Shown here in pieces: positions 1 through 64,000 of a stretch of 64,000 bases of DNA (the first letter of the stretch is position 1; the number at the start of each line of letters is the position of its first letter). A model generated the notes under the pieces. It was not told where the DNA came from and ran no database searches. It saw nothing but the letters and a program-made list of their open reading frames with translations. Made by a program: the position numbers and the translations under genes. This DNA is from an uncultured Clostridia bacterium (lineage in GTDB: Bacteria > Bacillota > Clostridia > TANB77 > UBA1234). The stretch is from the NCBI GenBank assembly GCA_934149405.1, contig CAKPEV010000001.1:552-64551 (forward strand), in the 5' to 3' direction.

Positions 1-236
1 TAAGTTTTGCCTTATGTAAACCACATTTTATCATGTTTTTTTCTACTTTGCAAGTATTTTTGTAAAAATTTTTGATTATAGGGAGAAACAAATAGGGACA
101 GTCCTTTTTGTTAATTTTTTAAGCTTTTGTGTTGTAATTTCTTATTAAATAAAAAATATGGTTTTGTTCATCTCCCATCCACTTAAAATTTGGGGGTGGA
201 CAAAACCATATTTTTCTTGTATTAAAATCTTTACAA

Positions 237-1592
237 CTATTGATTTTTCAAGGTTAGTAGTACACAAGTCTCCACATGACTCGTCTGTGGGAACATGTCT
301 ACTGGTTGTACTTCTTTTATTTCTAATCCGTTTTCTGTTAGATACTTTAGGTCTCTTGCTAGTGTTGCTACATTACAACTGATATATACGATTTTTGATG
401 CTTTCATTTTTACTATTGTTTCTAGCAGCTCTATACCACAGCCTTTTCTTGGTGGGTCGATGAATACTACATCTGCCTTTATTCCTTTTTGATACATCTC
501 AGGCACTATTTTTTCAGCTTCTCCACATATGAATTCTGCATTTTTTATTTCGTTCATTTCTGCGTTTATTTTTGCATCTTCTACCGCTGGTTTTACTATT
601 TCTACTCCATACACTTTTTTAGCATGTTCTGCTACAAATATTGAGATTGTTCCAATTCCGCAATACAAGTCAAATACTGTTTCTGTTCCAGTTAAACCAG
701 CATATTTTAGTGCTATATTGTACAATACTTCTGTTTGAGTTGGATTTACTTGATAAAATGATAATGGTGATATTTTAAATTTGTAATCGCCTAGTCTATC
801 CTCTATATAGCCCTTTCCATATTGTGTTATGCATTTTTCGCCTAGTATTACATTGCCGTTTTCTTTGTTTATGTTTTGTACTATTGTTGTTATTTGTGGA
901 TATTTTTCTACTATTTCTTTTACTATTTTTTCTTTATTTTTTAGATCTGTTTCATTTGTTACAAGCATTAGCATTGTTTCACCAGTGTTTTTTCCGATTC
1001 TTGTTACTATGTGTCTTAGAACGCCTTTGTTTGTTTTTTCATTATATGATGGTACACCATTTTTCTTTATCACTTCAAATGCTATTCTTGCTATTTTGTC
1101 TGCCTCTTGGTTTTGTATTGCACATTCTTTATTTTCTATCAAGCTATGACTTCTGTCTCTATAGAATCCTATCTTTCCATCTACTACTGGATACCCAGCT
1201 TTATTTCTATAATTATATGGTATTCCCATTCCTATGACTTTATTTACTTCTACTTCATGTCCTAATGCTTTTTTTAATGTGCTTTTTACTATATTTTCTT
1301 TATGTTCAAGTTGTGCTTCGTATGACATGTGTTGCAAGTTACAACCTCCACATTTTGAAAAGTTTTCGCAAACAGGTTCTTCTCTATCTCTACTTTCCTC
1401 TATTACTTCTAATAGTTTTGCAAAACCGTAGTCTTTATTTACTTTTAGCATTTTTATTTTTGCTTTTTCACCTTTTAATGCGCCTTTTACAAATGTTGTA
1501 TAACCATTTATTTTTGTTATTCCTTCGCCTTCATAACCCATATCAATTATATCTACATCATAGTCTTGGTTTTTCTCTATCATATAATTCAT
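237..1592 (-). CDS. rlmD: 23S rRNA (uracil-C5)-methyltransferase, RlmD/RumA family. N-terminal TRAM domain, Cys cluster CENFSKCGGC for a 4Fe-4S centre, C-terminal SAM-dependent methyltransferase fold (DLYCGIGTIS).
   Basis: 451-aa ORF. Motif recognition in the translated protein. Confidence 0.8.
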   Translation of the reverse strand: MNYMIEKNQDYDVDIIDMGYEGEGITKINGYTTFVKGALKGEKAKIKMLKVNKDYGFAKLLEVIEESRDREEPVCENFSKCGGCNLQHMSYEAQLEHKENIVKSTLKKALGHEVEVNKVIGMGIPYNYRNKAGYPVVDGKIGFYRDRSHSLIENKECAIQNQEADKIARIAFEVIKKNGVPSYNEKTNKGVLRHIVTRIGKNTGETMLMLVTNETDLKNKEKIVKEIVEKYPQITTIVQNINKENGNVILGEKCITQYGKGYIEDRLGDYKFKISPLSFYQVNPTQTEVLYNIALKYAGLTGTETVFDLYCGIGTISIFVAEHAKKVYGVEIVKPAVEDAKINAEMNEIKNAEFICGEAEKIVPEMYQKGIKADVVFIDPPRKGCGIELLETIVKMKASKIVYISCNVATLARDLKYLTENGLEIKEVQPVDMFPQTSHVETCVLLTLKNQ

Positions 1593-1674
1593 CCTTTCAA
1601 TTTAAACTTTTATTTCCTTGTTTAAATTATCCCATAGTTGTTTTTTATTATCAAATTTTTTCATCTTCATAATG

Positions 1675-2496
1675 TTACAAAATAATTTCTCTTTTCAAAA
1701 AATTATCTTCTATTTTACCTATTCCGATATATTCATTTGTATATAAATTATAGATTCCATCTGGCAGTTCATATCTTAATTTCATACCGTTTAGAAGTTT
1801 ATCCAAGTCTTTTTCTATTGTTATTTTTTTGTCGAATAGTTTTTCCATCGACACTATTTTTTCTTCTGATATTTCTTCGATTTCACATGCATTTTCTATG
1901 CTAAATTTTCCACTTCTTACTCTATTTAATTTTGTCATTGTTCCGCATGTGCCTAGTTTTTTAGCAATGTCTTCGCATAGTACTCTTATATATGTACCCT
2001 TTGATACATGCGCTTTGAAGCTTATTATATCATCTTTTATTTTTATATCTGATATATCAAATATTTCTATATCTCTTGCTTCTCTTTCGACTTCTATGCC
2101 TTTTCTTGCAAGCTCATAAAGTTTTACTCCATTTTGTTTTATCGCTGAATACATTGGTGGTATTTGCTTTTGCTTACCTACAAATGATTTTATTATTTCT
2201 TCCATATTTGTTAGTCTGCTAATTGTTTCTGTACTAACTATTTCTCCTGTTATATCACCTGTACTAGTTTGAATTCCAAGTTTCATTTCTACTTCATAAA
2301 TTTTGTCATCACATGTTAAAAGTTCGACAAGTTTTGTTGCCTTTCCAACGCATACTACAAGCACACCTGTTGCTAGAGGATCCAATGTTCCTGTATGTCC
2401 TACTTTTTTTGTTTTTAATATTTTTCTACACTTTGCAACCACATCATGTGATGTAATGCCTTGTGGTTTATTTATTATTAAAATTCCATCTAACAT
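1675..2496 (-). CDS. truB: tRNA pseudouridine(55) synthase TruB
   Basis: N-terminus GILIINKPQGITSHDVV...GHTGTLDPLATGVLVVCVGKATK is the canonical TruB catalytic region. Operon context after nrnA/rbfA. Confidence 0.9.
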   Translation of the reverse strand: MLDGILIINKPQGITSHDVVAKCRKILKTKKVGHTGTLDPLATGVLVVCVGKATKLVELLTCDDKIYEVEMKLGIQTSTGDITGEIVSTETISRLTNMEEIIKSFVGKQKQIPPMYSAIKQNGVKLYELARKGIEVEREARDIEIFDISDIKIKDDIISFKAHVSKGTYIRVLCEDIAKKLGTCGTMTKLNRVRSGKFSIENACEIEEISEEKIVSMEKLFDKKITIEKDLDKLLNGMKLRYELPDGIYNLYTNEYIGIGKIEDNFLKREIIL

Positions 2497-2561
2497 TTTT
2501 GCCTCCTTTTCTACCTAGCAAAACTTTTCATCTTTCGACATATTTCGCTCCATTAGGCTCT

Positions 2562-2590
2562 AAAAAGGACGATTGTCTCTCGTCCTTTTT
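2562..2590. terminator. Bidirectional hairpin AAAAAGGACG-loop-CGTCCTTTTT between nrnA and truB
   Basis: Perfect 6-bp GC-containing stem flanked by A-run and T-run. Confidence 0.5.
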
Positions 2591-2606
2591 ATATGTATAA
2601 TTTTTA

Positions 2607-3557
2607 TTATTGTAGTTGTCTTTTTATTTCTACTACTAATTCTTCTTTTATTTCTTCTAGTGACTTGCTTGTTTCAAAACCTGCTGCTTTTACATGTCCG
2701 CCACCGCTATACTTTGATGCTATTAGCGATACATTTATGTATTCGTTTGAACGAAGGCTTACTTTTCTCATTCCATCTTTTTCTCTTACGAATATTGATA
2801 CTTCTACACCCTCGATGTCTCTACCATAGTTTACTATTCCTTCTTGGTCACCGTCTTGATTTCCTAGCTCTTCAAAATCTTTTGCTGTTACATATGTAAA
2901 TGCTATTTTTCCATCTGCTAAGATTTCTAATGTGTTTAACGCTCTTCCTAAAAGTCTTGTTCTTGCCTCTGTTGTAGTATCAAACAATATTCTATATATT
3001 TTAGCAATGTCTATTCCTGCTTCTAAAAGCATACCTGCAAATTCAAAAGTTTCTGATTGGACATTATATCTAAATCCACCTGTATCTGTAAGTATACCAG
3101 TATATATACAAGTAGCGATATCTTTGTTTATTGCAACATCCAAAGCTGCTAATATAACTATTATATTTTGGCATGTTGACGATGCAACTGCATTAACATA
3201 GTTTACATCACCAAAATTTTGATTTGTTATGTGATGGTCTATTACTATCGTTTTTTCTATTTTTTCAAATGCTGGTCTTAATGTTCCAAGTCTATCTAAA
3301 TCGCTACTGTCTAAGGCTATGCAAAGGTCATATTCTTCTTCATTTATCTCTTTTTTTAATAGTTCGAAACCTGGTAAGAATGAGTACATTTCATTAACTG
3401 CTGGAACTGCCACATCAACACTCTTTCCAAGCTTTATAAGTCCATTCATAAATCCAAGTGAACTTCCTATTGCGTCTCCATCTGGATTTTCATGAGTTAT
3501 TATCAATATTTTTGCTGCATTTAGAATTAATTCTTTTATTTGTTCTAAAACTGACAT
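2607..3557 (-). CDS. nrnA: DHH/DHHA1 phosphoesterase; bifunctional oligoribonuclease / pAp phosphatase NrnA
   Basis: ITHENPDGDAIGSS DHH motif, DHH and GGGH motifs. Conserved position downstream of rbfA. Confidence 0.8.
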   Translation of the reverse strand: MSVLEQIKELILNAAKILIITHENPDGDAIGSSLGFMNGLIKLGKSVDVAVPAVNEMYSFLPGFELLKKEINEEEYDLCIALDSSDLDRLGTLRPAFEKIEKTIVIDHHITNQNFGDVNYVNAVASSTCQNIIVILAALDVAINKDIATCIYTGILTDTGGFRYNVQSETFEFAGMLLEAGIDIAKIYRILFDTTTEARTRLLGRALNTLEILADGKIAFTYVTAKDFEELGNQDGDQEGIVNYGRDIEGVEVSIFVREKDGMRKVSLRSNEYINVSLIASKYSGGGHVKAAGFETSKSLEEIKEELVVEIKRQLQ

Positions 3558-3569
3558 TTCAACTCTCCT

Positions 3570-3965
3570 TTATTCTTCGCCTTCTCCATCTTCGTTTTCT
3601 ATAGGCTTAATGTCTAAATCTTTTATTATTTTTTGTATTTTTTCTCCATATTCCATTGAATCATCAAATTCAAATTTCACTTCTGGAGTTGAGTGCATTC
3701 TGATGTTTGCACCAATTTCTCTTCTAATTACGCCAGCACCTGATTTTAAAGCATCCATGACTTCCTTTTCGTCTTTTGCACCAATCATGCTTACAAATAT
3801 TTTGCAATACTTCAAATCTTTAGTTACTGATACTTTTGTTACACTTATTAAGCCAGTAAGTCTTGGATCTTTCAATTCTTGTGAAATAACTTTGCTTGCA
3901 ACTTTTTTAATTTCTTCTTCAATTCTATCTGTTCTATCCATTATATTTTCCTTTCTCATCTTCAT
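3570..3965 (-). CDS. rbfA: Ribosome-binding factor A
   Basis: RbfA-like core (KDPRLTGLISVTKVSVTKDLKYCKIFVS) directly downstream of infB. Confidence 0.85.
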   Translation of the reverse strand: MKMRKENIMDRTDRIEEEIKKVASKVISQELKDPRLTGLISVTKVSVTKDLKYCKIFVSMIGAKDEKEVMDALKSGAGVIRREIGANIRMHSTPEVKFEFDDSMEYGEKIQKIIKDLDIKPIENEDGEGEE

Positions 3966-4016
3966 CGCAAACGAAGTTCGTTTACTTCGTTTGCAATGAA
4001 TTATTTATCCTCAGCA

Positions 4017-7000
4017 TTATTTGTTTTCTGTTTTGCTGTTTGGTTTTATTTCTTCCATGATGTATGATTCTATCTTATCTCCAACTTTTATATCACTATA
4101 GTCTTCTATTTGAACACCGCATTCATATCCTTCTGCAACTTCTCTTGCATCATCTTTCATTCTCTTTAATGATGATAGTTTGCCTGTATGAATTACTACA
4201 TTGTCTCTTATTACTCTTAAGCCTGAGTTTCTAACTATTTTTCCCTCTAATACATAACATCCTGCTATCATACCAACATTTGTAATCTTAAACACTTGTC
4301 TTATCTCTGCTGTTCCTTGAATTACTTCTTTATATTTTGGTGTTAACATTCCGTTTAATGCTGCTGTTACATCATCTATTGCGTTATAAATTACTGAGTA
4401 TATTTTTATTTCTACGCCTTCTTTATCTGCAACTTGTTTTGCTGTTGATTCTGGTCTTACATTGAATCCTATTATTATTGCGTTTGTAACTTTTGCAAGT
4501 GTTACATCTGATTCTGTAATTCCACCAACGTTTGCGTGTATTATTCTAACTCTCGCTTCTTCATTTTGTATCTTTTCTAATGATTGACGAAGTGCTTGAA
4601 CACTACCTTGTACATCTGCTTTTATTATGATATTCAAGTCTTTTAACTTGCCTTGTTCTATTTGATTAAATAAGTTGTCTAGAGTAACTGGTGCTGCTTT
4701 TCTAATCATGTCTTCTCTTTGTTTGCTCTTTCTCTTTTCGATTAAGTGCTTAGCTACTTTTTCGTTTTCTACTTCGTAGAATATTTCACCTGCTTCTGGC
4801 ACTTCCGAAAGACCTATTACTTCAACTGGTGTAGATGGTCCTGCCGCTTTTACTTTTTGTCCTTTATCATCTACCATTCCTCTTATTTTTCCTATTACAC
4901 TACCTACAACTATTGTATCACCAATATTTAATGTTCCTCTTTGTACAAGCAATGATACTGTTATACCAGCATTCTTATCTAGTCTAGCTTCTAATACTGT
5001 TCCTTTTGATTGTTTATTAGGATTTGTTTTTAAATCTTTCATATCAGCAACTAGCAATACCATTTCTAATAGTGCATCTATGTTTTTGTGTTGTTTTGCA
5101 GATATAGGTACACAGATTGTGTCTCCGCCCCATTCTTCTGGAACTAAGCCATACTCTGTAAGCTCTTGCTTAACTCTATCTATATTTGCTCCCTCTTTAT
5201 CTATTTTGTTTATTGCAACTATTATTGAAACGCCTGCTGCTTTTGCATGGTTTATTGCTTCTACTGTTTGTGGCATTATACCATCATCTGCAGCCACTAT
5301 AATTATCGCTATATCTGTAACTTGAGCACCTCTTGCTCTCATTGCTGTAAATGCTTCATGTCCCGGTGTGTCTAAGAAAGTGATTTCTCTTCCATTGATT
5401 TCAACTTTATACGCACCAATATGTTGTGTGATTCCACCTGCTTCTCTTTCACTTACATTTGTTGAACGTATTGCATCAAGAAGTGACGTCTTACCATGGT
5501 CTACGTGTCCCATTACTACTACAACTGGTGGTCTTGGTACTAAGTCTTCTTCTCTATCATCTGTATCATCAAATAGTATATCTTCATCTGATACAACTTC
5601 TTTTTTATGTGCTGTTACACCAAATTCATTTGCCACTAAAAATGCTGTATCGAAATCTAATTCATTATTAAGTGTTGCAAGTATTCCATAACCCATCAAT
5701 TTCTTTATTACTTCTGATGCTTGTTTCTTTAATTTCTCAGCCAATTCTTTTACTGTTATCGTCTCTGGAATTTCTATATCTGTAAGCTCAAATATTTTTT
5801 GCTCGATATGTTCTTTGCTTTCTGTTGGTTTTTTCTTGTTTTTCTTGAAACCTTTTTGTCTGTTTGATAAATCATAATAATCAAACATCTTGCTTTCTGT
5901 ATCATTGAACATATTTGAAAAGTTGCTTTCAGATTGCAAATCTTTTAATTTTCCAAAGTTAATATCTTCATCCATTTCTCTAACAACTTTTGATTTTGAA
6001 ACTTTCTTTGTTGGCTCTTCAAATTTTCTGTTGTCTTTTTCTTTATCTTTATAACCTGTTCTAACAATCTCTCTAACTGGCTCTTTTGTAGTAGCTTCTG
6101 AACTTGCTATTACATCTTTTATTCCTTTTTCTATCTTGTTTTCTCTCGATTGATTTTGTTTATTAAAGCCACCTTGACCATTTGGTCTTCTTCCATCTTT
6201 ATTAAATGGTCTGTTTTCTCCTCTATTATCGCCTTTATTTCCGAACTTATTATCTCTGCCATTATTATAATCTTTTCTAAAGTCTCCACCTTGTCTATTT
6301 TGGTTTCTGTCTTTACCATCTCTATCTTGATAAGGTCTATTATTATATGGTCTTTGATTTCTATTTTGATTGTCATTATTTCTATTTTCAAATCTGTTAT
6401 ATGGCTTTTTATTTTCTTCTCTTTTAATTTCTTTCTTTTCTGTTTCTATTTTTTCAGAATTTACTACTGGCACTTTCTCAACAACCTTTTCTTTCTCAAT
6501 TTCTTTTTTTTCTACTGGCTTTTCTTCAATTGGTGCAATCACTTTCTTTTCTTCTACCACTTTTTTATCTTTAATCGTTTCTTCTACTTTTTTTATCTCT
6601 GGCTTTTCAGCGATTTTTTCTATTGTTTTATGTTCAACACTATTTACAACCGCTTTTTGCTCTTCTTTCGGTGTAATACTAGCAATTTTCTTAGGTGGTG
6701 TTCTATATTTTATATTCATTGAAGTATCGGTTCTTCTTTGAACAACTCCCAAATCATCTCTTATAGGTCTTTTTATATCTTTTTTAGTCTCTGGCTCATC
6801 TGTCTCGATTCTAGTAACCTCTCTACGAATAATAACGGGAGCAATTGGTTTTTTCTCTTTTTTGGCGTTATCTTTCTTTGGTTCTTTTCCACCTTTAAGC
6901 TGTTTTTTTATTCTTTCTATATCAGTCTCTTCTAATATTGACATATGATTTTTTACGTCATATTTTAAATCAATTAGTTTTTCAACTAATTCTTTACTTT

Positions 7001-7046
7001 GCATGCCCAACTCTTTTGCCAACTCATACACTTTCATTTTCCCCAT
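4017..7046 (-). CDS. infB: Translation initiation factor IF-2, with a long low-complexity N-terminal region
   Basis: GTPase G-domain [28 protein letters not shown]. 1009 aa. nusA operon context. Confidence 0.95.
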
Positions 7047-7366
7047 TACTTATTAGCCCCCTTTAATTCTTTAACCATTTGCAATATTTTATTACCAAAA
7101 CCTTCATCTAAAATTGTAAAGACCCCTTTGTTTGATTTTCCAATACACTTACTTAGTAAATCTATTTCGCCAAATATTACAATATTAATATTATACAAAC
7201 TAGCCAACTTTATAAATTTATCTTTTGTTTTATCCGAGATGTCTTCTGCAAGTATTACCAGATACGCGTTTCCGCTCTTTATTTTTTCTTCACACATATC
7301 TGCTCCAAACCCAACCTTGCCAGCCTTCATCGCAAGTCCAATCATAGAATATATTCTATTTATCAC
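7046..7366 (-). CDS. ylxQ: L7Ae-family ribosomal-protein-like RNA-binding protein YlxQ
   Basis: 106 aa, L7Ae fold signature, between ylxR and infB. Confidence 0.75.
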
Positions 7367-7631
7367 TATTTATATCGCTCCTTAATGAATCATATATATC
7401 TTCGCTTATCGTTTCTTCGAATTCTTTTTCCAATCTTTTAGCCTTAATAGCTTTTTCCAAACACTCCTTGTTGTAACATATATATGCTCCACGTCCATTT
7501 TTTTTGCCTGTTTTGTCTATGCAAATCTCCCCCTCTGAAGTTTTTACTACTCTTATAAGTTCTTTCTTTGGTTTCGATTCATAACAACCAAGGCATCTTC
7601 TCATAGGTATTTTTTTCAACATTCTTAACAC
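7356..7631 (-). CDS. ylxR: YlxR/DUF448 RNA-binding protein
   Basis: RRCLGC...GRGAYIC motif. Position directly after nusA. Confidence 0.8.
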   Translation of the reverse strand: MLRMLKKIPMRRCLGCYESKPKKELIRVVKTSEGEICIDKTGKKNGRGAYICYNKECLEKAIKAKRLEKEFEETISEDIYDSLRSDINSDK

Positions 7632-7640
7632 CTCTTCGTT

Positions 7641-8687
7641 TTAAGCTTCACCTTTTATTTGAGATTCTGATTTAATATCTATCTTCCAACCTGTAAGTTT
7701 TGCTGCAAGTCTAGCATTTTGGCCATCTTTACCAATCGCAAGTGATAATTGTGAATCTGGTACAACAACTTTTGATGTCATTTCCTCCGGATTCACATCT
7801 ACTGCAAGAACTGATGCTGGGCTAAGTGCTGATGCAATATATTGAACTGGATCTTCGCTCCATTCTACAACATCTATCTTTTCTTCTTTTAATTCGTTTA
7901 AGATATTTTGAATTCTTATTCCTCTAGGACCAACACAAGAACCAACTGGATCTATATTCATATCCTTTGAATAAACTGCAATCTTTGTTCTAGAACCTGC
8001 TTCTCTAACTATATTTTTAATCTCTATTAGCCCCTCATATATCTCTGGTATTTCAAGTTCGAATAGTCTTTTTACAAAACCTGGATGCGTTCTAGAAATC
8101 ATCATTTGAGGAACACCTTTGCTATTTTTTTGAACATCCACAACATATGCTTTTATTTTATCATTTACCGCATATGTTTCTGTAGGAATTTGTTCGTTTG
8201 CTGTCATTATTCCTTCAAGTCTTCCCAAATCAACTATAACGACATTTTTATCAACTTTTTGTATTAATCCACTAACAATTTCGCCTTGTCTATCTGAATA
8301 TTCTGTATAAACAATCTCTCTCTCAGCTTCTCTAATTTTTTGAACTATAACTTGCTTTGCTGTTTGCGCAGCTATTCTTCCAAAGTCTCTAGGAGTAATT
8401 TCAACTTCAACAGTGTCACCCATTTGAACCTTTTTGTCTATTTTTCTAGCATCATCCAAAGAAATTTCTATAGCTGGATCAAAAACTTCTTCGCAAACTT
8501 CTTTTATCGAATACACTTTTATAATAGCGTTTTTCTCATCTATTACTATTTTTACGTTTTCCTCTGCATTAAAGTTCTTTTTATACGCTGTAATTAATGC
8601 TGTTTCAATTGCATCTAGCAAATAATCTTTGTTTATTCCTTTTTCTATACTTAACTCTTCTAATGCTTCAAAAAATTCTTTATTCAT
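7641..8687 (-). CDS. nusA: Transcription termination/antitermination factor NusA. The likely start is MNKEFFEALEE, internal to the longer ORF.
   Basis: S1 and KH domains. Operon position. Confidence 0.9.
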   Translation of the reverse strand: MNKEFFEALEELSIEKGINKDYLLDAIETALITAYKKNFNAEENVKIVIDEKNAIIKVYSIKEVCEEVFDPAIEISLDDARKIDKKVQMGDTVEVEITPRDFGRIAAQTAKQVIVQKIREAEREIVYTEYSDRQGEIVSGLIQKVDKNVVIVDLGRLEGIMTANEQIPTETYAVNDKIKAYVVDVQKNSKGVPQMMISRTHPGFVKRLFELEIPEIYEGLIEIKNIVREAGSRTKIAVYSKDMNIDPVGSCVGPRGIRIQNILNELKEEKIDVVEWSEDPVQYIASALSPASVLAVDVNPEEMTSKVVVPDSQLSLAIGKDGQNARLAAKLTGWKIDIKSESQIKGEA

Positions 8688-9153
8688 TCTCGTTTTCCTC
8701 CCAATTATATAATATTTTTGCACTCGAAATATCATCTATATTTAGCTCATATACCTTGTCTTCTGAATCAATTTTAATTTTTCCATCTAAGACATCCCTT
8801 AAAACGCCTTCGAATTGTTTTCTTTTTTCAAACACCTTAAATAGCTTCACTTCAATGTTTTTACCAATTGCAGCCTTAAATTGTGCTTCATCTCTTAAAT
8901 GTCTTTCTAGACCACATGAAGAAACCTCTAACACGTATGCATTTTCAATAGGATCAACCTCATCAAGTTTTTCACCAACAGCATTGCTAACTTTTTCGCA
9001 ATCATCCAAGTCAATGCCTTTTTCACTGTCAATAAAAAGTCTCAAATACCAGTCGGCGCCTTCTTTAACATAAAGAACATCATATAGCTTATAGCCTAGT
9101 TCTTCAACCACTGGCAAAACTATATTATAATATTCTTGTTCTGTTCTCGTCAT
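8680..9153 (-). CDS. rimP: Ribosome maturation factor RimP
   Basis: 157 aa upstream of nusA. RimP-like sequence (ADWYLRLFID...LEVSSCGLERHL). Confidence 0.85.
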   Translation of the reverse strand: MTRTEQEYYNIVLPVVEELGYKLYDVLYVKEGADWYLRLFIDSEKGIDLDDCEKVSNAVGEKLDEVDPIENAYVLEVSSCGLERHLRDEAQFKAAIGKNIEVKLFKVFEKRKQFEGVLRDVLDGKIKIDSEDKVYELNIDDISSAKILYNWEENENE

Positions 9154-9174
9154 ATTTTTCCTCCTTACACAAGT

Positions 9175-9204
9175 AAAGAGTGAGGTTTGCCCTCACTCTT
9201 TTTG
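9175..9204. terminator. Hairpin GAGTGAGG-tttg-CCCTCACTC with flanking A/T runs, downstream of the SLH gene
   Basis: Stem-loop plus T-tract. Confidence 0.5.
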
Positions 9205-9285
9205 TATACTTTTATTATGCTACAGTTATTTTACTATAAATTCATAGTAAAATCAAGCATTTTTCATAAATTCGTGCCACTTTTT

Positions 9286-11607
9286 CTACATAACTTCTGG
9301 GGTTGGCTTTGGTTCAACAGGTAATTCAGCATCAGGTGTTGGAGTTATTTTCGAAATATTTCCAACAACTTGATAACCACACTCTGTGCATTTACCATCT
9401 GTTATTTTTTGATGTGAATGTGGTAATTTTGTAATTTCATTTCTCGTATATGCATATAAAATCGTTGCATCTTCTTCAGTTATTTTTCCATCTGCATTCA
9501 CATCCGCTACTTTTTCGTTTATTTTCGTACTGTTATTTTTTAAGTATGCATTCAATTTAGCAACATCGTAAAAATCAACCGTTCCATCTCCATTTACATC
9601 GCCATATAAAATTTCTTTTTGCTCGTATCCGCATTTTGCACATTTACCATCTTTTAGTTCGTGTTCTTCTTCTACTTTACCCAACGATAATCCGCAACCA
9701 CATGTATATACTATCTTATGTTTTTTCTCATTTAGTTGTTCAATCTCTATTTTATATGTTTGACAATCATGTGGTAATTTTTGAAATTCTGGCCATTCTG
9801 CAAAGTACATTCTCATTATTTGCAAATCGATTTCATTTACTTTTCCATCCATATTGACATCTGCTGCTTTTAAATCTATTTTTCCTACATCATAGCCTCC
9901 TTGCAAATATCTTGCTAATATTGTCCTATCTTTTGCTGTAACTACTCCATCTCCATTTACATCGCCATATAAAATTTCTTTTTCATATCCGCATTTTGTG
10001 CATTTATCATCTTTAAACTCATGATTTTCATCGCTTTCTGCTAAAGATAACCCACAACCACATGTATAAACTATTTTATGCTTTTCTGAATCAGCTTGCT
10101 TTATCTCTGTCTTGTATGGCTTTTTACAATCATGTGGCAACTTTGCGAAATCAGCCCATTTTGCAAGATGTTTTGTTAATATTATTAAATCAACTACATC
10201 TATTTTTCCATCTAAGTTTAAATCTGCTGCTTCTTTATCTATTTCTTCACTTGGATCTTGTATGTATTTTGTTAATGATAATCTATCTTTAGCTGTAACC
10301 TCGCCATCTCCATTTACATCACCGTATATGATTTCTTTTTCATATTCACATTTTGTGCATTTGTCATTTTTTAGTTCATGTGCTTCTGTAACCTGTCCTA
10401 AAGATAATCCGCAACCACATGTATAGACTATTTCGTGATTTTTAGCATCACTTTGTTTTATCGCTGTAGTGTATGGCTTTTTGCAATCGTGTGGCAACTT
10501 TGAAAAGTCAGCCATTCCGAAAATATTATTCATTATTATAAATGCATCTGCAATGTCTATTTTTCCATTCAAATTAACATCTGCGGCGTTTTTATCTATA
10601 TTTGCGACCTCACCCTTTAAATATTTTGATATAAGTGATACATCATCCGATGTAACTTTTCCATCTCTATTCGCATCACCATATAAAATTGTTAATTCGT
10701 GTTTACAACCTGTGCATACTTTATTTTTATATGTGTGCTCATGTGGCAATTCTTTTATATCTTTATTAACATACGCTTTTAGTACTATTGCATCAATTAC
10801 ATCAACATTGCCATCTTGATCTAAATCTAAATATTTATCTGCATTTTTTCTAATTTCATAAGGAATTTCATTTGCATAATCTTCTGGGAAGATTGAGTAA
10901 TTTTGTAAAAGTAGTGCATCTTCTTTCGTAATCTTGCCATCTCCATTTACATCGCCAATACTAAATGACTCAAGTTCACCTATCGCAATTTTTTGAAACA
11001 CATTATACATAAGTTGTGAAACTTCTGCTCTTGTTAAATTACCTTGTGGATCAAAACGTCCTTCTTTTCCTCTCATTATTTCATTTTTTACAGCTATTGC
11101 TACATATTTTTTAATGCCTTCTGAAATTTCACCACTATCTGAAAATTTGTTTAATAGCGTATAATCAGGTTTTTCATTTTGAAGCCCTTCTGCTTGGACA
11201 ACTGCTACAGCTACATCTTCTCTTACTGATGCTTCAGTTGGTCTAAAAAAGTACTTTCCATTGTTTTCATATCCAGTTAAATATCTACTAGCCCTATATA
11301 TGTAATCTTTTGACCATCTATCTTCTTCGATATCTACAAATTTTATGTTTGTTGTATTTCCTGCTATTTTTAGTGTTTCTACTAATATTTTTGCAAATTG
11401 TTCTCTTGTTACGCTTTCATCTGGTCTAAATGTTCCATCTTCGAAACCATTTAGCACTCCTTTTACTGCCATTTCTTCTACTACGGTTTTTGCCCAGTGT
11501 CCTTCAATATCGCTAAATGTTGTAGCGGCGAATGACAATGTTCCTAATGTAACCATAACAAATGAAATTATCGCTGTTACGATTACTTTCAACTTCTGGT
11601 TCATCAA
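9286..11607 (-). CDS. Secreted SLH-domain surface protein carrying five dockerin-like Ca-binding modules interleaved with Cys/His-rich (zinc-ribbon-like) modules
   Basis: Signal peptide. SLH motifs FSDIEGHWAKTVVEEM...REQFAKIL. Paired loops DVNGDGKITKED / DLDQDGNVDVID repeated five times. Repeated module LPHDCKKPY...YTCGCGLSL...H...C.KC. Confidence 0.7.
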   Translation of the reverse strand: MMNQKLKVIVTAIISFVMVTLGTLSFAATTFSDIEGHWAKTVVEEMAVKGVLNGFEDGTFRPDESVTREQFAKILVETLKIAGNTTNIKFVDIEEDRWSKDYIYRASRYLTGYENNGKYFFRPTEASVREDVAVAVVQAEGLQNEKPDYTLLNKFSDSGEISEGIKKYVAIAVKNEIMRGKEGRFDPQGNLTRAEVSQLMYNVFQKIAIGELESFSIGDVNGDGKITKEDALLLQNYSIFPEDYANEIPYEIRKNADKYLDLDQDGNVDVIDAIVLKAYVNKDIKELPHEHTYKNKVCTGCKHELTILYGDANRDGKVTSDDVSLISKYLKGEVANIDKNAADVNLNGKIDIADAFIIMNNIFGMADFSKLPHDCKKPYTTAIKQSDAKNHEIVYTCGCGLSLGQVTEAHELKNDKCTKCEYEKEIIYGDVNGDGEVTAKDRLSLTKYIQDPSEEIDKEAADLNLDGKIDVVDLIILTKHLAKWADFAKLPHDCKKPYKTEIKQADSEKHKIVYTCGCGLSLAESDENHEFKDDKCTKCGYEKEILYGDVNGDGVVTAKDRTILARYLQGGYDVGKIDLKAADVNMDGKVNEIDLQIMRMYFAEWPEFQKLPHDCQTYKIEIEQLNEKKHKIVYTCGCGLSLGKVEEEHELKDGKCAKCGYEQKEILYGDVNGDGTVDFYDVAKLNAYLKNNSTKINEKVADVNADGKITEEDATILYAYTRNEITKLPHSHQKITDGKCTECGYQVVGNISKITPTPDAELPVEPKPTPEVM

Positions 11608-11707
11608 AATTCCCCCTTAATATAAATTTTTAAAACTTACACTTATTTTATTATAACTTATTAGACATAAATAAGCAATATTTTCCATATATTTGTTGGG
11701 TTCATTT

Positions 11708-12718
11708 TTACCATCTGGATTTATGCTTGCGTGGTATTCTTCTCACACACTCTCTGTCAATGCAAATATTCACCACGCATTTTGACATTTTTAAGATAGT
11801 TTTTAAATTATTATAATTTTTTAAATTTGTTTTACTAATAATTTCCAGCTCAGTTTTTTCAAATTTTCTCTTTACTTTTTTAGTTATACCAAAAAGCGTA
11901 GCATATATTAAACATTGTTCAAAAAATTTAGTGTCTAATGTTGTTCCATTTGAAATCTTTGCATAATTTTCTAAATAGTTTTTAAACTCTTTTATTCTAA
12001 TCGCATCATCTAGAATAAGTTTGTATTCATTTTCTTTTTGCTTTAAGATACTACTAAACCAGTTATATAAATACTTACTATTTTTTCTAGCGCATCGCTT
12101 CAACTCTCTTTTAGTTAAAGTGCCATCCTTGCTCGGTATCATTATTCTATAATACAATTCCTTTTCTAATTCGTTTTCAAAACTTTTATTTAAAATAATA
12201 TCTTCTATTTTGCAGCCTTCATATAACAGAGGAAACTCACCATATTCTGCAATTAATCCGCCTATCTTATTACCCTCTATTGTTATTTTTCCATCAATAA
12301 CCCACTTTAATAATATTGCGTCCAAGATATCCGTTCTGCTTTTTAGCATGCCATATTGGTACGCAATATAATATATAGAAAAAATATATTCTGTATCTAT
12401 TCCATTAGTGCTATATTCTTTATACTTTTTTATTTGCATTCTTTCTTTTTTACTCGTTTTTCTTCCTATTGAACCGATAATTTTTTCAAGCACTATTATA
12501 ATTGTTACACACGATACTGTAAAAGTTAAGGGAAACATGTATTCATTTGAAACAATCGTCACTCCTATAGTTGCTAAGTTGCTAGCAATTGTAGGGACAA
12601 ATAGTGGTGCAAACCATAGGAAAGTATAAGTTAAACTGTTCTTTATATCTGTTTTTTTCAGTATATACCTTTCATATGCTATGAAATATGTAACTAACAA
12701 TACGATACATATGCCCAA
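11708..12718 (-). CDS. Hypothetical membrane protein: N-terminal TM helices, then a basic/Cys-containing C-terminal domain
   Basis: 336-aa ORF. Hydrophobic N-terminal segments. No recognisable family. Confidence 0.45.
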   Translation of the reverse strand: MGICIVLLVTYFIAYERYILKKTDIKNSLTYTFLWFAPLFVPTIASNLATIGVTIVSNEYMFPLTFTVSCVTIIIVLEKIIGSIGRKTSKKERMQIKKYKEYSTNGIDTEYIFSIYYIAYQYGMLKSRTDILDAILLKWVIDGKITIEGNKIGGLIAEYGEFPLLYEGCKIEDIILNKSFENELEKELYYRIMIPSKDGTLTKRELKRCARKNSKYLYNWFSSILKQKENEYKLILDDAIRIKEFKNYLENYAKISNGTTLDTKFFEQCLIYATLFGITKKVKRKFEKTELEIISKTNLKNYNNLKTILKMSKCVVNICIDRECVRRIPRKHKSRW

Positions 12719-13005
12719 AAAATAGTTTTCCAGCTGTCATTCCTCCCTTCATTTATTAAGACTTATAATTTTATATATTTTCTAACAATTTTTGTTTCTC
12801 CGCCTTTTAATTGATTGTGTTTGCCTATCTTTTACGGAACACATCTAAACATACTCCACTTTTTATAAGCTAATTTTGCCATCTACTTATGTAGTCATTT
12901 TATCACAAAATTAGCTATTTTTCTATATTTTTCTAGCTTGTAAGTTCTTATAATACTTTGTTAAGTTACGTTTGTTACGTTACTTTTCTTAAGGTAAACA
13001 TAATA

Positions 13006-13034
13006 TTGACAAATTTGCTTAAATATGCTATAAT
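13006..13034 (+). promoter_or_regulatory. Consensus sigma-A promoter: TTGACA, 17-nt spacer, TATAAT
   Basis: Exact match to both hexamers with optimal 17-nt spacing, 55 nt upstream of the ATG of the small GC-rich gene. Confidence 0.65.
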
Positions 13035-13089
13035 ACACGATGTAAGTAATTCAATTATATTATACAACCTTAAGGAGGGTTTCACAATT

Positions 13090-13374
13090 ATGAACAACAA
13101 CTACTTCAACAACAAGCGGTATCTGACCAGCGCTCGTACTTTACCGGACGGTTGCGCATTGCGGTTCACTTTCCCCAACGGCTATGCCGCTAGCGTCTCA
13201 AGAGACTCCGTAAGTTACGGTGGTTCTCAAGGACTATGGGAAGTTGCCGTTATACACGGTAAAGAGTTTGTCTATGACACTCCTATCACCGATGACGTCC
13301 TCGGTTGGCAGACCGACGATGATGTCGAGCAGGTTCTCAAACGGATTCGTGAACTTCCAAAGCGCGTTAACTAA
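13090..13374 (+). CDS. Small (94 aa) protein of unknown function encoded with atypical GC-rich codon usage
   Basis: AAGGAGGG RBS 11 nt upstream of the ATG. About 50% GC against about 28% in neighbours. Codons AAC/TTC/CTG/CGG/GAC preferred. Followed by a terminator. Confidence 0.6.
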   Translation: MNNNYFNNKRYLTSARTLPDGCALRFTFPNGYAASVSRDSVSYGGSQGLWEVAVIHGKEFVYDTPITDDVLGWQTDDDVEQVLKRIRELPKRVN

Positions 13375-13382
13375 CAACCAAC

Positions 13383-13429
13383 GAGGGAGACCCTCACCAC
13401 CAAGAGTTAATTCTCGAGGTGGTTTTTTT
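13383..13429 (+). terminator. Rho-independent terminator(s): GAGGGAGACCCTC hairpin plus CCACC..GGTGG followed by T7
   Basis: Stem-loops then TTTTTTT. Confidence 0.55.
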
Positions 13430-14156
13430 ATCTTATCTCTTCCACATAATATATATATTCAAGCGTACTTAGTGCTTTTATTATTTCACTATGTTTTTTG
13501 TATTTTTTTAGTTCTTTACTGTCTATTGTTATTGATATTGAATATACGCTAAGGCCTGAGTTTATATATGCTGGATTTAGTTCGATGTCATCTATTCTAA
13601 GTCCCAATTTTCTGATTGTTGTTACAAAGTCTTGTAGATAGCTTTTGTTTTTTAATTCTAGATGGATTTCAAAATGATTTGAACTATCTTTCAGTGTTGC
13701 TTCGAATTTTGGAAATATGTATAGTATGCATATTAGTGCTATAAATGATACTGTTGTTACTGTGTATAATCCTGCACCTATTGAAAGCCCTATTATTCCG
13801 GCAGTCCACAAGCCAACTGATGTTGTTAATCCTTTTATTTGATTTTTTGATGTGAATAGTATTGAGTTTCCACTAAGCATTGCTGTGCTTATTATTGTTG
13901 CTGTTGATAAGAACGCAAATACTACTCCAAAATCTTGCATTAAATATAAGTCTATTAACATTGCTATTGTTGAAGCAAGCGATACTAATATGAATGTTCT
14001 TAATCCTGCTGAGTGTCTTTTTATTGAACGCTCACAACCTATTATTGCTGAAAATATAATTGATATTATTATTCTAAATATTATCGCTCCTGCTCCAAGT
14101 TCTGATGACCAATCGCCAAGCATTGTAGCTATCGGATCTTCTAACATATAATACAT
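13428..14156 (-). CDS. mgtC: MgtC/SapB family membrane protein
   Basis: GAGAIIFRIIISIIFSAIIGCERSIKRHSAGLRTF is the MgtC signature. Confidence 0.8.
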   Translation of the reverse strand: MYYMLEDPIATMLGDWSSELGAGAIIFRIIISIIFSAIIGCERSIKRHSAGLRTFILVSLASTIAMLIDLYLMQDFGVVFAFLSTATIISTAMLSGNSILFTSKNQIKGLTTSVGLWTAGIIGLSIGAGLYTVTTVSFIALICILYIFPKFEATLKDSSNHFEIHLELKNKSYLQDFVTTIRKLGLRIDDIELNPAYINSGLSVYSISITIDSKELKKYKKHSEIIKALSTLEYIYYVEEIR

Positions 14157-14196
14157 TTTTCTCTCCTTTTCTGCCTTCTCTTCGGCTTATCTTCTA

Positions 14197-15639
14197 TTAT
14201 TTTTTCTTATTGCTCCGAAGTGATGCATATTGTTCTTCGGCAGCATCTAGAAATGCTTGCTCTTCATCCGACAATACATTTTCACCATGTTCAGGTAATT
14301 CTTCTTGTATTTTGTGTATTCTGTCTATTAAAAGTTCTATTTCTGTTTTCTTTTCTCCCTCTTCTGTAACTTCGCTTTCTGGCACTAGGTCTTCTAATTT
14401 ATCGCTATATGATTTTGATAAATATAGTGCAAGCTTTGCACAACCTGGTCCTATTAGCTCATAAAGTACACTTGATGCTAGTATTATTGTTTGTAGTGCA
14501 TTTCCTATTTCCCCTCCTAATGTTCTAGCTCCAAGTGCTGCAAGACCTATTGCAACTCCCGCTTGAGGAATTAGTGCAAGTCCTAAATAGTTTCTAACCT
14601 TACTATCTTTTTTTGTAACTAAACATCCTAAATATGCACCTAAATATTTTCCAATTATTCTTACTATAAAATATAATACACCCACGGTTAAAAGTGATAC
14701 GCTTCCGACTGCTGATGATGTATTTACAAGTGCATCTAGTTTAAAACAGATACCTGATCTTACGAAAAATAATAATAGAATTGGTGGACTAAAGTAATTT
14801 AATTGTTTAAATAATTTATCATCATTTGTTATATTTATATATATCATTCCCATTGACATACAACCTAATAGTGGCGAAACATCAAGTAATGCACATATTC
14901 CACAAAATGCAAATAGTAATGATATAAGTATTATAAGTCTATTATCTGTTGAACGTTTTTGAGGCATTAAAAGTTTCATCACGACACCAAACAATGCTCC
15001 TGCTAATAAAACAACGATATTTGTTGCTATTGGTATCATTATATTCCTTATGCTGAATGCTCCTGCACCTGGCGCTATTGCAAGTGCAATTGATATTGCG
15101 ACGCTATATAGTATTAAACCTACAACATCGTCTAGTGCAACAACTTGCAACAGTGTATCTACGAAGTCGCCTTTTGCACCTGTTTGTCTTATTGTCATAA
15201 CAGTTGATGCTGGTGCAGTTGCAGACGCAAGTGCAGCAAGCACAAGTGAAAATGCCAAGTCTAAGCCCAAAATAAAATACGTTAAGCAAAATATTAAAAT
15301 CGATGCCAAGACAGATTCTAATATTGTTATTATTACAACTTTTGCTCCATTTTTTTTGAGCGTTTCAAATTTAAAGAACTCGCCTGTGCTAAAAGCTATA
15401 AACGCAAGTGCTATGTCTGCCAAAAATTCCATTCCATCTGTAACTATACTTGGTACTAAGTTTAAGCAAAATGGCCCAAGTAAAATTCCTGTTATAATAT
15501 AAGCCGTTACATTCGGCAATTTTAATAGCTTTGTGATTCTAGTCATTGCAAAGCCAAAAAACAGCATAAATGCTATTGATATTACGACTGATGCAACCGA
15601 TGATGAACCTGCAATTATGCTATGTAATGCTCCAAGCAT
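14197..15639 (-). CDS. Monovalent cation:proton antiporter (CPA family, Na+/H+ or K+/H+ exchanger) with a hydrophilic C-terminal tail
   Basis: About 12 TM helices. Na_H_exchanger-like N-terminus (ITKLLKLPNVTAYIITGILLGP). Confidence 0.75.
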   Translation of the reverse strand: MLGALHSIIAGSSSVASVVISIAFMLFFGFAMTRITKLLKLPNVTAYIITGILLGPFCLNLVPSIVTDGMEFLADIALAFIAFSTGEFFKFETLKKNGAKVVIITILESVLASILIFCLTYFILGLDLAFSLVLAALASATAPASTVMTIRQTGAKGDFVDTLLQVVALDDVVGLILYSVAISIALAIAPGAGAFSIRNIMIPIATNIVVLLAGALFGVVMKLLMPQKRSTDNRLIILISLLFAFCGICALLDVSPLLGCMSMGMIYINITNDDKLFKQLNYFSPPILLLFFVRSGICFKLDALVNTSSAVGSVSLLTVGVLYFIVRIIGKYLGAYLGCLVTKKDSKVRNYLGLALIPQAGVAIGLAALGARTLGGEIGNALQTIILASSVLYELIGPGCAKLALYLSKSYSDKLEDLVPESEVTEEGEKKTEIELLIDRIHKIQEELPEHGENVLSDEEQAFLDAAEEQYASLRSNKKK

Positions 15640-15794
15640 TATATCTCCTCCTTATTTTGATATATTTAAAAATATATGCCTTTCATGTTTGTATTAATTC
15701 ATTTTTAATACACAAATTTATATTTATTCTATATTCATTCTAACATTAATTTATATTTAGGGCAAATGTTTAAATTTGGTGGCAAATAAAATTT

Positions 15795-15840
15795 TAAAGA
15801 CGGAGATAGTAGATTTCCTTTCTTTACCTCCGTCCCTTAT
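15795..15840 (-). terminator. Hairpin GACGGAG...CTCCGTC plus U-tract, downstream of mrnC
   Basis: 7-bp stem followed on the minus strand by TTTAAAATTTT. Confidence 0.45.
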
Positions 15841-15850
15841 TTTAAAATTT

Positions 15851-16228
15851 TTATTTTACGCACTCTGCTAGTATTTCATTTAATCTTTTTTCTTGCCCAG
15901 TAAGATATAGATATCCTATCAAAGCTTCAAAACCTGTTGCATATTTATATACTATTACATCTGCATTTTTAGCTGTTGAATGTGGATTAGAGTTCCTTCC
16001 TCTCCTTACTATGTCTAGCTCTTCTTCTGTAAGATTTGGTTCTAGTCTTTCTAATATTTCTGCTTGTCCCTTTGCACTTACATATTTGATGCTTTTTTTA
16101 TGTAATAAACCATTTTTGCATAAGCCTTGTCTTATAACATATTCTCTTATATATTTTTCATACACAGCATCACCCATATATGCAAATACAAGTGGAGACA
16201 TTTGCTTTATATCACTTTCTGTTATCAT
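15851..16228 (-). CDS. mrnC: Mini-ribonuclease 3 (Mini-III)
   Basis: 125 aa, AYMGDAVYE...RRGRN...EALIGYLYL RNase III-like catalytic motifs without a dsRBD. Confidence 0.85.
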   Translation of the reverse strand: MITESDIKQMSPLVFAYMGDAVYEKYIREYVIRQGLCKNGLLHKKSIKYVSAKGQAEILERLEPNLTEEELDIVRRGRNSNPHSTAKNADVIVYKYATGFEALIGYLYLTGQEKRLNEILAECVK

Positions 16229-16240
16229 TTTTTCACCTCA

Positions 16241-17155
16241 TTATTCTAATGTTATTAAGCCTATCTTTCCAGTTCTAAAATCATCTAAAATTATATTAGC
16301 AACCTTTGTGTAATCTACTTCTCCGCCTCTTACCAAACAGCCTCTTTTTCTTCCTATTTCCTCCATTAGTTCAACTGTCATTTCATATGTGAAGTTTTCA
16401 TCTATTTTATATCTTTCATAAACATTCTTTTTATATTTTAATACAAGTTCTTCAAGAAGGCTAAGTGCTAATTCTTCAACATCTAATATTTCATCTTTTA
16501 TTGTACCGATGTATGCCAAATGTCTTGCTGTTATCGCATTATCAAACTTTGGCCACAATACACCTGGTGTATCTAATAATTGTATTTTATCATTTAATCT
16601 TACCCATTGATTTTTTCTTGTAACACCTGGTTTGTTGCTAACTTCTGCAGTTTGCTTTCCTGCTATTTTATTTATAAAGGTTGATTTTCCAACATTAGGT
16701 ATGCCAACTATCATTGCTTTTATTGAAATTCCAGTTCTTCCCTTAGCTGATTGCTTTTCTATCTTGTCTTTCATTAGTGATAATGCTGCTTCTACAACAT
16801 CATTTACCCCTTTTCCTTTGTTGCTATCCGCAATTATAGCTGTTTGGTTATTGGATTTTAACTTTTGAACCCACTTTTTATTTGCATCACTATCTGCCAA
16901 ATCCGCTTTGTTTAAAACAACTATTCTAGGTCTGTCTCCTATTATTTCGTTTAGTATTGGATTTCTACTTGCTACTGGTATTCTAGCATCTATTATCTCT
17001 ATAACCACATCTACAAGCTTTACACTTTCTGATATTTCTCTTCTGGCTCTAGCCATATGACCAGGATACCAGTTGATACTCGTAGATGGTAAACTTTTTG
17101 TATCTTCGTTAATTTTTTTATTTTTTCTCATTTCTCTTTTTTGATACATATCCAT
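16241..17155 (-). CDS. rbgA: Ribosome biogenesis GTPase A (YlqF/RbgA). The true start is probably internal to the ORF.
   Basis: INWYPGHMARA..., circularly permuted GTPase motifs VLNKADL and GIPNVGKST. Confidence 0.85.
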   Translation of the reverse strand: MDMYQKREMRKNKKINEDTKSLPSTSINWYPGHMARARREISESVKLVDVVIEIIDARIPVASRNPILNEIIGDRPRIVVLNKADLADSDANKKWVQKLKSNNQTAIIADSNKGKGVNDVVEAALSLMKDKIEKQSAKGRTGISIKAMIVGIPNVGKSTFINKIAGKQTAEVSNKPGVTRKNQWVRLNDKIQLLDTPGVLWPKFDNAITARHLAYIGTIKDEILDVEELALSLLEELVLKYKKNVYERYKIDENFTYEMTVELMEEIGRKRGCLVRGGEVDYTKVANIILDDFRTGKIGLITLE

Positions 17156-17236
17156 TATTTATCACTTCCATTCTCTATCATTCTTGTTTCATTAATCTCT
17201 TCTTTATTATTAAAAGCAATTTCAATCATGCAATAC

Positions 17237-18106
17237 TTACTCATTCGTCCCTCCAATTAATTTTTGATCATCTAATTTCGTTATACCTATTATATTATTA
17301 TCGCTTGCTAAAATAGTTATTTGTCTTTTAGCAGTTTCATTTAATTTTTCTAATCTATCTTTTTGACCAATATTATTTTCTATCATACTGGCATTTAATA
17401 CCTCTAAATTAGATAAGACAACTAAATGTAAAATATCTGTATAATCTCTTATATTACCCTCCAATTTTGGATTATTTTCTCTCCACTCTTTTGCAGTCAT
17501 TCCAAACAATGCTACATTTATTACATCTGCTTCGTTAGCATAAACAAAAACTTTTTGTTTATCTGTTAAAGTAGGAACTAAATTTTCTTTAATACTATCA
17601 GTATGTATTCTATAATTTGTTTTTGATAAGCTTCTTCTAACAGACCATTCTATTTTTTCTTGATATGTTTCATTATATTTTAATCTTTCAAATTCTTGAA
17701 TCAAATATAATTTAAATGCGGGATCTATCCAAGACGCAAATTCTAAGGCAATATCTGGATGCGCAAATGTGCCACCATCATATTTTCCTCTTTTACTTAC
17801 AAAACCTTTAGCATTTGTAGTACTTATCCATCTAGAAGGACTCATTGTAAAAGAATTATTTGCAGAGTCATTTTTAAACTCGCGAGATTCCGCTAGTTTA
17901 AAATTTTCATTAAACAGTTCTTCCCAAAGTGAATAAAAATCAAAAGAACTTTTATTGCTCATCCACTTAATAACAACATCACCAGGATTATCAGGATTTT
18001 TGTATCTTGCCAAATCTGTTAAAGATATATAATCTATATTATCAACTCTCATTACGTTTATCAAATTATCTTTTACATTCATTTTTGTTGTAATTTTATT
18101 ATTCAT
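17237..18106 (-). CDS. KilA-N domain-containing protein (phage-associated DNA-binding family)
   Basis: VMRVDNIDYISLTDLARYKNPDNPGDVVIKWM...FTMSPSRWI matches the KilA-N family. Confidence 0.7.
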   Translation of the reverse strand: MNNKITTKMNVKDNLINVMRVDNIDYISLTDLARYKNPDNPGDVVIKWMSNKSSFDFYSLWEELFNENFKLAESREFKNDSANNSFTMSPSRWISTTNAKGFVSKRGKYDGGTFAHPDIALEFASWIDPAFKLYLIQEFERLKYNETYQEKIEWSVRRSLSKTNYRIHTDSIKENLVPTLTDKQKVFVYANEADVINVALFGMTAKEWRENNPKLEGNIRDYTDILHLVVLSNLEVLNASMIENNIGQKDRLEKLNETAKRQITILASDNNIIGITKLDDQKLIGGTNE

Positions 18107-18134
18107 ATATTATCCTTCCTTTCTATTTTATATT

Positions 18135-18473
18135 TTAGATGCTGCAAGAAAAATATATATCTGTTATTTTTTGATAAAACCTTCTCTCACTTGAACGAAT
18201 ATTCCTAATTCTTTCAAGTATTTCCTCAAAATAATCTTCTCCAAATATGTAATTAGGATTTTTTAATCTTTCATCATCCATAACTACACCTTTTATCATA
18301 TATTCTTTTAATATTTTAGTAGCCCAAATTCTAAAGTTGGTTGCTTTTTTTGAATTTACTCTATATCCAACTGCAATAATCATATCAAGGTTATATATCT
18401 TTACAGGTTTTTCAGAATTATCAACGTCGGTTTTTCCGACGGTATTATTTTCTTCATTCTTTTCTCCTTTCAA
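18135..18473 (-). pseudogene. Internal fragment of a RhuM-family (virulence protein RhuM-like) gene
   Basis: YNLDMIIAVGYRVNSKKATNFRIWATKILKEYMIKG is the conserved RhuM core, but the ORF is only 112 aa. It lacks the family's N- and C-terminal regions. Confidence 0.55.
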
Positions 18474-18530
18474 CTATTCACATTTTAACATAAGAGCAAG
18501 CGATTTTCAATAAATTCGCTTGCTCTTCAT

Positions 18531-18734
18531 TTATACTTTATTAAATATTATCTTTTTTTCTTTCATTGATATTTTGACAATTTCATAACCATATTCTTGC
18601 AATTCTTTTTTATATTTTAAGAATGAGTGATCTATTTCAAATCCTAAAATATTTTTAATTTCTTCATATGTTAGCTCATAATGTTCTTTCTTATTTGCAT
18701 ATATGTATTCCCATAAAGGCTTATATTTGCTCAT
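18531..18734 (-). CDS. Hypothetical 67-aa protein
   Basis: ORF only. No family recognised. Confidence 0.3.
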   Translation of the reverse strand: MSKYKPLWEYIYANKKEHYELTYEEIKNILGFEIDHSFLKYKKELQEYGYEIVKISMKEKKIIFNKV

Positions 18735-18884
18735 ATGCCACCCTCTTTTTTACATATTTCTGATATTTTTTTCATTGTGTTTGCAGTTCTTATGGTAATT
18801 TTATCTTTTATACTTATATTTACTCCTCTTAATAATGCTATATATTTCATATATCAAGCCTACTTTCTGCTTAGTAATAAGTAT

Positions 18885-19495
18885 CTATTTTTTCATGACC
18901 TTTTTTGCCCATGTCTTTTCGTGACATTTTGGACATTTTAAATATCTTGTTGTTCCCATATGAAGCGAAAATATTACTTCTTTGTATGTTGGAACAAATC
19001 TATATTTGCACTCCTTGCACTCATAATAGCCTGCATCTAATTCGATTTTTACCATCATAAAACACACTGCTATAAAAAATGCTGTTGAGGCAGCTATTAT
19101 TATTCCACCTATCAATTTTTCTTTTAGCAATAGCACTGCTAAAAGTACTATACCTATGTAAAACGCCGTACTCGCTATTAGCACTATCCACATTGCTGTA
19201 AGTAATTTTTTGTTTTTTAGCTCATCTTGACTTGCAAGCTCTAGTAACAATTCTTCTGTTTTTTTGTCATGTTCTTTCATATCAATCATCTCCCCACTTA
19301 ACAATTCATTTACACTTATTTTTAGTTCACTGCACAAATCTAACATTATAGATGAATCAGGTAACGATTTTCCGTTTTCCCATTTTGATATTGCCCTATC
19401 TGTAATGTTTAGTTTTTCTGCCAATTGCATTTGAGTTAAATTGTTTTTCTTTCTACATTCTGCTATAAATTTTCCGATTTTAATTTGATCCACTA
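18885..19495 (-). CDS. XRE-family HTH regulator fused to a TM segment and a C-terminal Cys4 zinc-ribbon. Start reassigned to GTG, preceded by AAGGAGGG.
   Basis: HTH LTQMQLAEKLNITDRAISKWENGKSLP. Hydrophobic helices. CKECK...CPKCH. Confidence 0.7.
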
Positions 19496-19589
19496 AATTT
19501 CCCTCCTTATATCTCAAGTGTAAAATGTTGCTTTTAAAAAATCTACATACCGTTGGTTGAGTGGAGATATCAACCAATGGTTGTTTGGT

Positions 19590-20069
19590 TTAGGCTCTTA
19601 CGTAATCAATGATTTGCTGTAAGTTTGACTCAGAAACAAAATTTTCACCGTACTTAAATAATTTTATCATTTCTTGATTTTCTGGCTTATTGTCTATCTC
19701 CATCATTTTTCCAACCCACATAAAAAGCTTCTTTGTAAAGTATCCTAATTTGTCATAATTCAATCCACCTCTTAAATAAAATAATGGCTTATCTAATTTA
19801 TTTTTTGTAGCCAAACTAGCTATGTATGCATCTTCCTTTGGATATATTCCGACTGCTCCTACGCATTTAACATTGTATTTTTTCACTTTAGCTAGACCTT
19901 TTATTTTAGTAGCCGCTATCCATCCTAGAAATATAATTTCATCGTTTCTTTTAAGCTGTTTTCTCGCTTCTTTAGCAGTTAATGCTGGAACTTTGATTTT
20001 CTCACTTAACATTTCGGCATATTGCTTAGTATGACCTGTACTACTTTCATATACAATTGCTTTTAACAT
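19590..20069 (-). CDS. Flavodoxin-like fold protein
   Basis: 159 aa. N-terminal KAIVYESSTGHTKQYAEML resembles a flavodoxin FMN-binding loop. Confidence 0.5.
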   Translation of the reverse strand: MLKAIVYESSTGHTKQYAEMLSEKIKVPALTAKEARKQLKRNDEIIFLGWIAATKIKGLAKVKKYNVKCVGAVGIYPKEDAYIASLATKNKLDKPLFYLRGGLNYDKLGYFTKKLFMWVGKMMEIDNKPENQEMIKLFKYGENFVSESNLQQIIDYVRA

Positions 20070-20473
20070 TTTTACTACCTCTCTTTAATCAAATTGTGTT
20101 TGCCAATCTTGCTTATTCTATTTTTTCGCATCTTACTTGCAAGTTTTAATAAACTTCTATGTATGCTTTGCAAGTCCATTTGAAAATCTTTTTGCTTTAG
20201 TTGGATTGCCTGTGTCAAATATAGTTTTTTTCATGGTTAATCTTCTTTTTTCTTTTAATTTTACTTTTTTTACCATATCTAATATTTTTCTAATATCTAT
20301 TGTTCATTTATATAAGTCCATTTACAGTATAAATTTTATTACACTTTATATGCTTTTTCAACAAGTCTGTAAATTTGAGGACATATTTACAATATTTGTA
20401 GCTTTACATAGATTACATAAAAACGTTACAATTATATTGTACGAGACTAAGACTAATGAAGGAGGTTTTAATT

Positions 20474-21569
20474 ATGTCAAATACAAAACTTAAGTTATTA
20501 ACATGTCTGACACTTGCATTTTCATTTCTATTCTTTGCATGTTTAACTAATGTCTCTATGGCGAGTTATTCTAGCAGTTATGCTGAACCACACGTATTAG
20601 TTCGCAAAGGTTCAAGTGGCAACTCAGTTAAGTGGGTTCAAGATATGCTAAATCATTCTCGGCTATAACCTATCTATTGATGGTATATTTGGCACAAAGA
20701 CATACAATGCTGTTATTAGTTTTCAAAGAAACAAGGGGCTTGTAGTTGATGGTATTGTTGGAGCAAAAACCCGTAGCGCATTAAAAAACGCTTCTACATC
20801 TTCTGTTTCTTCAGGCACGATAAATGCATACAGATATGTAACAACTAATGTTAACTTTAGAAACGGTCCAGGAACATCTTATTACAGCAAGGGAATTTTA
20901 AGTAAGAACACCCAAGTGTATGTTTACCAAATCAGAAAGGATGGTTGGGCATATGTAAAACATAACAATTCTTATGGATATATTTATTCAAAATATTTGT
21001 CTACAAATCAAGTAAGTACTGTAACGCAGTCAACTTCCTTACCTGCATTTTCTAGGACAAATACATCTATTACTGGAATAGCTAAAGCATGTAAATCTTA
21101 CATTGCTCAAAATAACTTTGTTTATAGCCTTGCTGCAGGTGCTAGAACTATCCCAATGGATAAAAGCAAGCTATATAATGGTAACTATTGTGTTGACTGC
21201 AGTTCTTATGTTTCATGGGTTCTTTATGAATATGCTTTAATAAATGGCAAAACAAGTATGCAGAACTATTTTAATTATCAAAGAAACAGTGGCACTTTTG
21301 CAAGTATAGGTGCAAGCGGTGGAAATAGTTATTTATCAGTAGTATCTTCAAAAGGAAATTCAAATGTAGATTTATCAAAAGCAAAGGCTGGAGATATTTT
21401 AGTAAGTCCTGGACATGTTGAAATTTTTAGCTCTTACACTACAATTGGAAATAATGTAAGTATAAAAGTGTATAACTGTGGTTCTAATTCAAGCATAAAA
21501 TATGCTGGTCTTACAACCTCTGCAACAAGAAACATAAGTGAAATAACATATATATTAAGAGTAAAATAG
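20474..21569 (+). pseudogene. Secreted cell-wall hydrolase (signal peptide + PG_binding_1 + SH3b + NlpC/P60-like Cys/His domain), interrupted by a frameshift near 20655-20665
   Basis: Frame 2 gives ...VKWVQDMLNHSRL*. Frame 0 continues GYNLSIDGIFGTKTYNAVISFQ...GIVG (PG-binding). Then an SH3b-like segment and VDCSSYVSWV...GHVEIF catalytic motifs. Confidence 0.6.
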
Positions 21570-21620
21570 GAAAAATCAAAATTTTTTATTTTCATTTTTG
21601 ACTATTTTTAAATAATGTAA

Positions 21621-21665
21621 AAAAATACCCCTCAGCATAATAAATGAGCTAAGGGGTATTCTTTA
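21621..21665. terminator. Bidirectional terminator AAAAAATACCCCT-loop-AGGGGTATTCTTT between the hydrolase gene and the MYG1 gene
   Basis: Hairpin with an A-run on one side and a T-rich run on the other. Confidence 0.55.
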
Positions 21666-21710
21666 TACAACAAAGAGAGCATTCATAATGAATACTCTCT
21701 TTTGGGATTA

Positions 21711-22622
21711 TTAAGCTTCGATTGCAAGCTTTGCAAGTCGGATTGCTCCGTCCTTAGACATTGCTGCACCAATAAATCCATTTGGGTGACAGAAAGTAGC
21801 ATCACTTACTCCTGTCAATTCTTGGAGTTCTTTTGCCGGAGCTCCCCACCATTCCTTAGGTGTAGATTTGCGAACGGCAAAATTACCCAGACTTTCAGGG
21901 ACGGCTTGCCAATTAAAGCCTCCTCTGTTAGAAGGAAATACTACAAACAGTATTTCTGCTGCCTTCGGATTATCAGAAGCAAACAACGCATCCTGCCACG
22001 GCACGAATGTCTCCAGAACCATAATATGGTCTTTGGAATTTTCAATCGCCGCCTCAACTATCCCAATGGCTTTAACCTTTGAAATAGTATTCGACAGAAG
22101 CCTATCGAAGATTCTCTTTGCCTCGTCAACGGCCTTTACAAAAGCCTCATCCGGTGTTTCTGTGCTGTCCCATGCAGGATTGAAACTTGAAATGATAGCA
22201 GAAATCGTCATAGGCTTGACCACAGCTTCACATCTTGGTATTGCACCGCAATCAATTGCATCGATACCAGATATCAACTGCTCATCAATCAGCCGCCATA
22301 CGTTTTCTACGTCTTCGACCTCTTTCAAGAGTTCTTTACCAAACTCTCTCCAGATAAGTCCACACGAAGCGTACGGTACGCCGTTTTCTCTTGCGCCATT
22401 TCCTCCACGCTGATGATGGTCATATTTACCTCCACCAATGTCGAGTACAATAGTGCCATCGGGAAGGTCATTCGGAACCTTAAAGACCCTTGAGACCTTC
22501 ATCTCCCGGCCGAAAATTTCCGAAAGAATGGCAACTGCCATTACCTCATCTGCATGGAACACACCTCCATGAGTTACAACCTGAGCTTCTGCGGGGTTCT
22601 TCGTAATAATAATGTTTTCCAT
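21711..22622 (-). CDS. MYG1/UPF0160-family metal-dependent protein hydrolase. The gene is markedly GC-rich (about 47%).
   Basis: THGGVFHADEV N-terminal motif and length (303 aa) typical of the MYG1 family. Codon usage atypical for the window. Confidence 0.7.
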   Translation of the reverse strand: MENIIITKNPAEAQVVTHGGVFHADEVMAVAILSEIFGREMKVSRVFKVPNDLPDGTIVLDIGGGKYDHHQRGGNGARENGVPYASCGLIWREFGKELLKEVEDVENVWRLIDEQLISGIDAIDCGAIPRCEAVVKPMTISAIISSFNPAWDSTETPDEAFVKAVDEAKRIFDRLLSNTISKVKAIGIVEAAIENSKDHIMVLETFVPWQDALFASDNPKAAEILFVVFPSNRGGFNWQAVPESLGNFAVRKSTPKEWWGAPAKELQELTGVSDATFCHPNGFIGAAMSKDGAIRLAKLAIEA

Positions 22623-22837
22623 AACATTATCCTCCTAGAATTAAATTATGTGCTGTTTCTAATATATTTTATAACTAATGGTATATATCATTTCAACCAT
22701 GTTAATAAAAGAATAGAAACAACTAAAAAAATTTGCATACAAATGATATTATACAATACTTAACATAATTTGTCAACTAGCATTTTATTTTTTCTTTATT
22801 CACCCTAATACTGCTCCCCAAAAGCTATACTCAAAAT

Positions 22838-23080
22838 TTATTTTACCTCTTCCAAAGCCCTTGCCAATTGGTCTCCACAAGATGTTCCTTTTGTACCACA
22901 ATTTATTCCCTTTAATAATTTAATAACCTTTTCCTTTGGTTGTCCCTCCACAAGAGCTGCTACAGCCTTTAAATTTCCATTACAGCCTCCTGTAAATCTT
23001 ACATTTTTAACTATTCCATTTTCTATTTCAAATTCAATTTTTCTTGAACATGTTCCATTTGTTTCATAAGTATATTTCAT
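22838..23080 (-). CDS. TIGR03905-family Cys-containing small protein. The likely start is MKYTYETNG, after an AAAAGGAGAG RBS.
   Basis: GTCSRKIEF...GGCNGNLKAVAALVEGQ...GTSCGDQLA resembles the TIGR03905 family. Confidence 0.55.
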   Translation of the reverse strand: MKYTYETNGTCSRKIEFEIENGIVKNVRFTGGCNGNLKAVAALVEGQPKEKVIKLLKGINCGTKGTSCGDQLARALEEVK

Positions 23081-23545
23081 TTTTACTCTCCTTTTATATT
23101 TTGGTGTGTCCATTAATTTTATGGAGCACGCCTAAGCTTAAGCTGAATTTTTGCAGCATATTTTATTCTTTCATAAATTAATTTACACTACCTTATATTT
23201 ATTTTGAGGCATTTGGAATAATTTATTTGCAATAGATTAAAATTTTTATATTTTCTCTTTTCCATTGCCATAAATACCCTGCCATTAATACTAGCAAATT
23301 TATTTTACTTTTCAGGATAAGTATTGTCAAGAGACCAAAATTTTATATAATATAATGTGATATAATATAACACGCTGTAATTAATATAAATATAAGTACA
23401 TTAACGATTGCCTTAATTTTCACAAAGAAATTGATGCGTTATCTTAAAAAATATAAATTATTTTAGTTTTCGACAAATTTCGACAAAATATAATCCTTAT
23501 AACTATTAAAATTGAAATATATTTTAATTTAAAGGAGGAATTGTT

Positions 23546-23998
23546 ATGTCAAGATATGTTGAAAAAAATTTAGGAAAAGACGAAGAAATTGTTGGAAAAG
23601 GAGAAGTACATAAGATATGTCTTTTGCCACACATTTTACTATGCTTTATTTACATTGGTTTTTTTACCATTTGGGCCGCTATTATCAGAATATGTACTAC
23701 CGATTTAGCTTTCACAAATAAGCGATTACTTGGAAAAGTAGGCCTAATTAACACCAAAGTATTGGATACGCCACTTAATAAAATTAATAATGTTTCAATT
23801 GAACAAGGTTTGGGCGGAAAACTATTTGGATATGGTACAATTGTTGTTTCAAGTTCTTCAGCTCAGTATAATTTTAAAGGAATTAAAAATCCTGAAGTAT
23901 TTAGAAGTAGATTAATGGAACAAATTGATAAATTTGATGAAGACAGAATCAAAAAGCAAGCTATGGAAATGGCAAAAGCAATGAAAGAAAACAATTAA
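23546..23998 (+). CDS. Bacterial PH-domain (bPH_2/YdbT-like) membrane protein
   Basis: Two TM helices followed by NVSIEQGLGGKLFGYGTIVVSSS, characteristic of the bPH_2 family. Confidence 0.6.
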   Translation: MSRYVEKNLGKDEEIVGKGEVHKICLLPHILLCFIYIGFFTIWAAIIRICTTDLAFTNKRLLGKVGLINTKVLDTPLNKINNVSIEQGLGGKLFGYGTIVVSSSSAQYNFKGIKNPEVFRSRLMEQIDKFDEDRIKKQAMEMAKAMKENN

Positions 23999-24031
23999 AG
24001 TTGTTAAAAAAAAGATAGGTGATGAAATTAG

Positions 24032-24514
24032 ATGAACAGTAATAAGCCAAAGATAACTCGTCTAATGCTATTAGGTTTAATAATACTTTTACCTTTTATA
24101 ATTATGATGAAAAATAGTTTTTCTGACTTGCAACAAAGTAAATTAGAAGATACTCTACTAACAAGTGAAAATTATACATCTGCTTCAAGTATTGTAGAGA
24201 AGGCTATCGATTGTTTAAAAAGTGGAGATATTGTTTCTATGGAAAATTTATTAAGTAGTGATTGTGAATTTTATAACATCAGTACTAAATATTCCTTAAG
24301 CTCATGCTTAGAAAATTTATCTGAGTATGAAAGTTGTTGGTATGAAGAACGTGGAAACTCAATAGGAGATGAAAAAACATATAGAATATATTGGAATGGA
24401 TACAACCTAGATAATGCTCAACAAATAATAACACTAATTTTAAAGAAAAAAGTGACTCAATCAGAAATCACTTATGAAATTAAAAATATTATTTTATCTA
24501 ATAATACTATTTAA
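24032..24514 (+). CDS. Hypothetical membrane-anchored 160-aa protein
   Basis: N-terminal signal-anchor (LMLLGLIILLPFIIMM). No recognisable family. Confidence 0.4.
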   Translation: MNSNKPKITRLMLLGLIILLPFIIMMKNSFSDLQQSKLEDTLLTSENYTSASSIVEKAIDCLKSGDIVSMENLLSSDCEFYNISTKYSLSSCLENLSEYESCWYEERGNSIGDEKTYRIYWNGYNLDNAQQIITLILKKKVTQSEITYEIKNIILSNNTI

Positions 24515-24614
24515 TATTTTGTCTTCCAGCAAAAATTCGATATAATTATAAATATTAAATAAAAAAGGATAACGATTGGAACTATAGCAAGATTAAAGTG
24601 AAAGGAAAGAATTT

Positions 24615-25346
24615 ATGGAAGAAAATAATGAACTAATAAAATTAGAAGAAAAATTAAAAGCAATTGAACATAAAGATAACTCTTTGAAAAGACTAGATAT
24701 GTCATTTGGTAAGCACATCGAATTGAAGGAATATAAGAAGAGCCATCTTCTTGCCTATTGGATAGCTGATTTTTCAGAATACCACGATGTTGAACGAAAT
24801 TTTGATTATAGTAAATTAAAAACATTTAAACGCGGAGACATAATAAAAGTTAATTTAGGCTTTAATATAGGTAGCGAATTAGGCGGTTTACATTATTGTG
24901 TTGTTTTAAACAAATACGACAACCCACATTCGAAAGTACTGAATGTTATCCCACTAACCTCAAAAAAGGATAATAAAAAATATGATTCAAAAGCTTGTAT
25001 CGATTTAGGAGACGAAATTTACACGCTACTAAATAACAAATTTGAAAAAGATTTAAAAGAATGCGAAAAAGAATTACAAACCGTAAAAGACCTCCTTACT
25101 GCTACCCCGTCGTCATCCCAAAATGAACGATTAAATAGTCTTTCAATGAAGCTAATGTATTTAGGAAAAATAAAAGAAGAATTGCAAAAGATGAAACACG
25201 GTTCGATTGCAAAAATTGACCAAATCACAACCGTTAGTAAAATCAGAATATTCAACACTAAAAACAATATATTACTTGGCATTACAGCTACGAACCGAAC
25301 TCTAGACCTAATAGATAGCAAAATAAAGAAGCTATATACAAAATAA
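24615..25346 (+). CDS. Atypical MazF/PemK-fold protein (243 aa) with an N-terminal extension and a roughly 50-aa coiled-coil insertion
   Basis: KRGDIIKVNLGFNIGSELGGLHYCVVLN...VLNVIPLTSK matches the PemK/MazF core. C-terminal GSIAKIDQITTVSKIRI resembles the second MazF conserved block. Confidence 0.55.
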   Translation: MEENNELIKLEEKLKAIEHKDNSLKRLDMSFGKHIELKEYKKSHLLAYWIADFSEYHDVERNFDYSKLKTFKRGDIIKVNLGFNIGSELGGLHYCVVLNKYDNPHSKVLNVIPLTSKKDNKKYDSKACIDLGDEIYTLLNNKFEKDLKECEKELQTVKDLLTATPSSSQNERLNSLSMKLMYLGKIKEELQKMKHGSIAKIDQITTVSKIRIFNTKNNILLGITATNRTLDLIDSKIKKLYTK

Positions 25347-25447
25347 TTTTGTATAATTTATTTGACAATGAGCATATTATATATTATAATCTAATTATAA
25401 CTTAGCCACTTGTTATGTTAAGTAACGAGTCGGTCATAATAAGATTT

Positions 25448-25477
25448 AGAGTGTCTCATTGCAGACACTCTTTTTTA
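25448..25477 (+). terminator. Rho-independent terminator AGAGTGTCT-cattgc-AGACACTCT followed by TTTTTT
   Basis: Perfect 9-bp stem plus T6, immediately after the MazF-like gene. Confidence 0.7.
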
Positions 25478-25640
25478 TTTCAAAATAAATTATAAAAAAG
25501 ATAACATATTAACTTGGCGGAAGGCATGTTATCTCTTCTCTATTCACAAATGATAACCCACTTGTAAGATAACTACATTTTAAGCTATTTTTTATCCTCT
25601 TACAAGTGGAACAAATATTCTAACTCTAGGAGGTATTTTT

Positions 25641-26761
25641 ATGTCTAAAAGAAATTATAACGGTGAAGGAACTGTTTATTATCACCCAAAACTCAAAAGA
25701 TGGGTTGGACAGTTCACAGACCCTTTTACACACAAAAGAAAAGCCTTATATGATAAAGATGAAAAAGCACTTAGGAAAAAACTTAGACAAGCTATAAATG
25801 ATGCAGAAAAAGGAAAATTTGTTGAAAAATCAAAGGATACCATACCCGAAATTGCAGAGCGAATTATTGAACGCAAGCATCAAGCCAATATTACTGGTTC
25901 TTCTGCTTAACTTAGAAGCTTAGGAACTCTTGCTATTATTAAAAAATCCGAACTAGCAGACATATTCCTATTCAAAATGTTACTAAAGATGATTTGCAAG
26001 ACTTTTTCTTTACTTTAAAAGACTATTCTAATTCGTACATATTTAAAATATATCAAATTGTTAAGATATCTTTTGAGGAGGCTATAAAAGATGAATTGAT
26101 TGTTAAAAATCCTATGATATATGTTATAAAGCCAAAGTCCAATAAGCAAGATAAAAAAGTAGAGGCTCTCACACTGGAACAACATCAGCTCTTTATCAAG
26201 TCACTTGAAAACGAAAATTACAAGAATATATTTTTAATAGCAATAAATACGGGTATGCGTTGTGGTGAAATTCTAGCTTTAAAACCTAGTGACATTGACT
26301 TAGATAATAAAATCATAAAAGTGTCGAAAACTATCACCAGAAATGATTATGACAGCTATACAATTAAAGACGGTGGTAAGACATATGCTAGCACGCGTGA
26401 AATTCCTTTTGATAACGATTTAAAGCAAGTACTGATAACTTCTATAAATGAAATGAAAAATAACGAATTGGGGCTCTTATTTGCATTAGACGGAAAGATT
26501 ATTCGTCCCACTTCTCTTAACTTGGTTTTCAAACGAATTCGCAAGGACTTAAAGTTTGAAGGTAGCTATAATTTTCATATGTTACGTCATACGTTTGCTA
26601 CTAGGTGTATTGAAAGTGGTATGCCTGCTCATGTTCTACAAAAATTATTAGGTCATACCGGTGTATCTGTTACGATTAACACATACACTTCAATATTTGA
26701 CAAATATAAAAAAGAAGAATTTAACAAGTTTCTAGAATATAAAAGATTAAATAACATTTAG
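25641..26761 (+). pseudogene. Phage-type tyrosine integrase, inactivated by an in-frame TAA (25908) and a frameshift around 25960
   Basis: N-terminal arm-binding domain ORF ending at 25910. Catalytic domain ORF with R...HMLRHTFAT...Y. Intervening ...IPIQNVTKDDLQDFFF is readable only after a shift. Confidence 0.75.
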
Positions 26762-26787
26762 TAGGTTTTATGCCTACTTTTTTATTG

Positions 26788-26850
26788 CAAATTTTACTGC
26801 AATTTACAGCAATTTATAGCAATTATCAGCAATTCGTAGCAACTAAAAAC
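26788..26850. repeat. Six tandem degenerate decamers (ACTGCAATTT, ACAGCAATTT, ATAGCAATTA, TCAGCAATTC, GTAGCAACTA, AAAACAACTA)
   Basis: Visible 10-bp periodicity with an AGCAAYT core, between the integrase 3' end and tRNA-Leu. Confidence 0.55.
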
Positions 26851-26939
26851 AACTAATAAAAAGCCTTGTAAGTACTGATATATCAACAAGATATAACAAA
26901 ATAGCCATTTTGAAGATTTACTTCAAAATGGCTATCAAA

Positions 26940-27023
26940 TGGTGCGGGTGAGAGGACTTGAACCCCCACGTCTGTGACACTAGATCCTAAGTCTAGCGCG
27001 TCTGCCAGTTCCGCCACACCCGC
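26940..27023 (-). tRNA. tRNA-Leu (anticodon UAG), class II with a long variable arm, genomically encoded CCA
   Basis: Reverse complement reads GCGGGTGTGGCGGAACTGGCAGACGCGCTAGACTTAGGATCTAGTGTCACAGACGTGGGGGTTCAAGTCCTCTCACCCGCACCA. Anticodon loop CTTAGGA. Confidence 0.85.
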
Positions 27024-27251
27024 ATGTCGTTTCGACATTTTCAATATTAGCACATTTTTATCTAATCTGTCAATATTTATTTTGCAATTTGCGAATTTTT
27101 TAGGAGGAGAGCTTATTATGTTCTCCTCCTATTATTTTATATAACAAAAACTTGTTAAATTTTTTCATTTATAACTAATTGCATCACATATTTGCTTAGC
27201 ATTTTAAAAGCTTTCAAACTAAAAATCCTTGTTTTCTAAATACTCTTTTTC

Positions 27252-29948
27252 TTATTCTTCATCTTTTAACGTGTTTATTTTAAATGCTTTAAATAATTCA
27301 ACTATTGCTACTGGTGATATTATTAAAAGTGTTACTAATTCTATGTCGTTTAGTGGTAGTTGTGTTACTTCAAATATATTTTGCAAGAACGGTACATTTA
27401 AAACGATTATCATCAATAGCATTGATATTAGCGTTGCACCTATCAATGTTCTATTTGTTAATAGTCCAACTTTAAATATCGATTTTTTATTAGAACGCAA
27501 ATTGAACACATGAGTCAATTGTGACATCGCAAGCACTGCAAAAGCCATTGTTTGTGCTGTTTTGCCTACATTTGTTATTTCTCCATTTGCATCTACTAAT
27601 GCATCAAATTTGAAGCCACAGCCTATGCAAAATGCAAGAAGCGTTATCGCTCCAACCATTATACCTTGATATACTATTCTCCATATCATGCCTTTTGTGA
27701 ATATGTTTTTATTTTTCTTAGCTTTTCTCTCCATTATATCTTCTTCTGCTGGATCTACGCTAAGTGCAAGTGCTGGAAGGCTATCTGTTACCAAGTTTAT
27801 CCATAATATGTGTATTGGCATTAGTGGCTCAATTGCCCAGCCTAGCATTGTTCCTACAAATAATGTTATTATTTCGCCTATGTTTGATGATAACAAATAT
27901 GCTACTGCTTTTAATATGTTATCATATATTCTTCTTCCCTCTTCAACTGCTGATACTATTGTTGCAAAGTTATCATCTGTTAATACTACATCTGCAGCCT
28001 CTTTTGCCACATCTGTTCCGACAATTCCCATTGCGGCGCCTATATCTGCTGTTTTTAATGCTGGTGCATCATTTACACCATCGCCTGTCATTGCTACAAC
28101 CTCGCCATGTGATTGCCAAGCTTTCACTATTCTTACTTTATGTTCTGGTGATACTCTTGCATATACTGATATATCTTTTACATTCTTTGCAAGTTCTTCA
28201 TCTGACATTTTTTCTAGCTCGGCCCCTGTGACTGCTTTATCCCCATCATTTAATATTCCTATTTGTTTAGCAATTGCTACCGCTGTTATTTTGTGGTCTC
28301 CTGTTATCATTACAGGTCTTATGCCTGCTGTTTTACATTTATGAACGGCTTCTTTTACTTCTGGTCTTGCTGGGTCTATCATTCCAACCATTCCTATAAA
28401 TACTAGGTCATTTTCTAATGTTGCTATTTCATTTTTATTTGGAACATTATCTATTTTCTTATATGCCATTGCAAGTACTCTTAGAGCATTTGTTGCAAGT
28501 TCTTCGTTTACTCTTCTTATATAGTCTTTGTGTGCTTCTGTTATAGCCACTGGAGTTCCATCTAACAAAATTTTAGAACAACGCGCAAGCAGTTCATCTA
28601 CTCCACCTTTTGTATAAACCATTAAACTGTTTCCATTTTTGTTTACTGTTGTCATTAGCTTTCTTTCTGAATCAAATGGAATTTCTTCAACTCTTTTATT
28701 TGAATTTTCTATTTCTGTTTTTATGAAATTACTTTTTATTCCTAAGTCTACAAGTGCTGTTTCTGTAGGGTCTCCAGTAACTTTATATTCATTGCCATTT
28801 TGTGCCATTTTTGAATCATTACAAAGTATCATTGAATTTAATAATAATGCATAATGATCATCTACATTGTTATATTTTTCTTTTGCATCAAATGTTTCAT
28901 TGTTATAAAATATTTTTTCAACCGTCATTCTATTTTGAGTCAATGTTCCTGTTTTATCTGAACATATAACCGTCGCACTACCAAGTGTTTCAACTGATGG
29001 AAGTGTTCTTATAATAGCATTTCTTTTTACCATTCTTTGGACACCTATTGAAAGTACGATTGTAGATATCGCAGGTAATCCTTCTGGTATTGCTGCAACC
29101 GCAAGGCTTACCGCTGTCATAAACATTGATAGCAAGTCCTTTCCATGAACAAGCGAACCAACTGCAAAAATCACTAAACAAATTACAAGAGCAGCTATTC
29201 CTAATGTTTTACCTAAAGCTTCAAGCCTTCTCTTTAATGGTGTTTCGCTTTCATCCACAGAGTCTAACATCTTTGCTATTTTTCCCACTTCTGTATCCAT
29301 TCCAATTGCTGTAACTATTCCTTTTCCTCTTCCGTATGTTACCATACTGCTTGAAAATGCTAGGTTTGTCCTATCTCCAATCCCTACATCTTTCTTTTCT
29401 ATTGTGTACACAGATTTTTCAACTGGAACAGATTCACCAGTAAGTGCTGCCTCTTGTATTTTTAAATTAACAGCTTCTATTAGTCTTAAATCTGCCGGAA
29501 CATAGTCCCCTGTCTCTAATATTACTATATCTCCTGGTACAAGTTCTTTTGAACTGATTGTTTCTATTTTTCCTTCTCTTATTACTTTACATGTTGGAGC
29601 ACTAAGATTTTTTAATGCGTCTAATGATTTTTGTGCCTTTAGCTCTTGTATCACGCCAATTACAGCATTTAAAACAACTATTATTAAGATTATTACTGAA
29701 TCAGTAAATTCTTTACTAACTAATCCAGAAACAAGTGCTGCAAGAAGCAAAACAATTATCATAAAATCTTTAAATTGCTCTATTATCATTTTCATAACAC
29801 TTTTTTTCTTTTTTGATGTTATTTCATTACTCCCATAATAGCCATGAAGCTTAGAAATTGCTACTGAATCTAAACCACTTTCTATATTTGTGCCAAGCTC
29901 TTTTGCCACTTCTTCAAAAGACATTGAATACCAGTTTTTTTGATCCAT
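27252..29948 (-). CDS. Calcium-translocating P-type ATPase (type IIA/IIB). The likely start is MDQKNWY, after an AAAGGAGGG RBS.
   Basis: CSDKTGTLTQNRM phosphorylation site, TGDGVNDAPAL, about 10 TM helices. 899 aa from the proposed start. Confidence 0.9.
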   Translation of the reverse strand: MDQKNWYSMSFEEVAKELGTNIESGLDSVAISKLHGYYGSNEITSKKKKSVMKMIIEQFKDFMIIVLLLAALVSGLVSKEFTDSVIILIIVVLNAVIGVIQELKAQKSLDALKNLSAPTCKVIREGKIETISSKELVPGDIVILETGDYVPADLRLIEAVNLKIQEAALTGESVPVEKSVYTIEKKDVGIGDRTNLAFSSSMVTYGRGKGIVTAIGMDTEVGKIAKMLDSVDESETPLKRRLEALGKTLGIAALVICLVIFAVGSLVHGKDLLSMFMTAVSLAVAAIPEGLPAISTIVLSIGVQRMVKRNAIIRTLPSVETLGSATVICSDKTGTLTQNRMTVEKIFYNNETFDAKEKYNNVDDHYALLLNSMILCNDSKMAQNGNEYKVTGDPTETALVDLGIKSNFIKTEIENSNKRVEEIPFDSERKLMTTVNKNGNSLMVYTKGGVDELLARCSKILLDGTPVAITEAHKDYIRRVNEELATNALRVLAMAYKKIDNVPNKNEIATLENDLVFIGMVGMIDPARPEVKEAVHKCKTAGIRPVMITGDHKITAVAIAKQIGILNDGDKAVTGAELEKMSDEELAKNVKDISVYARVSPEHKVRIVKAWQSHGEVVAMTGDGVNDAPALKTADIGAAMGIVGTDVAKEAADVVLTDDNFATIVSAVEEGRRIYDNILKAVAYLLSSNIGEIITLFVGTMLGWAIEPLMPIHILWINLVTDSLPALALSVDPAEEDIMERKAKKNKNIFTKGMIWRIVYQGIMVGAITLLAFCIGCGFKFDALVDANGEITNVGKTAQTMAFAVLAMSQLTHVFNLRSNKKSIFKVGLLTNRTLIGATLISMLLMIIVLNVPFLQNIFEVTQLPLNDIELVTLLIISPVAIVELFKAFKINTLKDEE

Positions 29949-30109
29949 TAAAGACCCTCCTTTAAAGATAATATACGTATAAATTATATTAAATATGATT
30001 GTTTTAGTCAATTGCTTCACTAAATTTTAAAAATTATTGAATTTTTTTTAATTTAGTGTTAAAATAATTAATTGTATACATTTTATGTTATTAAAGGAGT
30101 TTATTTTCT

Positions 30110-31051
30110 ATGAATTCTCAGCCCACCTATGACATTACTGCACACGAACCATCAGATGAAATTCTAAGAAAGATTGAATCAAAAAATGTACCATTCTCCA
30201 TGCCAGCTAAACTGGTTGGAACTTCTCTTGCTTTATATTATAGAGAAGCCAAATCTCATCCTCTTCTTTCGCATGAAGAATGTATAGAATTATTTAAACG
30301 CAAAGAAAATGGTGACGAAAAAGCTCGAGATATTATCGCATCTTCTAATCTTTTTCTGGTAATAAAATTTGCCCACAGATATTCAATTAAATATAGTAGC
30401 ATATCAGAAGAAGATTTGATTCAAGAAGGTAATATCGGGTTACTCATTGCGATTGATAAATTTGACTATAAAAAAGGGTACCATTTTTCCACCTATGCTA
30501 GCTATTGGATTATGCAGACAATAGTAAGAGCAATTGCTGATAAAAGCAGAGTAATTCGTCTTCCGTCATATGTGCACGAGAATATTCACAAGGTTCTTCG
30601 AGCAGAAACAATCTTTCTTCAAGAAAATGCCAGACAACCATCGTTAAGCGAACTTGCTGAAATTACCGGCTTATCACAAGAACAAATTATTAAGCTAAAA
30701 ACTTCTTACGCTGATGTCGTCTCATTGTCAACACTCATTAATGACGAGGAGGATTCTGAGTTGGAAGATTTTATTCCAAATTCTGAGATATCTGATCTTC
30801 AAGATGAGTACGAGCATAGAAACCTAAATGCACCTCTTTGTGAAGCAATTTCAGCAACTCTCAGTGAACGCTCGGCATTTATAATAAAGAAAAGATTTGG
30901 ACTTATTGATGGTATTCCTAGCACTCTAGAAGAAATTGGACAAGAACTTGGCCTATCTCGCGAAAGAGTTCGGCAAATTCTAGAAAAAGGGCTTAGCAAA
31001 TTAAGAAAAAACAAAGAGTTTTGTAAATTATTTAAAGCATATGCCGAATAA
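30110..31051 (+). CDS. Sigma-70 family RNA polymerase sigma factor (primary-like, regions 1.2-4, no region 1.1)
   Basis: DLIQEGNIGLLIAIDKFDYKKGYHFSTYASYWIMQTIVRAIADKSRVIRLP (region 2) and a C-terminal region 4 HTH (LEEIGQELGLSRERVRQI). Confidence 0.8.
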   Translation: MNSQPTYDITAHEPSDEILRKIESKNVPFSMPAKLVGTSLALYYREAKSHPLLSHEECIELFKRKENGDEKARDIIASSNLFLVIKFAHRYSIKYSSISEEDLIQEGNIGLLIAIDKFDYKKGYHFSTYASYWIMQTIVRAIADKSRVIRLPSYVHENIHKVLRAETIFLQENARQPSLSELAEITGLSQEQIIKLKTSYADVVSLSTLINDEEDSELEDFIPNSEISDLQDEYEHRNLNAPLCEAISATLSERSAFIIKKRFGLIDGIPSTLEEIGQELGLSRERVRQILEKGLSKLRKNKEFCKLFKAYAE

Positions 31052-31082
31052 TAATATGTAAATGAAAGCAAAAAGAGCAAAT

Positions 31083-31794
31083 TTATTTTTGCTCTTTTTG
31101 CTTTCTATCTTCTAATTCACTAAGTACAAGGTTATATCCCTCTTCTTCATTTTCATAGCTTATTTCCTTCGTCTTTATTTTATTTTGCTTACATATCGTA
31201 TCTACTAACACTTTTAATAGCTCTGGATTTCTAACTAAAATAGGACCAGAAACATGAGTACCATATAAATTCTTATATTTTACGCCTTCATAATCATTGT
31301 TTTCATTCTCGCCTATTCCAAATTCAACTTCGAAAAATGGATTCATATTATGATACATTTTTGTCATTTTATTTACAAAGCCTACAACCGGCTTACTTAA
31401 AAACTTCGACTTGTATATTATGTCCGATGTCTCCCTATCTTTATCTCTAGTTGTTTCAAAATCAAATATTCCAAGGCATTCTTCATTGTCTATTTTCTTA
31501 CCAAGCATTTCAAAACTATTTCCTGTCATCAAAATTACCTTTTCACTATCTATGTATTTTTTTAATTCTTCTTTTCTTTTTTGCAAATCTTCTAAAACGA
31601 CATCTAAATTTTTCTCTGTGCCACTTCCTATAAATATAAAATTATATTCATTAAAATCGACTTCTTCATCAATTGTTTTTTTATCTAAAATAACCTCTAA
31701 GCCTTGATCTTCTAAATGTTTCTTTAGTATACTAACATTTCCGATAATCTCCATATAAATTCATTATATCGTAGTATAGATGCAATATTTTCAT
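31083..31794 (-). CDS. gatD: Lipid II isoglutaminyl synthase glutaminase subunit GatD. It has an apparent 1-nt insertion near 31745 separating the true N-terminus (MKILHLYYDIMNLYGD) from the body.
   Basis: Glutamine amidotransferase-like body. Upstream GGAGG-ATG at 31794 encodes MKILHLYYDIMNLYGDYRKC* in the other frame. Deleting one T in GATTATCGG restores LYGDIGNVSIL. Confidence 0.65.
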
Positions 31795-31798
31795 AGTC

Positions 31799-33113
31799 TT
31801 ACCTCCTATTTAAAAACTTCATTCTGTCTGAAAAACATGTTATAACATATATCTTTCCTATCGAATTCTCTTTTGTTTCTTTCATTAGTTCATCTAAGTC
31901 ACTCTTTGCAACAACTTTGTCCATGTTAATTCCTGCGAACTCCATTCTCGTAACCAAGTCATGCACATATTTTCCACCTAAAATAACTTTTTTCACATTC
32001 TCACTTTTTAAAAGTTCGAAGTCTATATCCCAAAGCCATGAAGTCTCGCTTGTAAAATATTTTCTACTTACAGCATCAACAATTATAACCACAGTGCAAT
32101 CTTCTTTTTCTCTTGTCACATATAAAAGAGATTGGTTATACGATATTGAATTTTCATGCTTTGATGTAAGTAACATTGCATCATGCCCATTTAATTCAAA
32201 CTTTTGTATTCTATCATTTTTTATAACATAGTTATTCAAAGATTCAACTATTTTATCATCTTTTATTCCAACTAATCTACATACCGCAAATGTTGCAAGA
32301 AGATTATATGCATTATATATGCTTCTTAAATTCATTTGAAGTTTATATTTTCTGTTTATTGTCATCTCGCCAACATCAAAATTGAAATCTGTTACTGCAT
32401 AATCTGGTTCTTTTCTAGCATGTCCACAATTTTCACATTTGTATGAACCTATGTGGTTGTAGTGATAATAATCATATTTTAATGGCTTTTTGCAGTTAGG
32501 ACAGTACTTTCCATCATCATATGCACTATCGTTTACTTTCTTTGAAAACTTATTTTCATTCATTCCAAAGTATGTAACATTATTCTTTTTGTATCCATAT
32601 AGAGAAGAAAGAGGATCATCTGTGTTTAAAATCAAATGTATGTCATCTGTTATCGCTTCTTTTATGATATCATAAATAAGCTCAGGATGGCCATTTCGCG
32701 TCATTTGGTCTCTGTATAGGTTAGTTACAACTAAATATTTAGGTCTAAAAAACTTTAAAGTATGTCTTAAATATCTTTCATCACTTTCTATTAAAAGTAC
32801 ATCTTTTTTTACTTCTCCATGTAAATTGCAATTATTTAAAATCATTGTTGTAACGCCCTCGGTTTGGTTTGAACCTTCTAAATTACAAGCAACCGTCTTC
32901 CCATTTTCGGTTAATACGCTATTTATCATTTCAACCGTTGATGTCTTCCCATTGCTACCTGTTACAACTATTATATCATCTGGAAGCTTTATCTTCTTTA
33001 ATATGTTTCTATCTAACTTAAGTGCAATTTTTCCGTGGCATGCTACTTCCCTTGCCTACTAGCTTTCCTAGCCAGTATATAAATTTATTTAATAAAATAA
33101 TAAATGTTTTCAT
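31799..33113 (-). CDS. murT: Lipid II isoglutaminyl synthase ligase subunit MurT (Mur-ligase family plus DUF1727), with an apparent 1-nt insertion at about 33035
   Basis: AAGGAGAG-ATG at 33113 encodes MKTFIILLNKFIYWLGKLVGKGSS. After a shift it continues ..GKIALKLD...VVTGSNGKTST (P-loop). Cys-rich CPNCKK...CENCGH. Confidence 0.7.
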
Positions 33114-33128
33114 ATCTCTCTCCTTAAT

Positions 33129-34760
33129 TTACAAACCTGCCGGACCATTGTACATGATTTCTGCATAAGTTGTTGTATACAATTTTATATTATCTACTCC
33201 GTATTCATTTTCTTTAAAGTGCACAATAACAACGCATTCAAGATATCCTTTATCTTTTTCTATATCATATTTTATGCTTTCAACTTCTAGTTCACAATTT
33301 ATTGTAGGATAAGTTTCTGCTAATTTTGCTTTAATTACATTATTTAAAAACTCTCTATATTCTTCGTTTTCATTATAATATTTTTCTATATCTATCTTTT
33401 CTAATGTTTTTAAATCATACCATTCAACTGGTTCAGAAACTATTTTTGCAGGATTATTATAATCATAATAATAATCTCCTGCACTATCATAAAACGAAAC
33501 ATTAGGATATCTATATTGCTCTTTGATTTGTTTCATATTAACTTCTTTTGATTCTTGATTTTCTGCTAATTTTATATCTAACTGTGTATTTATAAAATAT
33601 GTGTTTTCTGCATTATTTTCAAAATCTAATATACTTACTAATGGTCTTATTATTGCAACATAGAATTTATCTGGATTTTTGCTTGCTAATTCTTTGTATT
33701 CTTCTAATTTTTTATATGATTTTTTCTTTAATAATTCACACATTTTTTCGTTTACACCTGCTGCATTTATCCTATTCCATATCACAGTATCACTTTCTTT
33801 TATCGCCACATCATAAAACAAATTATCTCCAAGCATTTTATAGTCTTGGTATTTTACAACATTTGAACAAGAAAATGCACATGTAAATAGATTTTTTAAT
33901 CCTATGTCATCCCTCTCGTATAGACTTTCATCTGTCAAGTATTTATCATAAATCACAATATTATCAGCTATATCAGTAAAGTTGACAAAATAGTTATATG
34001 TTTTTAAGTAAACTCCTTGTGATGAAAAGAAAAAATCTTTTCTTGATGAATTTATAAAGTTTGCTATATTTTGGGCAACTTCATCTTCATCTATAACAAA
34101 TTCAACTTTCTTTTTTTCAGAACTCTCTGTGCTAGTATTCCATTCATATCGATAGATATACCAAGTATTAGTTGTTGGATCATATTTAGGTTCTTCTATA
34201 TCCTCATTCCTTACAGCAGAACCTGCTGCAGCTCTATAAAAAGCCTTTCTAACTACTGTATAGATATCTGTATTTTTGCTTAATAAATCGTCTAATTTTA
34301 ACTCTTCGCCATTTATCAATTCATAATTAAGGTAGATTTCTTTCCAATCATCTTTCAATCCGCAAGTGCAGATTATTGAAAGAACATTTGAGAAATTTGC
34401 ATTTGTATAAAATGACATATATTCAATATCTGAATATTCTTTTAGAGAACTATAAATCTTTTCTCTTATGCTATTGTTTACTTTTGTTTCAATAGCTTTA
34501 TTCTTTAGTCCACTTATCTGTGGGATTTGTATCTCAACACTATTAAAAATCTCTGCATTCTCACTTATGATAATGTCATTTTCATTATATGTTCCATTTA
34601 AGTCTAGAGTCTTTTCTTGTTCTTCTTTATTTCCATTACTTTTATTTTCTTGATTATTGTCTTTTGCTAGAATTTCTTCATTATGCTTATATATTAATAC
34701 ACCTGTTGCAGCAAAACACACAATACCAAAAGCTATTAGACCAAATATTATTTTCTTCAT
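33129..34760 (-). CDS. Membrane-anchored extracytoplasmic protein of unknown function (543 aa)
   Basis: N-terminal TM anchor, large hydrophilic Asn/Tyr-rich domain. No confident family assignment. Confidence 0.45.
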   Translation of the reverse strand: MKKIIFGLIAFGIVCFAATGVLIYKHNEEILAKDNNQENKSNGNKEEQEKTLDLNGTYNENDIIISENAEIFNSVEIQIPQISGLKNKAIETKVNNSIREKIYSSLKEYSDIEYMSFYTNANFSNVLSIICTCGLKDDWKEIYLNYELINGEELKLDDLLSKNTDIYTVVRKAFYRAAAGSAVRNEDIEEPKYDPTTNTWYIYRYEWNTSTESSEKKKVEFVIDEDEVAQNIANFINSSRKDFFFSSQGVYLKTYNYFVNFTDIADNIVIYDKYLTDESLYERDDIGLKNLFTCAFSCSNVVKYQDYKMLGDNLFYDVAIKESDTVIWNRINAAGVNEKMCELLKKKSYKKLEEYKELASKNPDKFYVAIIRPLVSILDFENNAENTYFINTQLDIKLAENQESKEVNMKQIKEQYRYPNVSFYDSAGDYYYDYNNPAKIVSEPVEWYDLKTLEKIDIEKYYNENEEYREFLNNVIKAKLAETYPTINCELEVESIKYDIEKDKGYLECVVIVHFKENEYGVDNIKLYTTTYAEIMYNGPAGL

Positions 34761-34788
34761 ATCATCTCTCCAATTTATTATATATTGA

Positions 34789-35787
34789 TTAATTTACAGC
34801 AACATAACCATTATCTTCTATTATTTTTGTTCCTCTTTCAGATAATACTGTATCTACCCATTTTAGTACATTTGAGTCTTCTTGCTCATCAGCTCTATAT
34901 ACTATAAAACCATTTGTGTATATTGGATATGTTCCATTTTTTATTGTTTCTATTGTTGGCTTTACTCCATTTATTGCAAGCATTTTAACAGTATCTTTTT
35001 TATACATTGTATTTACATAGTAAAAATATGAATATCCAATTGCATTTTTCGCATTATCATATTCTGCAATTGCATCTATTAATCCGCCCATCTCTGCTTC
35101 AATTTTCATTTTTGGTGCAGTCATTAAATTTTCATCTTTCATTACAAGTGAAATCATTGCTGTTTGGCTTCCGCTTCCATTTGGTCTTTGATAAGGAATT
35201 ATTTCTTCATCATTTCCGCCAACTTCTTTCCAATTGGTTATTTCACCTTTATATATCTTTTGAACTTGTTCTAAAGTTAAATTGTCTACTGGATTTTCAG
35301 TATTTACGATAAATACGAAAGCGCTACTTGTTGTTGGAATTATTTTCAATTCTACATTTTGAGATTTCGCATATTCTAAATCTTCTTTTGCAGCTTCAGC
35401 AGCAAATATTACATCAACTTTTTTGTCTATTAAGTTTTTATATACTGTACTTGAACGAGTCTTTGTGTATTCAAAATTCAACTCTGTTTTTGGAATGCCC
35501 AAAAAATTCGAAGCTATACTGTTTACTAGTGGGTGAATTGCAAGTGAAGCATCTACTTTTGGATAATTTTCTAATGTAAATATAGGTGTTTTATCTTGCT
35601 CTTTTTCAGTATCTTTATCTATAACTTCTGGATTGTCTACTATTGTTTGCTCACCACTTTTATCGCCAGATATTTTGCTAGGTTCTTCTACATTTGGTTT
35701 TGTGGCTGATTTATACCATACCATACACCCAAAAACAATACCACATGCACAAATAATCGTAACTAAACATATTAAAAATTTTTTCAT
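34789..35787 (-). CDS. PstS-like (PBP superfamily) substrate-binding lipoprotein, with no cognate permease genes adjacent
   Basis: Lipoprotein-type N-terminus. The periplasmic-binding-protein-like segment RPNGSGSQTAM resembles phosphate-binding-family proteins. Confidence 0.45.
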   Translation of the reverse strand: MKKFLICLVTIICACGIVFGCMVWYKSATKPNVEEPSKISGDKSGEQTIVDNPEVIDKDTEKEQDKTPIFTLENYPKVDASLAIHPLVNSIASNFLGIPKTELNFEYTKTRSSTVYKNLIDKKVDVIFAAEAAKEDLEYAKSQNVELKIIPTTSSAFVFIVNTENPVDNLTLEQVQKIYKGEITNWKEVGGNDEEIIPYQRPNGSGSQTAMISLVMKDENLMTAPKMKIEAEMGGLIDAIAEYDNAKNAIGYSYFYYVNTMYKKDTVKMLAINGVKPTIETIKNGTYPIYTNGFIVYRADEQEDSNVLKWVDTVLSERGTKIIEDNGYVAVN

Positions 35788-36069
35788 TTTTATTCCCCCT
35801 TGTATTCATTTGCTGTGTTCAAGTCCTTTTATAACACGCTTAAAACTAAGCCACTTTTGCCGTAATGCATTTTATTTTTTCATAAATTAGTTTAAAATGC
35901 CTATCCATTTTTACGTGACTCAATTTAAATTTAATCTATTTTTTATAATGTTTTTTCTTTTTTATAAGTTAATACAACCCTATTCGTATTAATTCATAAC
36001 ACATACAGTATATACTAAATATATAAAAATTGGAATTAAAATTGTTATATCTTTTATTAGAATATTTTG

Positions 36070-36112
36070 AATATAACATAAAAGGAGCTTTGAATTTCAT
36101 CAAAGCTCCCTT
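36070..36112 (-). terminator. Terminator GGAGCTTTG-loop-CAAAGCTCC plus U-tract, after the metallophosphoesterase gene
   Basis: 9-bp perfect stem followed on the minus strand by TTTTATGTT. Confidence 0.6.
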
Positions 36113-36115
36113 ATT

Positions 36116-37039
36116 TTAATACCTAATTATATTCTTTTCCTTTGTTACTTCTCCTCTCACGAAAATTCCGGATTCGTAAGGATTTTCTGTTACTATTAAT
36201 GAACCAGGTTGTATCACATAAACGTTACATTTTGAACTAAATAGTTCCATAGTAAGATGAATATGACCACACTCTAAGAAACGTATTGGTGCAGTTTCAA
36301 AGTCATTCACCTTAACCATTAATCCACCATGCCGTTCAAATTCATAAAGGCGTTCCATAGAATTACAAACCGTCTTTCTTTCGTAGTAACTTTCTAGGTG
36401 CATAACACGCTTAACCACACCAGCAACTAAAAAATCCACTATGTATGTATCATACGAGTTGAAGTTAATTCCTTCACATTGTAGCTTTTCTTCAAGTTGC
36501 TTAAGTGGGTTCATTATCCCAAGCTGTTCGTAACCATATTCATGATTGCCATTTATTGCGTAGTAGTTGAGATTGTACTCTCGAAGAATCTTAAAAATCG
36601 TATAAAGCTGGCTCTTGAAACACTTTTCAACCTGCTTTTGCTTCTTTAAGTTCATAATCCTAAAGTCGTACTGTGTAACATCGTACACCGCCTCAAAAAT
36701 GTCCCCCGCAATAAACACTTGCCTAACTTCACGTTCAACCGCTCTTTGCAATATTTCATGCAACTTGTCCGGATTAAAATCATTGTTTCCAACATGGAAA
36801 TCAGAAACATCTAGGAAATTAAACGTGTTATCTTGGTCTCTTGAATATAGCTGAACTAACGGTATTCCTTTCTTTTTTAATTTGAATTTCTTATGAACCT
36901 CTTCTTTTCTTTCTTGAACTAAAAACCCACACCGGCTGGCAATACTCTTAAATAATTCATAATCAATTCCTAGTTCGTCCGAATTCGTAGTTAGCACTTG
37001 GCAATTCGCTTTCTCCATAAGTTTTAAAGCATTGACCAC
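36116..37039 (-). CDS. Calcineurin-like metallophosphoesterase
   Basis: GDIFE...GNHEYG...GHIH metal-ligand motifs. GC content (about 38-40%) above the local background. Confidence 0.65.
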   Translation of the reverse strand: MVNALKLMEKANCQVLTTNSDELGIDYELFKSIASRCGFLVQERKEEVHKKFKLKKKGIPLVQLYSRDQDNTFNFLDVSDFHVGNNDFNPDKLHEILQRAVEREVRQVFIAGDIFEAVYDVTQYDFRIMNLKKQKQVEKCFKSQLYTIFKILREYNLNYYAINGNHEYGYEQLGIMNPLKQLEEKLQCEGINFNSYDTYIVDFLVAGVVKRVMHLESYYERKTVCNSMERLYEFERHGGLMVKVNDFETAPIRFLECGHIHLTMELFSSKCNVYVIQPGSLIVTENPYESGIFVRGEVTKEKNIIRY

Positions 37040-37269
37040 TGAAATTATCCTCCGTGATATTATAGATTTATTAGTTACTTGCTAGTTCACATTATATAAC
37101 CCAATTTATATATTCGTCAACAAAAAAATGTAGGTAATATATGGATGTAAGCTAGACATTCTAGGCTTTCTGCAATTATTACCATACGCAATAACTAATA
37201 GAACAATTATATCTCAATGCATAATACTCCCAAAGTATAACTTTACTTTGGGAGTACTCTTAAATTAAT

Positions 37270-37304
37270 AAAAAAGCCGCTTATTATTAAAAATAAGCGG
37301 TTTC
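37270..37304 (-). terminator. rplS terminator GCCGCTTAT-loop-ATAAGCGG(T) plus U-run
   Basis: Stem-loop directly after the rplS stop. On the minus strand it is followed by TTTTTTATT. Confidence 0.6.
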
Positions 37305-37314
37305 AATAGCACAA

Positions 37315-37686
37315 CTATGCGTTTTCTTCTGTTGCATTTTTTGTTGCGATATCTTCTTTAACTTTTGTTGCTTTACCAACTCTGTCTCTTAGGTAATAAA
37401 GTTTAGCTCTTCTTACTTTACCATGTCTAACGATTTCAACTTTTTCTACCTTTGGTGAGTTTACTAAGAAAGTTCTTTCAACTCCTGTACCGTAAGCAAT
37501 TCTTCTAACTGTGAATGTTTCGTTTGAACCACCACGTTGTCTTTTAATAATTGTTCCTTCGAATACTTGGATTCTTTCTCTGTTTCCTTCCTTAATTTTA
37601 ACATGTACTTTAACTGTATCACCAACATTTAATTCAAGCTTGTTAGCTCTTAATTGTTCGTTTTCAATAGCTTTTATTTTATCCAT
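37315..37686 (-). CDS. rplS: 50S ribosomal protein L19
   Basis: Canonical L19 sequence. Confidence 0.95.
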
Positions 37687-37721
37687 TTTTTTCTCCTTTC
37701 TACTATGGCTTTATGTCATAG

Positions 37722-38396
37722 CTATTTTATTAAATCAGGACGGTTTGCCCTCGTTATCTCCTCCGATTGCTCGCGTCTCCATTTTTCAATATTTGCATGA
37801 TGCCCAGAAAGTAAAACCTCTGGTACTCTTCTGCCCATAAATTCTTCTGGTCTTGTGTATTGTGGGTATTCTAATAATCCATCGTTAAAAGATTCATCTT
37901 TTATTGATTCATTATTTAATACACCTTCTATATTTCTGCTTATTGCATCTATAACTACCATTGAAGGAAGCTCGCCTCCTGTTAAGACATAGTCACCAAT
38001 CGATAATTCTTCTGCTCCAATCTCATCAAGAACTCTTTGATCAACACCTTCATAATGACCACAAAGTAAAATCAAATGATTTTCTTTTGATAAGTCTTTA
38101 GCAATGCTTTGATTAAAAACTCTTCCTCTTGGAGAAAGATATATAACCTTTGGTTTATATTCTAAGTCTTTTGTTATAGAAACATATGCATCATATATTG
38201 GTTCTGGCTTTAAAACCATACCTGCACCGCCACCATAAGGGCAATCATCAACATGCCTTTGTTTGTCTTTTGAAAATTCTCTAAAGTTTATTAAATTCAA
38301 TTCAATTAACCCATTTTGCATTGCTCTTCCAATTATGCTTTGCTTTACTGGCTCAAACATTTCTGGAAAAAGAGTTAATACATCAAATTTCATCAT
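37722..38396 (-). CDS. trmD: tRNA (guanine37-N1)-methyltransferase TrmD
   Basis: SPOUT-fold motifs and conserved rimM-trmD-rplS order. Confidence 0.9.
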   Translation of the reverse strand: MMKFDVLTLFPEMFEPVKQSIIGRAMQNGLIELNLINFREFSKDKQRHVDDCPYGGGAGMVLKPEPIYDAYVSITKDLEYKPKVIYLSPRGRVFNQSIAKDLSKENHLILLCGHYEGVDQRVLDEIGAEELSIGDYVLTGGELPSMVVIDAISRNIEGVLNNESIKDESFNDGLLEYPQYTRPEEFMGRRVPEVLLSGHHANIEKWRREQSEEITRANRPDLIK

Positions 38397-38892
38397 CTAA
38401 CCCCCTAGGAATCTCCACATCTATTCGCTTGTTTTCTATATCAATGTTTTTTATAACACTTTCAATAGCAGGAATAAGCAAATCTTTTTTTCCTTTTCTT
38501 TTAATAACATATACATCGCTAGCCCCTGCTGTAAATACATCATCAACAACTCCAATTAAGTCGTTTTGATATACCATGCAGCCAATAAGGTCTGCTATAA
38601 AAAACTCATCTTTTTCTGTCTTTTTAGCATCATCTCTAGGTATCTTTATGTAATTACCTTTTAATTTTAAAGCCTCATCAATATCATCTATGCCTTTAAG
38701 CTTTAAAAGCACAATATCATTTTGATATCTTATTTTTTCAATATCATATTTTTTTAATTCACCTTTAAAATCAACAAGTATAGAACTTAATTCTTCAAAT
38801 CTCTTTTTACTTTCGGTAAAAGGTCTAACTTTAAGTTCTCCCTTTAGTCCGTGTGTATTAGATATTTGACCAATCTCAAAATATTCTACCAT
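38383..38892 (-). CDS. rimM: 16S rRNA processing protein RimM
   Basis: N-terminus GQISNTHGLKGELKVRPFTE. Operon position. Confidence 0.9.
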   Translation of the reverse strand: MVEYFEIGQISNTHGLKGELKVRPFTESKKRFEELSSILVDFKGELKKYDIEKIRYQNDIVLLKLKGIDDIDEALKLKGNYIKIPRDDAKKTEKDEFFIADLIGCMVYQNDLIGVVDDVFTAGASDVYVIKRKGKKDLLIPAIESVIKNIDIENKRIDVEIPRGLDDEI

Positions 38893-38900
38893 AATCTCTC

Positions 38901-39131
38901 CTATTCAATGATTTCAACATTAAGTCTTTTATTTTCTTTAGTTGCATATGCTTTCATTAAAGTTCTAACCGCTCTAATGATTCTACCTTGTCTTCCAATA
39001 ATTTTTCCCATATCAGATGGATCAACCCTTAATTCTAAAGTTGTAAATTTATCTCCTTCGACTTCGTTTACAGAAACTTTATCTGGGAAATCTACTAAAC
39101 TTTTAACAAGTGCTTCTAACATTTCCTTCAT
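38901..39131 (-). CDS. KH-domain RNA-binding protein (YlqC family)
   Basis: 76 aa with GKIIGRQGRIIRAVR KH motif, between rpsP and rimM. Confidence 0.8.
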   Translation of the reverse strand: MKEMLEALVKSLVDFPDKVSVNEVEGDKFTTLELRVDPSDMGKIIGRQGRIIRAVRTLMKAYATKENKRLNVEIIE

Positions 39132-39157
39132 TTAATTTTCCTCCATCTTTTATAAAA

Positions 39158-39394
39158 TTATTTAGAAACTATATCGTATAATCTCTTAACTGTGTCTGAT
39201 GGTCTTGCGCCATTTTTAACCCAAGTATTATACTTTTCAGTATCGATTTTGATTATAGCAGGATCATTCATTGGATCATAAGAACCAATCTCTTCTATAA
39301 ATCTACCATCTCTTGGATATCTTGAATCAGCAACAACTACCTTGTAGTAAGGTGCTTTTTTTGCTCCATCTCTTCTAAGTCTGATTTTTACCAT
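39158..39394 (-). CDS. rpsP: 30S ribosomal protein S16
   Basis: [25 protein letters not shown] is canonical S16. Confidence 0.95.
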
Positions 39395-39427
39395 TTAATT
39401 CACCTCCCCCAAATGTATCTAAATTAA

Positions 39428-40801
39428 CTAATCATCTAATTTTAAGTCTTCCATCTTAAGATTACTATTTTTTGCAACATTTCTAACTAATCTATTCATT
39501 GCACTCTTGTTACCAAGAACTCTCTTCATCATAAGTCTTGTATCATTATATTGTTTTAAGAACTTATTAACTTCTTGAACCGTTGTACCACTACCATCTG
39601 CAATTCTTCTCCTTCTTTGACCATTTATGATATCTGGATTATTTCTTTCTTTAACAGTCATTGATTGAATTATAGACTCTGCTAGGACAAATTGCTTGTC
39701 ATCTATTTTAGCTTGCTCAATTGCCTTTTCATCAATACCAATCATTCCTAAAATCGATTTCAATGAACCCATTTTTTTGATTTGTTTTAATTGATCTAAG
39801 TAATCTTGCAAAGTAAAATCTTGTTTATGAATCTTCTTTTCAAGTTTTACAGCTTCTTCAAAATCAAAAGCTTCTTCTGCCTTCTCAATAAGTGTAAGAA
39901 CATCTCCCATGCCAAGAATTCTTTGTGCCATTCTGTCTGGGTGGAATACTTCGATGTCATTCATCTTCTCACCTATACCAACAAACTTGATTGGCTTGCC
40001 TGTAACTGTTTTTACTGATAGTGCTGCACCACCACGAGTGTCACCATCTAGTTTTGTAAGAATAACTCCGTTTATTCCAAGTTGCTCATTAAAGCTTTCT
40101 GAAACCGTCACAGCATCTTGACCTGTCATTGAATCAACTACTAATAATATTTCGTTTGGTTTTGCAAACTCTTTCAAGTTTTGTAATTCTTTCATTAGTG
40201 TTTCATCAATATGAAGTCTACCTGCTGTATCTATGATTACTACATCATTCAATTTTGAATTTGCTTCTTTTAGCGCTGCTTTTACTATTTCTGTAACATC
40301 CTTTTCTTCTCTATTTGAGAAAACTGGAATACTAAGTTGTTTTCCAATAACCTCTAATTGATCTATAGCTGCTGGTCTATATATATCGCAAGCAACCATC
40401 ATTGGCTTTTTGCCTTGTTTTCTAAGCAAGTTTGCAAGCTTTCCAGCCATAGTTGTTTTACCAGAACCTTGAAGACCAACAAGCATAATAATTGTTGGTG
40501 GATTTGATGAAAGATTTAATCCTTCTGTTTCTTTTCCACCTAATAGCTCAACTAATTCTTCATGAACTATTTTAATAATTTGTTGACCTGGAGTTAAGCT
40601 TTTTAAAACATCTTGTCCTAATGCTTTTTCTCCAATTTTGTTTGTAAAATCTTTTACTATTTTATAGTTAACATCTGCCTCCAATAAAGCAAGCTTAACT
40701 TCTCTTGTAATTTCTTTGACATCTGCTTCTGTAATTCTCGACTTTCCCTTAAGCTTATTTACAATACCTTTTAGCTTCTCGCTTAAACCTTCAAAAGCCA
40801 T
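39428..40801 (-). CDS. ffh: Signal recognition particle protein Ffh
   Basis: NG domain GLQGSGKTT and Met-rich M domain. Confidence 0.95.
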   Translation of the reverse strand: MAFEGLSEKLKGIVNKLKGKSRITEADVKEITREVKLALLEADVNYKIVKDFTNKIGEKALGQDVLKSLTPGQQIIKIVHEELVELLGGKETEGLNLSSNPPTIIMLVGLQGSGKTTMAGKLANLLRKQGKKPMMVACDIYRPAAIDQLEVIGKQLSIPVFSNREEKDVTEIVKAALKEANSKLNDVVIIDTAGRLHIDETLMKELQNLKEFAKPNEILLVVDSMTGQDAVTVSESFNEQLGINGVILTKLDGDTRGGAALSVKTVTGKPIKFVGIGEKMNDIEVFHPDRMAQRILGMGDVLTLIEKAEEAFDFEEAVKLEKKIHKQDFTLQDYLDQLKQIKKMGSLKSILGMIGIDEKAIEQAKIDDKQFVLAESIIQSMTVKERNNPDIINGQRRRRIADGSGTTVQEVNKFLKQYNDTRLMMKRVLGNKSAMNRLVRNVAKNSNLKMEDLKLDD

Positions 40802-40822
40802 AAAGTTTTCTCCTTTCGTTTC

Positions 40823-41128
40823 TTAAAGTAGTTTACTAAGCTTATCTTTTAAAACATCATCATCCAAACTTTTAATTACTTCTTTTATAATTTCGTCATT
40901 TTCTAACTTTTGCTTTAAAAAACCTAATTTTTCTTCAAAATCAAACAGCTTCTTTTCTGCATAAACTAAATTTTTTCTAACGCCTTGCCTTGTAATATTT
41001 AATTCTTCTGCGATTTCACCAAGAGATAAGTTCTGGTTATAATATAAATCTACAGTATCTGCTTGTGTATTTGTAAGAAGCTTTCCGTAAAGCTCTAATA
41101 ACATGCTAACTTCGATACTTTTCTCCAT
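40823..41128 (-). CDS. ylxM: YlxM/UPF0122 putative DNA-binding protein (sigma-70 region-4-like HTH)
   Basis: 101 aa directly upstream of ffh. Confidence 0.8.
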   Translation of the reverse strand: MEKSIEVSMLLELYGKLLTNTQADTVDLYYNQNLSLGEIAEELNITRQGVRKNLVYAEKKLFDFEEKLGFLKQKLENDEIIKEVIKSLDDDVLKDKLSKLL

Positions 41129-41242
41129 ACTATGCCCCCTTCCTCGTGTAAACCATTGATAGTTTACAACGGTTTTGCCTATTTGTCAAGCATTTTCTTA
41201 AGTTTGGGCAAAAAATAATTTCAACTATATCACATATTGATA

Positions 41243-41288
41243 ACAAAAATTACCTCATAGAGTTAGTTCTCTATAAGGTAATTTGATT
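41243..41288 (-). terminator. Terminator ATTACCTTATAGAG-loop-CTCTATGAGGTAAT plus TTTTTG
   Basis: 13-bp near-perfect inverted repeat and U-tract downstream of the 41353-41907 gene. Confidence 0.55.
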
Positions 41289-41352
41289 ATGTGTTAACTT
41301 TTATTATGTACTTTAATTTGCCAAATTTAGGTTTTTCATAGCTATTATTTTC

Positions 41353-41907
41353 TTAATCTGGCATTTCCATCATGAGTTTTATAAAACCTATGAAAAAAGC
41401 CCAACACAAGCCTATAATCAAAATGAATATAGCAAATCCTACTATTATAAAAGAACCTATATAATCCCATGCCGCTTCAAGACTCGTTCCACCTTTTTTT
41501 CTTGTTTTAGATATTATGGGCTTTTCAGCTACATGGATTGGCCCCATATTTGCTTCAGCCTCTTCTTCACAAGATGATAATTGCTCTTCTGACAGGTTGT
41601 TTGAAGATAACATCATTTTTCTTACTTTTCTTTTAACATCCCACAAATATAATTTATTAGCAGTAAACAAATAAATAAAAAATCTTATTATAGGATATGC
41701 AAACTTTATTCCAAGATCAACTGTAATTCCAAAAAGAACGGTTGAGCCGTACAATAATATAAATCCTAGCAAATATGATTTTCTATAAAAGAACCATATC
41801 GGGCCCAAGAATGCACCTAATATTGCTGCAGGCCAATTTAGTTTTTTATTTACAATTTTATCTGCATTTTTGCCTATGTATTCTAGTACTAATTTTTCTT
41901 CCATTTG
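41353..41907 (-). CDS. DUF2628-like small membrane protein. Likely start MEEKLVLEY.
   Basis: NWPAAILGAFLGPIWFFYRKSY motif and hydrophobic segments. Tentative family call. Confidence 0.45.
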   Translation of the reverse strand, partial: QMEEKLVLEYIGKNADKIVNKKLNWPAAILGAFLGPIWFFYRKSYLLGFILLYGSTVLFGITVDLGIKFAYPIIRFFIYLFTANKLYLWDVKRKVRKMMLSSNNLSEEQLSSCEEEAEANMGPIHVAEKPIISKTRKKGGTSLEAAWDYIGSFIIVGFAIFILIIGLCWAFFIGFIKLMMEMPD

Positions 41908-41981
41908 TTTTCCACCTTTCTTTTGGTTGTGTTCGCTAATTATAATATTTTTCATATTTTAATATTCTGCTATCAATTGAT

Positions 41982-42060
41982 TTTTATGGAGCACACTGTG
42001 CTCCGCTGCATGCCTACCTTTAATATTGAGTTAACTCTATTTGGTTTTTATGGAGCACGC
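41982..42060 (-). promoter_or_regulatory. Two tandem copies of the recurring leader motif TTTTATGGAGCAC(A/G)C. The first lies inside the perfect palindrome GGAGCACA-C-TGTGCTCC.
   Basis: Same 15-mer also at 23117-23131 and 46559-46573. All four copies sit upstream of minus-strand genes in the same orientation. Confidence 0.4.
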
Positions 42061-42067
42061 TTACATT

Positions 42068-43739
42068 TTACATTGTATTTTGTTTTTCGGCAACTTTTTT
42101 CATTCTTTCTATATACATTTTTGCATCTTCTGGCAAATCGAAGTTTGGAACATGTTTTGTCTTATAACTTAACGGATTTGTATTTGCACTTGTTTCGTCT
42201 ATTATGTCTTCTATTTCAAGCACAGCTTGCGCAAACATTTGAATATTTTTTTCATCGTTTTTTTGAACATAGTATGAAAATCCTTCACTTAAAAATGATA
42301 AGTATTCTAGATAATTTCTCATTACATATTTATTTAATAATAATCTTTTTTTCTGATAATATATGGCCTCATCATATTTCTTTTCATTTACTAATTTGTT
42401 AGAAAAAGCCTCATATATGCCACTTATATTCTTGTTGTATTTATATGCCATGTTTGCTATTTCAAGTTGTTCTGATGGCGATGTAACAGTATATAATTCT
42501 TCTTGGAGCGCATCTGTATAAAATGGCAAAATGCTATATGCTGTTTTATAATCTTTAATTTCATAAGCTAATGCTGCAATTGCAACTATAAAGAAACTAC
42601 ATAATAATGCACCTATCACTACATTAAACACCTTTTTCGATAAAAATGTTTTTGTATTAAATTTCGACATGATTATGAATAACAATATGAAATATATATA
42701 TTCAAAGTCTATATCTATCATCGAATGGCCTAATATTAAAATCATTATTAGTCTACTGATGACATTTTGTTTTTTATCAAAGAAAGTTAATACGGCAAAA
42801 ATGCTCAAGCAAATCATTGGGACTATACCAACATCAAGCATTATTTGTAGCAATGAGCAATGCACATATTTTGCATCATATATTCCTGTTTGTATTTCTG
42901 TTTGCTTATAGTACCAACCCATATATCCATACCCAAATGGATTATTCTTTATCATATCTATTGCATCTTTATAATAAAGTAATCTTGTTGTCATTTCTCC
43001 ACTTTGCATCATGTCTTTTGTTATTCTTTTTTCCATGTGAAATAGATTGTTTGCTACTAATAATCCGCAAGACTGAAATCATAATTATTACAAATATTCT
43101 TTTTTTGTTTTGATGAGAAAGAAACAATAAAGATATTTCACATAGTACCATTAAAATGATGATAGCTCTACTATTAGTCATTATTATTCCTGTGATTAGT
43201 ATGCCTGTACAAATATGTGCTCTTATGCCTTTCTTTTCTTGAAACAATTGTACTACCAAGGCTACTACTAAAAATAAACCATATGAGTTGGCATACTCAA
43301 ATAAACCTTGTAACCTATCATTAAAAAAATACAAATCTGATTTAAAAATCATTGAAAGAAAACTTATGATTACAGATACTGTCCCAGACATAGGAATTAC
43401 ATTTAAAATATGTACTACATCATCATCTTTATATTCGTACTGCAAGAATAAAATTGTAAAAAGGATTATACTTGAATTTTTTATAAAACCTATTACAGCC
43501 ATTCCTTTATCTACAGCATAAAAGCTAGTTACAATAAATGCAATTATATATACACTTAAAAGATAGAATTTAGTATCTTTGGGCAATATAATTTTTCTAT
43601 TTTTATTGATTTTGTATATTAAACCAATTAAACAGATTATGCTTAACATGACATTCGAGAATAAGCTTAAAAAACCTCCAAATATCGGCGCCATGAATAT
43701 AATTATTTTTATCAAATCTATTTTTCTACTTTTTTGCAT
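42068..43739 (-). CDS. O-antigen ligase (Wzy_C)-like polytopic membrane protein with a C-terminal TPR-like domain. Two overlapping ORFs imply a frameshift near 43045-43060.
   Basis: Upstream ORF is all TM helices (TNSRAIIIL). The downstream frame opens upstream of its ATG with GLLVANNLFH continuing a helix, then RLLYYKDAIDMIKNNPFGYGYMGWYY (ligase-like). C-terminal helical repeats. Confidence 0.55.
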
Positions 43740-43800
43740 ATTATACCTTTCTATTTTTTCATAAGAGCTGCCTTAAACAAGACAGCTCTTATGTTAGTGT

Positions 43801-46521
43801 TTATTCATCTAATTTAATTTCAATGTATGAATTCATGTTCTCTTTTAAATATATTAAAACACTCTGATGAGGAATCTCCACTCCGCTATCACTTATATAT
43901 CCTAAATAAGCATCACCGACAAAAAGCTCCTCTTCGGTTGCATTTACGAGATTTTTATCACTATCATAATAAACAAATTTTTCATAGGAATCTCCAAGGT
44001 TTATATACTCGCTCGATCCTTTTTTATAATAATAGACATCTCTGAAAAGATTATTAGAAGTTTTGATTTCTTTATATATACTTCTATCATTTTTATCAAT
44101 TACATACACTGTATTTCCCATAAAATACTCTGTTGTTCCATCAACTTTTGCATCAAAATCTATTCTTCCGCCAATAATTTGAAAAGCTTTATCTTCTGGT
44201 ATTATTCTTCTATAGTTTAGCACCCTTGCCGATGGTGTATATAAACATTCAGCATAAGAAATTAATTTGCTTTGCCAATCTTCTCCTAAATCAAGAGTTC
44301 CTTTTTTACTATTATAATTGTATCTTAAAGGAACTATATCCTTTATGCAATACTTAACATCTAAATTTTTAGCTAAAGCTATTGTTAAAAACTTACCATT
44401 ATATGTTGAATTGCTTTCTTGTTCAGAAAAATGCAGACCATTTTTACTAGGCTTTTTATAAGCTGACATATTATCTTCACTATTTCCATAGCAATATACA
44501 AAATCTTTATAATTAGGACCTAAATATACTGCTAAAGAGGCTTGGAAAAAATGTACCGAAGCAAAAGGATTTTTTACTTTAATTTTCACATAGTTGTTAG
44601 GATTCTTTTTATTTAAAATGTAAAAATAATATACTGTACGATCTCCTTGATAGTTACAGGATAACACTCTTTGCGATGGTGTATACATAGAATTTTTAAA
44701 ACTTGAAGAAAGCACGTCCGAATCTATGGCAGTATATATATAATCTTTCCAATTTTCACCTAAATCCACAGTGTAGGTTTCATTATCGTATGTATACAAT
44801 ATGTTTGACATATTATAACATACTCTTGAATTAGGATTAGCCTTTAATGAAATCCACACGTACATTGCATTGAATGTTGAATTTTTGTCTCTGTTATTTG
44901 AATTAGAATAATTTATCGTCTTTTTGTTTGGTGTATATTTTTCAAAATCAGAAAAACCATCAACATCATTTCCGTAACTAAACAAAAACTTAGTGTAATC
45001 CTTGCCCAAATATATTGTGCCACTCATTCTATCAACTTTTATTTCTGCGAAAGGATTTTTGGTTTCTATTTTAACAGAATCATTTATATTATTTTTTTTC
45101 ATTACAAGCACATAATTTCCGCAAAAAACATTTTTAGATTTTACCAAGATTTCTCTTTTGCATTCACCCTCAACATTATACTTCGAAGGTTCAAAATAAA
45201 AAGTTCTTTCAAGCTCTTCTGTATATGTTAAATATCTTTGCGACGGAGTATACTTAGTACCACGCTCTATACTTGCGTTATACTCATCTAAATAAACATA
45301 TTGATTCCAATTCTCCCCTAAGTCAAGTATACCTGTATTTACATCATATTTGATATCTGTTTTACTTGTATTAGTTTCTTCATTTTCCTTTGTTTGAGTT
45401 TCAATCTCAAAGTATGTATAACATGCTTTATTTTGTTTTAGAGCCACAAAAATATATTTCTTACCAAATGTTGTTCCACTATTATCTTTGGCATCTTCTG
45501 AGTAAGTTAATATTTTTTTGCTTGGTGTATAAGATATTTTCACATCATCTAGTGAATCTGAATATCCATATTTAAAATTCTTATAACCGCTTCCTAAATT
45601 TAATGTATTTTTCTCGCTGTCATAAGATACATCATCAAATGGGTTAACTATTTTGATTTTTACATAATTATCTTCATGTTGTGCATCTATTATAAAAAGA
45701 TATTTGCCACTAAAATAATCATTTCCTTCTTCTAATTCATTAAAAGTCAAAACTTGACTAGATGGTTTTCTTATTTTCTTTATTTTAGTGCCATATGAAT
45801 ATTTATATTTTTTCCAGTCCTTACCTAAGTCAACTGTACCTGTCTCTTCATCATATTCAAATGTAGGAAATTTTATTTTTTCTTCATCTAATACTATCTT
45901 TTCTAATACACTTAGCGAATTATGCATCAATTGGCAAACTTCTGCTCTTGTTAATTTGCCTTTTGGATTGAATGTGCCATCTGTGTTTCCTCTCATCAAT
46001 TCATTTTCAACAGCTATTGCTACATACTTTTTTAAATTTTCTGATATATTTTCTTTATCAGAGAATTTATTTAATGTAGAAAGTTTGTAAGAAGAATCTT
46101 GAAGACCAGCTGCCATTACAACAGAAACTGCTACATCTTCTCTCACAGCTTCATCTAATGGTCTGAAAAATAGTGTATCGTTTTCTCCTCTGTATGCTGA
46201 CAAATACTTACTAGCAACTTCGATATAATTATATGCCCAATGTTCTTTTTTAACATCTTGGAACGAAATATTATTTTTCTCCTTTAAATTTAATGTCAAA
46301 ACCAAAATTTTCGCAAACTCTGCTCTTGTTATTGATTTATTGGGCATGAACGTATTATCTGGATATCCAGACAATATTTTTTTAGTTGTCATGTCCATTA
46401 TTACACTATATGCCCAATGACTTTTATTAAGATCTGAATAATCTACTGCAAAAACGTTAGAAGAAAAAATCATGATTAAGCATATTAAAAATAAAAATAA
46501 AATTTTAAAATTCTTTTTCAT
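43801..46521 (-). CDS. SLH-domain S-layer-associated protein with about seven tandem ~100-aa modules carrying the conserved core (V/L)(D/N)LG.(D/N)(W/Y).(K/N)(Y/F).(Y/F)...YTPS...L.Y. Paralogous in its SLH region to 9286-11607.
   Basis: Signal peptide. SLH repeats. Repeated motif visible in the translation. Start placed at MKKNFKI, after an AAGAGGGG RBS. Confidence 0.65.
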   Translation of the reverse strand: MKKNFKILFLFLICLIMIFSSNVFAVDYSDLNKSHWAYSVIMDMTTKKILSGYPDNTFMPNKSITRAEFAKILVLTLNLKEKNNISFQDVKKEHWAYNYIEVASKYLSAYRGENDTLFFRPLDEAVREDVAVSVVMAAGLQDSSYKLSTLNKFSDKENISENLKKYVAIAVENELMRGNTDGTFNPKGKLTRAEVCQLMHNSLSVLEKIVLDEEKIKFPTFEYDEETGTVDLGKDWKKYKYSYGTKIKKIRKPSSQVLTFNELEEGNDYFSGKYLFIIDAQHEDNYVKIKIVNPFDDVSYDSEKNTLNLGSGYKNFKYGYSDSLDDVKISYTPSKKILTYSEDAKDNSGTTFGKKYIFVALKQNKACYTYFEIETQTKENEETNTSKTDIKYDVNTGILDLGENWNQYVYLDEYNASIERGTKYTPSQRYLTYTEELERTFYFEPSKYNVEGECKREILVKSKNVFCGNYVLVMKKNNINDSVKIETKNPFAEIKVDRMSGTIYLGKDYTKFLFSYGNDVDGFSDFEKYTPNKKTINYSNSNNRDKNSTFNAMYVWISLKANPNSRVCYNMSNILYTYDNETYTVDLGENWKDYIYTAIDSDVLSSSFKNSMYTPSQRVLSCNYQGDRTVYYFYILNKKNPNNYVKIKVKNPFASVHFFQASLAVYLGPNYKDFVYCYGNSEDNMSAYKKPSKNGLHFSEQESNSTYNGKFLTIALAKNLDVKYCIKDIVPLRYNYNSKKGTLDLGEDWQSKLISYAECLYTPSARVLNYRRIIPEDKAFQIIGGRIDFDAKVDGTTEYFMGNTVYVIDKNDRSIYKEIKTSNNLFRDVYYYKKGSSEYINLGDSYEKFVYYDSDKNLVNATEEELFVGDAYLGYISDSGVEIPHQSVLIYLKENMNSYIEIKLDE

Positions 46522-46695
46522 ATATTCCCCTCTTTTCAATATAGATTGTGCTCTACAATTTTATGGAGCACACTTTGTTGGCTGATGCTAGTTGTCTTGC
46601 CTATTTTAACGTGCAAAAAGCTAGCATTATGTTTTACATAATACTAGCTATCTCTTATTTTATTTGAAGTTTTTTTATTTATTAAGCAATATATC

Positions 46696-46717
46696 GTGTG
46701 TGTGTGTGTGTGTGTGT
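46696..46717. repeat. (GT)11 dinucleotide microsatellite
   Basis: cgtgtgtgtgtgtgtgtgtgtgttac read directly, about 175 bp upstream of the SLH gene start. Confidence 0.9.
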
Positions 46718-46780
46718 TACAGCCTCAAGGGTTTTAGCGTTCATATCTTTTTTCCTTTCTTAGTCCATCATTATTTTGTA

Positions 46781-46880
46781 TTATATACTAACCAGTTTTA
46801 CTTTGCAACCACATTTCTCTTACTACTTCACCTGTTTCTGTATCAATTATATACTAACCAGTTTTATTTCGCAATCACAT
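46781..46880. repeat. Two copies of a 34-bp direct repeat, TTATATACTAACCAGTTTTAYTTYGCAAYCACAT, 66 bp apart
   Basis: Copies at 46781-46814 and 46847-46880 differ at 3 positions. Confidence 0.8.
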
Positions 46881-46970
46881 TATATTCTGTACTCGCAAAA
46901 GGCCCTCAAGTAATAATTTGAAATCCGCATATAATAAATAATTATAGTTTGCTAGTATTTTTAAGCCAAA

Positions 46971-48713
46971 TTACGATAGTTTTATATGCACTTCTCTTAA
47001 TTGTTTTTGTGTTACTTCTCCTGGTGCTCTCATCAATAAATCTTCTGCATTTGCTGTCATAGGGAATGCTATTACCTCTCTTATGCACTCTTCACCTAGT
47101 AAAAGCATTACTATTCTATCAACTCCTGGTGCCATTCCAGCATGAGGTGGTGCACCAAATTTGAAGGCTTCATATAAAGCTCCAAATTTCGTTTGTAATT
47201 CCTCTTTTGTATATCCAGCTATCTCAAATGCCTTTTCCATTACATCGATTCTGTGATTTCTTACAGCTCCCGATGAAAGCTCAACTCCATTACATACGAT
47301 ATCATATTGATATGCCTTAATCTCCAAAGGATCTTTGTTTTGTAAATCATCAATTCCACCTTGTGGCATTGAAAATGGATTGTGCATAAAATCTATTTTG
47401 CCTTCATCATTTCTTTCATACATTGGAAAGTCTGTAATAAAGCACAATTCAAATTTGCTATTATCTATCAAATCCATTCTTTTTCCGAGTTCTGTCCTAA
47501 TTTCGCCAGCCAATTTGTCTACAAATTTTGGTGCATCACTTATGAAAAATAAAACGTCGCCTTGTTTCAAAGAAAGTAATTTCTTTATTTCTTCAGATTG
47601 CTCATCAGTAAAATACTTGGCAATCGGACCTTTGTACGTCATATCCTCTTCTACTTCTATATATCCAAGACCTTTCATACCGATTCCAAGAGCATATTCT
47701 AACATTTTTTCAAAAAATGATTTTGACATCTTTGTACAATCTGGCACAACAATACCTCTTACAGGTTTTCCTTTAAATGGTTTAAATTCGACTGTTTCAA
47801 AGAATTTTGTCAAATCCTCTATCACAAGTGGATTTCTTAAATCTGGTTTATCTGTTCCGTACTTTTTCATAGCCTCTTCGTATGGAATTCTTCTAAATGG
47901 TTTTTCAGAAACTTTTTTATCACTAAATTTAGAAAATATATCATATAATACCTCTTCAGCCGTATCAAAAACATCTTCTTGAGTGGCAAATGCCATTTCA
48001 AAATCCAATTGATAAAACTCTCCAGGAGAACGGTCTGATCTTGCATCCTCATCTCTAAAACAAGGTGCTATTTGAAAGTACTTATCAATTCCCGATGTCA
48101 TAAGCAATTGTTTAAATTGTTGCGGTGCTTGTGGCAAAGCATAAAACTTTCCTTTATGCTTTCTTGATGGAATTATATAATCTCTTGCACCTTCAGGCGA
48201 AGATGAAGTTAAGATAGGTGTTGTTATCTCTGTAAAGCCCATATCTTCCATCTTTCTTCTCATATAACTTACTACTTTTGATCTAAATAATATCTTGTCT
48301 TGAACTTTTTTGTTTCTTAAATCTAAAAAACGATATTTAAGTCTGACATCTTCTTTTGTCTTTAATGATTCTGCAACCTCAAATGGCAATGCACTTTGGC
48401 ATTCTCCAAGTATTTCTAATTTGTCAGCTAAAACCTCAACTTCGCCTGTTGAAATTTTTAAATTTATTGTGTCTTCGTCCCTTTCTATAACTTTTCCCAT
48501 TACTGATATAACAGTTTCTCTGTGAACATTTTTCAACATAGTTTCATCATGTATAACAATTTGAGAGACGCCATATTGATCTCTCAAATCTATAAACATG
48601 ACGCCACCATGGTCTCTAATGTTTTCAACCCAACCTGCTAATTTTAAAACTTTGCCAATATCACTTTTGCTAATTTGACCGCATGTGCAATCTCTGTAAA
48701 TGTTTCCTTTCAT
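46971..48713 (-). CDS. aspS: Aspartate--tRNA ligase
   Basis: Class II aaRS motifs. N-terminal OB anticodon-binding domain. 580 aa. Confidence 0.95.
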   Translation of the reverse strand: MKGNIYRDCTCGQISKSDIGKVLKLAGWVENIRDHGGVMFIDLRDQYGVSQIVIHDETMLKNVHRETVISVMGKVIERDEDTINLKISTGEVEVLADKLEILGECQSALPFEVAESLKTKEDVRLKYRFLDLRNKKVQDKILFRSKVVSYMRRKMEDMGFTEITTPILTSSSPEGARDYIIPSRKHKGKFYALPQAPQQFKQLLMTSGIDKYFQIAPCFRDEDARSDRSPGEFYQLDFEMAFATQEDVFDTAEEVLYDIFSKFSDKKVSEKPFRRIPYEEAMKKYGTDKPDLRNPLVIEDLTKFFETVEFKPFKGKPVRGIVVPDCTKMSKSFFEKMLEYALGIGMKGLGYIEVEEDMTYKGPIAKYFTDEQSEEIKKLLSLKQGDVLFFISDAPKFVDKLAGEIRTELGKRMDLIDNSKFELCFITDFPMYERNDEGKIDFMHNPFSMPQGGIDDLQNKDPLEIKAYQYDIVCNGVELSSGAVRNHRIDVMEKAFEIAGYTKEELQTKFGALYEAFKFGAPPHAGMAPGVDRIVMLLLGEECIREVIAFPMTANAEDLLMRAPGEVTQKQLREVHIKLS

Positions 48714-48739
48714 TTTTTATACCTCCAAATTAAGTTATT

Positions 48740-49118
48740 TCAAGGACGAAAAATCCCTAGCATGCAAACTTTATGCATACTAGGGACGATTTTTCCGTGG
48801 TACCACCCTGATTTAATATTCCAAAATATAAGGTTTAATACTACAAAAAACCTAGCATTGTAACAATGCTAGGGACGAATTTTTTCGCGGTACCACCCAA
48901 TTTCAATATCATGGATATCCTTAAGTAGCCTTTAACGCCAGCTATGCGAACTTGCTTTGCACAAGCCTACTCGAAAGGTGTTCTTTCATCAGTTTCGTTT
49001 ATGAAAACTCTCAGCTACGGTTAATTTTCACTCTCTTTAAACTACCTCTAATTACTTTTCCTTCGTCAACGCATTTTCAATGTGTTTCAATTTTAACATT
49101 TTATATAGTATATGTCAA
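48740..49118 (-). promoter_or_regulatory. T-box riboswitch leader of aspS. It carries its own TTGACA-17-TAAAAT promoter, Stem I with an AGAGAG box and a putative GAU specifier. It ends in two tandem antiterminator/terminator modules.
   Basis: Minus-sense T-box sequences TTGGGTGGTACCGCG (48886-48898) and AGGGTGGTACCACGG (48795-48809). Each is followed by a hairpin plus U-run (CCTAGCATTGTTACAATGCTAGG-TTTTTT and CCCTAGTATGCATAAAGTTTGCATGCTAGGG-ATTTTT). Confidence 0.75.
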
Positions 49119-49205
49119 ACAAAATTTTATTCTTTCAAAACATAGCCATGGTTAATACTTAAATTTGTTGTCAGCCTTACCATTCTAATTCTAGTAAACA
49201 GCTAA

Positions 49206-49667
49206 CTACTTTAATCTATTTTTTATCATTCTCCACGCTGTGCCCAAATCTGAAAATAGAAAATCACTCCAATCAAATCTTTTTACTACTGTGAGAGATT
49301 TGCAAGTGTTGTTTTCCGGTATAGGAATAACAACTGTCTCCATTAAATTTTCTGAAATCAAATCAGAGATTTTATATATCTTCAACTTTTCAGGTTCAAG
49401 TTGTGTAACTGTTTTTACATCTTTTTCTACTGGTATTTTATTTGAAAAAGCCATACCCTTTATGGCATCTTCAATATCAACACTCTTATTTAGATACAAA
49501 TCTTTTTGAGGTGCAGTAGTCATTTTAAATACTTTATCATTTCCTTCTTTTTCAAAGGCATCTGATGAATAATATTTTGTTGCATCAAAAAACTTTTTAT
49601 TATCTAATTGATTATTTAATTCTTTTGCTAAGTTTTGGCGTATTTCTTCCGTCCACACGAAAATCAC
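49206..49667 (-). CDS. Hypothetical protein (153 aa)
   Basis: ORF only. Confidence 0.35.
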   Translation of the reverse strand: MIFVWTEEIRQNLAKELNNQLDNKKFFDATKYYSSDAFEKEGNDKVFKMTTAPQKDLYLNKSVDIEDAIKGMAFSNKIPVEKDVKTVTQLEPEKLKIYKISDLISENLMETVVIPIPENNTCKSLTVVKRFDWSDFLFSDLGTAWRMIKNRLK

Positions 49668-49801
49668 CCCTTTTAATCTTTTGTACCAATATTATTCTAT
49701 CCTTTTTAGGATGTTTTTTCAATTACATTTTCTTTACAGTTACATTACAAAGATGTTACAAATATATTTTTACATGTTTTATAATACTGCCATTGTTGCT
49801 A

Positions 49802-49997
49802 CCCTCAAGTAGTGCTTGACTATTTGGCAATTTACATGAAATTAGAAATATTTAAAGAAGCAATGATAAATATTCCGTTAAAACTTTCCGTATGTCCTAA
49901 GGAGCTGTTTAGGAAAGTTAAGGAATATATCATTGCTTCTTTTAAGATTTCTTTAAAATGTAACTCTTGCCGAATAATCAAACACTACTTGAGGGGG
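49802..49997. repeat. Nested imperfect palindrome (about 195 bp) with three concentric inverted-repeat tiers
   Basis: Outer tier CCCTCAAGTAGTGCTTGA / TCAAACACTACTTGAGGG. Middle tier AAAGAAGCAATGATAAATATTCC / GGAATATATCATTGCTTCTTT. Inner tier AAACTTTCC...GGAAAGTTA. Confidence 0.75.
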
Positions 49998-50017
49998 CAT
50001 TTACTATTCTTCATTTA

Positions 50018-52444
50018 TTAGACTATTTTCACTTCTCCATCTTGATAAGTTAATTTTACTTTGTCTCCATCTTTAATTTTTCCATCTAAGATTTCTTCTG
50101 CCAATTTATCTTCAACAAGATTTTGAATTGCCCTTCTTAAAGGTCTTGCACCATATGTTACGTCAAAGCCTTTCTTTGCAATATACTTCTTAAGCTCATC
50201 TGTAACAGAAACTTCGATATCTCTATCCTCAAGTCTCTTTGTAGATGCAGTAAGCATAAGATCAACAATCTTCTCAATTTCTTTTTCATCTAATGGTTTA
50301 AATACTATAATCTCATCTATTCTGTTTAAAAATTCTGGTCTGAATTCTTTCTTTAATTCTGACATTACATTTTCTTTAATTTGATCATAGTTTTTCTTCT
50401 TGCTCTCTTCGCCATTAAATCCAATTGTCTTATTCTCAACAATACTTCTTGCGCCTATATTTGATGTCATTATAATTACTGTATTTTTGAAATCTACTGT
50501 TCTTCCTTGAGAATCTGTAAGTCTACCATCTTCCAAGATTTGAAGTAATATGTTGAATACATCTGGATGCGCTTTTTCAATCTCATCGAATAGAATTACA
50601 CTATAAGGTTTTCTTCTAACCTTTTCAGTTAATTGTCCACCTTCTTCGTATCCAACATATCCTGGAGGTGCACCTATTAGTTTAGCAACCGTGTGTTTCT
50701 CCATATACTCAGACATATCAACTCTTATCATTGCATTTTCGTTTCCAAATAAGCATTCTGCAAGTGCTTTACAAGTCTCAGTTTTACCAACACCTGTAGG
50801 TCCTAAGAAGATAAATGAACCAATTGGTCTCTTTGGATCTTTTAGACCAACTCTTCCTCTTCTTATAGCCTTTGCAACTGCAACAATTGCTTCATCTTGG
50901 CCAATTACTCTCTTATGAAGTTCAGCCTCCAAATTCTTTAATTTATCGGCTTCGGCCTCTGTTAATTTTACAACAGGAACTCCAGTCCAGTTTGAAACAA
51001 TTCCTGCTATATCTTCTTCTGTTACTTTTGTTTCTTTGATTTGGTTCTTTTGCTCCCATTCTAGTTTAACTTTTTCTAATTTTTCTTTTTCTTTTTGCTC
51101 TTTATCTCTTAATTTTGCTGCTTTCTCGAAATCTTGAACGTTTATTGCATCTTCTTTTTCTTTTACAATTTCGCCTATTTTTTCTTCAATCTTTTTAACT
51201 TCTTTTGGAGCAGTTAATGAAGCTAGTTTTACTTTTGATGCCGCTTCATCCATTAAGTCGATTGCTTTATCAGGCAAATATCTATCATTTATATATCTTG
51301 AAGAAAGCTCTACTGCTGCCTTAATAGCCTCATCAGTTATTTTTACTTTGTGATGTGCTTCATATTTATCTCTAATACCTTTCAAAATTTCTACTGTCTC
51401 TTCTTGAGTTGGCTCGCCAACTGTAACTGGTTGAAATCTTCTTTCAAGAGCAGCATCTTTTTCTATATACTTTCTATATTCGTTTAAAGTTGTTGCACCA
51501 ATTACTTGTATTTCAGCCCTTGCTAATAGTGGTTTTAAAATATTAGCCGCATCTATTGCACCTTCTGCAGCACCTGCACCAACAATTGTATGAATCTCAT
51601 CTATGAACAATATAACATTTCCACTCTTTTTAATTTCAGCAAGACATTTCTTAAGTCTGTCTTCGAAATCACCTCTGTATTTTGCACCTGCTACCATTGA
51701 AGAAACATCAAGTGAAACCACTCTTTTATCCTTTAGATTTTCAGGAACTTCACCACTTACAATCTTTTCTGCTAAAGCCTCGACAACAGCTGTTTTACCA
51801 ACACCTGGTTCACCTATTAAGCATGGATTGTTTTTAGTTCTTCTGCTAAGTATTTGAATAATTCTTTCGATTTCATTTTCTCTGCCTATGATTGGGTCAA
51901 GTTTTCCTTCGATTGCCTCATTAGTCAAATCTTTACCGAATTGATTTAATGTTGGTGTTTGATTATAACTTTGTTTGCTTTTAGCATTTGGATTTGGATT
52001 GCCTGCATTTTCTTCTGTTAATGTTTTTAAAAGTTCTGAAAACATTTTTTGAATGTCTACACCTAAATCCATTATAATCCTTGCTGCAACACTATCTCCC
52101 TCTTTCATTATACCAAGCAAAATATGTTCTGTACCTATATAATTATTGTTTAATCTTTTCGCTTCCATAAAGCTTATTTCAAAAACTCTTTTTGTTCTTG
52201 GTGTGAATCCTTCTGGAAGTTCCTCTAGTGGTTCTCCTCTTCCTATTAATTCTTCTATCATCTCTATTATTTTATCTTCTGTCACGCCTTGATTTGTAAG
52301 CACTTTATATGCAAGTCCACTGCCTTCTCTAACAAGTCCACATAGTAAATGTTCTGTGCCTACATAATTATGTCCTAACTCTGCCGCAATTTCTTGTGCC
52401 ATTTCTATTGCTTTTTCGGCTCTATTTGTGAATTTGTATACCAT
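50018..52444 (-). CDS. clpC: ATP-dependent Clp protease ATP-binding subunit ClpC (double AAA+ ATPase with N-terminal Clp repeats)
   Basis: Two Walker A sites ([16 protein letters not shown]), UVR-like linker. ctsR-mcsAB context. Confidence 0.95.
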
Positions 52445-52462
52445 ATTTATTCCTCCTTACTT

Positions 52463-53467
52463 TTATTTACTCTCTATTATCTGTTTTATTACTTTTGCTC
52501 TTTCTATATCTCTTTCTTCAGCACTTAGCTCTTTCTTCAAGTATTTTTGAAGCGTAGCTGGTTTAGTTAGAATACTTATTTTATTTAATTTTTTATTATC
52601 AATCTCCGTTATTATTCCCATACTTATGCCCAATCTAACAATCGATATAATTTTTGCACATTCAGAATATGTCATTTTTCTTGCATATACCAAATTTCCA
52701 TAAGTTCTACTAATTTTATCTTCGAATGTTTCGCCTTGATTTTTCAAATATTCTCGAGCTTTTCTCTCTTGTTCAATTAGCTTTTGAACAATCAATTTGA
52801 CATTCTCAACAATTTCTTCTTCAGTCACTCCCAAACTTATCTTATTAGAAACTTGATACAAATCGCCAATCGCTTCTGTTCCTTCGCCGTATACACCTCT
52901 TACATTCAAGTTAACTTTATTTACAACTTCAAGTACTTTTTCAATCTTTCCTATAAGTCTAAGTGCAGGTAAATGCAACATAACTGACGCTCTAAGCCCT
53001 GTTCCTAAATTTGTTGGACAAGCCGTCAAAAATCCATATTTATCATTATAGGCATAATTAATCTTAGAAGATATTTTTTCATCGACTTTTATCGCATCGC
53101 TCAATGCCTCATCTAAATTAAAACCAGGTTTCATAACTTGTATTCTAAAATGATCTTCTTCATTAATCATGATAGAAATGTCTTCAGTATCATTTAGCAA
53201 AATACCTGTTTCTTTCATTTCTAACAAATCTCTACTTATCACACGCTTTTCGACCAAACTATTTTTCATAAGTTCATCCAAGTCAGATAAATTTATAAAA
53301 CGCAAATCACTATCTATGTTAGAATTTTTTATAGTCATCAAAACATCTTTTAATTCTTCATCTGAAGCAGTGCTAACGAACTTTTTGCCAGCAATATTTC
53401 TCGCTATTCTAACTCTACTACTAACTACAACATCGCTATCTTTACCATCTTCTAAGTACCAACTCAC
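52463..53467 (-). CDS. mcsB: Protein arginine kinase McsB
   Basis: ATP:guanido phosphotransferase motif CPTNLGTGLRASVMLHLP. Confidence 0.9.
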   Translation of the reverse strand: MSWYLEDGKDSDVVVSSRVRIARNIAGKKFVSTASDEELKDVLMTIKNSNIDSDLRFINLSDLDELMKNSLVEKRVISRDLLEMKETGILLNDTEDISIMINEEDHFRIQVMKPGFNLDEALSDAIKVDEKISSKINYAYNDKYGFLTACPTNLGTGLRASVMLHLPALRLIGKIEKVLEVVNKVNLNVRGVYGEGTEAIGDLYQVSNKISLGVTEEEIVENVKLIVQKLIEQERKAREYLKNQGETFEDKISRTYGNLVYARKMTYSECAKIISIVRLGISMGIITEIDNKKLNKISILTKPATLQKYLKKELSAEERDIERAKVIKQIIESK

Positions 53468-53470
53468 CTA

Positions 53471-54016
53471 TTACTCACCTCTTTCTACATCTTTTGATTT
53501 CGATTCTATTTTTTTTATTTTATCTCTTATAACAGCTGCCTTCTCGTATTCTTCTTTTTCAATACAAGTTTTTAACTCATCTTGCAATTTTTCAAGTTCT
53601 GTCTTCTCTTTTTTACTCTTTGAATTTACCACGTTTGCAGGTTTGTTTATATTATTTAATCTTCTACCAACATGTCTATTGGCACCTTGTAATCTTGGCA
53701 AAACATTATCAATCCTATCCGAGAAAACATTGTAACAATTGTCACATCCAAACATTCCTGTATTAGCGAATTCATCGTAAGTTGTTCCACATTTATCACA
53801 AGCAATAGGCTCCGCTTGTGTTAATGTTTTCACTAAACTTGGTTCGTTGAAAAATGCACCCAAAACATCATTAAAATTAAAATCGAAATTCATATTCATT
53901 CCAATATTCATTTCATTTGCACATTTGTCACATAGAACAACATGCATCTTCTTTCCGTTTATAATTTCTGTATAACTAACGTTAGCCTCATTCATTCCAC
54001 AATTTTGACATTTCAT
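53471..54016 (-). CDS. mcsA: McsA (zinc-finger plus UVR motif activator of McsB)
   Basis: CQNCG...CDKCA zinc fingers and C-terminal UVR-like helix. Confidence 0.85.
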   Translation of the reverse strand: MKCQNCGMNEANVSYTEIINGKKMHVVLCDKCANEMNIGMNMNFDFNFNDVLGAFFNEPSLVKTLTQAEPIACDKCGTTYDEFANTGMFGCDNCYNVFSDRIDNVLPRLQGANRHVGRRLNNINKPANVVNSKSKKEKTELEKLQDELKTCIEKEEYEKAAVIRDKIKKIESKSKDVERGE

Positions 54017-54072
54017 AAAAATCACTCCAATCCCATAAATAACAATCTATTATTTTCTAAACTAAAGCATAC

Positions 54073-54519
54073 TTACACTAAATTAATAAGCATATTTTTT
54101 AAGATTCTCGTTCTAACATCATCTTTATATTCAACCGGCAATCCAAGAACTTTATCGTTAGTCGCAATCTTAATAAGTTTTGCCATATCCTCATTTATCA
54201 CATTATAATCCAACATGTTCTTTATAATTATGCCCGCCTCTTGCTGTGTTAAACTTCCATGTATAGAATTAATTATATGCGTGATGTAATCATTTTTTGT
54301 CATATCTACTCTTCTAATTTTTATATTACCGCCTCCGCCTTTTCGGCTTTCTACATAATAGCCTTTTTCAGGATTAAATCTAGTAGATATAACATAATTT
54401 ATTTGCGATGGCACACAGTTAAAGTATTCAGCTAGCTCATTTCTGCCAAACTCAAAAAAATCATCATTATCATCCATCATCTTCTTAATATATGCTTCAA
54501 TTACTTCTGAAAGCCTCAT
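54073..54519 (-). CDS. ctsR: Transcriptional repressor CtsR
   Basis: Conserved CtsR N-terminal HTH and glycine-rich loop (RKGGGGNIKI). Confidence 0.9.
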   Translation of the reverse strand: MRLSEVIEAYIKKMMDDNDDFFEFGRNELAEYFNCVPSQINYVISTRFNPEKGYYVESRKGGGGNIKIRRVDMTKNDYITHIINSIHGSLTQQEAGIIIKNMLDYNVINEDMAKLIKIATNDKVLGLPVEYKDDVRTRILKNMLINLV

Positions 54520-54561
54520 TGGTCTCGCCTCCTTTTTATTTTTTCATCGCCTTATGTTTTA

Positions 54562-54580
54562 CTTTGACTTTCTTTGACTT
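54562..54580 (-). promoter_or_regulatory. CtsR operator. Minus-sense AAAGTCAAAGAAAGTCAAA is a tandem heptad matching the (A/G)GTCAAA-NAN-(A/G)GTCAAA consensus.
   Basis: Read directly on the plus strand as TTTGACTTTCTTTGACTTT, 45 nt upstream of the ctsR start. Confidence 0.7.
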
Positions 54581-54817
54581 TCAATTTATTATTTTATACG
54601 TTTAAAAACAAATGTCAATAGTTTTTTAAAAATTTTTTAAATTCTTTCTATATTTCTTTATTTTTTGCCCATATTTCGGCATTTTAACGACAATTTTTTT
54701 GCTGTTACAAAAGCAATATGATAATTATCCCCTAATATCACTGAAGATTTACTCTTAAATTAATAAAGAGCTATTTGCAACACTTCAAATAGCCCTTGAC
54801 TCATTATATTTATTTTA

Positions 54818-57436
54818 TTAATGCGCCTCATACCATGTCTTGCCTATTCCGGCTTCTGCTTTTAGTGGCACTTTCATTTTTATTACATTTTGCATGTTTC
54901 TAACCAATAATTCTTTTGATATTTCAATTTCGTCCTCTGGTGCTTCAATTACAAGTTCGTCATGGACTTGTAATATCAGTTTTGATTTTAGTTTTCTCTC
55001 TTCTAATTCTTTTTCGATGTTTACCATTGCTATTTTTATTATATCTGCTGCTGTTCCTTGAATAGGAGCATTCATCGCTACTCTTTCTCCAAATTGTCTA
55101 ACATTATAATTATTAGATTTTATTTCTGGCACATACCTTCTTCTGCCCCACAATGTTTCAACATATCCTTTTTCTTTGCAATGTTCTACAGCATTATCCA
55201 TGTATTCTTTTATTTTAGGATATTTTTCAAAATATTTTTCTATATATTCTTTTGCTTTTTTTCTACCTATTCCTATATTTGTAGCCAAACCAAAATCACT
55301 TATTCCATAGACAATTCCAAAGTTTACAGCTTTTGCTTCGCTTCTCATTTGCTTTGTAACTTCTTCTAGTGGCACATTGAATACTTGTGAAGCAGTCATT
55401 GCATGTACATCAACATCATCGTTAAAAGCTTTTATCATTGTTTCGTCACCTGACATATGTGCTAGCACTCTAAGTTCAACTTGTGAGTAATCCGCATCAA
55501 TTAACATACAGCCCTCTTTTGCTACAAATATTTTTCTAAGCTCTCTTCCTATTTCTGTTCTTATTGGTATGTTTTGAAGATTAGGATCTGTGCAACTTAT
55601 TCTACCTGTCGCTGTAACAGTTTGATTAAATTTTGCATGTATTCTTTGTGTTTTTTCATTTATAAGTGGCAACATTCCATCAACATATGTTGCCTTCAAC
55701 TTGCTAAGTGTTCTATACTCTAATATTTTATCTATTACTGGATGTTCTTCTTTTAATTTTTCTAGCACATCTCCATCGGTTGAATATCCTGTTTTTGTTT
55801 TCTTTATTATTGGTAAATTCAATTTTTCAAATAGCACCTCTCCAAGTTGCTTTGGCGAATTTATATTAAATTCTATTCCTGCCGTTTGATATATGTCTTT
55901 TGTAAGCTCATCAACCTTTTGATTTAACGATACAGAATACTCTTTAAGCATTTCTTTATCCACATATACACCAATGTATTCCATCTCTGCAAGCACTTTT
56001 ACAAGTGGCATTTCAACTTCACTAAACAATTTTAATTGCTCTTTTTCTTTTAGCTCTTCTTCGTATTTTTCTTTACACTTGTATATATATCTAGCATATT
56101 TAGCAAGCTCTTCTTTATTATCTTTTACCTCATCGCCAAAACCTTCAAACGATATTTGCTCATTTGATGTTTTATTTTCTACGATAATATTTAATTCTTC
56201 CATTATGATATCATCTAGCTTATATGTTGATTTAGATGGATTCATTATATATGCCGCAATTTCCAAATCAAACATCAAATTATTTGGAATAATGTCCATT
56301 TGCTTAAGTTTTAAATACATTTCTTTTTCTTTAAAGCCTATTTTTAAAACATCACTTGCAAATATTTTTTCTAAATCTTCTTTTGAAGGATTCTTTTTAT
56401 AATAAGCTTTTTCATTTGCATATACTGCTAAACCATCGACATAATAATATGCCAACTCTTTTATTTCTTTCAATTCTAACTTTTCTAAATCTTCTATTTC
56501 TATTTTAGAATCATCAAATATTGAAACTACTCTATTTTCATTTGCTTTCAAATTCATGCTTTCTATAAATTTCTTTAATTGAAGCTTTGCAAAAAGATTA
56601 TAAAGTTCATCATTGTTAGGCTCTACTCTTTTAATATCTTCAATAGTTATTGCAAGTGGGACCTCTTTATAAATTGTGCCAAGCTCTCTTGAAAGATATG
56701 CTAAATCTTTGTTTTCAACTAATTTTTCTTTAAGCTTGCCTTTTATTCCTTCTAGCTCTTCACCACTATCGAGTGCATTATAAATTGTATCTAGGTTTTT
56801 GTATTTTGTTATTAGTGAAAATGCTGTTTTCTCGCCCACTCCTGGAACTCCTGGGATATTATCTGATGTATCTCCCATAAGACCTTTTATTTCAATAAAT
56901 TGCATTGGTTCTATTCCAAACTTTTCATAAATAACTTCTGGGGTATAATCAGCATAATCTGTTTTTCCCATTTTTGTTGTTGGAATTCTTACTGTAACTT
57001 TATTTGTTGCAAGTTGCAAATAATCTCTATCTCCTGTAAGAAGCAACACCTCCATACCATTTTCATCACCATACTTTGAAATCGTACCTAAAATGTCATC
57101 TGCTTCATAACCTTCTAATTCTAATATTTTAATATTCATTGCTTTTAAAATATCTTTAATTATTGGCATCTGTACTCTAAGTTCGTCCGGCATTCCTTTT
57201 CTTGTCGCCTTGTATTCTTCATACTTTTTATGTCTAAATGTAGGTGCTTTCATGTCAAAAGCAACACATATATAATCAGGATTTTCATCCTGCAATAATT
57301 TATTCAAAATTGATAAGAAACCATATATCGCATTTGTATAAATACCATCTGATGTCATAAGAAGCTTAGAATTCATAATTCCATAAAAAGCTCTATTCAT
57401 AATACTGTTTCCGTCAATTGCAACTAATTTACTCAT
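54818..57436 (-). CDS. polA: DNA polymerase I
   Basis: 5'-3' exonuclease, 3'-5' exo-like and Pol A-family palm motifs (DYSQIELR, QVHDEL). Confidence 0.95.
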   Translation of the reverse strand: MSKLVAIDGNSIMNRAFYGIMNSKLLMTSDGIYTNAIYGFLSILNKLLQDENPDYICVAFDMKAPTFRHKKYEEYKATRKGMPDELRVQMPIIKDILKAMNIKILELEGYEADDILGTISKYGDENGMEVLLLTGDRDYLQLATNKVTVRIPTTKMGKTDYADYTPEVIYEKFGIEPMQFIEIKGLMGDTSDNIPGVPGVGEKTAFSLITKYKNLDTIYNALDSGEELEGIKGKLKEKLVENKDLAYLSRELGTIYKEVPLAITIEDIKRVEPNNDELYNLFAKLQLKKFIESMNLKANENRVVSIFDDSKIEIEDLEKLELKEIKELAYYYVDGLAVYANEKAYYKKNPSKEDLEKIFASDVLKIGFKEKEMYLKLKQMDIIPNNLMFDLEIAAYIMNPSKSTYKLDDIIMEELNIIVENKTSNEQISFEGFGDEVKDNKEELAKYARYIYKCKEKYEEELKEKEQLKLFSEVEMPLVKVLAEMEYIGVYVDKEMLKEYSVSLNQKVDELTKDIYQTAGIEFNINSPKQLGEVLFEKLNLPIIKKTKTGYSTDGDVLEKLKEEHPVIDKILEYRTLSKLKATYVDGMLPLINEKTQRIHAKFNQTVTATGRISCTDPNLQNIPIRTEIGRELRKIFVAKEGCMLIDADYSQVELRVLAHMSGDETMIKAFNDDVDVHAMTASQVFNVPLEEVTKQMRSEAKAVNFGIVYGISDFGLATNIGIGRKKAKEYIEKYFEKYPKIKEYMDNAVEHCKEKGYVETLWGRRRYVPEIKSNNYNVRQFGERVAMNAPIQGTAADIIKIAMVNIEKELEERKLKSKLILQVHDELVIEAPEDEIEISKELLVRNMQNVIKMKVPLKAEAGIGKTWYEAH

Positions 57437-57550
57437 ACATTTTCTCCTTAAGATTTATTTCTATTTATTATTTTCTTTTTTAACATTTATAATTATACAT
57501 CATATAACATGCTATGGACAGTGAATTTGCAAAATGTTTTTGGTATAAAA

Positions 57551-64000: not shown

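What the first reader, a model, noticed from the sequence alone, without database searches (positions are those of the whole stretch)
48740..49118. aspS T-box leader with a duplicated antiterminator/terminator domain but a single Stem I
Leader order, in minus sense, is:
- promoter (TTGACA-17-TAAAAT)
- Stem I with AG box and a plausible GAU Asp specifier
- T-box TTGGGTGGTACCGCG + terminator 1
- about 35 nt
- a second T-box AGGGTGGTACCACGG + terminator 2
- aspS RBS

The second module is a diverged copy of the first (GGACGAATTTTTTCGCGGTACCACCC versus GGACGATTTTTCCGTGGTACCACCC, with different terminator stems). It has no room for its own specifier domain. Tandem complete T-boxes are known. A 3'-domain-only duplication raises the question of how one bound tRNA could stabilise two antiterminators in sequence. 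Alternatively the second is a decaying copy or a plain terminator.
Basis: partly seen in the sequence, partly recalled or inferred. Interest (0 to 1): 0.55.

Follow-up and report, generated by a model that had tools for sequence, protein, structure and literature searches.

The report
Partially tandem asparagine T-box leader
The aspS leader is a tRNA-sensing T-box with one tRNA-reading arm followed by two successive "is the tRNA charged?" terminator switches, a layout that is already recorded and widespread but whose mode of action is still unknown.

Summary
The duplication is real. On the minus strand, a strong promoter (49118-49090) is followed by one complete T-box (Rfam RF00230, 49078-48868, 93.1 bits). 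A second, diverged ~90-nt copy of only the 3' part follows: a Stem III-like hairpin, T-box/antiterminator 48808-48783 and its own terminator 48787-48749. Then come the ribosome-binding site and aspS. There is no second Stem I.

One detail is wrong. The specifier is AAC (Asn, 48982-48980), not GAU. Relatives have aspS-gatCAB operons, so this leader regulates the tRNA-dependent asparagine pathway.

The second module is not a decaying copy. Seven aspS lineages (AspRS 73-83% identical where measured) keep it while the spacer varies from 90 to 293 nt and the terminator stems change.

The architecture is common. A pattern scan found more than 60 leaders in front of about 20 gene families, with 2-5 modules each.

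It is also already recorded. [quoted passage not shown]

My best guess (about 0.5) is that the single Stem I serves both modules in turn. This would give two serial charging checks and a tighter off state.

This is a new member of a known kind, of moderate interest.

The parts
49090..49118 (-). Sigma-70-type promoter: TTGACA (49118-49113), 17-nt spacer with TG extension, TAAAAT (49095-49090).
   Evidence: 11 of 12 matches, TG present; sequence.
48868..49078 (-). The one complete T-box leader: Stem I, Stem II, IIA/B, Stem III and antiterminator 1.
   Evidence: RF00230 full-length match 1-219, 93.1 bits (gathering score 93), E=4.4e-19.
48970..49072 (-). Stem I, the only one. It has a GA/K-turn base, a specifier loop with AGUA/GAA S-turn, an AGAGAG bay (49036-49031) and a distal loop GCUGAGA.
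   Evidence: CM alignment. No other Stem I-like match in 48650-49200 at E<=10.
48979..48982 (-). Specifier AAC (Asn, 48982-48980) plus the conserved 3' purine A48979. GAA (48983-48981) overlaps it by one base.
   Evidence: Position in the CM alignment directly before the basal helix strand CCUUUCG. GAAAGAACACC is conserved in L127, L128, L131, L146, L148 and L149.
48933..48967 (-). Stem II and Stem IIA/B region, as aligned by the covariance model.
48905..48919 (-). Stem III of module 1 (GAUAUC-CAU-GAUAUU), preceded by UUAAGG and followed by GAAAUU.
   Evidence: CM alignment; parse.
48872..48898 (-). Antiterminator 1: A1 GGG/CCC, bulge UGGUACC (48895-48889), A2 GCGAA/UUCGU with a basal G-U pair.
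   Evidence: -5.6 kcal/mol.
48845..48873 (-). Terminator 1: 10-bp stem CCUAGCAUUG/CAAUGCUAGG, loop UUA, U6. It shares CC with helix A1.
   Evidence: (-12.5 kcal/mol).
48814..48843 (-). Spacer holding a Stem III-like hairpin of module 2 (AUAUU-UUGG-AAUAU at 48829-48816, or the longer UAGUAUU/AAUAUUA), followed by UAAAUCA. There is no purine-rich 5' flank and no room for a Stem I.
   Evidence: The homologous hairpin is kept in L127, L128 and L146.
48783..48808 (-). Antiterminator 2: A1 GGG/CCC, bulge UGGUACC (48805-48799), A2 ACGG/UCGU with a basal A-U pair.
   Evidence: RF00230 positions 146-219, 30.3 bits, E=1.2e-5, when searched alone; (-2.7 kcal/mol); conserved in orthologs.
48749..48787 (-). 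Terminator 2: 13-14-bp stem (G)UCCCUAGUAUGCA/UGCAUGCUAGGGA(U), 7-nt loop, U5. It takes the whole 3' strand of helix A1.
   Evidence: (-22.0 kcal/mol).
48738..48753 (-). Conserved tail UUUUUCGUCCUUGAAA: an orphan copy of the antiterminator 3' half, lying between terminator 2 and the ribosome-binding site. Role unknown.
   Evidence: Present in window, L127, L128 and L146 at variable distance from terminator 2. It can pair with the SD region (-8.9 kcal/mol).
48711..48726 (-). Shine-Dalgarno GGAGG (48726-48722) and the aspS start codon (48713-48711).
46971..48713 (-). aspS: bacterial-type aspartate--tRNA ligase, 580 aa.
   Evidence: NCBIfam NF001750, 777.6 bits (cutoff 443).

Best explanation
This is a transcription-attenuating T-box leader of the 'partially tandem' type.

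One tRNA-identity reader (Stem I, specifier AAC, so tRNA-Asn) is followed by two acceptor-end modules in series. Each module has a Stem III-like hairpin, a T-box/antiterminator with the UGGU-ACC bulge, and an overlapping intrinsic terminator. RNA polymerase must pass both terminators to transcribe aspS.

Proposed mechanism:
1. The single Stem I serves both modules one after the other.
2. Uncharged tRNA-Asn held on Stem I first docks its NCCA end on module 1.
3. Once the polymerase has passed terminator 1, the more stable terminator-1 hairpin replaces antiterminator 1. This frees the acceptor end, or the tRNA exchanges on Stem I.
4. The acceptor end then docks on module 2.

The net effect would be two serial checks of charging and multiplicative suppression of tRNA-independent read-through. 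That means a tighter off state and a steeper response for an AspRS that, with GatCAB, makes Asn-tRNA-Asn.

Shown here: the anatomy, the mutually exclusive folds, conservation in orthologs, and recurrence elsewhere. Inferred: that module 2 depends on tRNA, that it uses the one Stem I, and the hand-over itself.
For: 1. **Single Stem I, two switchable modules.** There is one full RF00230 hit. Module 2 alone matches the Stem III/antiterminator part of the model. Each antiterminator overlaps a more stable terminator: -5.6 vs -12.5 and -2.7 vs -22.0 kcal/mol.

2. **Selection on module 2.** W, L127, L128, L146, L148, L149 and L131 all carry a second T-box.
   - AspRS is 73-83% identical in the five lineages fetched by protein.
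   - T-box-to-T-box spacing is 90, 182, 124, 293, about 183, 135 and 170 nt.
   - GGGUGG(U/C)ACCACG is kept in six lineages; L148 has one bulge change.
   - A1/A2 pairs are kept: 89.5% of cells paired against 37-55% when the partners are slid.
   - Terminator stems differ in sequence but all fold and are followed by a U run.
   - A plain terminator would not need the 7-nt bulge.

3. **The variable bulge base in module 2 is U or C (L131, L148, L149).** Both can pair with G73, as expected for tRNA-Asn (own knowledge).

4. **In L131 module 1 has lost its A2 helix and terminator, while module 2, 170 nt further on, is intact.** There the one Stem I can only work with the distal module.

5. **Later modules look dependent rather than autonomous.** In 47 non-redundant leaders the RRRxG-Stem III motif occurs in 70% of first modules but 20% of later ones (shuffle background 11-14%). 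Stem III averages -5.4 vs -2.6 kcal/mol. PMC7583486 states that an antiterminator without Stem III does not bind tRNA appreciably.

6. **Recurrence.** More than 60 leaders with 2-5 modules were found. All 16 that could be assessed with Rfam have a Stem I-containing T-box ending at module 1. The last terminator is more stable than the first in 28 of 40 (p=0.0014), which fits a fail-safe role.

7. **Asn logic.** aspS is followed by gatC-gatA in relatives. A gatCAB leader (L045) also has an AAC specifier and two modules.
Against: - No experiment exists. PMC7583486 says the mode of action of partially tandem T-boxes is unknown.
- The same review describes the tRNA-discriminator complex of transcriptional T-boxes as very stable and not exchanging. 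Release of the acceptor end within the roughly 100 nt to terminator 2 is therefore not assured.
- Module 2 lacks the 5' purine string and has an A-U rather than G-U basal A2 pair. Either could weaken binding or charge discrimination.
- Antiterminator 2 is weak (-2.7) against a -22 kcal/mol terminator.
- Covariation inside the antiterminators is almost nil because they are nearly invariant. The structural support there is conservation, not compensation.
- The genome survey was ascertained by requiring two intact T-box cores. The Wilcoxon test is not corrected for phylogeny.
Confidence: 0.5

Rival explanations
1. Fail-safe attenuator. Module 2 is in practice a constitutive second terminator that trims all transcripts, leaky or legitimately antiterminated. 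Its T-box sequence is not used for tRNA binding.
For: - Terminator 2 is very stable (-22.0 kcal/mol) and antiterminator 2 weak (-2.7).
- Later modules mostly lack the Stem III purine motif.
- Distal terminators are on average stronger.
Against: - The 7-nt bulge and the A1/A2 strands of module 2 are kept in seven lineages while spacers and terminator stems turn over.
- A plain terminator imposes no such constraint.
- Arrays of up to five such terminators would nearly silence the gene if none could be antiterminated.
Confidence: 0.15
2. Autonomous second sensor. Module 2 captures the 3' end of any uncharged tRNA with a compatible discriminator base directly from solution, without Stem I. This would add a general uncharged-tRNA input to the Asn-specific one.
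For: - The discriminator domain is described as necessary and sufficient to sense aminoacylation (PMC7583486).
- Module 2 scores as a Stem III/antiterminator unit.
- Its function tolerates spacers of 90-293 nt.
Against: - Module 2 lacks the 5' purine string that the same review calls indispensable. Later modules have it at near-background frequency.
- Known transcriptional T-boxes need Stem I for fast tRNA capture.
- No Stem I-less T-box leader was seen among the 16 assessable loci.
Confidence: 0.12
3. Two tRNAs. The specifier loop contains overlapping GAA (Glu) and AAC (Asn), as in the Clostridium acetobutylicum two-codon T-box. The two modules would serve the two tRNAs.
For: - GAAC is conserved in all aspS-clade leaders.
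- The C. acetobutylicum element controls the transamidation operon and binds tRNA-Asn and tRNA-Glu (PMC4052509).
- Relatives have aspS-gatCAB operons.
Against: - Both modules have the same UGGU bulge, so nothing distinguishes the two tRNAs at the acceptor end.
- Partial tandems occur with ordinary Phe, Tyr, Trp, Leu and Ile specifiers.
- The gatCAB leader L045 has UAAC with no overlapping GAA.
Confidence: 0.08
4. Neutral or decaying duplicate. Module 2 is a recent slippage product on its way to loss.
For: - It is a ~90-nt tandem direct repeat.
- Copy number varies from 2 to 5 among close relatives in the Bacillus cereus group and Lysinibacillus.
- One copy has decayed in L131.
Against: - The two copies are diverged (81-89% over short blocks, with different terminator tops), yet both are intact.
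- The pair is kept across AspRS divergence down to 73% identity.
- In L131 the module that decayed is the first, not the second.
Confidence: 0.05

Closest known systems
Canonical transcriptional T-box leader (Rfam RF00230; e.g. Bacillus subtilis tyrS, glyQS)
   Same: - Stem I with K-turn, specifier loop, AG bay and distal loop.
- Stem II and IIA/B.
- Stem III.
- T-box bulge UGGN-ACC.
- Antiterminator competing with an intrinsic terminator.
   Different: A second Stem III-like hairpin, antiterminator and terminator follow the first, with no specifier domain of their own.
Partially tandem T-boxes, mentioned in Zhang 2020, WIREs RNA (PMC7583486)
   Same: One specifier domain with more than one antiterminator/terminator. 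The review states that their modes of action remain unknown.
   Different: The review gives no example in the text I could read.
Fully tandem (double or triple) T-boxes, e.g. trp operons, thrS/thrZ (PMC12452182, PMC9413887)
   Same: Serial terminators that must all be bypassed. [quoted passage not shown]
   Different: Each unit there has its own Stem I and binds its own tRNA. Here only 35 nt separate terminator 1 from the second T-box. PMC12452182 reports complete tandems only for thrS among aminoacyl-tRNA synthetase genes.
Two-codon T-box ('NT-box') of the Clostridium acetobutylicum transamidation operon (Saad et al. 2012, 2013; cited through PMC4052509 and PMC4574755)
   Same: - An Asn-responsive T-box in Clostridia controlling the tRNA-dependent asparagine pathway.
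- Overlapping GAA/AAC in the specifier loop.
- Relatives of the window organism have aspS-gatCAB operons.
   Different: I could not read the primary papers, so I do not know whether that leader has one or two 3' modules. In the window aspS is not followed by gatCAB.
Phe T-box of the NSS/SNF transporter of the Bacillus cereus group (family noted in PMC2494555)
   Same: One full T-box followed by extra antiterminator/terminator modules.
   Different: The modules are nearly identical ~88-nt repeats with 2-5 copies. The specifier is UUC and the gene is a transporter. The window's two modules are old and diverged.

Membership tests
T-box leader (RF00230) | Full-length match to the covariance model at or above the gathering score | tested here: met
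   93.1 bits against gathering score 93, model positions 1-219, E=4.4e-19. This is borderline on bits but full length.
T-box leader (RF00230) | Specifier codon followed by a purine at the 3' end of the specifier loop | tested here: met
   AAC-A at 48982-48979, directly before the basal helix strand. It is conserved in orthologs.
T-box leader (RF00230) | Antiterminator with a 7-nt UGGN-ACC bulge, mutually exclusive with an intrinsic terminator | tested here: met
   Met twice: 48898-48872 with terminator 48873-48845, and 48808-48783 with terminator 48787-48749.
T-box leader (RF00230) | Read-through induced by uncharged cognate tRNA | not testable with these tools
   This needs in vitro transcription or a reporter assay.
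Fully tandem T-box | A second complete unit with its own Stem I and specifier | tested here: not met
   - There is only one RF00230 hit, even at E<=10.
- The spacer is 35 nt.
- Orthologs also have one full hit each.
- L127 and L146 give weak second hits (39.8 and 34.6 bits); in L127 the alignment shows the Stem I positions deleted.
Partially tandem T-box (PMC7583486) | One specifier domain followed by two or more antiterminator/terminator modules | tested here: met
   The same layout occurs in more than 60 other leaders.
T-box discriminator domain (Li et al. 2019, as summarised in PMC7583486) | Stem III flanked by 5'-RRRxG and 3'-AA purines, next to the antiterminator | tested here: inconclusive
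   - Module 1: Stem III with UUAAGG before it and GAAAUU after it.
- Module 2: a Stem III-like hairpin and UAAAUCA are present, but the 5' flank is AACCUU or the U tract, with no purine string.
- Across leaders the motif occurs in 70% of first modules and 20% of later ones.
T-box discriminator domain (Li et al. 2019, as summarised in PMC7583486) | G-U wobble pair at the base of helix A2, the steric sensor of the aminoacyl group | tested here: not met
   This verdict is for module 2. Module 1 has G-U (G48888-U48875) and meets the feature. Module 2 has A-U (A48798-U48786). A-U occurs in 17% of first and 33% of later modules.
Two-codon Asn/Glu T-box (Saad et al. 2013) | Overlapping GAA and AAC in the specifier loop, upstream of transamidation-pathway genes | tested here: met
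   GAAC at 48983-48980. aspS is followed by gatC-gatA in L127, L128, L148 and L132-134. Dual tRNA binding itself is not testable here.

The most novel reading that the evidence does not exclude
The extra modules form a tRNA relay. One specifier domain holds (or re-loads) a tRNA whose acceptor end is interrogated by a series of 2-5 stripped-down antiterminators. These have dispensed with the Stem III purine latch and therefore dock differently from the canonical discriminator. This would make the T-box a processive, multi-checkpoint device with tunable copy number.
Probability: 0.35. Interest if true: 0.7.

Novelty: new member of a known kind. Interest (0 to 1): 0.45.

Why it matters
T-boxes are the best-understood case of one structured RNA reading another. 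How 'partially tandem' versions work is listed as an open question.

This locus and its relatives give a natural test series:
- two old, diverged modules behind one Stem I;
- spacers from 90 to 293 nt;
- a relative in which only the distal module survives;
- arrays of 2-5 modules in culturable Bacillus and Lysinibacillus.

If one Stem I serves several acceptor-end sensors, this is a cheap way to gain dynamic range and ultrasensitivity. It would also be a design principle for synthetic attenuators.

The corrected specifier matters for annotation too. An aspS gene under Asn control marks the indirect Asn-tRNA pathway in an uncultured gut Clostridia lineage.

Tried and rejected
- **Custom covariance model of the discriminator.** The MAFFT alignment of 37 first modules (A1) and RNAalifold recovered only A1/A2, not Stem III. 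I dropped the model and used an explicit motif parse with shuffle controls instead.
- **Concordance of the variable bulge base between modules**. Almost all are U, and the few mixed cases are U/C. This is uninformative.
- **Covariation count on the antiterminators of the aspS clade**. The pairs are nearly invariant, with one compensatory pair (GC to AU in module 1 of L128/L146). This supports conservation, not structure.
- **Pairing of the tail motif with the 5' strand of the Stem I base,** as predicted in the whole-leader MFE. I rejected it because the tail stays UUCGUCC when that strand changes in L128.
- **T-box 1 to T-box 2 pairing** (GUGGUACC with GGUACCAC). It follows from the near-palindromic T-box consensus, so it is not specific evidence.
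- **Literature.** Vitreschak 2008, Gutierrez-Preciado 2009 and Saad 2012/2013 are not held. Searches for phrases describing duplicated antiterminators or discriminators found nothing relevant.
- **Metagenome scan with a 19-nt Stem I word.** It gave only two relevant loci.
- **L129 and L130.** These turned out to be mosaic contigs and were not counted as lineages.

Full report
**What is there**

The leader is read on the minus strand. It starts with a near-consensus promoter, TTGACA-17-TAAAAT with a TG extension, at 49118-49090.

Rfam finds exactly one T-box in the 64-kb window. It lies at 49078-48868, covers model positions 1-219, and scores 93.1 bits against a gathering score of 93 (E=4e-19). 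A permissive search of 48650-49200 adds no second T-box hit, even at E<=10.

The downstream gene (48713-46971) is a bacterial-type aspartate--tRNA ligase (NF001750, 777.6 bits).

**The two 3' modules**

| Feature | Module 1 | Module 2 |
|---|---|---|
| Stem III or Stem III-like hairpin | 48919-48905 | within 48843-48814 |
| Antiterminator | 48898-48872 (GGG / UGGUACC / GCGAA...UUCGU / CCC) | 48808-48783 (GGG / UGGUACC / ACGG...UCGU / CCC) |
| Terminator | 10-bp stem 48873-48851, then U6 | 13-14-bp stem 48787-48753, then U5 |
| Antiterminator energy | -5.6 kcal/mol | -2.7 kcal/mol |
| Terminator energy | -12.5 kcal/mol | -22.0 kcal/mol |

- Both terminators are called by the consensus scan: 2 found against 0.3 expected.
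- In each module the antiterminator and terminator share strands, and the terminator is the more stable fold.
- The two modules are a diverged tandem duplication of about 90 nt. Direct repeats of 31, 18 and 14 nt, 81-89% identical, sit at 89-95 nt spacing.
- They contain the only two GGGTGGTACC in the window.
- When the stretch 48850-48735 is searched alone, module 2 matches RF00230 positions 146-219, that is Stem III plus antiterminator, at 30.3 bits and E=1.2e-5.
- Only 35 nt separate the U tract of terminator 1 from the second T-box. The hairpin fills that space, so a second specifier domain cannot fit.

**Correction of the specifier**

The 3' side of the loop reads GAAAG-AAC-A and runs straight into the basal helix strand CCUUUCG.

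The specifier is therefore AAC (Asn, 48982-48980), followed by the conserved purine A48979. GAA overlaps it by one base.

Two further observations fit Asn control:
- The string GAAAGAACACC is kept in every orthologous leader I recovered.
- In relatives, aspS is followed by gatC-gatA. This is the tRNA-dependent route to Asn-tRNA-Asn.

This is the same logic as the Clostridium acetobutylicum T-box that controls the transamidation operon and reads overlapping Asn and Glu codons (PMC4052509 and PMC4574755). I could not read the primary papers.

**Is the second module maintained?**

The window comes from an uncultured human-gut Clostridia species. Exact AspRS copies occur in Hadza and other gut assemblies. 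L107, a MAG labelled Eubacteriales, is 94-98% identical.

I collected leaders from AspRS homologues and from one metagenome word scan. T-box-to-T-box spacings and lineages are as follows.

| Lineage | AspRS identity to window | Spacing (nt) |
|---|---|---|
| Window species | - | 90 |
| L127 | 83% | 182 |
| L128 | 79% | 124 |
| L146 | not measured | 293 |
| L148 | 74% | about 183 |
| L149 | 73% | 135 |
| L131 | 73% | 170 |

- All seven lineages have one full T-box hit and no second Stem I.
- In L127 the spacer gives a weak second hit (39.8 bits) in which the Stem I positions are deleted and a Stem II-like hairpin remains. This hints at an originally larger duplication.
- The L146 spacer holds long perfect hairpins, which look like an insertion.
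- Across these lineages the module-2 core GGGUGG(U/C)ACCACG is intact in six. L148 has one bulge change.
- Helices A1 and A2 are kept: 89.5% of cells are paired, against 37-55% when the partners are slid.
- The Stem III-like AAUAU/AUAUU hairpin and the A-rich linker are kept in the window, L127, L128 and L146; L131 has a different, weaker candidate hairpin, and L148 and L149 were not examined for this.
- The terminator stems differ in sequence, yet all fold and are followed by U runs.
- In L131 it is module 1 that has lost its A2 helix and terminator, while module 2 is intact.
- More distant AspRS genes (72-73% identity; L132-L134) have no T-box at all.

This pattern excludes a decaying copy. 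It is also hard to reconcile with a plain terminator, which would not need the 7-nt bulge.

**How general is the layout?**

I scanned one genome per species with the pattern GGGTGGNACCNCG-N60-90-GGGTGGNACCNCG.

- After GC-rich protein-coding repeats were removed, 64 leaders plus the window have a terminator-like hairpin after every T-box core. They carry 2 to 5 modules each.
- They sit in front of about 20 gene families: SNF/NSS and SSF transporters, branched-chain amino-acid ABC components, DAHP synthase, chorismate mutase, TrpE, TrpD, IlvB-like, IlvD, Asd, DapA, ArgC, SerC-like and class I aminotransferases, an IleRS-like synthetase, GatC and AspRS.
- Specifiers include Phe, Tyr, Trp, Leu, Ile and Asn.
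- The genome records are labelled mainly as Bacillota (Bacillus cereus group, Lysinibacillus, Paenibacillus, Alicyclobacillus, Clostridium, Veillonellaceae), Chloroflexota and Synergistaceae.
- Of 18 loci tested with Rfam, 14 have a full T-box at the gathering score and two more fall below it (84.5 and 64.8 bits). In each, the match ends at the first module. The other two were not assessable because of the locus end or masked bases.
- L009 has two complete T-boxes followed by one extra module.

**Are later modules complete discriminators?**

According to PMC7583486, the acceptor-end sensor is Stem III with flanking purines (5'-RRRxG ... AA-3') plus the antiterminator. Without Stem III the antiterminator binds tRNA poorly. 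A G-U pair at the base of A2 is the steric sensor.

I compared first and later modules in 47 non-redundant leaders.

| Feature | First modules | Later modules |
|---|---|---|
| A1/A2 helices intact | all | all |
| RRRxG-hairpin-linker motif | 70% | 20% (shuffle background 11-14%) |
| Mean Stem III energy | -5.4 kcal/mol | -2.6 kcal/mol |
| Basal A2 pair is A-U | 17% | 33% |

The window's module 2 fits this picture. It has a hairpin and an AA linker, no 5' purine string, and an A-U basal pair.

Separately, the last terminator is more stable than the first in 28 of 40 leaders. The means are -19.2 and -15.9 kcal/mol (Wilcoxon p=0.0014, not corrected for phylogeny).

**Mechanism**

Both terminators must be bypassed, so module 2 has to be antiterminated when the gene is needed. 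Three facts point to later modules depending on the single Stem I rather than acting alone:
- they have a conserved tRNA-pairing bulge;
- they mostly lack an autonomous Stem III latch;
- in L131 only the distal module is left.

My preferred model is sequential service. The Stem I-held tRNA-Asn docks on module 1. After the polymerase has passed, the terminator-1 hairpin replaces antiterminator 1, or the tRNA exchanges on Stem I. The acceptor end then docks on module 2.

Leak through n terminators falls multiplicatively. If the tRNA exchanges between checkpoints, the response to the uncharged fraction also becomes steeper. That benefit is the one proposed for complete tandem T-boxes (PMC9413887), but without a second Stem I.

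Against this model, the reported stability of the tRNA-discriminator complex makes timely hand-over uncertain, and nothing has been measured. I put this model at about 0.5. The fail-safe terminator, autonomous capture, two-tRNA and neutral-duplicate models share most of the rest.

**Comparison with what is known, and novelty**

The leader is a member of the T-box family. It is not a fully tandem T-box, because the test for a second Stem I fails.

Two other reviews do not cover this layout:
- A 2025 survey of contiguous riboswitches counts only complete T-box tandems, and among synthetase genes finds them only for thrS (PMC12452182).
- A 2022 review of tandem riboswitch architectures lists no class with one sensor and several expression platforms (PMC9481103).

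The kind is therefore already recorded, and this aspS/Asn leader is a new member.
- the corrected specifier;
- the evidence that the second module is under selection;
- the 2-5-module arrays;
- the stripped-down nature of later modules;
- the L131 variant.

Interest is moderate. A specialist would not be very surprised, but the series of natural variants makes an acknowledged open question directly testable.

Noticed in passing
window 41220-46915: A 5.7-kb block directly after aspS is absent from the conspecific contig L107. The block holds three ORFs with no family match and a 912-aa SLH-domain protein at 43801-46539. In L107 aspS is followed after about 140 nt by the ylxM/ffh region. This looks like a strain-variable insertion.
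   Followed up: partly
window 48738-48753; also L127, L128, L146: The motif UUUUUCGUCC(C)UUGAAA is conserved between terminator 2 and the ribosome-binding site. It is an orphan copy of the antiterminator 3' half. It stays close to the ribosome-binding site in the window, L127 and L128, while its distance from terminator 2 varies. In the window it can pair with the SD region (-8.9 kcal/mol). It may add a translational layer or be a duplication scar.
   Followed up: partly
L129 and L130 (aspS 5' part): Both contigs are mosaics. The first ~650 nt of aspS are 97-100% identical to the window and the rest only 51-70%. They are assembly chimeras or recombinants. L130 also lacks the leader.
   Followed up: partly
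L010, L029-L031, L039, L049, L052, L057, L076, L083, L086, L093, L122, L123: The Phe (UUC) T-box of an SNF/NSS transporter in the Bacillus cereus group, Lysinibacillus and Paenibacillus carries 2 to 5 nearly identical ~88-nt antiterminator/terminator modules. Copy number differs between close relatives.
   Followed up: partly
L045 3380-3860 (minus): A gut Bacilli MAG has a gatCAB operon behind an Asn (AAC) T-box that also has two 3' modules. This appears to be an independent case in the same pathway.
   Followed up: partly
L146, between the two T-box cores (293 nt): The spacer contains three long, nearly perfect hairpins (stems of about 11-18 bp). This looks like an inserted repeat element inside the leader.
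   Followed up: no
L131 845-1015: The first module has lost its A2 helix and terminator, while the second, 170 nt downstream, is intact. This is a natural variant in which Stem I can only work with the distal module.
   Followed up: partly
window 48895-48888 and 48804-48797: T-box 1 (GUGGUACC) and T-box 2 (GGUACCAC) are complementary, and the whole-leader MFE pairs them around the terminator-1 hairpin. This follows from the near-palindromic T-box consensus. It could still sequester module 2 in transcripts that leaked through terminator 1.
   Followed up: no
L007 6663-7953: A CRISPR array (RF01315 repeats) lies next to the Clostridium ragsdalei T-box locus. It is unrelated to the finding.
   Followed up: no
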